Notes under the pieces: model-generated
What the model saw: the letters and a program-made list of their open reading frames with translations, nothing else
What the model was told of the DNA's origin: nothing
Database searches by the model: none
Made by a program: the position numbers and the translations under genes
Shown: one piece after another, positions 1 to 52,918 of the stretch
Position numbering within the stretch: the stretch's first letter is position 1
Layout of the letters: every line of letters begins with the position of its first letter
Assembly: GCF_006345805.1 (NCBI RefSeq)
Contig: NW_021833890.1
Location: 1-52,918, forward strand
From: Octopus sinensis
Lineage: Eukaryota
Length of the DNA stretch: 52,918 bases
Reading direction: 5' to 3'

Positions 1-280
1 AAAGATAAACGATGAACTTTCGAGAGAACGTGAAATAACTCTTATTTTGGAACTGGATCTCGACGCACATAAAGTTATAAATAAAAAAAATATGCAAATA
101 TTGGGAAAAATAGAAAAATTCGGATGCTACCCTTTTACAGAGGATGTGGTTGTATATCCCATGGGTAGTCTTCGACTTTTTCAATCTAAAGATATTTTTC
201 AATCCAATGTTTACATACTATTATTATAGCTTTATGAGCTTCGAGTTTCACTGTTCCGAAAAAGAATCATAAATATATAT

Positions 281-450
281 AGGCGCACGCTGTGTGGTAA
301 GAAGCTTGCTTCCCAACCACATGGTTCCGGGTTCAGTTGCAGTGCGTGGCACCTTGGGCAAGTGTCTTCTACTATAGCCACGAGCCGACTAAAGCCTTTT
401 GACTGGATTTGGCAGATAGAAACTAAAAGAAGCCCATCGTATAATATATA
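281..450 (+). mobile_element. SINE family A, head+body fragment (tRNA-derived)
   Basis: Degenerate A/B-box head (TGTGTGGTAAG...GGGTTCAG), then GGCACCTTGGGCAAGTGTCTTCTACTATAGCC body shared with more than 10 copies in the window. Confidence 0.85.
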
Positions 451-795
451 TATATATATATATAGAATATATATTATTATATATATATATATATAATATA
501 TATATATATAATATAAATATATATATATCAATACATATAAATGGAACAAAACGCAATAGAGGACATTAAAACATTCGGACAGATAGACGGACAGAGAAAC
601 AACAATTAGAAGGACAGGCAAAAAAGACGGGACATTCGTGGCTTTCTTTCTCTCATTCAAGTCCCTGAAGTCACCACCATTACGGGCAGTTACACTTGAG
701 ATAGGTCGATCCGGTTACCCTCCCAAAAAGTCTAAGAGCCATTAGACCCCTTTGTACGAAAGCTGACTGAAACAAGTAAAAAGAATGAGAGATAT

Positions 796-847
<52 letters not shown>

Positions 848-949
848 TATATATATACATACTACATACATATATATATATATATATATACATTATATAT
901 ATATATATGTCTATATGTATTAATTATTTTCATATGTATAAATAACTGG

Positions 950-1180
950 TTCTCTATCGGTTACGACGTTGAATGTTACAGTTGATCCGATGAATGGAAC
1001 AGCTTGCTTCTGAAATTGACGCGTAAGTGGCCGAGCACTCCACAGACAAGCGTACTCTTAACGTAGCCGACTGGGAGATTCAGTGTGACTCAGAATGTGA
1101 CAAGCCTGGACCCCTTCGAATTACTGGTACAACTCATTTTTGCCAGCTGAGTGGACGGGAGCAGCGCGAAATACAGCGCC
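950..1180 (-). mobile_element. SINE family E, 5'-truncated (core + tail 1)
   Basis: Reverse complement matches 5100-5345 (CACTCAGCTGGCAAAAATGAGTTGTACC...GATCAACTG...CGTAACCGA). Confidence 0.8.
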
Positions 1181-1492
1181 TTCGCGAAGTTAGCCATCGA
1201 AGTTGAACTCAGCTTGAAATCCTCCCCAAAATACACCGTTGATGAGCATGATTTAAAGTATTTGCTGTTATACATTAATTCCTTCCAAGATGATGCATAG
1301 TTAGTTAGAGAGATAAAAGCTTAGTGGTACATGTTTGTCCAAATTGCTACAGTTAAAGTCATGAAGTTTGTAATTTTCATATTCGGAAATGATTACATTA
1401 AATATGTGTGCGCTTGAGTGTTTACATGTCTGTGTTTTTGTGTGCAGGCTTGCGTATGCGTGAGTGTATCAGTCTGCGTGGACGTGTGTATG

Positions 1493-1533
<41 letters not shown>

Positions 1534-1661
1534 TGTGTGTGTTGTGTGTGTGTGTGTGTTGTGTGTGTGTTTGTGTGTGTGTGTAGATTTTTCTGGGTTG
1601 TCATTTTGTGGTGATTTGCAATTTTGGATTAGTTTGTAATGTATCAATTTCTTAAAAGTTC

Positions 1662-1830
1662 AAGGCGGTGAGCTGGCAGAATCGTTAGCACGTCAGAATT
1701 GGCAGAATTTCGTCCACTTTTACGTTCTGAGTTCATATTCCACCGAGGTCGACGTCGCCTTTCATCCATTCGTTGTCAGTAAAATAAATACCAGTTTGAA
1801 TAGCCCTCTCCGCACCTTGAGGCCTATAGC
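1662..1830 (+). mobile_element. SINE family C
   Basis: AAGGCGGTGAGCTGGCAGAATCGTTAGCA head, GAGTTCA B-box-like motif, CCGAGGTCGAC...CCTTTCATCC body. Confidence 0.8.
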
Positions 1831-2004
1831 AGGAATAATTACTTATTGCAAATACATCACCGCCGGCCCAATGCATTTCGCTTTCTGCTTACAGAGGTTC
1901 CTTGTAAGTTGTTCATCTGTATTATAAGCATGCAGTAGTTTGTTTATGCAACACACTTCATGTACAATTTTTTTCTTTTTGTCTTCACTATATCTTGATA
2001 GTGT

Positions 2005-2383
2005 GAAGACACAATGGCCCAGTGGTTAGGGCAGCGGATTCGCGGTCGTAGGATCGCGGTTTCGATTCCCAGACCGGGTGCTGCGAGTGTTTATTGAGCG
2101 AAAACACTTAAATCTCCACGAGGCTCCGGTAGGGGGTAGTGGCAAATCCGGCTGTACTTTTTCACCACAACTTTCTATCACTCTTTCTTCCTGTTTCCTG
2201 TTGTACCTGTACTTCAAAGGGGCCAACCTTGTCACACTCTGTCACGCTGAACCTCTTTCAGAACTACGTTAAAAGTACACGTGTCTGTGGAGTGCTCAGC
2301 TATTTACACGTTAATTTCACGAGCAGGCTTTTCCGTTGATCGGATCAACTGGAACCCTCATCGTCGTAACCGACGGAGTGCCA
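2005..2383 (+). mobile_element. SINE family D, full length (tail 1)
   Basis: tRNA-like head TGGCCCAGTGGTTAGG...GGTTTCGATTCCC; colinear with 40198-40571 and the minus-strand copies at 38584 and 51446. Confidence 0.9.
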
Positions 2384-3034
2384 CGATCTTGATTGTATTC
2401 TTATATCTACCACATCGTATTTATTTCTTTATTGTTGCATATAATTCGATCTCCTAAATTATTTCTATAAACATTATTGATTAGCTTTTGCCGTATTTGA
2501 TTTCTTCCTGCGGATCTCCTTTCTTAGTCAACAATCTAAACGCCATGCTACGTAACGAGTTTTATAACTGGATATTTTATATGTTGTGGATATTCTCACC
2601 CTCTACGCATGCGTACTCATTTAATGACGATTTTAGTGTACATTCATGTATGCCAACATGTCGTACCTTAATCTTTCCCTTTTATATCTAAAATAAGGTT
2701 GTTCAATGGCGAGAATTTTATCGGAGCTCATTTGGGTATTAAAAGGGGAAAGACTAATCCACAATCTAGTTTAACAACATCCACAATAAATGATGCATGT
2801 TTTCAGCGGAATCCGCCCCAATGCAAACACGAACATCAGGTTTCACGTTTTAGGATACTTGGGTAATCACCATCCATGTATTCGACTCTCTCTCTCTTCC
2901 CCTCTCTCTCCCTCCCTCTCTCCCTCCCCCTCTCTCTCCCTCCCTCTCTCTTTCTGTCTACCCACCTCTCCCTCTCTTTCCCTGCCGTAGTTTCAGCTCT
3001 GACGCACCCAGTGATAATCGTTTATCTTCTATGT

Positions 3035-3235
3035 TTTACTTGTTTCAGCCATTTGACTGCGGTCATACTGGGGCACCAACCTTGATGAATTTTTAGTCGA
3101 ACGAAGCGATACCAGTACTTAAATTTGTTCCCCTCTCATCCTGGTATTTATTCGATCGGACCCTTTTGCCGAACCGCTAGATTACGGGGACATAACCACC
3201 TGTTATCAAGCGGTGGATGGAGGAGAAACACACAC
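3035..3235 (-). mobile_element. SINE family A, 3' half
   Basis: TTACTTGTTTCAGCCATTTGACTGCGG...GCCGAACCGCTAG tail segment. Confidence 0.8.
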
Positions 3236-3291
3236 ATTCACACATAACAACAATAATAAATAAATAAATATATATATATATATATATGTAC

Positions 3292-3445
3292 AGGCGCAGG
3301 AGTGGCTGTGTGGTAAGTAGCTTGCTTGCCAACCACATGGTTCCGGGTTCAGTCCCACTGCGTGGCATCTTGTCTTCTACTATAGCCTCGGGCCGTTTAA
3401 AGCCTTGTGAGTGGATTTGGTAGAGGAAACTGAAAGAAGCTTGTC
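3292..3445 (+). mobile_element. SINE family A, head+body
   Basis: GGCGCAGGAGTGGCTGTGTGGTAAG...GGGTTCAGTCCCACTGCGTGGC. Confidence 0.85.
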
Positions 3446-3454
3446 ATGTATATG

Positions 3455-3516
<62 letters not shown>

Positions 3517-3524
3517 CCACAGTA

Positions 3525-3608
3525 GAAAACACTTTCCCAATGTGGAACGCAGTGGGACTGAACCTGTTACTACGAGGTTGTGAAGTACGCTTCTTGTCAC
3601 ACAACCAC
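3525..3608 (-). mobile_element. SINE family A, degenerate head
   Basis: ACGCAGTGGGACTGAACC...CACACAACCAC. Confidence 0.6.
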
Positions 3609-4034
3609 TGAAATTCTTTTCAAACATGTTCTGTAGTTGGTCGACATTTTCTTGGACAATTGACACAGGGTATACACTCACTACATACCCTCTATACGAA
3701 CCTTCTGTTGGACAAGAAAGCGTTGAATAAATGAATAGTCACGACACAGCCCACCCGTTGTGTATTCAAGCTGCCTTTTGGATGAATAGGGTCCGTAGCA
3801 CCTGAATCTTTTCGCCTTGATTTTACTGGCGGTGTCAACCGAGAGAATAAGGGGCAAGCTTTATAAAATATAAGACTTTAAAACATATAGTACGTTCGAC
3901 TAAACTTTTCAAAGTTGGAACCCTAGCATGGACGCCGTCCAATGACTGAGACAAATAAAATGTGTCATGCATATTGATTTCAAATTATGTCACAAAGCCA
4001 GCGATTCCGGGGTGGGGTGGGGGAGTAGCTAAAT

Positions 4035-4190
4035 CGATTAAATCGAGGCCAGACTGGTAGCTTTTCTTATGGAACTTCCGAAAGGACAAAAAGTCAACCT
4101 CGGCGCAATTTGAACTCAGAACGGAAATACGGATGATAAGCCGCTAAGCATTTCCTCGGCGTGTTAACGACTCTGCCAGTTTCCCGCCTT
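4035..4190 (-). mobile_element. SINE family C, degenerate
   Basis: GTCAACCTCGGCGCAATTTGAACTCAGAACG...CTAAGCATTTC...CTCTGCCAG...CCGCCTT. Confidence 0.75.
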
Positions 4191-4240
4191 GTAGATGTCA
4201 TGCATATTAGCATTAGATGCACATTATAAATATGCCATAG

Positions 4241-4620
4241 ACGGCGAGGTGGCAGAAACACTAGCACGCCGGGCGAAATGATTAGCGGTATTTCGTCTGC
4301 CGTTACGTTCTGAGTTCAAATTCTGCCGAGGTTGGCTTTGCCTTTCATCCTTTCGGGGTCGATTAAATGAGTAATAGTTACGCACTGGAGTCTATGTAAT
4401 CGACTTAATCCGTTTGTCTGTCCTTGTTTGTCCTCTCTGTGGGTAGTAAAGAAATGGGTATTTCATCTGCCGTTACGTTCTGAGTTCAAATTCCGCCGAG
4501 GTCGACTTTACCTGCTATCCTTTCAGGATCGATAAATTAAGTACCAGTTGGGGTCGATCTAATCGTCTGGCCCCCACACAAAAATTTCAGGTTTTGTGCC
4601 TAGAGTAGAAAGGATTATAA
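4241..4620 (+). mobile_element. SINE family C dimer (full monomer + 5'-truncated monomer)
   Basis: GGTATTTCRTCTGCCGTTACGTTCTGAGTTCAAATT occurs twice, at about 4287 and 4457; same layout at 22877-23228. Confidence 0.8.
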
Positions 4621-4625
4621 ATATG

Positions 4626-4692
<67 letters not shown>

Positions 4693-4786
4693 CATTATCT
4701 TTCACCTTTTTCCAGGCATTCACAGGCAGTTACGGTTCACGGTCGGAATTGTCCTTTTCCGGTCTACTGCTTTCTGGGGTTGCCTA

Positions 4787-4855
4787 ACCCTGCTCAGCCC
4801 ATCCCAGCCCAGCCCAGCGCAGCCCATCCCAGCCCAACCCTGGCCAGCCCAGTAA
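4787..4855. repeat. Imperfect (CCCAG)n pentanucleotide repeat
   Basis: CAGCCCATCCCAGCCCAGCCCAGCGCAGCCCATCCCAGCCC seen directly. Confidence 0.85.
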
Positions 4856-5025
4856 AACCACTCATTTCCATCGCTGTTGTATGTTTGCATATTTTAGTAC
4901 TTTTCTCTAGAGACATACTTTATCAAAAGCAAAAGAGTGCCTCTCTCCCAGTGGATATTAAGTCAAATTTCGAAGTCTTTGACTTTTGCGACATGGCCGT
5001 TGTCTACACAATAGATTTCTCTAAT

Positions 5026-5348
5026 GAAGACGCGTGGCTTAGTGGTTAGGGCATTCTGCTCACGACCGTAAGGTCGTGAGTTCGTTTCCCGGCGACGCAT
5101 TGTGTCCTTGAGCAAGACACTTTATTTCACGTAGCTTCAGTCCACTCAACTGGCAAAAATGAATTGTACCTGTATTTCAAAGGGTCAGCCTTGTCACACT
5201 CTGGGTCACGCTGAATCTCCCTGAGAATTACGTTAAGGGTACACGCGGCTGTGGAGTGCTCATCCCCTTGCACGTTAATTTCACGAGCAAGCCTCTCCGT
5301 TGATCGTATCAGCTGGGACCCTCGTCGTCGTAACTGACGGAGTGCTCC
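5026..5348 (+). mobile_element. SINE family E, full length (tRNA head + CORE-like domain + tail 1)
   Basis: GTGGCTTAGTGGTTAGG...GAGTTCGTTTCCC head; TGTGTCCTTGAGCAAGACACTT resembles the CORE motif GTGACCTTGGGCAAG; tail shared with family D. Confidence 0.85.
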
Positions 5349-5701
5349 TTTTTTTTATCTTTTTTTTATAGACAAGTATTGTTTCTGTCCTGCAGGGTTT
5401 CTGGTAACCATCCTCATCAGACAGGTGTGGCGCTTTCATCATTTTTGGTCTGTAACGACCCAAACACATTATAAGCTACTACTATTAGTTGTATTCAACA
5501 AATATTTATAACGGGGAAAAAAGGGCCTCTTACGAAAACGCAGAATACAGGACACCAGACTCGTTCTATTTTTTTCACACTTATCAATTATATTGGGAAA
5601 ATATTGAAGATTATACTTATGGTCCTTAAAAGTATATATGTCATTTTTAGGCTAGAAATTTGACAGGAAGTTACACACACATATACAACGCACACACACA
5701 C

Positions 5702-5767
<66 letters not shown>

Positions 5768-6280
5768 CTGTGTGTGTGTATATAAATATATGCATGCATG
5801 TATACATGTATGTATACATGCGCGCGTATGAGTATAGCTACATAGATATGTATGAATGTGTGCGTGTATATTTACAAATGAATATATTCACTCTCAGATA
5901 TATATAAATGAATATATATACAATTGTCGACGCTGAATTAATATTTAGTTTACGTTAGGCTTCACACACACGCACGCACGTACACACACACACACTCTCT
6001 CTCTCTCTCTCCTCTCTCTCTCTACACACCACATAGGTGTACACGCACGCACACATTTATATAGATATCTACCTGTCATCCTGGCGGTTGATGTTGTGTG
6101 CCGATAATGTGACCGACTGAATGATAAAGAAATTAGAAAACGATATAATTGGTTTCATCTTATAATTCTCTCGCAGACGAATTTCAGATTCCAAGAAAGG
6201 GTCAGAGTTTGACCCTTTTGGAGTTTAATTTCGTTTCAATTGAGAATTTGATAGATGGGTGCGCGCGCATATGTACACAC

Positions 6281-6335
<55 letters not shown>

Positions 6336-6492
6336 CACAGTCACGGACACACAACAAACACACACATGCATACACACAGACAAACAGCAAACGCACATAC
6401 ACACACAAACACACACACACAACTCAGACTCTCAGTGATATATAGAAACGTGTATGCAGAAAACGAATGATGTGTATCTGTATAAACATATT

Positions 6493-6536
<44 letters not shown>

Positions 6537-7020
6537 TACGTGTGTATAGATATATACGTACATATGTGTAGACATGTATATATATGTTCGTGCGTATGTA
6601 TATGAGTGTCCGCGTCTGCCTGCGTGTGTGTGTTTGTGCATGTACATGTATATCGAAGTATCTGGATGGGGATGTGTAGATAGAGTCAGGCAGTGTTCAA
6701 GAGTGATGTATTATTACAGATATTGACAGTTTGACAGATATATTGTTTGGTCATCTGATGTTTAGGTCAACAGAAAACTAGCAGAACGAAGAAGATGCTG
6801 CGAGTGAGAGATGTACACAGTCTTACTCAATTCACACTGCAAAACACACGCGTGCGTACACACAAATGCACATATACATACATTACATATTTACGTGCAG
6901 GCAAACATTAAACATACACAAATATAATTTTGAGCACTAACCTGCTATCATAAAGGTAGCGTATTGTCATTGCGAATAATAACTTGCTATCATAAAGATA
7001 GAATAGGGTTTTGTAATGCA

Positions 7021-8207
7021 CAGGGTGCATAAGATATTTGAGGACAGATTTGTGTTTATAAAAAAACAGCTATATAATACCAGATAACTTTATCAAAAAA
7101 TGGTATAGGGATAAAAAATAAATCTTCTTTTCTATAATGTTATTCATTAAAGCCACCTTCAGCTTCAACAACTGCTTCTATATGAGATTTAAATCATCTA
7201 CATGCTTGAATCAAATGGTCCTGGTTAATTTTGGACATTACTCTGACTATGGCAGCTTTCAAAGAATCTTTGGTGTTATGGGCATGTTCATTGACCTCTC
7301 TCTCTCAACAGCGCTCCACATGTAATAGTCCAATGGATTGAGATATGAGAAATTATGAGGCCAAATGTTAGAGGTTATGTGATTAAGAAAATTTTCAGCC
7401 ATCCATTCCTGTGTTACTAGAGCCATGTGTGATAGTGCAGAGTCTTACTGAAACACATATGGCCTTCTATCTAGAACTTAACAATTATTTCCAGGACCTT
7501 AATGTAGACGGCAGAGGTAGAAAGGAGTAAGGAGGCATCACATGACCTTTATTGCTGACAACCCCTAAACCCATGACAGTTGCAGGAAATTTTCTATGCA
7601 TAACACTTGGAACTTCAGAAGGGTCTGAACATAACCATCTATCATTACATCTCTTAACTTTTTGATCTTGGTCGAAGTTTTTCTCGTTTGAGAAAAACCA
7701 AATCAAATCTTCTTCTGCCGGATTTTTCAGTGTGTTTAAGAGCCTTTTAGATCTGGTGTAGTGATTTTCTGTTGCTTTTTCTGACAAATTGATCTTTCCT
7801 CATCATATTAGACTTGTATCTGACTGTTCCTTCTGACACACAGAGATCTTTTGCAATTGACCTCATGAACTTTCTGGGATTGTAATCAATGGTCTGTTGA
7901 ACTTGCTGGATAAACTCAAGTGTTTTGATGATTTCAGAGCATTTAGAATGCTTTTCATACTTTGATACAGGTGATACGTTTTCATCTTCAGTCTCTATCT
8001 CCTTACAAACTTTGTAGAAGAAAGATCTGGCAACTTTAAAAAATCGCGATATCTCTAAATCGCTACGGTCAATAATCGAATGCCTTTTCATTTCTTGAGT
8101 AAGCTGAGGGTCTGCAATTATTATTTCCTAAAAAAATTTATACAGAGTTAGCAAAAACTGCGGCAATGACCCAAAATGGTATGTCCTCAAATACCTTACG
8201 CACCTTG
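7021..8207 (-). mobile_element. Tc1/mariner superfamily DD37D (maT-type) transposon, full length, decayed
   Basis: 26-bp TIRs at 7021-7046 and 8182-8207 (23/26). Broken transposase across ORFs 7747-8091 and 7485-7787 plus a manual translation (FQ*DSALSH...WPHNFSYLNPLDYYMW) with 37 residues between the 2nd and 3rd D. Confidence 0.92.
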
Positions 8208-8561
8208 TGTTTTCGATTTGTTAAGATAATATATGATTGTGGGGAAAAACATGGTCGCAAAGTTTTAGATTGAGTAGACCTATAATTGATATATTAAAAT
8301 TCTTTTTTGTGTGTCATTCCTTACAATTAACCAAAAATGGCGGATCATTTGTAAGGAAAGACACACAACAAAGAAAGAAGAAAGCAAAGGACCACTCATG
8401 AGGTCACAGAAGTGTGATGAAAGAACTCTGGACAGAATACAATTAATATAAAATAAAGCTGAAGCAAATGAACACCAAATATATAGTGCGTGTGTTTCTA
8501 TTGGTTAAACTGGCAACATGACCATCCCCAAATACAACAATATATATATTCTTTTATTCTT

Positions 8562-8948
8562 TTATTTGTTTCAGTCATGTGACTGCGGCCATACTGGAGC
8601 ACCACCTGAAGATGCTTTAGTCGAACAAATCGATCTCGGGACTTATTCTTTGTAAGCCTAGTACTTACTTATCCTATCGGTCTCTTTTGCTAAACTGCTA
8701 TGTTACGAGGACATAAGCACACCAACATTGGTTGTCAAGCGATGGTGGTGGTGGTGTGGTGCGGCAAACACAGAAAAAGATTCATATATATATACGACGG
8801 GATTCTTTCAGTTTCCGTCTACCAAATCCACTAACAAGGTTTTGGTCGGCCTGAGGCTATAGTAAAAGACACTTGACCAAGGTGCCACGCAATGGGACTG
8901 AACCCAGAACCATGTGGATGGGAAGCAAGATTCTTACCACACAGCCAC
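8562..8948 (-). mobile_element. SINE family A, full length
   Basis: Head at about 8895-8948, body, short internal (TA)n, tail ending TGACTGAAACAAATAAAAGAA. Confidence 0.85.
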
Positions 8949-8959
8949 GCATGCATATG

Positions 8960-8998
<39 letters not shown>

Positions 8999-9184
8999 CA
9001 CACACACACTGACACGGACAGACAGAAAGACAGGCACACAGACACACAGACAGACACACACAGAGACAGACACACACACAAACACGTACACACACACACA
9101 CGCACGCGCGCGCCACAAATATCCCTCGAAATGCGAACTCGTGTCGCTTACCCGTCTTACTTGGTAGTTAACCCATTTTTTTAC

Positions 9185-9480
9185 TCATACGTACATACAC
9201 ACGCACACAGTTCTGCATACGCACGCGTGCATGCGTGTGCACAACGTGCGCGTGTGTGAGTGCACGCATTTATGCAATGTGGTCTGAGTGGAAACTGAGC
9301 GAGAGGAGAAGGAGGAGGAGAAGGTGAAGGAGAAGGAGAAGAAGGAGAAGGAGAAGGAGAAGGAGGAGAAGGAGAAAGAGGTGCTCACATAGCTATAAGA
9401 GAAAGTAGAGGAGACGGAACAAGGGGAAGAGGAGGAGGAGAAGGAGTACAGCTGGAGTGAAAGGTGGAGGGAGCTAAACG
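9185..9480. repeat. Compound (CA/CG)n and purine (GAGAAG/GAG)n low-complexity tract
   Basis: Directly visible. Confidence 0.85.
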
Positions 9481-9659
9481 CGGAAGTGGGGGGGGGGCGC
9501 AGAAGTAATAAAGAGAACATTTTGATTTATTGTGGATCGTTTGGGGGTTCAAACCGTGACACACCCATCTCACCTCCCTTCTCTCCTTGCACCGGTTCCT
9601 CTTATAACACCTTGTCTGATCAGCATTGATCAGACATCTGGATTATCTCCGTAGCACGC

Positions 9660-9996
9660 TCTACGTGGTAGTGGTGGGAGGTAAGATTAGTAATGGTGGT
9701 GGTGGGAGTAGTAGTTCTGATCGTAGTGGTGGCTGTAACGGTGGTGGTGGTGGTAGTGGGAGTAGTAATTCTAATCGTAGTGGTGGCTGTAACGGTGGTG
9801 GTGGTGGTGGTGGTGGAGGCAATTGTGGTTGTAGTGGTGGTGTGATGGAGGCGGTAGCGGTTCTGATAGTTGCAGTTGAGGTGGTGGTGGTGGTGAAGGT
9901 GGCAGTTGCGGTGGTAGTGTTTGTTGTGGTGGTCGAGGTAGAAACAATTGGCAGGTGGAAATGGTGGTTTTGGGGAAAGAGAATGGAATCGTAGTT

Positions 9997-10040
<44 letters not shown>

Positions 10041-11430
10041 TGTAGTAGTAGTTGTAGTGGTAGTAGTAGTAGTAGGGGTAGTAGTAGTCGGGTACACGTG
10101 ATTTGGATAAATTGCAGAGGTAGAAGTAGCAGTTCTGGTTGTAGTAGCAGATGTGGTATTGAGAATTTTTGTGATGATAGTGGTGGTGGTTGTGGTAGTA
10201 GTGCTTGTGGTGGCAGTGGTGGCTGTAGCATCTCTAGTAGCGGCGATGGTGGTCATGGTTGAGAAAACGGTCGTGGCGCGGGTTTTAGTGAGACTACTGG
10301 TCGTGACTGTGGTGGTTTTGGTGGTAGTGGTGGTCATCTGGTGTTCAAGATAGCAGCGGATGTAGTGTCAGCCGTCATAGCCAGAATGGTGGTAGGGGTG
10401 GTGAAAGTGGTAGCAGACATTTTGTCATTCATCTTTCCTGATGTGCCGCTGGGTCAAAGGGTGACCAGGCGGAGTAGGTGTGTAGGTCTGCTCATGATGC
10501 CGCAAAGGCACCGAAAACAACAAACGCATTGTATATGTCACCAAATCATACTCGCTCGCCAGTGACGGCTGACTATTTATTATTTTTTTTTCTTAAAATG
10601 GCTCCAAGATGTATCATCTTTTCTGAAAAGCATGGCTCAGTGGTTAGATCGTCGGGCTTATTATTATGACGTAGTGAGTTCGATTCCCGGATCGGGTTGT
10701 GTGTTGTGTTCTTGAGCAAGATACTTTATTTCACGTTGCTCGAGAAATGAGTTGCAACGTCACAGGTGCCAAGCTGTATCGACCCCTTTGCCTTTCCCTT
10801 GGATAACACTGGTGGCGTGGAGAGAGGAGGCTGGTACGCAGGGGAGGGGACTGCTGTTCTTCCATAAACAACCTTGCCTCGGTGGGGAATATTTTAGGGG
10901 TAATCCCCTGGTCATTCATGAGCAAAAGGGGTCCGCCTTCAGTGCCAGCGTGTGAGTTGTAGTATCAGTGGTTACTGTAGTAATTCACGAGGCGATAGTT
11001 GTAGTAGCTTGGGTAGTAGTAGAATTAAAGGTGGTTGTGGTAGTTACAGTAATGATAGTTGTGTTAGTAGTGGTTACTGTGCTGGTAGTTGGTATTAGAA
11101 CCAGTAGGGGTTGTTGTTGTACGTAGTTCTCGTGTCGTTAGAGGTGGTAGTCAGTAGAGGTCGTCACGGTTGCAGTGCTAGTAGTTATGATCTTGGTGGT
11201 AGTAGTTGTGGTGGTAGTGGTGGTTGTAGTTGTTGCAGTGGTCATTAGGATAATTGTTGTAGTAGCAGTTGTGGTTATAGTAGAGGTGTTGTGGTTACGG
11301 ATGTAGTTCTGAAGTTGTGGGCGATAGCATTGTGATTGCGGTGGTAGTATTCGAGGTGGTTGTGATAGTAATGGAAGTGGTGGTGGTGGGGGTGGGGGTG
11401 ATGATGGTAGTGGTTTGGGTTACAGTGGTA
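9660..11430. repeat. Degenerate (GGT/AGT/TGT)n trinucleotide low-complexity domain, interrupted by a SINE
   Basis: Pure (GTA)n core at about 9990-10085; the minus-strand Thr-like frame is broken by stops and frameshifts. Confidence 0.8.
10630..10935 (+). mobile_element. SINE family E variant (CORE-like domain + a different tail)
   Basis: TGGCTCAGTGGTTAG...GAGTTCGATTCCC, TGTGTTCTTGAGCAAGATACTTTATTTCACGTTGCT, then a tail unrelated to tail 1. Confidence 0.7.
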
Positions 11431-11489
11431 GAAGCCTAAGTGTTTTGCTTTCCAAACGTTTCGCTCGAAAGACTTTCTCGCTTATTGTG

Positions 11490-11616
11490 TGTGTATGTGC
11501 ACTTGTTTACGTGTGTGTGTGTGTGTGTTTCTCGTGTGTCTATGTGTGTCTATCTGTCTGTCTGTGGTTGTGTGTGTGTTGGTGTGTGTGTATGTGTGTC
11601 TGTCTGTCTGTCTCTG

Positions 11617-11660
<44 letters not shown>

Positions 11661-12106
11661 GTCAGTCTTCCTTTCTCTTTCTGAATTTTTTCTCTCCCTT
11701 CCTCTTTCTTTCTCTCTCTTTCCCTCTGCCCCTCCATCTTTCTCACTCTGTCTGTCTGTCTCTCTCTACTTTTCACTTTCCCTTTCTTCCTCTCTCTCTC
11801 CTATCTGTCTCAGTGACTCTCTCTCTCTCTCTATCTCTCCTCACACCAATCGCCACACAACCAACACACCCTTCCTCTTCCCACCCACTCCCCCACTCCC
11901 TTCCCATATGCCCACTCTTTCACCCCCATGCCCACCCCTATCCATCCTCATCTATCCACCTGCCTAAACCGCCATTGATAACGGCACTCGCTTGACCTCC
12001 AGGAGTCACCGAATGTCGTCACGAAATTATGCAGGCGTTTCGCGCTGCCTTCCCATACCGAAAATCGCATTAGCACCGGGACAATTTCCATACAAGAGTA
12101 CACAGG

Positions 12107-12141
<35 letters not shown>

Positions 12142-12900
12142 ACACACACACACACATATATATATATATACACACACATACACACACACATACGCATACA
12201 TACGCACATAGACATACATAAATGCACACATACATACACACATACATTCATGCACACATACGTACACATAAGCATACACATACACATACACTCACATACA
12301 CACATACCCTACCACTACGACACACAAACTCTCGTATACTCGGATGCACACACACACACACACACACACGCACGCACACGCATACATATGCACAAACTCA
12401 TACATACATATATGCACACATACACACACATACACACACACAGATACACATAAACATGCACATACACATACATACATATTCACCCACACACATACACACA
12501 TACCCCACAACCACCACCACACACAGACTCACGTATACTCAGGTACACAAGCGCGCCCGCACACACACACACACGGGCACGCACGCCAATGCGCACATAC
12601 ACGTACACATAAATGCACCCACAGATAAACACACTGATACATATAAAACGCTTACACATTCTCATATAGATACAATTATAAACACCCCACCACACACGCA
12701 CACATATATTCATTTTATATTTGTATATATAAATGCATATATATATGTATTCCCATATGTATACTTGCACACATATATACACACACATACATATATATAC
12801 ATACATATACATATATACATACACACATATCAAATCATACATATATATACATTAAACAATTATGCAGTCAATCTCTCTCTCACACACACACACACACGAG
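11490..12900. repeat. Large compound microsatellite block (TG, TC, CA, TACA)
   Basis: Directly visible; explains the poly-CV, poly-LS and poly-HT ORFs. Confidence 0.9.
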
Positions 12901-13254
12901 ATCAGCCGTCACTCGCAAGCGAGTGTGACTTGGTCGAGGATGTTATGCTTCCGCGTAGGCGCCTATGTAGTCCTGAGTAGTCAATGATAGGAATTTGGCG
13001 GCCCTCTCGTCTCCCCCGGCGGAACATCCACAGCATGATAGCTGAAGAGAATTAGGGGGGAACACGCACTCAGGTGAAGAGACATGAGCAGCGTGAAATC
13101 TTGTGCCGCCGGCCCAAGGACTTTACACAGCACCAGTCCAAGAATCGAACGGCCTTGAAAAATTCTTAGTCGAATGAATCGATCCCAGTACTTATTTTTT
13201 AAAAGTAAATATGTGTTTGTGCGCGCGCAAGTGTAATATATACGTATATATATA

Positions 13255-13355
<101 letters not shown>

Positions 13356-13369
13356 AGTATGTATGTATG

Positions 13370-13513
13370 TATTATGTTTATTTCCTCGTGTTCCTTTCTG
13401 TTGGGGAGCGTAGGCTCGAAACGTAAAATACTTTTTCACCCTCTCAAGCGTCAAACTATTACATCTGCTTGTTGTTTATACCCTGCCCACGTCAATTGTT
13501 TTTTTATAAATTT

Positions 13514-13520
<7 letters not shown>
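13370..13520 (+). mobile_element. Penelope-like terminal-repeat fragment with a degenerate minimal hammerhead
   Basis: Homologous to 42135-42292 (-); CTTT-CTGTTGG-G-GAGC gtag GCTC-GAAA-CG-TA-AAAT at 13394-13429. Confidence 0.55.
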
Positions 13521-13562
<42 letters not shown>

Positions 13563-13645
13563 GCCTTTCTCAATCTATGTATTGAGATTGACTTCGAAGT
13601 TTAAGAAGTTTTGTTTAAGAATGAACTATACATATACATTTATAG

Positions 13646-13745
13646 GTGTGGTTCTTTTGTAGGACCCTTGCTTCCCAACCACATGTTTTCTGGTTCAGTT
13701 CCACTGCGTGGCACCCTCAGGTTGTGTCTTTCACTATAGAATTGA
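13646..13745 (+). mobile_element. SINE family A, partial head
   Basis: CTTGCTTCCCAACCACATG...GGTTCAGTTCCACTGCGTGGCACC. Confidence 0.7.
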
Positions 13746-13850
13746 CAGAAGACCATCATAGAATTGAGAGAAGACCATCATATATATATATGATGAAAAG
13801 TGACATTCGAAACTCCGAGTACTATGATGACAAGTTACTGATTGTCTTAA

Positions 13851-13891
<41 letters not shown>

Positions 13892-13920
13892 AAACACACA
13901 CACACATACACACACACATA

Positions 13921-14140
13921 ACTACATATAATATTTATAAACAAATCCGAAAGGCTTTGTAAGTTCCGGAGAGAAAGCTGCTATGGAAGATTCATTGTAT
14001 AACAATAACCATTCAATAATATATCAAAATAATATTTTATTTTCCGATTTAAAGCAACAATTTTAAAACAAAAATTTAACATTTTTTCTCTCCGTAACTT
14101 ACAAAGCATTTCTTGTTTGTTTATAAATATTATGTGTAGT
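13921..14140. mobile_element. MITE-like foldback with ~56-bp inverted arms
   Basis: 13921-13976 is the reverse complement of 14085-14140 with about 6 mismatches. Confidence 0.75.
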
Positions 14141-14350
14141 ATTAGACAATTTAAGTATATATTTGAGTGAAATTGACGGCTGAGCGTTTGGTCGATCGGA
14201 TGTGCAAGGAGGTGTGTAAGTGTTGATTTGAGGGTTCGATTCTGACTGGGGTAATCACTTCATTTGTTTTTTTGGTCATTTTTTTTTGTATTTAAAAATT
14301 GTAGCTTGAAATTGGAGAATGAATATTATGACATCTTATAATACGGTTAT

Positions 14351-14384
<34 letters not shown>

Positions 14385-14387
14385 AAT

Positions 14388-14440
<53 letters not shown>

Positions 14441-14441
14441 T

Positions 14442-14483
<42 letters not shown>

Positions 14484-14514
14484 GTTTGTGTGTATTCTCT
14501 CTCTCTTTTTCTTT

Positions 14515-14877
14515 TTTACTTGTTTCAGTCATTTGACTGTGGCCATACTGGAGCACCGCCTTTAATCTTTGTAAGCCCAGTACTTATTCTATCGGTCTCT
14601 TTTTGCCGAACCGCTAAGTGACGGGAACATAAACACACCAGTATCGGTTGTCAAGCAATGCTAGGGGGACAAACACAGACACACAAACATACACACACAC
14701 ATATATATATATATACATATATTCGACAGGCTTCTTTCAGTTTCCGTCAACCAAATCCACTCATAAGGCATTGGTCGGCTATAGCAGAAGACACTTGCCC
14801 AAGATGCCACGCAGTGGGACTGAACCGGGAACCATGTGGTTGGTAAGCAAGCTACTTACCACACAGCCACTCCTGCA
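14515..14877 (-). mobile_element. SINE family A, full length
   Basis: Complete head, body, internal (CA)(TA) tract and tail. Confidence 0.9.
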
Positions 14878-15632
14878 CCTATATGCGTATGGATGTATAC
14901 TTATATATACATACTTAATCTTTAGCAGAAGTAATACAGTGGCTTAAGATCCGAGAGCTTCGTGCGTTGATAAGCGCCAGCACAAAAAACTGTCGGGCTT
15001 TGAGTCACTCTGTTACTGCTGCTAAATATTAATAAAACAAATACATATACTTATTTGTTTGAGTTCCATTTTTTCTGTTTGCATCTACATGCCTATACAT
15101 GCTAATATAAATACAGACATATAGAAATACTCGCATACATACAAAGACACATACACATATACACACATTATATACGTACAGTTCATACACACAGACATAC
15201 GGTGTATATATAGAGACAGTGACCCGTGCTGGGATAATCCGTTCCCTGTCATTAGATCTATTTAAGTGAGAACACTTCGTTCCCCCTCTCTTGACCTTTC
15301 TACTTTCCTCTCCTCTCCCTTCTTCCACCATTTCCTCGCCCTCCCTCTCCTTCATACTGGCGTTATCTACACGCAACATGGACACCTCGCGCCGCAGTTT
15401 AACTGCCATTATGAAAAATCGTCCCAAGGGATTTTGGTGAATATTCTTCAGGAGCCCCAGCATATAATCACATATCGCTACAAACATGGAGGAAACAATT
15501 ATCGCACCAAAGAGGACCTTACGCACGAACATTAAACGAATGGGCATTAAGGGGTTAGAAGTAGCAGTTAAATCAATTCGATGTCATACGGTGCTCTGCT
15601 AAAAGATTGAGGATACATTTGTTAATCTAGAG

Positions 15633-15839
15633 CAGTGCTTTTCAAACTTTTTGCTGGAGGAGAACCCCAAGGAAACATTCCACTGGCTCGAGGAACCCCT
15701 GTGCAATAATTTAATAGTCTTATGCACAGGAGAATTAAAAATTACTGCCGAGTTTAGCAGTTTTGTAACTTCTTACGGAACCCCTGGACTGTGCTGGCGG
15801 AACCCTAAGGTTCCGCGGAACCCTGGTTGAAAACCACTG
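15633..15839. mobile_element. hAT (Charlie-type) MITE
   Basis: TIRs CAGTGCTTTTCAAAC / GGTTGAAAACCACTG (13/15); perfect 8-bp TSD ATCTAGAG at 15625-15632 and 15840-15847. Confidence 0.93.
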
Positions 15840-15863
15840 ATCTAGAGTATACAGTGTACAGTA

Positions 15864-16472
<609 letters not shown>

Positions 16473-16973
16473 AGTCAAATGAGAGAGAGTGTCTGATAAA
16501 AAGTCCATGTTAGTCATGTTGGGCTTGTCTTTGACCTTTGGATTGCTCTACCGTGACTGATTATGGACTAAACTGTAACCCAATCCTTCTTTTGCTTCTG
16601 TGAAGTCCAACGGTAAAGGAAATGTCAACAACTCTCTAGTGAAATTCTTGAAAGATGCGGACCTACTCTAAGTTGTCGCATGTTGGTTGGAGAGAAGCGA
16701 TAGCAGAGGCGTGCCAACTAGTGGTGCCCTTAATGGTCGAGGTGGGGGATAACCCAAGATCTGTATGGCTTCTTGGTTACCTCTAGTTGGCACTATCCAC
16801 TTTATTGAATCTTGTTGTTATAAATTCCTCGTTAAATGCTGTTTTTTTTATTGTTTACGAGTGTCTATGAATATCCCCAGCGTCCTATTGTCTTTGCATT
16901 ATCCTAAATGTTTCCGTCCCTTGTAGCAAACGCAAGAAATCCGCCTCCATTCATCCTCCTCAACATCGTTACT

Positions 16974-17640
16974 ATCATCATCATCATCATCATTATTGCC
17001 TTTGCACAGCTTCTAACTCTGGAGATGTTCTCTAGTGTCAGCTGTTCACTATCAGTGAACTAAGGTAATACATCTTATTATTCGAGCACCTTCCAGAGTA
17101 TTCGAGCGGTTCCAAGCAGTGCTGTTTTCTGTAAGTGCTCCACTCTTATTGCAGCCCCTATTTATTCCACTATTCCCAGGCCTCTGACAATTATTGGTAC
17201 TACTGCTACCTTTTTCATCGACCACAACTGCTTAACTTCCTAAGCTAACCTGTCATATCTCTCGACTTTTCTTTCTTCCTTATCGCATATCTTGCTGTCA
17301 AGTGGACATGCTATATCTATGATTCAGCATAGTTTGTTTTCTTCCTCAATTAACACTATGTCCGGCTTCCTATTCTCTATTTCATGGTCGCACTGAATCA
17401 TAAAATCTCATAGGATATTTGCATTATCATTTTCGATTATGCTTTCAGGTTTATGTTTTTACAACTTTTTTGCTCTGTCGAGTCCATACTTATTGCAAAG
17501 TGTCCAATAGACAAGCCTGGCTATATTGTTGTGGCGTCACTTATATTCCTTCTGGGCTAGTGGCGTACATTGGCCGGTAATATGCTATACGCTTTCACCA
17601 TTTTGTCCACAAATTCTGCACTTTCTGATGTGTTGTCTAT
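16974..17640 (-). mobile_element. R4/Dong-clade non-LTR retrotransposon, 5'-truncated and decayed (copy 2)
   Basis: Manual translation with stops: KCRICGQNGESV*HITGQC (CCHC), RHNNIA, ENRKPDIVLIEEENKLC*IIDIACP...KVERY (restriction-like endonuclease), LQKTALLGTARIL; (TGA/TAA)n tail. Confidence 0.9.
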
Positions 17641-17664
17641 ATTATTATTATTATTATTATTATT

Positions 17665-18218
17665 GAGTGAGAGAGAAGTGCATGCCATCAAAGTGACACT
17701 GGGGTAAAATATACGAAGCACAATATACCCGTCATGACTACCCGTCTGATAAAGGTACACCAGGCACATGCATCACAACCATATGTGCGCGACATGGTGA
17801 TCTCATATCAAGATAAACAGCACATGACCTTGCAGGTGGAGCCCAGTTAGAATTTTCTTCAGGTTGAGTAGCCCATCCCGCTCAAAAGGTCCCTGAATAA
17901 GGGTTGTTTAAGGATGTTGAACGAACCACCCATGTTTCCAGAGGTGAATTATTCAAACCCCAAAGAATCCCTCTCAACACATGACTATGATGCTCCCCCA
18001 CTACTTCTGCTCGTGATCAGAGATGCACATATCGTCAGCCACTAAGGGACATGCTCAACTGGTTAAGGTCAAACAACTGACAAAAAAATCTGTGGTATTG
18101 AGCAGAATATTTACTGTAGCCCATCTTTAATACCAAGACAAAACAATGTACATGATAACACTTCCAATCAGTTAAGATCAGAAGCCATGAGAGCCACTGC
18201 CTGGTACTGCATCAGGGC

Positions 18219-18220
<2 letters not shown>
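17665..18220 (-). mobile_element. Element G copy 1 (555-bp, (TAA)n-embedded, non-coding)
   Basis: Near-identical to three other copies; ATT arrays on both sides; strand assigned by the TAA strand. Confidence 0.85.
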
Positions 18221-18249
<29 letters not shown>

Positions 18250-18805
18250 GAGTGAACGAGCAGAGCATGCCATCAAAGTGACACTGGGGTAAAATATACG
18301 AAGCCCAATATACCCATCATGACTACCCGTCTGATAAAGGTACACCGGGCACATGCATCACAACCATATGTGCGCGACATGGTGATCTCATATCAAGATA
18401 AACAGCACATGACCTTGCAGGTGGGGCCCAGTTAGAATTTTCTTCAGGTTGAGTAGCCCATCCCGCTCAAACGGTCCCTAAATAAGGGTTGTTTAAGGAT
18501 GTTGAAAGAACCACCCATGCTTCCAGAGGTGAACTATTCAAACTCCAAAGAATCCCTCTCAACACATGGCTATGATGCTCCCCCACTACTTCTGCTCGTG
18601 ATCAGAGATGCACATATCGTCAGCCACTAAGGGACATGCTCAACTGGTTAAAGTCAAACAACTGACAAGCAAATCTGTGGTATTGAGCAGAATATTTGCT
18701 GTAGCCCATCTTTTATGCCAAGACAAAACAATGTACATGATAACACTTCCAATCAGTTAAGATCAGAAACCATGAGAGCCACTGCCTGGTACTGCATCAG
18801 GGCAT
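18250..18805 (-). mobile_element. Element G copy 2 (tandem), with its terminal ~29 bp duplicated at 18806-18834
   Basis: Direct repeat of copy 1, separated by about 30 bp of (ATT)n. Confidence 0.85.
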
Positions 18806-18831
18806 AGCCTCTGCCTGGTACTGCATCAGGG

Positions 18832-18833
<2 letters not shown>

Positions 18834-18883
<50 letters not shown>

Positions 18884-18943
18884 GTTGTTGTTGTGTTGTT
18901 GTTATTATTGTTGTTGTTGTTGTTGTTGTTATTATTATTGTTG

Positions 18944-18975
<32 letters not shown>

Positions 18976-18982
18976 TTTGTTG

Positions 18983-19014
<32 letters not shown>

Positions 19015-19129
19015 GTTGTTGTTGTTATTATTATTATTATTATTATCATTATTATTATTATTATTATTATTATTACTACTACTATTATTATTATTATCAA
19101 TATTATTATTATTATTATTATTATTATTA

Positions 19130-19166
<37 letters not shown>

Positions 19167-19281
19167 TATTATTATTATTATTATTATCATCATATTATTA
19201 TTATTATTATTATTATTACAACTATTATTATTATTATTATTATCTTTATTATTATTATTATTATTAATATTATTATTACTA

Positions 19282-19354
<73 letters not shown>

Positions 19355-19387
19355 CATTATTATATATTATTATTATTATTATTATTA

Positions 19388-19427
<40 letters not shown>

Positions 19428-19470
19428 CATCATTATTATTATTCTTATTATTATATTATTATTATTATTA

Positions 19471-19524
<54 letters not shown>

Positions 19525-19544
19525 TATTATTATTATTATTATTA

Positions 19545-19632
<88 letters not shown>

Positions 19633-19666
19633 CATTATTATTATTATTATATTATTATTATTATTA

Positions 19667-19748
<82 letters not shown>

Positions 19749-19756
19749 CATTATTA

Positions 19757-19795
<39 letters not shown>

Positions 19796-19877
19796 CATAT
19801 TATTATTATTATTATATTATTATTATTATTATTATCATTATTATTATTATTCTTATTATTATTATTATATATTATTA

Positions 19878-19934
<57 letters not shown>

Positions 19935-19940
19935 TATTAT
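18834..19940. repeat. ~1.1-kb imperfect (ATT)n array with GTT/CAT/ACT variants
   Basis: Directly visible; source of the poly-Y/I/L ORFs. Confidence 0.95.
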
Positions 19941-20160
19941 AAGGCGGCGAGCTGGCAGAAACGTTAGCAAACCAGGAAAAATGCTAAGGGGAATTTCGTC
20001 CTTCTTTTCGTTCTGTGTTCATATTCCGCCGTGGTTGATTTTGCCTTCCATCCTTTTGGGGTCGATAATACAAGTACAAGTGGTACAACTGGGGTCGATG
20101 TGAACGACTTGCCTCCTCTCACCGAATTTCAGGCCTTGTGCCTATAGTAAAAAGGATTAT
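19941..20160 (+). mobile_element. SINE family C
   Basis: AAGGCGGCGAGCTGGCAGAAACGTTAGCA head; tail GCCTTGTGCCTATAGTAAAAAGGATTATT. Confidence 0.85.
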
Positions 20161-20170
20161 TATTATTATG

Positions 20171-20410
20171 AAGGCGGCGAGCTGGCAGAAACGTTAGGAA
20201 ACCGGGAAAAATGCTCAAGGGCATTTCGTCCGTCTGAACGATCTGAGGTCGACTATACCTTTCATCTTTTGGGGGTGGATAAAATAAGTAGCAGTCAAGT
20301 ACTGGGGTCAATATAATCGACTCATATTACATCGACTCTCACAAAAGCTGAAGGGCAAAGCCCTCCTCCGCCAAAATTCGAGCCTTGTGCCTATAGTAGA
20401 AAGAGTTATC
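20171..20410 (+). mobile_element. SINE family C (tandem second copy)
   Basis: Same head immediately after the ATT tail of the previous copy. Confidence 0.8.
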
Positions 20411-20899
20411 GTTATTATTGAAGGTGATGAGTTTAGTAGAATCGGTTAAACGTCCCCATAAGATTTCTGGCCTTGTCCCGATGTAGGAAATTTTAAGGAG
20501 ACAGATGTACTCGAATCCTTCTGACAAGTAACTAAATTCAAGATAGAGCACCACAGAGACACGCCCACATATCCATCTCAATTGACCGTCTTACATATAA
20601 TTTGCTTTGGATTACAAACATTGATGGAAACTCTTGCTCTCAACAATAAAATGGATAGGAACATCAAAAGAAGTTCCTTCACACATTTTATAGACACAAG
20701 TATTGGACGAATGTAATTGCTTCGAAATTCTGGTGTTTCCATAAATTTGATGTGCTTTCGAATTCTCCCATGGATATCCTTAAGGATACTTACGCGTACT
20801 TCAGTTTGAGAAGAGCTCGTATAGCTGGTTTTTGGACGTCCAACTTCTATTTCTAGCAAGGCGATAAACCACATAGCGATTGTCAGATAGTGACAGCAT

Positions 20900-20985
20900 T
20901 CTTGTTGTGGTTTAACACCAAGTTAGACCTCATCGAGCAGAACTACGATCAAAGGCATTCCACCTGTGACCACCACATCTGTTAA
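20900..20985 (-). mobile_element. Repeat family H tail fragment
   Basis: Reverse complement GGTGGAATGCCTTTGATCGTAG...CTCGATGAG...TTAAACCACAAC matches units at 50075-50255. Confidence 0.55.
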
Positions 20986-21109
20986 TGGTTTTTCAATTTT
21001 GTTTTTCACTGTTTTCTTCACCTGTTTGAAGCAGAGGGGCGAAATTTAATGGAGATTCCGCTATTTATCGCACTTGAATCAACTACATACAGGCATCCTT
21101 TACTGGCTC

Positions 21110-21700
<591 letters not shown>

Positions 21701-21746
21701 ACACTTTTATAGATCGCAAGTGTTGTCGTCGGCCATTACGTGCCTA

Positions 21747-21897
21747 TAGTGACCTCTGGCGGCAACCATTGCAATTGAGCTAATTACAAAATCCGGACTT
21801 GGCCAGTGAACATTACGGCCAGTGTTGACATGTTGTGTGACCAGGTTAATATTAAACTCGCATTACACCAGCAGTAATTCACCAGCCGCCATATTGG
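21747..21897. promoter_or_regulatory. Candidate CTCF-like (21747-21763) and YY1-like (21885-21897) motifs in unique sequence
   Basis: Reverse complement GCCGCCAGAGGTCACTA versus CTCF consensus CCASYAGRKGGCRSYA; CCGCCATATT fits YY1 CCGCCATNTT. Motif match only. Confidence 0.3.
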
Positions 21898-22544
21898 AAA
21901 GGATAAGTGAAGGGGGCGAGAGTGAGGGGGGGTCGGATGGGTCGGTGATGATGGGGTTAGAATTGTCCTTCTATAATTCATTCTTCGTTCTCTTTCTTTC
22001 TTGATTTTATTAGACAATTTCTTTCTTTCTTTCTTTTTTTCTTTCATTCTTTCTTTCTTCTTTCATGTAAATCCTTCTTTCTCTTTTTCTCCTTCCCTCT
22101 TTCGTTCTTTCTTTTTGCCTTTGTTTCTTTGTTTGTTTGTTTCTTTCTTTCTATATTTCTCTCTTTCTTTCTGTAGCTCACGCACACACACGTACACACA
22201 CATATAACACTCACATACACACTTTCTATCTGTATGCCTGTCTGTATGCCTGCATGTCTGTCTGTATGTCTGTTTCTCTCTCTCTCTCTTTCACTCTAGG
22301 GTAAAACTTCTAATCTATTAGACACATGCGCACACATACACACATATGCACATACATGCACACACACACACACACAAACAAGTTCACATACATACATATA
22401 CTGACACACACACACACACACACTTCGGGTTTACAATCTCTTAATCTCACCGTCGGTGTCTCTCTTCCTCTCTCTACCTCTGTCTTTTGCAACACTGTTT
22501 ATAGAACTTAAACACTCACAATTATTCTTCCTCGATCGGTCTGT

Positions 22545-22690
22545 GCCTCGCTAAATCTCATTGAGAAATATGTTACGGGTACACGTATCTGTGGAATACT
22601 CAGCCACTTAGGTGTTTATTTCCCGAGTAGACTGTTTCGCTGATTGGATCAACTGGGACCCTCGTCCTCGTAACTGATGGAGTGCCAGTT
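22545..22690 (+). mobile_element. SINE D/E tail-1 fragment
   Basis: GGGTACACGTATCTGTGG...GGATCAACTGGGACCCTCGTCCTCGTAACTGATGGAGTGCC. Confidence 0.75.
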
Positions 22691-22698
22691 ACTTAAGG

Positions 22699-22870
22699 CA
22701 GTAGTTCCCGAACTTTTTCAGGCTGCCACCCCCTTGGCACCCAGGCCGATATTCCTAGCGCCCTCGTTACTTTTCCCACCACAAATATAGGCCACTTTCT
22801 GCAGCAAATTCAAAATAACTGTATTTCACAAATAAAACTTAAACCTAATTTATTTATTATTTTTTTTTTA
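22699..22870 (+). mobile_element. hAT-like left-end fragment
   Basis: Begins CAGTAGTTCCCGAACTTTTT, similar to hAT TIR CAGTGGTTCCCAACCTTTTT; no partner TIR found. Confidence 0.45.
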
Positions 22871-22876
22871 CATAAA

Positions 22877-23228
22877 GCGGGGGGAGTTGGCAGAAACGTT
22901 AGCCCGCCGGGCGCAAATTCCGCCGAGGTCGACTTTGCCTTTCATCCTTTCGGGATCGATTAAATAAGTACCAGTTACGCACTGGGGTCGATATAATTGA
23001 CTTAATTCGTCTGTCTGTCCTCTCTGTGTTTAGCCCCTTGTGGGTAGTAAAGAAATAGGTATTTCGTCAGTCTTTACGTTCTGAGTTCAAATTCAGCCAA
23101 GTTCGACTTTGCCTTTCATCATTTCCGGGTCGATAAAATAAGTACCAGTCATGCACTGGGGTTGATGTAATCGATTAGCCCCCTTACCTCCCTACCCAAA
23201 TTTTCAAAGCCTTGTGCCTAGTGTAGAA
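22877..23228 (+). mobile_element. SINE family C dimer
   Basis: Same monomer junction (AAAGAAATRGGTATTTC) as 4241-4620. Confidence 0.8.
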
Positions 23229-23261
23229 ATAATGATAATAAGTAATAACAAGGTTAAACCT

Positions 23262-23625
23262 TTCTTCTAAAGGGACAAGGCCTGAAACTTTGTTTTTAGG
23301 GGACCACTCGATTACATCGACCCAAGTATTTCACTGGCACTTAATTTATCGACCCCTAAAGGATGAAAGAGAAAGTCGACCTCGGCAGAATTCGAACCTA
23401 GAATGTCAAGATGGACAAAATATTACTAAGCATTTTGTGTGGTACGCTAAAGATTCTGTTATTATTAATAATGGGTTCGTGAGAAGGGATAAGGTGATTG
23501 GATCGGTCCCAGTGCTCAACTTATACTTACCTTATCGACCCCGAATGGATAAAAGGAAGAGCCGAGTCCGGCGGCGTTTGAACTCGAGAGGGTAAAGACA
23601 TGTAATATCGCTTAGCATTTTGCCC
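23262..23625 (-). mobile_element. SINE family C, degenerate rearranged copies
   Basis: CGATTACATCGACCC, AAAGTCGACCTCGGCAGAATTCGAAC, CTAAGCATTTTG motifs. Confidence 0.65.
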
Positions 23626-23639
23626 AGCGCGGTAACGAT

Positions 23640-23851
23640 TCTTTTCTACTCGGGGCACAAGGCCCGAAATTTTTGGAGAGGGGTCCAGTCGATTAGATCG
23701 ACCCAAGCAACGGGTACTTAATTTATTGACTCCGAAAGGATGAAAGGCAAAGTCGACCTCGGCGGAATTTGACCTTAGAACGTAAAGACAGACGAAATAC
23801 AGCTAAGCATTTCGCCCGGCGTGTTTACGTTTCTGCCAGCTCGCCGCCCTA
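23640..23851 (-). mobile_element. SINE family C
   Basis: GGATGAAAGGCAAAGTCGACCTCGGCGGAATTTGA...CTGCCAGCTCGCCGCC. Confidence 0.85.
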
Positions 23852-23869
23852 TATTAACGTAAATATACG

Positions 23870-23923
<54 letters not shown>

Positions 23924-24018
23924 CACACTCTTTCTCTCACACACACACTCTCTCTTTCACACACACATACACACACTTTCGCTCACACACTTTCTCTTTC
24001 TCTCTCACACACACTCTC

Positions 24019-24063
<45 letters not shown>

Positions 24064-24489
24064 CTCTCTCACACACACACACACTCTATCTCTATCTCTC
24101 CCTCACACACATACGCTCTCTCTCACTCTCTATCTCTCTCACACACACATGCTCATCAATTTGTCGGCTGTTGATCACCTTCGTCGCCATTGTAGCTAGA
24201 TGAGATGACTTAAGAACTTTTACACCGCAGGTTGCTCTCTTAACGCTCTCTCCAACTCCTTTCTCTCCCCTTTTCACTCTTTCCCCATTTCTCACTCTCT
24301 CACTCTCTCTCACTCTATCCCTGACCACTTCCCACTCACCCCATCTCTCTCCTTCCGTCCACACGTTTTCGGCGTCTGTCTTAGCAAAACCTTGACGAAA
24401 CTCGATATTCCGATAACGCCGTCACGAAATGGTTTTTCTCACCGCAAGTGTTCAACATAAACCCTTAAAGTTACATGGTATTTCTGACT

Positions 24490-24539
24490 ATTGTTGTTAC
24501 TGATCTTTATCACAATAACTATTATTATTATTATTATCA

Positions 24540-24621
<82 letters not shown>

Positions 24622-24655
24622 TATTATTATTTTTATTATTATTATTATCATTAAT
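24490..24655. repeat. (ATT)n array
   Basis: Directly visible. Confidence 0.9.
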
Positions 24656-25069
24656 GCTATTTTTGTTATTCTTGATCTTTATTCCTTTTTCTCATTCTCT
24701 GTTGTTTTTGTTGTGTTATTTTATTTTATTTTATTTTTACCAATCGTCGGAAGGGCCAGCAGAAAATATATTAGTCTTTGATTGGCGACAGCTTAGGGAA
24801 AACAATGGAATTGGCAATTACCCGAGTCACGAGAATATACGCATAACACCTTCCTCTCGTTACATGCCTCTTTTATACTCCTTTTGTCTTTCTCGGTCTT
24901 TTCCCCTCTCTTCTTCCCTGTAACTCTGTCCCTAACTATCTCCTTTTCTCTCTCTTTCTGTTTTTCTCTCTCCTTCCTCTTACAATCTCCATATCTCTGT
25001 CTCCGTCTCCCTTCTCAATGTCTTGCACCATTCCTAAGTATCTCTCGACTTCCCCTTTTAGCACAAATT

Positions 25070-25075
25070 GTGCAT

Positions 25076-25161
<86 letters not shown>

Positions 25162-25270
25162 GTGTATCCGCCTATGTATGTATGTATGTATGTATGTATG
25201 TATGTATGTATGTATGTATGTATGCATGTATGCATGTATGTATGTATGTATATATGTATGTATCAATCTA
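25070..25270. repeat. (TCTA)n followed by (TATG)n tetranucleotide arrays
   Basis: Directly visible. Confidence 0.92.
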
Positions 25271-25974
25271 CATGCATTTATAAATGTGCATGCGTATATA
25301 TATTCGTTAGTATGGATGAATGTCTTTTATGAAACGCCGTGTGTGAGTGCTGTCAGAGAAATGCAGTCACACTCTTGGAGATCGGTTTAACCAAAATTAG
25401 TTTGGTGATGAATGGAGAGGGGTGGTGGTTCAAATTTACAGGTTAACAGGAACCGTGAAACAATATCAAGATGATGGCAATAGAAGTTGGCTATTTATAG
25501 GATAATATATATATATATAAGACGCTAATACAAAATATGGGTGTAGAAACCGATGCAGCAATCACAGTAAGCTCCCTGATCGGAATCGGCTATCAGTCTA
25601 CATAGTGATCAATTACAATGTAATGCAATGTCAAGTATCCGGGTAACTGAAAATCCAGGAAATCCGAGCAATAAAATTATTCTGTGGGGATTACATAAAA
25701 CACAAGGACGAGAGGTATGTAAGGTGAAGAGAAAGCTGCTCTTAAAGTTACGGCCGTTTCGTAAAACTTCCTTTGTGCTATTAATTTAAGAATGCAAGGA
25801 AGTATACGTCCGTGTTTCCAGTAAAATACATGCTCATCATTATACAATACAATTGTATATTCACAAATTAGTGCGAATAAAGCTGGCCAGCTCATCAGAT
25901 CGTCGGAGCATCTGATCACTGCAACATCACGTTCCATCTACAAAACAATTCTCATCACATACATACATAGGTAC

Positions 25975-26116
25975 AGGCGTGGCTGTATGGTAAGACGCTT
26001 GATTCCTAATCATAGGGTTCTTGGTTCAGTCCCATTGCGTGGTACCTTGGGCAAGTGTTTTATACTATAGCCTAGTGAGTGAATTTGGTAGATGGAAACT
26101 GAAAGAATCCCGTCGT
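25975..26116 (+). mobile_element. SINE family A, head+body with deletion
   Basis: GGCGTGGCTGTATGGTAAG...GGTTCAGTCCCATTGCGTGGTACCTTGGGCAAG. Confidence 0.8.
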
Positions 26117-26377
26117 ACACACACATACACGCACGCACACACATATTTGTGGACAGCAGCAGATCAAACCTCAACAGGCGCTCAATGCAAATCTCTCAGA
26201 ATTTTTGTTAAGATTTTAAATAGCAGTGGACTTTGGAGTTACGTTCTAATGCAGTACTTCGTTCTTACTCTACACGGGATGAGTAGGACCTTTCGAACAG
26301 TGCACACACACACACACACACTCCCTATAATGATATCGATTAGTCCTCCGATAGTTAACACTAAACGGATACATATA

Positions 26378-27618
26378 TCAGGTTGTTTCACACGAAATGT
26401 CTCATTTTTAATTACTTGTTATTTCAGTCATTTAAAAACTCAATTATGTAAACCCTTGCATCTAATCCTGACTCTTTTTCTTTCCCAACAATATTGGTAT
26501 ACAAAATTCGTACCCACAGACCTTATGAAAATAATAACAACCAAAATATGTTGAGTGATTTGCTCGTATGAGTACAAACTGGGTCACTCTGTCGCAGAAG
26601 CTCTACGGAATATCAAGCGGGCCTTTGGTAATGGTTTTGTTGATACTAGAATTATTCAGAGATGGTTCCAAAGCTCTCGTTTAGGAGATGATAACCTTAA
26701 AAATAAACCAAGGGCTAGGCCAAAATCAGTTATTCGGCATGATGGATTAAACGCTTTGGTTGAACAAAATCCGAGAACAAAGGTTCGAACACTTTCATCA
26801 GAACTCCAAACATCTCGCACAACTGTTTTGGACACCTGTAAAAAATTGGAAAAAAATCAAGAAAACGGATAGGTTTGTTCCACATCAACTGAACGAGATC
26901 CAAAATAACAGACGCTTCGAAGTGTGCTCCTTATTGCTTTCTCAACTGGAAGAAGACCATTTTTGCATCAAATCATTACTTGTGATGAGAAATGGATACT
27001 CTTTGACAACAGCAGGAGAACAGAACAGTGATTAGATGCTGGACAGTCACTTAAACACTACCCAAACCCACCATTGCACCCTAAAATGTTAGTGTCCACT
27101 GCATGGTGGTCTGCGAAGGGGGTTATTCATTATTCATTTTTGCAAAAAGGAACAACGGTAACAGCAACATCGTACTGCCAGGAAATTGATTGTATGCATG
27201 AGAATTTGAAAAAGAAGCAACCCAGACTAGTGAATAGAGATGGCCCAAGTTCGCTCGACGACAATGCACGTCCTCACACTCCTCAAGCTACGGTCCAAAA
27301 GTTGCAAAGCCTAACTTATGAGATTTTGCAACATTCCCTTTATTCCACTGATATCTCTCCTACTGACCATCACTTATTTTAACATTTTTGAGCTTTTCAC
27401 AAGCAATAAGACATTCTTAAACAGAGAAAAGGAATTTGAAGCATTCGGAAAGTTTATCACAGAAAAAGATGAATAGACATCGAGAATCGTTGGGAAAACG
27501 TCATAAAGGAACATGGGTCATACTTTGTTTTTTTTTAAAAAAAATCAGTTCTCTAACACTTCTGAAACATTTCAAATTGTTACCTTTCAAATACGATATT
27601 CCATGTGAAACAACCTAA
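26378..27618 (+). mobile_element. mariner DD34D transposon, full length, decayed (resembles Hsmar1/cecropia type)
   Basis: TIRs TCAGGTTGTTTCACACGAAAT / ATTCCATGTGAAACAACCTAA, TA on the left. Frameshifted transposase: N-terminal HTH (26555-26872), FVPHQL, ITCDEKW, DNARPH-x-YSTDISPTD with 34-residue D-D spacing. Confidence 0.93.
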
Positions 27619-27634
27619 CTTATATATATATATA

Positions 27635-27785
27635 TCCTCCTTTCCACAAATATTTTCTCACGCCGTCTCTGATGAAGGGATATCCATAATATCCCAGAAA
27701 TAGCTGTAAGACTATTTTATTATAAATGTCCTGAAAACTCATCACAGTCTTGGATTTGTTTTGTTATCTCATTCTGTCTAATATA
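27635..27785 (+). mobile_element. Penelope-like terminal-repeat fragment
   Basis: Contains the minimal hammerhead at 27665-27712; flanked by AT-rich tandem and inverted repeats. Confidence 0.5.
27665..27712 (+). ncRNA. Minimal type-I hammerhead ribozyme-like motif
   Basis: GTCT | CTGATGA | A GGGATAT ccata ATATCCC A | GAAA | TAGCTG TA | AGAC: helix I 4 bp, helix II 7 bp, short AGCT-palindromic helix III, GUA cleavage triplet. Confidence 0.6.
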
Positions 27786-27944
27786 TATATTTATATTAAT
27801 TATATATATATATGTTTATATTAATTATATATATATTTATATTAATTATATATATATATAATTAATATAAACGGCAGTTTGCAATGTTTTACCAAAATGG
27901 AGAATTACAAATGTCACAATATGAGTGTGTGTGTGTGGAGAATG

Positions 27945-28182
27945 AAGGCGCGTGGCTTAAGATATTCTGCTCTTGATCGTAAAATCGAGAGTTCGAAAAC
28001 CGGGTCAGACACTTTATTTCACGTGACCCCAATTCACTTAACTGGCAAAAATGAGTTGTGCCTGTTAAGGGCCCGCGTGACTGTGGTGTACTCAGCCACT
28101 TGCACGTTAATTTCACGAGCAAGCTGTTCCAGTTGATCAGATCAACTGGAACCCTCGTCGTCGTAATCGATGGAGTGCCAGT
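27945..28182 (+). mobile_element. SINE family E with internal deletions
   Basis: GAAGGCGCGTGGCTTA head, ACACTTTATTTCACG core, tail 1. Confidence 0.8.
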
Positions 28183-28204
28183 TGTATGGGGAGAAATGGA
28201 ACGA

Positions 28205-28251
<47 letters not shown>

Positions 28252-28823
28252 AGAGGAGGATAGGGGGGGGCAGAGACAGCTCCTCTTTGGAAATGTCGAG
28301 TAATAAGCATGCATGACACAACGTTTGATATTAAGAACATACTCTTCTCTCGTTTTGGGAAGAAAAATAAACAACACACACACACACACACAAAATGACA
28401 CACACACATATACATCAATACAGACGCAGTGACACACAGGCACACCCCCACAAACTAGCAAACACACAGATGTCTCCCATCTTACCTGCTTTTTTCACGA
28501 AAATCTTCCGTTAATTATTTCATGTCAAAGTGTTTTTAACTTTTTTTTTTCTTTGCCACAATCCAGTGTCAGTTACTTACAAAACGTCTTGCTTAGTGAT
28601 TTCCCTCTTTCCTTCTTTCCTTCCTGCTTTCTTTCATTCATGCTTTCTCTCTTTCTTTCTTTCTTTCTTTAGCTTATCTATTCATTCCTTTTACATTTTC
28701 CATATACGCTTTTATTATTTTATAATTCGATATTCAATTATTATTGTCTCCTCCGTCGTCCCCATCATCATCATTATATTGTTCCCCACAATTTCCTTAT
28801 ATTTTCGAAAGAAATTATTGTTT

Positions 28824-28871
<48 letters not shown>

Positions 28872-29280
28872 TATTATTATTATTATCATTATTATTATTA
28901 TTATTATAACCCGTATAATTTCTTGCCAAACTTTTTGCAACCCATGTCTCCTCTCTTCTCTGCCTTCCCATTCTCTCCCCCTTTTTATCTCTCGATTTTT
29001 CCCCCTCCCCCAACCATTCACTGCCTGCCTCTGTCTCTCTCTTCCTTGCCCCTATATTCCCATTATTTTCATCAACTCATCCTTTCATTTAACTCCATAT
29101 TGTCGCGCCAATAATCACACATAAGGATTACGGACACGACATATATACATACAAGCACAGGATGAGAAGAGACTGTCACAGTCACACACGCACATGCGCA
29201 CTCGCACTTATATATGTATGTATATATGAATGCATGTACCTGGAGATGCACGTATTATTTCATTATTATACGTACATATA

Positions 29281-29810
29281 AGGCGGTGGGCTGGCAGAAT
29301 CTTCAGTACTCGGGGTAAGATGCTTAGCGGCATTTCGCCCGTCTTTATGCTCTGAGTTCAAATTCGCCGAGGACAACTTTACTTTCTGTCCTTTTGGGGT
29401 CGATGAAATAAGTACCAGTTACGCAGTGGGGTCGATGTGATCGATTGTGTGTGTGTTTGCTATTCCTTCTCGAGCCATGCCTAGCTCATAAGGGCCGCTT
29501 TTCCCGGTTTCATTGGCGTATAGGTTCCCCACCTGGACGGGACGCCGGTCCGTCGCAGGTGAGTTGCAAGATGCGGGCGGAAAGAGTGAGAGAAAGTTGT
29601 GACGAAAGAGTCAGCAGAAGTTCGCCATTACCTTCTGTCGGAGCCGTGTGAAGGTGAGGTGTTTCGCTCATAAACACACGCACCGCCCGGTCTGAAATTC
29701 GAACCCGCGATCCCTCCACCACCTGTCCGCTACTCTAAACACTAGGCCACGTAATCGATTATCCCCCCTCCCCTCAAATTTCAGGTCTTGTGTCTATAGT
29801 AGAAAGGATT
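29281..29810 (+). mobile_element. SINE family C split by a younger SINE insertion
   Basis: Left part 29281-29446; the right part resumes at 29751 and ends CTTGTGTCTATAGTAGAAAGGATT. Confidence 0.8.
29447..29750 (-). mobile_element. SINE family D variant with alternative tail 2
   Basis: D-type head and central domain, then CACCTGCGACGGACCGGCGTCCCGTCCAGG tail; 10-bp TSD GTGATCGATT/GTAATCGATT. Confidence 0.85.
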
Positions 29811-29892
29811 TTTATACGTATATGTATATGTAAAGGGCATACATGCATTGTATGTCTATTTAACAATGAGCTTACGGGTGTGTCTGTTTAAA

Positions 29893-30441
29893 CAGGGTGC
29901 CCACTGAAAAACTGTAGGGTTTGAAAAAGTCATAACTTATTTGTTTCAAATCTTATTAATTTTTTTGCTTTTATTTTGCATGTTACAGAGCATGCTTTGG
30001 AGATTAAAATGGCTACATGTGATGTAGAGCAACGAGTAAAACTCCTTAAGTTTTTCCTTTCCAGTGAAAGATCAATTATTCAAACTCAGAGAGAATACCG
30101 GCAATGTTTTACTGTCTCCTAGCGATAGCATGATTCGAAACCTAATCGCCCGGTTTGAAAGAAATGGATCAGTCGGGAATCTTCCGGGAAGTGGTTCTAA
30201 GTGCATTGCGAGCACTGACGCAGTGGTGGGAGGTGTACGGCAGGGTGTCCTTGGGGATCCATCAGTCTCTTCCCGTCGTCGCTCTGCTCAATTAGGCATC
30301 ACCAGAACATCTCTTCAGAAGATTCTGAAACTCGATTTTAAAATGCTTCCATCCAAATAAAATTTTAAAAAATATAGAAGATCTTATGTTTGTAAAAGTT
30401 ATTAATGTTTTATATCATTCAGTCTTTCAGTGGCCACCCAG
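29893..30441 (+). mobile_element. Internally deleted Tc1/mariner-superfamily element
   Basis: TIRs CAGGGTGCCCACTGAAAAACTG / CAGTCTTTCAGTGGCCACCCAG, TA on the right; ORF 30064-30360 is a transposase N-terminal HTH (RFERNGSV...PSVSSRRRSAQLGITRTSLQKILK). Confidence 0.85.
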
Positions 30442-30789
30442 TATATATATATATATATATATTCCCTACCTTCGAAACGCGGCGTAGATAAAATAGGGGA
30501 CAACTGATGAAAGTACTGTTCTTTATGTTGTCTCTTTTCTCTATTTGATTCTTTCGTTGTTCGAAAAAAAGTTCGGTTTCTATGTTTATATTTTTTATGT
30601 TCTCGTTTCTCATTTTGTTAACGATTTTTTGATTACCCATATATGCATGTATATGTAAATATATATATGTAGGTATGTACATGTATATATGTATATATGT
30701 ATATATTTATTATTATATGATCGAACGCCACGCATCCATTTCCAAGTTAGTTTTATATAATAATAACAATAATAATAATGATAATAATA

Positions 30790-32198
30790 GTTCGAGCAGT
30801 CCTGAAGTCTGAGCTGAATGCATATAATAAGGTGTTAGCCATAAATCAGTACCAGTTGTTCTTTATAGCTTCAATGTACTTAACTGGAATATCAGTGAAA
30901 TAATGAAAATTGACTGAAAAATCCGCAAGCTACTGACTTGTAATAAGATGCACCATCCAAAGGCAGACGTGAATCGCCTTTACCTTCCCAGAGCTCAGGG
31001 AGGTCGAGGTTCGATCCAGCTTGAACTTACATACAAAACCACCACAATCGGACTGGCCAAATACCTTGAAGCAACCAACGATTGGATGCTAAAATTTGTT
31101 GAAAACATGAAAGACAGAAAAAAACTTCATTCTATTCTCAAAGAGAGCAAAGATTTCGCTGCTTATCTCTTAGATACCCACTAGATTGATCAGGTTGAAG
31201 GAAATGCGCCAACTGCAGCTGCAAAGAAAAGAAAATTAATTGCAAAGACAAAAGCACATGAAAATTTAGCTAGCAGATGGGAGCAGAAACCTCTTCATGG
31301 CAAGTATGTGGCCCGTAGCAAACAAGCTGATGTCGACCAGAAACACACGCACAAATGGTTTCGGAGCTCAGGGCTAAAAGCAGAGAGTGAAGGTTTCATA
31401 TTAGCTGCTCAAGACCAAAGCTTATTAACCCGGAACTACCAAGCCAATGTAATAAAAAATGGAGCTGACCCTAAATGCCGATTCTGTAACGATGAGATTG
31501 AAACAATAGACCACCTAATCTCAGGGTGTAGAGTCTTAGCACCTGCAGAATATAAAGCAAGACATGACAGAGTCGGCCAGTATTTACATTGGACAATATG
31601 TCGGCATTATAAAATCAAAACCGCTGACAAATGGTATAAACACCATCCTGAAGCTGTGACTGAGGGAGAAAATGTGTCGATTCTATGGGACTTCCCCGTA
31701 CAGAACTATAAAAGCTAATAAACCGGATATTATTATAAAAGATCAGACAAAAAAGATGTGTTTATTAATTGACATGAGTATTCCTTGCGATCACAATATA
31801 GCGGCGAAAGAATTTGACAAGATTAGTAAATATAAAGACTTGCTAATAGAAATTGAAAAAATGCGGCATCTCAAGGCGACTACAGTACCAGTGATTGTAG
31901 GATCTCTAGGAATGATAAAAAAAGGTACTGAAACCTATTTGAAAATGATTCCAGGCTTACCATCCTTACAGGAAGTGCAAAAATCGTGTTAACTGGAACG
32001 GCTCGTGTACTGAGAAGAGCATTATCGCTGTGAAAACAACATCCATCCATGAATTTATTTATTTATTAATTTTTAAATGCATATTTTATCTGTGAATCTG
32101 CGCGTGTAATCTTGGAATGCACACAATGAAGTTCTCTACCCTAGGTGTACGGAAAACACTCGGCGAGAAACGGAAGAAAATTTGAAGAAAGGAAAAAC

Positions 32199-32199
<1 letters not shown>
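30790..32199 (+). mobile_element. R4/Dong-clade non-LTR retrotransposon, 5'-truncated (copy 1)
   Basis: RT thumb (LKSELNAYNKVLAIN...HHPKADVNRLYLPRAQGGRG), AAQDQSL, CCHC knuckle CRFC...DHLISGC, RHD, NKPDII...IDMSIP...KISKY endonuclease; (TAA)n on both flanks. Confidence 0.95.
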
Positions 32200-32245
<46 letters not shown>

Positions 32246-32328
32246 TATAATAATAATAATAATAATAATAGTAGTAGTTTAGTAGTAGTAGTAGTAGTAG
32301 TAGTAGTAATAACAATAATAATAATAAT

Positions 32329-32362
<34 letters not shown>

Positions 32363-32363
32363 C

Positions 32364-32413
<50 letters not shown>
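32200..32413. repeat. (TAA)n/(TAG)n/(CAA)n array
   Basis: Directly visible; tail of Dong copy 1. Confidence 0.9.
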
Positions 32414-32414
32414 G

Positions 32415-32966
32415 TGCCCTGATGCAGTACCAGGCAGTGGCTCTCATGGCTTCTGATCTTAACTGATTGGAAGTGTTATCATGTACATTGTTTTGTCTTG
32501 TGGTATAAAAGATGGGCTACGCAAATATTCTGCTCAATACCACAGATTTTTTTGTCAGTTGTTTGACCTTAACCAGTTGAGCATGTCCCTTAGTGGCTGA
32601 CGATATGTGCATCTCTGATCACGAGCAGAAGTAGTGGGGGAGCATCATAGCCATGTGTTGAGAGGGATTCTTTGGGGTTTGAATACACACCTCTGGAAAC
32701 ATGGGTGGTTCGTTCAACATCCTTAAACAACCCTTATTCAGGGACCTTTTGAGCGGGATGGGCTACTCAACCTGAAGAAAATTCTAACTGGGCTCCACCT
32801 GCAAGGTCATGTGCTGTTTATCTTGATATGAGATCACCATGTCGCGCACATATGGTTGTGATGCATGTGCCTGGTGTACCTTTATCAGACGGGTAGTCAT
32901 GATGGGTATGGGCTTCGTATATTTTACCCCAGTGTCACTTTGATGGTATGAACTTCTCTCTCACTC
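32415..32966 (+). mobile_element. Element G copy 3
   Basis: TGCCCTGATGCAGTACCAGG...CTCTCTCACTC between TAA arrays. Confidence 0.85.
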
Positions 32967-33139
<173 letters not shown>

Positions 33140-33195
33140 GTGACAACAAAAGAATGAGACCTCGATATTAGATAAATAGAGGATTATTTATATAT

Positions 33196-33675
33196 GTTAT
33201 AATTTAGAACAAACAGTAAAAGCTTGTCATTATAGTACTCGGAGTTTCGAATGCCGGAGCGAAGAACTACAATATATTCTCGTCGGCTATGTATGAGTAC
33301 GTACATACATGTATGATTGTGTGTGTGTACATGTACGCATACATGTTTGGGTGAGTGTGTACGCATGCAGACTTTGTGAACGTAGGAGGTTTATGTCTAC
33401 GTATTGCGAGAATATGGCTGCGTATATTTTAAAATCTTTTTTCTTTTTCTATCTATTAGATTTAATTCCCTTTTATCTAACGGTTTTTTCATAGCATCCG
33501 GGTACTATAATGACAACATGTTACTGTTTACATTATTTACATTATTTACATTTGACGATATTTGTCCTCATCTTGTTTGTTGTTAACGGGCATATAGCTT
33601 AGTGGTTAAGAGCGCGGGCTACTAACCACAAGATTCCGATTTCGATTCCAGACTGTGACCTGAATAATAATAATA

Positions 33676-33741
<66 letters not shown>

Positions 33742-33937
33742 CATCGAAAAATACCTTAGGAATGAGAACCCAAGTTCGAAATTTCCCCAACACACCTCAT
33801 GAAGGCTGGAGGGTATATCAGCCGAAATGTGTTAACAAACAAGATGAGGTCAAATATCCGTCAAATGTAAATTATGTAAATAATGCATATAATTCCTCAT
33901 CTCTTAAATATAGAACTGTTACTGTTTGTTCTGAATT

Positions 33938-33942
<5 letters not shown>
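33196..33942. mobile_element. MITE-like element with ~50-bp inverted arms; right arm split by an insertion
   Basis: Left arm GTTATAATTTAGAACAAACAGTAAAAGCTTGTCATTATAGTACTCGG; right arm rebuilt from 33495-33529 plus 33928-33942; a solo arm lies at 13805-13855. Confidence 0.7.
33530..33916 (+). mobile_element. tRNA-headed element with Penelope-like hammerhead tail and inverted arm
   Basis: 11-bp TSD TGTTACTGTTT (33519-33529, 33917-33927); head 33588-33660; (AAT)n; decayed hammerhead 33792-33832; 33530-33587 is an inverted copy of 33831-33885. Confidence 0.75.
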
Positions 33943-33989
<47 letters not shown>

Positions 33990-33990
33990 A

Positions 33991-34196
33991 ACGAGGACTG
34001 ATCAAAAAATATTAGGGCTGGTGCAGGAGTGGCTGCGTGGTAAGTAGCTTGCTTACCAACCACATGGTTTCGGGTTCAGTCCCACTGCATGGCACCTCGG
34101 GCAAGTGTCTTCTACTATAGCCTCAGGCCGACCAAAGCCTTGTAAGTGGATTTGGTAGACGGAAACTGAAAGAAGCCCGTGGTACATATGTATATG

Positions 34197-34237
<41 letters not shown>

Positions 34238-34890
34238 GTGCGTGCGTGTGTGTGCGTGTTTGTGTGTCTGTGTTTGTCCGCCCCAAATCGCTTAACAACC
34301 GATGCTGGTGTGTTTACGTCCCCGTAACCTAGCGGTTCGGCAAAAGAGACCGACAGAATAAGTACTAGGCTTACAAAGAATAAGTCCTGGGGTCGATTTG
34401 CTCGACTAAAGGCGGTGCTTCTAGCATGGCCGCAGTCAAATGACTGAAACAAGTAAAAGAGTAAAAGAGTAAAAGAGTAGTGGTGTTATGAAAAGAAAAC
34501 TTCATACAACACGTGTCGATACAACATTTAATCTACTTCGAAAATGTCTCCTTCTGAAGCCCAAAACTGTATCTGGCGTTGTTTCCATTGATGAAAGCAT
34601 TTCTGGAACTCCTCTACTTTTGGAATGGTGAACAGCTGCCTCGTCGCATTCTCTTGGATTACATCGGCGTCTTGTTGAGGTCTTCTACTGCGAAGACTGA
34701 GCTTTGGTTTCGGGGCCAACACCATGGACCCACGATTTGTCCCCTGTAATGACCGTTTTGAAAATGTTCTTGTCTTTCCCGACACAACCAAAGAGATCCT
34801 GCGCAGCGGAGACCCGGGCTTCTTTTTGAGACGACCACACATTTTACATCCGAGCACTGCTAGAAACAACGGAAGGGGGTAAAAACGCAA
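33991..34890 (-). mobile_element. Internally deleted mariner interrupted by a SINE
   Basis: TIR-like ACGAGGACTGATCAAAAAATATT at 33991; minus frames give VITGDKSWVHGVGPETKAQSSQ and IPKVEEFQKCFHQWKQR...EGDIFEVD. Confidence 0.8.
34019..34480 (+). mobile_element. SINE family A, full length, with (GTAAAAGA)3 tail
   Basis: Complete head, body, (TA)(TG) tract and tail with tandem terminal repeat. Confidence 0.92.
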
Positions 34891-35423
34891 CAACTTAGTG
34901 TGCATGTATGTATACGTGAATATATATGTATATATATACATATATACACACACACATGCACACAGGCATACACACACACGCACACACACGCACACACACG
35001 CACATACACACATGCACACACGCATACACACACACGCACACACACGCACGCACACACGCACACACACGCATACACACGCACACACTCACACACACATTTA
35101 AGCACTTATAAGAGATTCACATCCAGCACTTTTTTTCTTTCTCCGCCATCATTGCTGCTCTCACTCCTCTCACTCTGACCCTCACTCTCACATATCCTCC
35201 CACCTCACTCCAGTTTCTATGAACATTGTCTATCGTGCTATAGAATAGTTTTCACTGACATCCACCTTGAGAGCCTCATCAATAACAAACAATCTATTGA
35301 TTTATGACCGTTACCTGCAGGGGCTTTTCACCTTTCTTGGGATCGAATATCACTGAATGATATATATATATACGTACATACATACATACAGATATATATA
35401 TATATATATATATATAGATATAC

Positions 35424-35483
<60 letters not shown>

Positions 35484-35683
35484 CTCTATATATATAGATT
35501 CATTTATATATATATGTACATACATACAGGCATATATATATATATGAGTACGTATCAATATATAGACATAGACATATACATATGCATATATATGTGTGTG
35601 TCTCACTGAGTATAGATAAAAATACTGTTATCTTTCACTATATATCTATGCACACACACACACGCAGACACACACACACACAT

Positions 35684-35717
<34 letters not shown>

Positions 35718-35720
35718 GTT

Positions 35721-35789
<69 letters not shown>

Positions 35790-36712
35790 ATATGTATGTA
35801 TGTATGTAAGTATGTATATCCATTTAACAATATATGACTATGAAGAATTGCAGATAGACACGATAAGAATTTTGGGATTGTAAAAACAAACTATCCATAT
35901 ATACTATAAATGGCAAAAAGTAGAATAGAGAGACGAAGAGTTAGAAACAAATACATAACTCAGAGACAACGGAAATAAAATACATAGACTCATAAAGAAA
36001 CAGGAGTTCTATGCAGTGTGCGCGTATTAAAGTGGGTACATATTAAAGAAAAGGCGTACATATATTGAATGGGCCGAATGTACGGAGAAGCACTCTGTTG
36101 TGTAATGAAAATTTGCAAAAAAAACAGCAAGACGAATGAAAAAATTATGGTTTCTAATTAGCATACCAGATTGAGGTGGAGCGTGGCTAGGATAAAGAGG
36201 ATAAAGATAATCTAATATTTGATTAGAAATTTACTTTCAGCATCCACTGAGGAATGAAATTGGGTGCTTCGATTCAGAATGTAATATGAGGAATTAAAAA
36301 TAGTAAGGAATTTTGTTGGGCGTTCTGCCGTATCTACCATTTTGTGCACCGTTCTTTTTATTCCCTACCGATTGTACGAATTGAGCAAGCTCCATTTTGA
36401 ATTTTTTTTTCCTGATGATCCCCACTGAAGCAGAAACAAGTGTCCATAGCTATTGTTTGCCTTTCAAATGAAAATAAGATTTTCTTTTTCTATTTCCATG
36501 TAGCCGCTGAGAATTACACCTACTTTCTTGGAATAATTTCCCTCTCTCATCTAGGTCTTGTTTGCTTTCTCTCTACATGGAGGAAATTTCTTCTACATTC
36601 ATAACAGCTCACTGATAGTATTCTGTGCCCCCCACCCCACCGTCCACTAACTTTGTATTCCAAAATTATGGCACTGGCTCCTTTGTCTAGCTACTCTTGG
36701 TACATTATTTGG

Positions 36713-36761
<49 letters not shown>

Positions 36762-36790
36762 GTCTGTCTATCTATCTGTCTGTCTATCTA

Positions 36791-36911
<121 letters not shown>

Positions 36912-37051
36912 TAAGAGAAAGAGTGAATCTCGTTCGACAAGCTAAGTTCGTCCTATGATACTAGGAAACTTTAAGTCACATGGAACCAAGTTAAACTGTA
37001 AATGACTCCGTCCATCCATCCATCCATCCATGGGTCCATACGTACATATAT

Positions 37052-37365
37052 ATGTGGTCTGATCATTAAATATTCCGACTGTTGCCATAGTAACGAAGCT
37101 CAAGCACGCAGAATGAAGCCGCTTGCACAGATTGACCTTGAACTCTGCTATCCACGTGCACTAAGTTTTATAGTTCTAGCTCACTTCCTCTCATTACAGC
37201 AGTGCTGGGAAGGAAGGTGTGTAGCGTGTGATCGTCGCATTGACCATGACAGAAAATTGAGCAGAGAATCTGCATCAAACTTGCCCAAAGCTTGGTCATA
37301 ACTGCTCAGAGGCCTACGCAAAGTTTTCAAAAACTTTTCATCATTCTGGACACAATCAAGGTGAT
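37052..37365 (+). mobile_element. mariner 5' fragment
   Basis: TIR-like ATGTGGTCTGATCATTAAATATTCCGACT; frameshifted start MTEK-EQRICIK-CQKLGHNCSEAYAK; 5' region resembles the 34890 element. Confidence 0.65.
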
Positions 37366-37374
37366 CTAGACTCA

Positions 37375-37850
37375 TACATACATACATACATACATACATG
37401 CATACATACACGCACACACACATACATACATATAGGCATACATACAAACTACTCTACATAAGAAGTAGACAACAGTGGTTGTCTACTCCTTGTGTAGAGT
37501 CTGACCACCTGTCTACTTACACCTTAGATCTACCATGGCGTCTGATGTGGCTTTTTACATCAGACAATGGTTTGAAAAGACACCCGCATAAATGGCATAT
37601 CTATCTTGGCCCACGAAGAGCTGTAGCCATGTTCTGTTCTTTTAGAATGTTTTTTGAGTTCTGTATGTATTGGATTTTCCGACCTTATAGCATATATGGC
37701 ATTGACAGGTATGCACAGATAGATAGGTGAAGTAGATGGTACGGGTTCGCTTTTCATAGGTCCGCAAATGAGACTTAAACCCAGCAAAAGGAAGGCATGG
37801 TCTGTCACAGATTCTGCACACGAAACGGTGGCTGGGATTCATTTTCTCGC
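37375..37850 (-). mobile_element. 3' end of a LINE (RTE-like) with three C2H2 zinc fingers and a (TATG)n tail
   Basis: CRIC-x12-HLRTY, CHIC-x12-HSKRTEH and CHLC-x12-HIRRH across two frameshifts; stop at about 37517; short UTR; tetranucleotide tail. Confidence 0.6.
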
Positions 37851-37869
37851 TGATATATATATATATATT

Positions 37870-38095
37870 ATTTTTTTTTGTACTTGTTTCAGTCATTTGA
37901 CTGCGGCCATGCTGGAGCACCGCCTTTAGAGTGGTGAAAGAGTACAGCAGGGATCACCACCTCCTGCCGGAGCCTCGTGGAGCTTTTAGGTGTTTTTTTC
38001 GCTCAATAAACACACACAACGCCCGGTCTGGGAATCGAAACCGCGATCCTCCGACCGCAAGTCCGCTGCCCTAACCACTAGGCCATTGCGCCTCC
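37870..38095 (-). mobile_element. Chimeric SINE: family D head and centre fused to the family A terminal tail
   Basis: Minus strand reads D head...CTGTACTCTTTCACCACT|CTAAAGGCGGTGCTCCAGCATGGCCGCAGTCAAATGACTGAAAC. Confidence 0.65.
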
Positions 38096-38157
38096 ACACA
38101 CACATATATATATATATATTTCTTTATATATATATATATATATATTTCTTTTATTTC

Positions 38158-38334
38158 TTTCATTTGTTTCAGTCATTTGACTGCGGCCATGCTGGAGCAC
38201 CGCCTTTAGTCGAGCAAATCGATCCCAGGACTTATTCTTTGTAAGCCTAGTACTTATTTTGCCGAACCGCTACGTTACGGGGACTGAACACACCAACATC
38301 GGTTGTCAAGGGATGGTGGGGGACAAACAAACAA

Positions 38335-38373
<39 letters not shown>

Positions 38374-38515
38374 CGACGGGCTTCTTTCAATTTCCGTGTA
38401 CCAAATCCACTCACAAGACTTTGGTCAGCCCGAGGCTACATCAGAGGACACTTGCCCGAGGTGTCACGCTGTGGGCCTGAACCCGGAGCTACTTACCACA
38501 CAGCCACTCCTGCGC
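38158..38515 (-). mobile_element. SINE family A, full length
   Basis: All segments present, with small deletions. Confidence 0.88.
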
Positions 38516-38583
38516 CTATACATGCATATATAAATACACACACACACACACACACACATACACACACACACACATATATATGT

Positions 38584-38969
38584 TGGAAGCACTCCGTCGG
38601 TTACGACGACGAGGGTTACGGTTGATCCGAATCAACGGAACAGCCTGCTCGTGAAATTAACGTGTAAGTGGCTGAGCACTCCACAGACACGTGTACCCTT
38701 AACATAGTTCTCGGGGATATTCAGCGTGACACAGAGAGTGACAAGGCCGGCCCTTTGAAATACAGGTACAACAGAAACAGGAAGTAAGAGTGAGAGAAAG
38801 TTGTGGTGAAAGAGTACAGCAGGGATCACCACCATCCCCTGCCGGAGCCTCGTGGAGCTTTTAGGTGTTTTCGCTCAATAAACACTCACAACGCCCGGTC
38901 TGGGAATCGAAACCGCGATCCTAGGACCGCGTGTCCGCTGCCCTAACCACTGGACCATTGCGCCTCCAC
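38584..38969 (-). mobile_element. SINE family D, young full-length copy
   Basis: 11-bp TSD CATATATATGT (38573-38583, 38970-38980). Confidence 0.93.
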
Positions 38970-39039
38970 CATATATATGTACAAGACAAACATATTCGAA
39001 ATCGGTTCTTTGAGGGTTTGCAACAACTTCGCTCTCCTT

Positions 39040-39145
39040 CCAACCGACCGACCGACCGACCGACCAACCAGCCAAGCAACCAACTAACCGACCGACCAAC
39101 CAACCAACCAACCATCCGTCCACCCAACCATCCAACCATCACTAC
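39040..39145. repeat. (ACCG/ACCA)n tetranucleotide repeat
   Basis: Directly visible. Confidence 0.85.
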
Positions 39146-39625
39146 CATCCAATGGGATTACACTTCAACTGTAATTTCTCGCTCCTGGTATTGTTAGTGT
39201 TCAGCTGAACGGCTCCATAACTGTTCGTGTCATTAGCTAGAACTGATCGGATATTGACACGTCACGCAAAGACTCACATTAGGCAAAGCGTGAAACAAGA
39301 CAACACCGTGTGTCGGGGGGTGGGGTGGGGGTGCTGGTCGCGCGCGCGCGCGCGCGCGTGTGTGTGTGTGTGGATGTATTTGCGTCTGTGTGTGTCCGTA
39401 TGTATGAGAGCATGCGTCATTGCATGTACATGCGCGCGCGCGTGCATCTACGTGTGTATATCTGAAAGTTTGAGCGTATGCGAGCGTCGCGGAGTGTCTG
39501 TATGTGTGTGCATGACTTCGTGTATTTGTGTGTGTGTGTGTGTGTGTGTGGGTATGGGTATATGTATGTGAATGCTTGTGCGTCTCTTTTATATGCATAT
39601 CTGTGCATATGTATGTATATGTGTT

Positions 39626-39677
<52 letters not shown>

Positions 39678-39716
39678 GTGTGTATGTGTTTATCGTGTTT
39701 GTGTTTGTGTATGTAT

Positions 39717-39755
<39 letters not shown>

Positions 39756-39882
39756 TTTTATATATAGATATATTATACATATATATATATATATGTATGT
39801 ATATGCATAAATATATATATACACACATATATATATATATATATTATTATATATATATATATTATAATACTATATATTATAT

Positions 39883-39916
<34 letters not shown>

Positions 39917-39925
39917 TACATATAT

Positions 39926-40040
39926 AGGCGCATGCGTCGTAGCGTAGTAAGAAGCCTGCTTTCCAAGCACATGCTTCTGGTTTCAATACCACTGCGTGCC
40001 ACTTGCGGGCCGAGTGTATTTGGTTGAGGGAAACTGAAAT
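39926..40040 (+). mobile_element. SINE family A, degenerate head
   Basis: GTAAGAAGCCTGCTTTCCAAGCACATG...CCACTGCGTGCCAC. Confidence 0.6.
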
Positions 40041-40197
40041 TAAATTATCTTAAAAAGTAATTTTTAATCGAAAACATTTCTAAACGATGAACTTTTATCT
40101 TACCTTATATATTATATATTTATAAGTTTCCTATATATATGTATATTTATATATTTCCTTATATTTTTATATATATGTATTATTCTAGATGTTATAA

Positions 40198-40571
40198 CGC
40201 AATGGCCCAGTGGTTAGGGCAGCGGACTCGCGGTCATAGGATCGCGGTTTCGATTCCCAGACCGGGCGTTGTGAGTGTTTATTGAGCGAAAACACCTAAA
40301 GCTCCACGAGGCTCCGGCAGGGGATGGTGGGATCCCTGCTGTACTCTTTCACCACAACTTTCTCTCACTCTTACTTCCTGTTTTCTGTTGTACCTGTGTT
40401 TCAAAGGCCGGCCTTGTCACTCTGTGTCCACGCTGAATATCCCCGAGAACTACGTTAAGGGTACACGTGTCTGTGGGTGCTCAGCCACTTACACGTTAAT
40501 TTCACGAGCAGGCAGTACCGTTGATTCGGATCAACCGAACCCTCGTCGTCGTAACCGACGGAGTGCTTCCA
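40198..40571 (+). mobile_element. SINE family D, young copy
   Basis: Near-identical to the reverse complement of 38584-38969; ATAACGC on both flanks. Confidence 0.93.
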
Positions 40572-40825
40572 ATAACGCTAAAATATATATTTTTTTAGTC
40601 GCTAAAGTATTAACTATTTATTGTTAATCGCGATAGACAGTACTCACACATTTTTCTTATATGCTTGTCTAAATGAAATATTGTTTCATCTTCTGTGATT
40701 TTATGCATCTGTATTCTATGTATAAGAAAAGGCATTATGTGATTAAATGTTCGAGATGTGATATGTTACGTGGATGACCTTAGATTTGTTTGTTCTGCAA
40801 CCATAGTTTACTATATATATACACT

Positions 40826-41215
40826 TTACTCTTTTACTTGTTTCAGTCATTTGACTGCGGCCATGCTGGAGCACCGCCTTTAGTCGAGCAAATCGACCCC
40901 AGGACTTATTCTTTGTAAGCCCAGTACTTATTCTATTGATCTCTTTTGCCGAACCGCTAAGTGACGGGGACGTAAACACACCAGCATCGGTTGTCAAGCA
41001 ATTCTAGGGGGACAAAACCAGACAGACACACACCACACAACACGCACAACACACACACAACAATATAATATATATATATATATAATACAACAGGCTTTTT
41101 TTTTGTTTCCGTCTACCAAATCCACTCACAAGGCATTGGTCGGCCCGGGGCTATAGCAGAAGACACTTGCCCAAGATGCCACGCAGTGGGACTGAACCCG
41201 CAACCATGTGGTTGA
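40826..41215 (-). mobile_element. SINE family A, near full length
   Basis: Tail TTTACTCTTTTACTTGTTTCAGTC through head GTGGGACTGAACCC. Confidence 0.88.
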
Positions 41216-41339
41216 TAACTTAGATAAACTTAGATGTGTTTCGACCAACGATTGGTCCAGGCCATGTCTAACTTAATAGCACAACAATATATATATATAT
41301 ATTAAGTGTGTCTTTGTGTTTGTGTTTGTCCCCTCCACC

Positions 41340-41590
41340 ATCGCTTGGCAACCGATGTTGGTGTGTTTACGAACTTAGCATTTCGGCAAAAGAGACCGAT
41401 AGAATAAGTACCGGGCTTACAAAGAATAAGCATTTCGCTCATCTTTATGTTCTGAGTTCAAATGACGACAAGATCGACTTTACCGTTCATGCTTTCGGGT
41501 GCCATAAAATAAATACGAGTTGAGTACTGGGGCTGAATGGAATTGACTGTCACCGGCCCTTAAAATTTCAGGCTGCGTGACTATAATTTA
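41340..41590 (+). mobile_element. Family A tail fragment joined to a family C fragment
   Basis: CGGCAAAAGAGACCGATAGAATAAGTAC, then GCATTTCG...TGAGTTCAAAT...GCCTTAAAATTTCAGG. Confidence 0.6.
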
Positions 41591-41714
41591 AAGGATGTAC
41601 AAATAATGTTTATTTCTACTCTACGCAAAAGCCTGGAAGTTTATTATAATATTTATTGGGGTGGGGTTAGTCGATTACATCGGCGTGCTAACGATTCAGT
41701 CAGCTCGACGCCTT

Positions 41715-41960
41715 TAATAATATAATATAATAATATATAATAATAATAATATAATAATAATAAATACTAATAATAATAATATGATAATATAATAATAATA
41801 ATAATGATAATGAATAATAATAATAATAATAATAATACTAATGATAATGATAATAATAATAATAAGATATAATAATAATAATAATAATATAATAATAATA
41901 ATAATTATAATAATAATAATAATAATAATGATGTAATAATAATAATGATTATAATTAACT
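41715..41960. repeat. Imperfect (AAT)n array
   Basis: Directly visible. Confidence 0.9.
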
Positions 41961-41974
41961 AATTTTTCAAATGT

Positions 41975-42095
41975 TTGTGAATGGCTGTGTGGTAAGTAGC
42001 TTGCTTAGCAACCACATGGTACCGAGTTCAGTCCCACTGTGTGGCACCTCGGGCAAGTGTTTTGTACTACAGCCTATGACTGACCCAAAACTATA
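41975..42095 (+). mobile_element. SINE family A, head+partial body
   Basis: TGGCTGTGTGGTAAGTAGCTTGCTTAGCAACCACATGG...GGCACCTCGGGCAAG. Confidence 0.8.
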
Positions 42096-42134
42096 TTTTG
42101 TGAGATTTTACAAAAAAAATCAAAAAGACGAAGA

Positions 42135-42292
42135 CGGGTGTGTAAGCAACAAACAGAAGTATTAGTTTAACGCTCGAGAAGTGAGAAAGTCTTTTACGTT
42201 TCGAGCCTACGCTCTTCAGCAGAAAGGAACACAGAAATAAACAGGGAGAAAAAATAAAAAATGTTTAGTGGCTAGCGATCTATCATGACAAA
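42135..42292 (-). mobile_element. Penelope-like terminal-repeat fragment
   Basis: Homologous to 13370-13520; carries a hammerhead-like motif. Confidence 0.55.
42191..42226 (-). ncRNA. Minimal hammerhead-like motif with variant core
   Basis: CTTT | CTGCTGA | A GAGC gtag GCTC | GAAA | CG TA | AAAG; helices I and II intact, core A6 replaced by C. Confidence 0.5.
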
Positions 42293-42293
42293 T

Positions 42294-42345
<52 letters not shown>

Positions 42346-43337
42346 GGGGGGAGATAGATTTATTGATAGCTGATAGGTAGATTGATGGATATGTATTCAT
42401 ATATGGTAATTACAATCCACATTTCATTAAGTAATTATGTGTTGGTATTTATTAAAATCATCAAATCCATTTTCTCACCTTTTACACGGCTTCGATTTAC
42501 ATAGTGATCTGTAGAACTAATTTACCGTGTAAACCGTACATAAGTGTATATACCTATTTATATGTATACACATGTACATATATATATCATTATATATAAA
42601 ATTATATAATCAAATTATGTGTATTTTATTAATGTATGTATGGTGTATGATTTATACATATGATCGTAGATAAGGAAAATATTTATGTACATCCATATAA
42701 ATAATACATACGTGTTTATGTGCTCACGCTGTGTGAGTGCTCATTTATATATACACTATGTATTATACATATATACATATATACAATATACATACGCAAC
42801 CACACATGAACTCAAAATATATATGTTTATATAATTATTTATATATATATATATATATAATATATATATATGTACGTAAAGATAGACGCACATATATTCA
42901 CGTATATGTATATGTACAAAAACATGTTGGTATATATGTAGTTATATATAAATGTGTATGTGTGTACGTGTGTGTGTGAGCATATATATATATGTTCTCG
43001 TGGAAAACAGCAATGAAAATTCGTATGTTTAAGAACACAGATGAATTCACAAAATGATTTGAATTGCTGTTGCATAACCGCACGCTTGGAAAAGAAAGTG
43101 TGAATTAAAAATGGCGAATGTTCATTCTTTCATACGCCTGTTAATTTTTCCTTAGTTATTACAGCATTATTGGACAACATAAAAAAAAACAAAGCAAAAT
43201 AAAACAACAAACAAACGTTAAGCTTGGTTAGCTCCTTTGCTTTTCGTTTCACTTCTTATTCACCAATACTGGGCTTGTTTATGCTTTCTGCAGCGGCACC
43301 AGAAGCAGCAACAGCGGTAGTCGTACCGTAGTCGTAC

Positions 43338-43339
<2 letters not shown>

Positions 43340-43389
<50 letters not shown>

Positions 43390-43553
43390 AATATAGGGGG
43401 AGTCCCTTTCTCTTTGTGTTTTTTTTGAGTTCTAGCGTTGGTAAAAGTAGGATAAAATTTTCATTTTCTTTTTTCCGATATTTTAACATTCACTTTCATA
43501 AATATCGTTTTTATTTTTATTGTAGCCATTGCTACTGCCCTTCATTACTGTTA

Positions 43554-43590
<37 letters not shown>

Positions 43591-43662
43591 TATTATTATA
43601 TATTATTATTATTATTATTATTATTATTCATTATTATATTATTATATATTATTATTATATTA

Positions 43663-43697
<35 letters not shown>

Positions 43698-43735
43698 TTA
43701 TTATCATTATTATATTATTATTATTTATTTATTAG

Positions 43736-43775
<40 letters not shown>

Positions 43776-43845
43776 TTATTCTTCTTATTGTTATTATGGT
43801 TATTATTATTATTATTGTTATTATTATTATTATTGGCTATATATG
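43340..43845. repeat. (GTA)n and long imperfect (ATT)n arrays
   Basis: Directly visible. Confidence 0.9.
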
Positions 43846-43939
43846 TTTTACTTTCCTTGTAGATAGTTGGCCGTTATTCGGGAGTGGCCGTGTTCCCGCT
43901 AATATACCAGCAACAAAATCACTGAATACACAAATCAAT

Positions 43940-44152
43940 GTTAATAGACTTTAACAAAAGAAGCAACAACATACACACACACACATACACAAACACAAAA
44001 ACCCATACACACACGGATACACACGTCTTTGTGCATGTATATATTTATTTATATATACACATCAATATATACATATATATATGTCTACATGTGTACTTGC
44101 ATGTGACTATGTATATATAATATATAATATATATATATAGAAACATGCATAT

Positions 44153-44192
<40 letters not shown>

Positions 44193-44466
44193 TATATATA
44201 TATATATATATGTTATATATACCTATGTAAATTTACACTTTTATTGACAATTCTCTTCCCATGTTCGTAAGCACGGTGTTTTCACTCACACGTATATATG
44301 TGTGTATGTGTGTGCATATGTATGTATGCATGCATATATAATTATACACATACATATGTACATACATACATGCATGTATGTATATATATATATGTATATA
44401 TATGTATATGCATATATATGTATATAAATATATATATATATATATATTTATATATGCGTACGTGTG

Positions 44467-44513
<47 letters not shown>

Positions 44514-44873
44514 GATCTTTACAGATTGGAACGCAGTATGGGCGAAAATATTAGCCATCAATCAGTCAATCTATCAATCAATCAATCACTCAAACAACAA
44601 CCAAACAATAGAACAAAACAACTATAAAATAAAGTTTGTAAAAGATAAAGAAGCAACTGAATACTTAAGCGAAAACACAAAGCGAACTACAGCAACACAA
44701 ACAACAACAACAACAACAATAATAATTGCAATATAACTAACATTAAGTATCACAAATTTAATGAACAAAAATCCCCTCATGGCATATATATATACATATA
44801 TATATGTATATATATGTGTGTGTATGTGTATGTATATATATATATATATATAATATATTAAATTAGAGACAAA

Positions 44874-44904
<31 letters not shown>

Positions 44905-45367
44905 CATGATATATATATATACATATTATATATATATCTTATATTATTGGTGTGTGTATGTCTGATTGTCTTTGTGTGGGTATGTATATGTATGTGCACA
45001 TACATATATATATATATGTTATATGTATTGATATATATAAATGTATGCGTGTATTTATGTATGTACACACTCGCACACACTCACACATCAACACTCTGAA
45101 CCAGAACACGGGAAGGAATAACAAAGAAAGCAGGACAATAATCAACAAGAACATCGCGATCATCATCAACAACAACCACAAGAACAACAACAACAGCAGC
45201 AGCAGCAACAACAATTTAGGACCAACTATATTAACAGCTATACCAAGAGCCAATAAGAAAAAGAGCAGCAGCAAAAATTCTATACCGGAAACCAATGAAA
45301 ATCTCTAATTAAAGTAATATACATCGCTTGCATAAAGTGTACGTATGTATGTATGTATAATATATTA

Positions 45368-45405
<38 letters not shown>

Positions 45406-45775
45406 CACACACACATACACACACACCACACATATATAATATATATACATATATATATATAGATATATAAATATATCAGACCACATATATATATATATAT
45501 ACATGATATATATATGCATATATATATACATAAATATAGATATATATATAAAATATTTAATATATGTAATAAATATATATATATATATCTGTGTATGTGT
45601 GTGTATAATGTTGCATATTTAATTTTTACAGTTCCACTACAAGTTCTTACCGGAGGCTAATAATGTGTGTGTGTATCTGTATGTATATGTAATATATGTA
45701 TATATTACATACATACATACACACATACTACACACACACACACACACACACAACACCACACACACACACACATAT

Positions 45776-45829
<54 letters not shown>

Positions 45830-46130
45830 GTGTGTGTTTGTATTTGCTTTCTGTTCTTTCTTTTTCTATGAATACACACATATGTACATGCATATATACG
45901 CATATTCACAATATGTAGGAAAAAAGAGCAATTACACACGCAAACACATCCATGCTGGTACATGCTTTCTTATACACGCACAAACACATATTTGAAATTG
46001 CTCACACACACACACATGTATATGCCTGTAAGTATCTATATATGCTCCTATATCTCTGTTCATGCGTGTGTGTGTGTGTATGTGTGTGTGTGTGTGTGTG
46101 TGCGCATGTGCATGAGCATGCGCGCTGGCG
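43940..46130. repeat. Extended TA/CA/TG compound microsatellite domain
   Basis: Directly visible; includes a CAA/CAG low-complexity patch at 45140-45215. Confidence 0.85.
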
Positions 46131-46899
46131 TTTGTACGAGTGTGTCGGTGGTTGTAATATTTGTACAATTATGTACTGATCTGGAAGAATTACTCCACCA
46201 ATTCTCCCCCCTTCTTTTTTTCCCTCCTTACTTTTCCCTCTCCTCACCCCACTGTCTCTCTCTCTCTCTCCCTACCTCAAACACAAACCTCTCTCCCTCT
46301 CTTTCTGCAATACCACTCTCCCTATTCCTCCGCCTTCTCCCTACTTCACAATACTCCTCACGTTCAAATTTATGTGTTTATTTATTAGTCGACGGCTCTG
46401 ATCCCCTTTCTCTCCCCCGTCTCTTTCTCTCCCTGTTTTATATTTATTTGATGTATATATTTGTCCCTTTGTTATTCGAATTTATTTACTTATTTATTTA
46501 ATCATTTATTTATTTATTTATTAGTCGCCTTCCTCTCCCCCGTCTCTTCCTCTCCTCAGTTTATTTTTGTCTGCTTCGTATATTTATCTCTTTGTTTGAT
46601 AATTCGTTTTAATGTTGTAATCGGAGTCGACCTTATACATTGTTGAGCGATAATTTCAATATGTTTAGCGAGTAAATACATTGTTCATTTAGTGGAAGAT
46701 TGGTTTCTGGGAGTTGAGCCATTCCGGCTCCTCAGCCCACGACGGAGTCCACACAACAACCTACCCTTAGCCACCAACAAACAACCCAGCACCCTTGAAT
46801 CACTAATCCCCCGACCCACAGCTCGTCGCTGTCGATGACGTCCCGATTTACAATTCAACACCCGACCTGACCACCACCCTCGTCACCCCATACCTATGA

Positions 46900-46959
46900 C
46901 GACGACGAAGAACACCACCACCACCACCACCATTAAAACTGTCATTACTACCACTACTA

Positions 46960-47018
<59 letters not shown>

Positions 47019-47055
47019 ACTACTGCTGCAGCTGCTGCTGCTGCTGCTGCTGCTG

Positions 47056-47091
<36 letters not shown>

Positions 47092-47100
47092 ATGTTGCTG
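46900..47100. repeat. (ACC)n/(ACT)n/(GCT)n compound trinucleotide array
   Basis: Directly visible. Confidence 0.9.
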
Positions 47101-47169
47101 CTATTGCTAACAGAAAAATATTTGTTTCCAATGAAGGTATTTCGAGAGCAACGGATCAGTCGATGCCAT

Positions 47170-47292
47170 GGCCCCCACCCCCAAACGCAAGGCGAAGTCA
47201 ACCACAGTGAAATTTGAACTTAGAACGTAAAGAGTTGGATGAATGGGTGCCAAGTATTTTGGCCAAGGCGCTAACGAATCTGTCAGCACAAT
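47170..47292 (-). mobile_element. SINE family C, partial
   Basis: GAAATTTGAACTTAGAACGTAAAGA...GCTAACGAATCTGTCAGC. Confidence 0.6.
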
Positions 47293-47310
47293 ATAATATT
47301 AATGATGAGG

Positions 47311-47381
<71 letters not shown>

Positions 47382-47382
<1 letters not shown>

Positions 47383-47936
47383 GCCCTGATGCAGTACCAG
47401 GCAGTGGCTCTCATGGCTTCTCATCTTAACTGATTGGAAGTGTTATCATGTACGTTGTTTTGTCTTGGTATAAAAGATGGGCTACAGCAAATATTATGCT
47501 CAGTACCACAGATTTGCTTGTCAGTTGTTTGACCTTAACCAGTTGAACATGTCCCTTAGTGGCTGACGATATGTGCATCTCTGATCATGAGCAGAAGTAG
47601 TGGGGGAGCATCATAGCCATGTGTTGAGAGGGATTCTTTGGGGTTTGAATAGTACACCTCTGGAAACATGGGTGGTTCTTTCAACATCCTTAAACAACCC
47701 TTATTCAGGGACCGTTTGAGCGGGATGGGCTACTCAACCTGAAGAAAATTCAAACTGGGCCCCACCTGCAAGGTCATGTGCTGTTTATCTTGATATGAGA
47801 TCACCATGTCGCGCACATATGGTTGTGATGCATGTGCCTGGTGTACCCTTATCAGACGGGTAGTCATGATGGGTATACTGGGCTTCGTATATTTTACCCC
47901 AATGTCACTTTGATGGCATGAACTGCTCTCCCACTC
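47382..47936 (+). mobile_element. Element G copy 4
   Basis: Same ends as the other copies; (TAA)n on both sides; no adjacent LINE. Confidence 0.85.
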
Positions 47937-47998
<62 letters not shown>

Positions 47999-48208
47999 TG
48001 ATGATGATGAGGAGGAGGAGGATGATGATTTTTCTTATCAAATAGTATGCAAATAGATACATAAATATATACAGAGAGAGAGAGAGAGAAAACGAAAAAG
48101 GGAAAGAGAAAGACAGAAAGAGAGAGTAACAGAGATGGGGAGAGAGTATTCATTACTAAATTCTGAGGTGTGTATATTACATATGACAGGCCTTAGACTA
48201 CACACACG

Positions 48209-48271
<63 letters not shown>

Positions 48272-48442
48272 GCTGGCACGCACCCATAGAAATGTATTAC
48301 GGAGAAGGTATCACTGCGGTTCCCCTGCATCACCCACGTTATACCCTACCGTATGTATTTATATTTGGTATTCACAAACTTACCCTAATTTTACAAATGT
48401 CAGCTCGTGGTAAACGCACGCACACACACACACACACACAGA

Positions 48443-48635
48443 GGCGAAACGCTTAGCGGTATTTCGTCTGTTTACTTTCTGAGTTCAAATTCCGCCGAGG
48501 TCGACTTTGCCTTTCATCCGTTCGGGGTCGATTAAATAAGTACCAGTTACGCACTGGGGTCGAGGTAATCGACTTGAATCCCTTTGTATGTCCTTGCTTG
48601 TCCTCTCTGTGTTTAGCCCCTGTAGGCCATAAATA
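48443..48635 (+). mobile_element. SINE family C monomer, 5'-truncated
   Basis: GCTTAGCGGTATTTCGTC...CCTCTCTGTGTTTAGCCCC. Confidence 0.85.
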
Positions 48636-48760
48636 AATATATATATATGTTTGTATGTATGTGTGTGTGTGTATACATACACACACATATGTATGTATAT
48701 GTGTATATATGTGTTTGTATGGGAATAAATGTGTGTGTATATATATATATGTGTGTGTGG

Positions 48761-49027
48761 GGGGGCGCAATGGCCCAGTGGCTAGGGCAGCGGACTCACG
48801 GTCAGTGGATCGCGGTTTCGATTCTCAGACCGGGCGTTTTGTGTGTTTATTGAGTGAAAACACCTAAAGCTCCACGATGCTCCGGCAGGGGATGGTGGCG
48901 ACCCCTGCTGTACTCTTTCGCCGCAACTTTCTCTCACTCTTTCTTCTGTTGGCCTGCTCACTTAGCTAGCGGGGTGGCGTCATTGTGACCAGCGATGTGT
49001 AGCAACATCTGATAGCCTGGTCGGTCA

Positions 49028-49029
<2 letters not shown>
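48761..49029 (+). mobile_element. SINE family D variant with alternative tail 3
   Basis: D head and centre to ...CTCACTCTTTCTTC, then an unrelated tail CTGTTGGCCTGCTCACTTAGC...GGTCGGTCAC. Confidence 0.75.
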
Positions 49030-49064
<35 letters not shown>

Positions 49065-49544
49065 GTATGTATACATATATATTTGACGGGCTTCCACACA
49101 GTTTCTGTCAAATTACGTGACTACGTATTGATCTTCTCGAGCTGCAAGAGAATTACCTGGTTACAAAATGAGCCTCTGAACCACACAGTCGAATACAAAA
49201 CGCCACAGGGGGTTATTTTCTCCCATAGCCATTTTGCTGAATTATATAATCGACTAAGTGGACCCCTAATACCTTTCTGTTTCCCTTTAATAATTTATTC
49301 ACCCTACTCTCAGACTTGTAAAACTGATGTAGCTAAAGTATAAGTTCGCAGGAAAATGTCTTGATTTTGCCACAGAAGAAAAGGACTCCAATGACGACAG
49401 ATTAAATAGATTCAAACACAACTTAGGTGTTATGATTGCTTTCTTCTATAAACCCCAGATCAGTTCTAAGTGTACAATTTTTGTAATAGAAAAGGATCTA
49501 GCAGTACCAAAACCGTCCTTTTATTTTTTATTCGAGCACAATTC

Positions 49545-49770
49545 AGGCGCATAGCCTTGTTGTCGGGCTGCGTTCCCGATCGTAAGATCGTGTTTTCGAT
49601 TCCTGGAGTGTTGTGTCTCTTGAATAAAACACTTCATTTCCTATTGCTCCTCTCAGCTTAGTTATGAATGTGTTCCAGCAATAGCTGGGAAGATGACCCT
49701 GCGACAGACGGATCTGTGTCCTGTCGAGTTCAGCTCCGGTGTTATCAGTCCTCGGGCTAATGAAAGACCT
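49545..49770 (+). mobile_element. Degenerate SINE, family E-like core with a tail-2-like end
   Basis: TTTCGATTCC B-box-like motif; TTGAATAAAACACTTCATTTC core; ACCCTGCGACAGAC...GTCCTGTC resembles tail 2. Confidence 0.5.
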
Positions 49771-49819
49771 AAATCCTTACTCTAAAATACAGTCAACTCA
49801 AAGCCATACAAAGGTTTAT

Positions 49820-50255
49820 TGGAGGAAGACTTTGCTGCTGTTTCTAGCAGGTCGGATGCGGCACCGTATACGCGAACCGATAAGCGATCCACTAAATGGT
49901 AACCTGATCTGCTAGAAATAACAGCGAAATAATCCTCACACCATTCCTTACTGTGATAGAAAACTACACATTGGATGATGTTCCAAAGGGAGGATAGTCA
50001 TGGTTAGAACACACTTGACCATAGGTCACCGGAATTGCAACATAACAACAGTAACAAACACTGTAGATGGAAAAAGACGGGATGGTCATGGTTGGAACGC
50101 CTTTGATCCTGGATATTCTCAATCAAAACTGATCGACAATAACAACAACATAACAGCGTGCATGAAAAAAGATGGAACGGTCATTGCTGGAATGCCTTTG
50201 ATCACAGCTCTTCCCATTCAGAGCTCATCGGGGGCTAAACCACAACTTTAGCATC
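49820..50255 (+). mobile_element. Repeat family H with triplicated tail unit
   Basis: Inverted repeat 49829-49856 / 49902-49929, then three degenerate GGTCATGG..GGAA.GCC.TTGA.C units, each ending in an AAC-rich tract. Confidence 0.55.
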
Positions 50256-50856
50256 AGCACGACGACGACGACGACCACCACCACCACACCAACAACAACA
50301 ACAACATACATACTCTCTCACTCATTGGTTGGCAACGTGTTGATGCGAGAAGAACAAAAAAATAGGGCGCCTCTAAAAGAGTGCTGCCTTGGCTCCGAGG
50401 GACGAGAATCTAACCTGACACCAGCTGGTATTGAACCCAATACATGGGGATCTAGAACGTTTGCTTTCTTAAATAAAGATAGCTATCAATTGCTACAGAT
50501 CCGACTGTCCGTCAGTAAACAATTAATTTGATAAATGTGTTTTCTTTCTGGACCTTTCTGTCGGTTGAGTAATAATCGCAACCACGGACCTTTTGAGGTT
50601 CGTTCCACTTTTTATAAACCATCAGTCATTTTGTATTGACTGAAATGGTCGAATGATTGAGGTGATTGATAGGTTCATTTCGATTTTAATTACTTTTATT
50701 GAAAGGTCCCCCCTCTCTCTCTCTATCCAATATACATACACATGTATATCTATACGCACACATATATGTGTATACATATATATACATTCATATATATATA
50801 AATATATATATATATATACAGATATATATATGTATATATACATATGTATATATATG

Positions 50857-50897
<41 letters not shown>

Positions 50898-51445
50898 AGA
50901 TTAATAGATATACATACATATATACATACACACAATGCTAATCGCCTTTGTCATATGACAAAGTTCTTTGAATGTGTGGCTGTTTGCCGCTGGTCCCTGG
51001 CCCCTGGAAATCTAGATGCTGTGTATGCATGAAAACCTTTCATCTTCACGCCATTGACGTTGTCCATGGTAAAAACCAAGGCAGAAACATCGTTGCAAGT
51101 GTCGCCTTCAGAACGGAGACAGCCGTTACAGAAGATCAACCACCTCACACTGCATTATAGATGTATTTATATCAGGGGCTACCATGTGGTATTGTTGGCA
51201 TGCTGTTTCCCTCACCCATCGTTCCATTCTCTTTTTCTCGTATGCCTCCAAGTTTTGGTAGTAGACACAAAGTGCGCCGAGGCGAACGACATGGTCGAAG
51301 TGTAAGCGTTTGTTTTGGCGATGTGAAACCCAGTACCCTGGCGATTCGTGTCCAGACAAACGTGCTAGTCCTAATGAGAGCATTCCACTTGAATATCACA
51401 AAGATATTCTGGATTTGCGATCCCAATTGGGGACGGAAGTGATCC

Positions 51446-51803
51446 TTTTTTTTTTTTGGAAGCACTCCGTTGGTTACGACGACGAGGGTTCCGGTTGATC
51501 CGATCAACGGAACAGCCTGTTCGTGAAATTAACGTGTAAGTGGCTGAGCACTCCACAGACACGTGTACCCTTAACGTAGTTCTCGGGGATATTCAGCGTG
51601 ACACAGAGGGTGACAAGGCCGGCCCTTTGAAATACAGGTACAACAGAAACAGGAAGTAAGAGTGAGAGAAAGTTGTGGTGAAAGAGTACAGCAGGGATCA
51701 CCATCATCCCTGCCGGAGCCTCGTGGAGCTTTAGGTGTTTTCGCTCAATAAACACTCACAACGCCCGGTCTGGGAATCGAAACCGCTGGGCCATTGCGCC
51801 TCC
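51446..51803 (-). mobile_element. SINE family D, young copy with poly(A) tail and a head deletion
   Basis: 13-bp TSD ACGGAAGTGATCC (51433-51445, 51804-51816); T12 run; about 34 bp of the tRNA head missing. Confidence 0.93.
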
Positions 51804-52184
51804 ACGGAAGTGATCCGAAAAGGTTGCAGAAGAGAAGACTCAGCTTTTATAAGTGTGGCAGTAACAACCATCTTCTGGAAGAATTTGAAAACAGTAAAGA
51901 AGAGGACACCGGAGTGACTAACGGATAATGCAAAAGAGTACCAAATAATATCCCTGCAGAGAGTACAGATGGCCAGTACGGCTAAGACTAAAGGACAGCC
52001 GATAAGTCCAGAAATAGGCCATTCCTTGATACTATGAGCCCTGAGATCCTCGTAAGTGGTCGAGGGTAGCATAGTGTACGGCAAGGTTGTTCCACAGAAT
52101 TAGAGATACACCCCCACATGATGAGATTCCCCAGTTTTCATTTTCCAAACTTTTCTCACTTTCTTTAATAGTTTTTCTATTGTT

Positions 52185-52590
52185 TAAGCCATTAGACTGC
52201 GCCCATGCTGGGGCACCGCATTAAAGGACTTTTAGTCGATTGACTCTATCAACCTACTTATTTTTGTTTTAAAGCCGGGTACTTATTCTATCGGAATCTT
52301 TTGCCGAACCGCTAGGTTACGGGGAAGTAAACACACCAACACCGTTGTTAAGTAGTGGTGGTGGGGGGATAAACACAGACACAAACACAAACACACATAC
52401 GAACACACACACACATACGAACACACACACACACACACACACATACGACTGTCTACGAACTCCACTCACAAGGCTTTTGTTGGCATGAAGTTATACCAGA
52501 AGACATTTGCCCAAGATGATACGAAGTGGGATTGAACTCGGAGCCATGTGGTTGAGAAGCGAGCTTCTTACCGCATAGCCATGAGTGCGC
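52185..52590 (-). mobile_element. SINE family A, full length, diverged
   Basis: Tail, (CA)n tract, body and head all recognisable. Confidence 0.8.
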
Positions 52591-52918
52591 TTATGACTAT
52601 ATGGTGACCCAAGAACAGAAAAAAACGATATCTATTCAAGTTGCCACACAAAGGTATCGAACCCGGCACTAGGTGGGTACGATGAAGGTTTTTTAAACAA
52701 TTGGCCTTAATATTTTATTGGCTTCCCACACTTGTCCTTGTGCAAGAAATTTCCCATATAGCCCTCGGTCGACCAGTGTTTTATGAGCCATTGTCTTAGA
52801 TGAAAACTGTGTGGAATCTCGTGTATAAATGTGCATGTATGTTGGTGTGTGTGTGTTTCTGCTTGTTCCGCCGCTCGGCCGCTGGTCAACGGGTGTCGGT
52901 TTATTTGCGTCTTCTTCA

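What the first reader, a model, noticed from the sequence alone, without database searches (positions are those of the whole stretch)
17665..18834. Element G: unidentified 555-bp non-coding element confined to (TAA)n, candidate non-autonomous partner of Dong
Seen: four full-length, closely similar copies (17665, 18250, 32415, 47382) with the same ends. All lie between TAA arrays in the same orientation relative to the TAA strand, and three neighbour a co-oriented Dong. I see no ORF, TIR, tRNA A/B box, or shared 3' UTR with either Dong copy here. One end forms a hairpin GCCCTG-ATGCAGTAC-CAGGC, which is duplicated at 18806-18834, as expected from a template jump. Inference: a SINE-like RNA with a discrete 5' end and unknown promoter that hijacks a site-specific Dong endonuclease/RT. 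It may already be in repeat libraries as an unclassified family.
Basis: partly seen in the sequence, partly recalled or inferred. Interest (0 to 1): 0.75.

Follow-up and report, generated by a model that had tools for sequence, protein, structure and literature searches.

The report
TAA-microsatellite-specific non-coding octopus repeat
A 555-bp non-coding repeat sits four times in this octopus window, always inside TAA microsatellites and always oriented like the Dong-type jumping genes beside it. It is most likely a small parasite copied by Dong's enzymes, but the usual hallmarks of such a parasite were not found.

Summary
There are four 552-555-bp copies at 17665-18219 (-), 18250-18804 (-), 32415-32966 (+) and 47382-47936 (+). 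They are 95.2-97.1% identical and have the same ends. Each is flanked on both sides by (TAA)n, in one orientation relative to the TAA strand. That is also the orientation of the two decayed, 5'-truncated Dong-like LINE fragments (16998-17641 -, 30792-32199 +). A 28-nt copy of the 5' end is repeated upstream of copy 2.

G is non-coding. It has no Pfam match, Rfam match, tRNA, TIR or detectable HDV-like ribozyme, and no similarity to either local Dong 3' UTR.

Translated G fragments occur in at least 10 Octopus bimaculoides gene models. Two of these cross a G end into a run of residues consistent with a TAA array in the same orientation.

Shared variants group G1 with G3 and G2 with G4, so the adjacent pair G1/G2 is not a local duplication.

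The best reading (about 0.5) is a non-autonomous retroposon copied by a Dong-type endonuclease/reverse transcriptase, primed through a read-through (UAA)n tail. It is not a classical SINE and not a demonstrable R2-SIDE analogue. Gene conversion between TAA arrays is the main rival. No octopus genome was searchable, so the decisive census could not be run.

The parts
17665..18219 (-). G1, a full-length copy (555 bp). Its sense strand is the - strand.
   Evidence: Flanked by (TTA)n on the + strand at 17642-17662 and 18221-18247.
18250..18804 (-). G2, a full-length copy (555 bp).
   Evidence: Belongs to the G2/G4 subtype by 6 shared variants.
18806..18833 (-). Extra copy of G positions 1-28 (TGCCCTGATGCAGTACCAGGCAGAGGCT), joined directly upstream of G2's 5' end.
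   Evidence: TRF period 29, 2.0 copies, 96% match. Also seen in the alignment and by direct reading.
32415..32966 (+). G3, a full-length copy (552 bp, with small indels).
   Evidence: TAA arrays at 32316-32413 and 32969-33139.
47382..47936 (+). G4, a full-length copy (555 bp). It sits alone in a short TAA array with no Dong nearby.
   Evidence: TAA arrays at 47312-47380 and 47939-47995.
47836..47883 (+). Hairpin specific to the sense strand in G's 3' region (13-bp stem GCCUGGUGUACCY / GGGUAUAYUGGGC). It is a candidate recognition structure. Coordinates are for G4; the same hairpin is present in the other copies.
   Evidence: The 3' 150 nt fold with z = -2.1 on the sense strand (4 of 200 shuffles do as well) and -0.65 on the antisense strand. 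Three of five variants inside the stem turn a G-U pair into G-C (my reading). With four sequences this is not significant.
16998..17641 (-). Dong-A, a 5'-truncated and decayed LINE of the restriction-like-endonuclease (RLE) type. It keeps the CCHC knuckle and the PD...D...K endonuclease region, has in-frame stops, and is co-oriented with G1/G2.
   Evidence: Translation. 102 homologues, best E = 1e-67. tblastn maps them to 17081-17623 on the - strand. The 3' end runs into (AAT)2(GAT)6.
30792..32199 (+). Dong-B, a second and divergent 5'-truncated Dong-like fragment. TAA-type repeats flank it on both sides, and it is co-oriented with G3.
   Evidence: tblastn to 30984-32030. Open segments with a frameshift near 31703. 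Weak zf-RVT match, E = 9.5e-5. Junctions read.
18834..19940 (-). 1.1-kb (TAA)n array with GTT variants, written as (ATT)n on the + strand. It lies upstream, in G sense, of G2, G1 and Dong-A and is the target array they occupy.
   Evidence: TRF period 3, 372 copies.
32200..32413 (+). (TAA)n array with TAG and CAA variants, lying between the 3' end of Dong-B and the 5' end of G3.

Best explanation
G is a non-autonomous, non-coding retroposon specific for (TAA)n microsatellites in an octopus genome. It is copied in trans by a Dong-type (R4-clade, restriction-like endonuclease) LINE.

Proposed cycle:
1. A G copy is transcribed on its TAA-sense strand, and transcription runs on into the TAA array that always follows it. 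The RNA therefore ends in (UAA)n.
2. The Dong endonuclease nicks the TTA strand of another TAA array.
3. The nicked (TTA)n end anneals to the (UAA)n tail and primes reverse transcription. A sense-strand hairpin about 55-100 nt from G's 3' end may help the enzyme recognise the RNA.
4. The cDNA runs to G's fixed 5' end. Occasional template jumps add a second, partial copy of the 5' end upstream.
5. Second-strand synthesis leaves G inside the array, in the same strand orientation as Dong.

What is shown: the copies, their ends, their confinement to TAA arrays, their orientation, the subtype structure and the 5' duplication. What is inferred: every enzymatic step, the identity of the partner, and how the discrete 5' end of the RNA is made.
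For: - Four copies have identical ends and all lie inside TAA arrays, which cover 3.9% of the window.
- All four have the same orientation relative to the TAA strand. This is also the orientation of both Dong fragments, whose 3' ends abut (TAA)n.
- Two O. bimaculoides gene models cross a G end into a run of L or I residues consistent with (TTA)/(ATT), in the same orientation (P0109, P0105).
- Six informative sites group G1+G3 against G2+G4. Three group the neighbours G1+G2. So the tandem pair came from two insertions of different subtypes into one array, not from a local duplication.
- G4 sits alone in a short array with unique flanks. Sequence beyond the arrays is unrelated between loci.
- G2 carries an extra 28-nt copy of its 5' end. 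O. bimaculoides models P0103 and P0106 read from G's 5' end into G position about 136. A reverse transcriptase that jumps template at the RNA 5' end would produce this, as is known for R2 (established knowledge).
- G is non-coding and multi-copy in Octopus.
- The 3' region folds better on the sense strand than on the antisense strand.
- Octopus carries Dong-family LINEs with a full-length consensus (PMC9115989).
Against: - G has no similarity to the 3' UTR of either Dong copy in the window. R2-type proteins normally recognise their own 3' UTR.
- No HDV-like ribozyme was detected at either end by Rfam at E<=10, by a strict descriptor or by a relaxed one, which scored no better than shuffles. 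Bombyx Dong has such a ribozyme at its TAA junction (PMC3774820). How G RNA gets a fixed 5' end is therefore unexplained.
- The window holds no 5'-truncated G copy, which would be the usual signature of target-primed reverse transcription.
- Only four DNA copies could be examined.
- Dong showed no sign of recent activity in O. bimaculoides (PMC9115989).
- The 'Dong' label on the two neighbours rests on the CCHC plus PD..D..K C-terminus and on the TAA context. It was not tested by phylogeny. The PDB match to R2 protein is only E = 0.95.
Confidence: 0.5

Rival explanations
1. G spreads at the DNA level, with no reverse transcription. A break in one TAA array is repaired using another TAA array that already contains G, through ectopic gene conversion or synthesis-dependent strand annealing. 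The homologous TAA flanks carry G across. Orientation relative to the TAA strand and both boundaries are then preserved automatically.
For: This explains confinement to TAA, the fixed orientation and the identical ends without needing a ribozyme or a shared 3' UTR. It fits all four copies being full length, the lack of similarity to Dong 3' UTRs and the absence of a ribozyme.
Against: It does not predict extra partial copies of the 5' end only. It gives no reason for the sense-strand bias in folding. Gene conversion would be expected to carry the Dong fragments along in the same way, yet each of those is unique in the window. At least 10 gene models in O. bimaculoides contain G, which suggests a copy number high for passive conversion.
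Confidence: 0.15
2. G is an internally deleted Dong, an analogue of the R2 'SIDE' elements. It would be the 5' UTR and 3' UTR of an octopus Dong subfamily that is not represented in this window, and that subfamily's protein would mobilise it by recognising its own 3' UTR.
For: G has the same target and orientation as Dong. The two Dong fragments here are very different from each other (no nucleotide match; 3' UTRs unrelated), so further subfamilies are likely. A full-length Dong consensus exists for O. bimaculoides (PMC9115989). SIDEs are the known precedent for a parasite of an endonuclease-type LINE (PMC3774820).
Against: The 5' ribozyme that defines SIDEs, and that Bombyx Dong carries, was not detected. 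No G frame resembles any protein family or the start of a Dong ORF. The UTRs of the candidate parent could not be obtained.
Confidence: 0.15
3. G belongs to another class of mobile DNA that happens to favour TAA. The candidates are a solo LTR, a PIF/Harbinger-type MITE (TAA/TTA target duplication) and a Helitron-like element. G would have nothing to do with Dong.
For: G begins with TG and can be read as ending in CA if the first A of the array is counted. PIF/Harbinger elements duplicate TAA (PMC2213677). The antisense strand ends in a short hairpin that is duplicated in G2, and Helitrons sometimes carry repeated 3' ends (my knowledge).
Against: There are no terminal inverted repeats. The Helitron termini TC...CTRR are absent on both strands (direct reading). 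Neither an internal retrotransposon region nor paired LTRs are present: G1 and G2 are 30 bp apart, and I did not scan the 14 kb between G3 and G4 for gag/pol domains, noting only that one search lists just four ORFs of at least 150 aa there and that it is rich in SINE-like repeats and microsatellites. None of these classes predicts a single orientation relative to the TAA strand in 4 of 4 copies plus 2 octopus gene models.
Confidence: 0.05
4. G is a retroposon, but it is driven by some other TAA-targeting reverse transcriptase, such as another endonuclease-type LINE clade or a Penelope-like element. The Dong fragments are merely fellow tenants of the same arrays.
For: Nothing in G's sequence ties it to Dong. 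Several LINE clades contain microsatellite-specific families (PMC4640811).
Against: The only coding elements seen inside TAA arrays here are the two Dong-like fragments. No hammerhead or other ribozyme typical of Penelope-like elements was found.
Confidence: 0.1

Closest known systems
R2 SIDEs (short internally deleted elements of Drosophila; Eickbush & Eickbush 2012, described in PMC3774820)
   Same: Short, non-coding parasites of a LINE that carries a restriction-like endonuclease. They insert at exactly the LINE's own target, in the LINE's orientation, with variable 5' junctions.
   Different: SIDEs keep the LINE's 5' HDV-like ribozyme and its 3' UTR. G shows neither a detectable ribozyme nor similarity to the Dong 3' UTRs available. 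Its target is a microsatellite, not 28S rDNA.
Dong (R4 clade), the (TAA)n-specific LINE first found in Bombyx mori
   Same: Same target repeat and same strand orientation. The 3' end abuts (TAA)n. G shares arrays with Dong copies.
   Different: Dong encodes a reverse transcriptase and endonuclease, and in Bombyx it starts with a self-cleaving ribozyme (PMC3774820). G encodes nothing and is only 555 bp.
Classical SINEs with a LINE-derived or simple-repeat tail
   Same: Short, non-coding, multi-copy, with subfamily structure, and dependent on a LINE's enzymes.
   Different: G has no tRNA, 7SL, 5S or snRNA head. Its sense strand carries Pol III terminator-like T-runs. Insertion is site-specific rather than dispersed.
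Tandem 5' monomers of mouse L1
   Same: Octopus gene models suggest that G's first 136 nt or so can be repeated in tandem upstream of a full copy, as L1 promoter monomers are (my knowledge).
   Different: For G this is inferred only from translated gene models plus one 28-nt case in the window. Promoter activity is untested.

Membership tests
SINE (classical) | 5' head derived from tRNA, 7SL, 5S or snRNA, with an internal Pol III promoter | tested here: not met
   ARAGORN finds no tRNA in the window. Rfam gives nothing at gathering score or at E<=10 on G3. The sense strand has T4 to T7 runs at positions 77, 132, 333 and 511.
SINE (classical) | 3' tail shared with the partner LINE, or a simple-repeat tail matching the LINE's | tested here: inconclusive
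   Local alignment with Dong-A and Dong-B 3' UTRs scores no better than shuffles. However, G, like Dong, is always followed by (TAA)n. Other Dong subfamilies could not be obtained.
SINE (classical) | Short, non-coding, multi-copy | tested here: met
   555 bp. No Pfam match. Stop-codon count is as in shuffles. Four copies here and at least 10 O. bimaculoides gene models containing G.
R2-type SIDE (internally deleted LINE parasite) | HDV-like self-cleaving ribozyme at the 5' end | tested here: not met
   No Rfam HDV-type family at E<=10. The strict double-pseudoknot descriptor gives 0 hits on both strands of three copies. The relaxed descriptor gives 891 hits against 15-3869 in shuffles. No positive control was available, and a divergent ribozyme could escape these scans.
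R2-type SIDE (internally deleted LINE parasite) | 3' UTR identical or similar to that of the autonomous element | tested here: inconclusive
   Not met against the two Dong fragments in the window. Not testable against the full octopus Dong set.
R2-type SIDE (internally deleted LINE parasite) | Same insertion site and orientation as the autonomous element | tested here: met
Dong / R4-clade LINE (autonomous) | ORF with a reverse transcriptase and a C-terminal CCHC plus restriction-like endonuclease | tested here: not met
   G has no such ORF. The neighbouring fragments Dong-A and Dong-B do carry the CCHC and PD..D..K region. Their clade was not tested by phylogeny.
Solo LTR | TG...CA ends with short inverted termini, and paired copies flanking gag/pol somewhere | tested here: not met
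   There are no inverted termini. No coding region lies between co-oriented copies: G1 and G2 are 30 bp apart. I did not scan the 14 kb between G3 and G4 for gag/pol domains; one search lists only four ORFs of at least 150 aa there, and it is rich in SINE-like repeats and microsatellites. Target duplications cannot be read inside a microsatellite.
MITE of the PIF/Harbinger type (TAA target) | Terminal inverted repeats | tested here: not met
   The only inverted repeat in G is an internal 11-nt pair.
Helitron | 5' TC and 3' CTRR termini, with a hairpin 10-12 nt before the 3' end and insertion between A and T | tested here: not met
   The ends are TGCCC...CACTC on the sense strand and GAGTG...GGGCA on the antisense strand. 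Neither strand fits.
Satellite / local tandem repeat | Neighbouring units are each other's closest relatives and form head-to-tail arrays | tested here: not met
   Six sites group G1 with the distant G3. Three group it with the adjacent G2. G3 and G4 are solitary.

The most novel reading that the evidence does not exclude
G represents a kind of LINE parasite that needs neither a small-RNA promoter head, nor the LINE's ribozyme, nor the LINE's 3' UTR. Its only passport would be a read-through microsatellite tail, (UAA)n, that base-pairs with the nicked (TTA)n target of a microsatellite-specific endonuclease LINE. Any RNA that ends in the right microsatellite could then be copied into that microsatellite. 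This would give Dong-type elements a way to seed and grow islands of unrelated sequence inside TAA arrays.
Probability: 0.2. Interest if true: 0.65.

Novelty: new variant of a known kind. Interest (0 to 1): 0.42.

Why it matters
Parasites of site-specific, endonuclease-type LINEs are known mainly from the R2 SIDEs of Drosophila. I found no report of a non-autonomous partner for a microsatellite-specific LINE such as Dong in the papers I could search. If G is one, it would show how much, or how little, RNA sequence a Dong-type enzyme needs to accept a template. It would also help explain why octopus TAA arrays collect foreign sequence. In practice, G ends up inside octopus gene models as spurious 'proteins', so naming and masking it would clean up annotation. 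If G is already an unclassified entry in an octopus repeat library, the value is smaller: a classification and a proposed mechanism.

Tried and rejected
External copies of G:
- Exact look-ups of two G ORFs and of P0103 found nothing on record.
- Two metagenome scans and one scan of prokaryote genomes with invariant G motifs gave 0 hits.
- Two ENA contigs carrying Dong-A-like elements (70-73% nucleotide identity) contain no G. L002 has no TAA arrays; arrays in L001 were not checked. They therefore gave no comparison and no positive control.
- A third protein search, using the five remaining reading frames of G joined together, saturated at 8000 candidates and returned nothing. That search was wasted.

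Ribozymes and known RNAs: Rfam at gathering score and at E<=10, a strict HDV descriptor and a relaxed HDV descriptor were all negative or equal to shuffles. Rfam on the two ENA contigs found no ribozyme either.

Rejected readings:
- G as decayed coding sequence. The most open frame (antisense, 5 stops) is matched by 31% of shuffles, and there is no Pfam match.
- A Pol III A/B box. There are only partial matches, about 120 nt apart in mid-element, plus T-runs.
- A TATA box at G positions 88-95. It is not conserved in G1 or G2, and it would start transcription inside the element.
- A U1 snRNA-like head. A 13-of-15 match that I saw by eye is not supported by Rfam.
- LTR, MITE, Helitron and satellite. 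See the membership tests.

The whole-element fold is unremarkable (z = -1.5).

Full report
WHAT IS THERE

Alignment with flanks and direct reading place them as follows:
- G1 at 17665-18219 (- strand)
- G2 at 18250-18804 (- strand)
- G3 at 32415-32966 (+ strand)
- G4 at 47382-47936 (+ strand)

Pairwise identity is 95.2-97.1%.

I call 'sense' the strand on which the flanking repeat reads TAA. On that strand every copy reads ...TAATAA-(A, G or nothing)-TGCCCTGATGCAGTACCAGGCAG ... CTC(T/C)CACTC-AATAATAAT.... Perfect TAA/TTA arrays make up 3.9% of the window. Four hits inside them would therefore be about 2e-6 by chance, or 6e-5 if G1 and G2 are counted as one event.

Beyond the arrays the four loci share nothing. 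G4 sits alone in a short array between unique sequences. Upstream of G2 there is a second copy of G positions 1-28 (18806-18833; TRF period 29, 2.0 copies, 96% match).

THE NEIGHBOURS

The - strand from 17641 down to about 16998 translates in one frame, with in-frame stops. It reads as a CCHC knuckle followed by a PD...D...K region, the C-terminus typical of LINEs with a restriction-like endonuclease. It has 102 database homologues, with a best E-value of 1e-67.

Mapping those homologues back onto the window finds this piece (Dong-A) and a second, divergent one on the + strand (Dong-B, 30792-32199). Dong-B has a frameshift near 31703.

Both are 5'-truncated. Both are flanked by TAA-type repeats, and their 3' ends abut (TAA)n or a decayed version of it. 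Dong sense and G sense therefore have the same relation to the TAA strand. G1 and G2 are co-oriented with Dong-A, and G3 with Dong-B.

The name 'Dong' rests on this architecture, on the TAA context and on the report that octopus carries Dong LINEs (PMC9115989). I did not test it by phylogeny. The only PDB sequence match is the R2 protein's zinc-knuckle region at E = 0.95.

WHAT G IS NOT

- Not coding. The most open frame has 5 stops and 31% of shuffles do as well. No frame matches Pfam.
- Not a known RNA. ARAGORN finds no tRNA. Rfam finds nothing at gathering score over the window, and nothing relevant at E<=10 over G3.
- Not a good Pol III transcript. The sense strand has T-runs at positions 77, 132 (T7 in G1 and G3), 333 and 511.
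- No terminal inverted repeats.
- No Helitron termini.
- Not a local satellite. Six informative sites join G1 to the distant G3 and G2 to G4. Only three join the neighbours G1 and G2.

THE TWO HALLMARKS OF A PARASITE OF AN ENDONUCLEASE-TYPE LINE

Bombyx Dong, like R2 and R4, starts with an HDV-like ribozyme. This ribozyme cuts the co-transcript exactly at the TAA/Dong junction. R2's SIDE parasites keep both that ribozyme and the R2 3' UTR (PMC3774820). I tested G for both features.

Ribozyme:
- No Rfam HDV-type family at E<=10.
- A strict double-pseudoknot descriptor placed around the junction gives 0 hits on either strand of three copies.
- A relaxed descriptor gives 891 hits against 15-3869 in shuffles, so it carries no signal.
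That is too short to hold the P2 and P3 strands that an HDV fold needs between the two strands of P1.
- I had no positive control. The two Dong-A-like contigs fetched from other species showed no ribozyme; L002 lacks TAA arrays, and L001 was not checked for them.

3' UTR: local alignment of G, on both strands, with the 3' UTRs of Dong-A and Dong-B scores no better than shuffles. The two UTRs are also unrelated to each other.

Both hallmarks are therefore unmet with the material at hand. A partner subfamily outside the window remains possible.

EVIDENCE FROM OUTSIDE THE WINDOW

The antisense translation of G matches ten 'uncharacterized proteins' of Octopus bimaculoides at 57-89% identity. This identifies the host as an octopus and shows that G is multi-copy there. 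These are gene models that have swallowed G fragments.

- Two models cross a G end into a run consistent with TAA repeats. P0109 reads an L-run into G's 3' end, and P0105 reads from G's 5' end into an I-run. Both cases fit the orientation seen here.
- P0103 and P0106 read from G's 5' end straight into G position about 136, through two different junctions. This suggests full copies preceded by a partial 5' 'monomer', a longer version of G2's 28-nt duplication.

This last point is inferred from protein sequence only, and splicing in the gene models cannot be excluded.

No octopus DNA could be reached in any collection.

STRUCTURE

- The whole element folds unremarkably (z = -1.5).
- The first 140 nt fold no better than shuffles (z = -0.5).
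- The last 150 nt fold better than shuffles on the sense strand (z = -2.1; 4 of 200 shuffles do as well) but not on the antisense strand (z = -0.65).
- The core of that fold is a 13-bp hairpin, at 47836-47883 in G4.
- Three of the five variants inside its stem change a G-U pair to G-C (my reading). With four sequences this is only a hint.

MECHANISM

The simplest account that covers the shown facts is target-primed reverse transcription by a Dong-type enzyme. These facts are the fixed ends, the confinement to TAA, the strand orientation shared with Dong, the subtype structure, the independent insertions into one array and the extra partial copies at the 5' end only.

Every G copy is followed by a TAA array. 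A read-through transcript would therefore end in (UAA)n and could pair with the nicked (TTA)n strand. That pairing might replace recognition of a specific 3' UTR, and the 3' hairpin may contribute.

All of this is inference. The origin of the discrete 5' end of the RNA is unexplained. The proposed 5' monomers could hint at a promoter, but this is untested.

The strongest rival is copying between TAA arrays by homologous repair. It explains the target, the orientation and the constant ends without any enzyme of Dong. It does not explain the 5'-only duplications or the apparent copy number. A SIDE-type origin from an unseen Dong subfamily is a special case of the main reading.

VERDICT

G works like a Dong passenger, yet it fails or cannot be scored on the defining features of both SINEs and SIDEs. 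I rate it as a new variant of a known kind, with moderate interest. It may already exist as an unclassified consensus in octopus repeat libraries, which I could not consult.

Noticed in passing
window 33140-33739: A 524-bp unique stretch lies between two co-oriented (TAA)n arrays, just downstream of G3. It ends in a tRNA-like sequence (33590-33664, with A-box-like TAGCTTAGTGGTTAAGAGC and B-box-like GATTTCGATTCC) that runs directly into (AAT)n. ARAGORN and Rfam do not call it a tRNA. It could be another passenger of the TAA array or a SINE head.
   Followed up: partly
window 33195-33943: Several long inverted repeats (25-33 nt arms, 88-96% complementary) bracket the tRNA-like piece and a TAA array. 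This suggests a foldback or palindromic element that has been interrupted.
   Followed up: partly
window 26555-27379 (+): Decayed mariner/Mos1-type transposase: HTH_48 (E = 9.5e-10) and Transposase_1 (E = 3e-18).
   Followed up: yes
window 29925-30357 (+): Open segments with a DUF4817 helix-turn-helix domain (E = 4e-7), probably the N-terminus of another transposase, just upstream of Dong-B.
   Followed up: partly
window, many sites (e.g. 289-463, 8784-8955, 14701-14867, 34032-34208; and 2001-2381, 38589-38969, 40197-40566, 51462-51786): At least two abundant families of short dispersed, SINE-like repeats are scattered through the window in both orientations, at 70-97% identity. They are unrelated to G and were not classified here.
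   Followed up: no
window 22914-23231: A 174-bp unit repeated 1.8 times in tandem (74% match), related to dispersed SINE-like copies at 4317-4620, 23640-23857 and 48443-48639.
   Followed up: no
O. bimaculoides proteins P0103-P0112 (UniProt A0A0L8...): Ten annotated 'uncharacterized proteins' are partly translations of the antisense strand of G. P0108 looks like a real protein whose C-terminus runs into a G copy. P0110 joins G to the start of a LINE reverse transcriptase. These appear to be annotation artefacts caused by an unmasked repeat.
   Followed up: partly
window 17642-17662 and 18221-18247: The spacers between Dong-A and G1 and between G1 and G2 are only 7-10 TAA units, while a 1.1-kb array lies beyond G2. 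Successive insertions seem to land a few repeat units upstream of the previous element's 5' end. This may reflect where the endonuclease cuts relative to an array edge.
   Followed up: no
loci L001, L002 (ENA contigs ERZ26692762, ERZ25066843): Elements 70-73% identical in nucleotide sequence to Dong-A occur in other, unidentified species. L002 has no TAA array near them, so relatives of Dong-A may not all be TAA-specific.
   Followed up: partly
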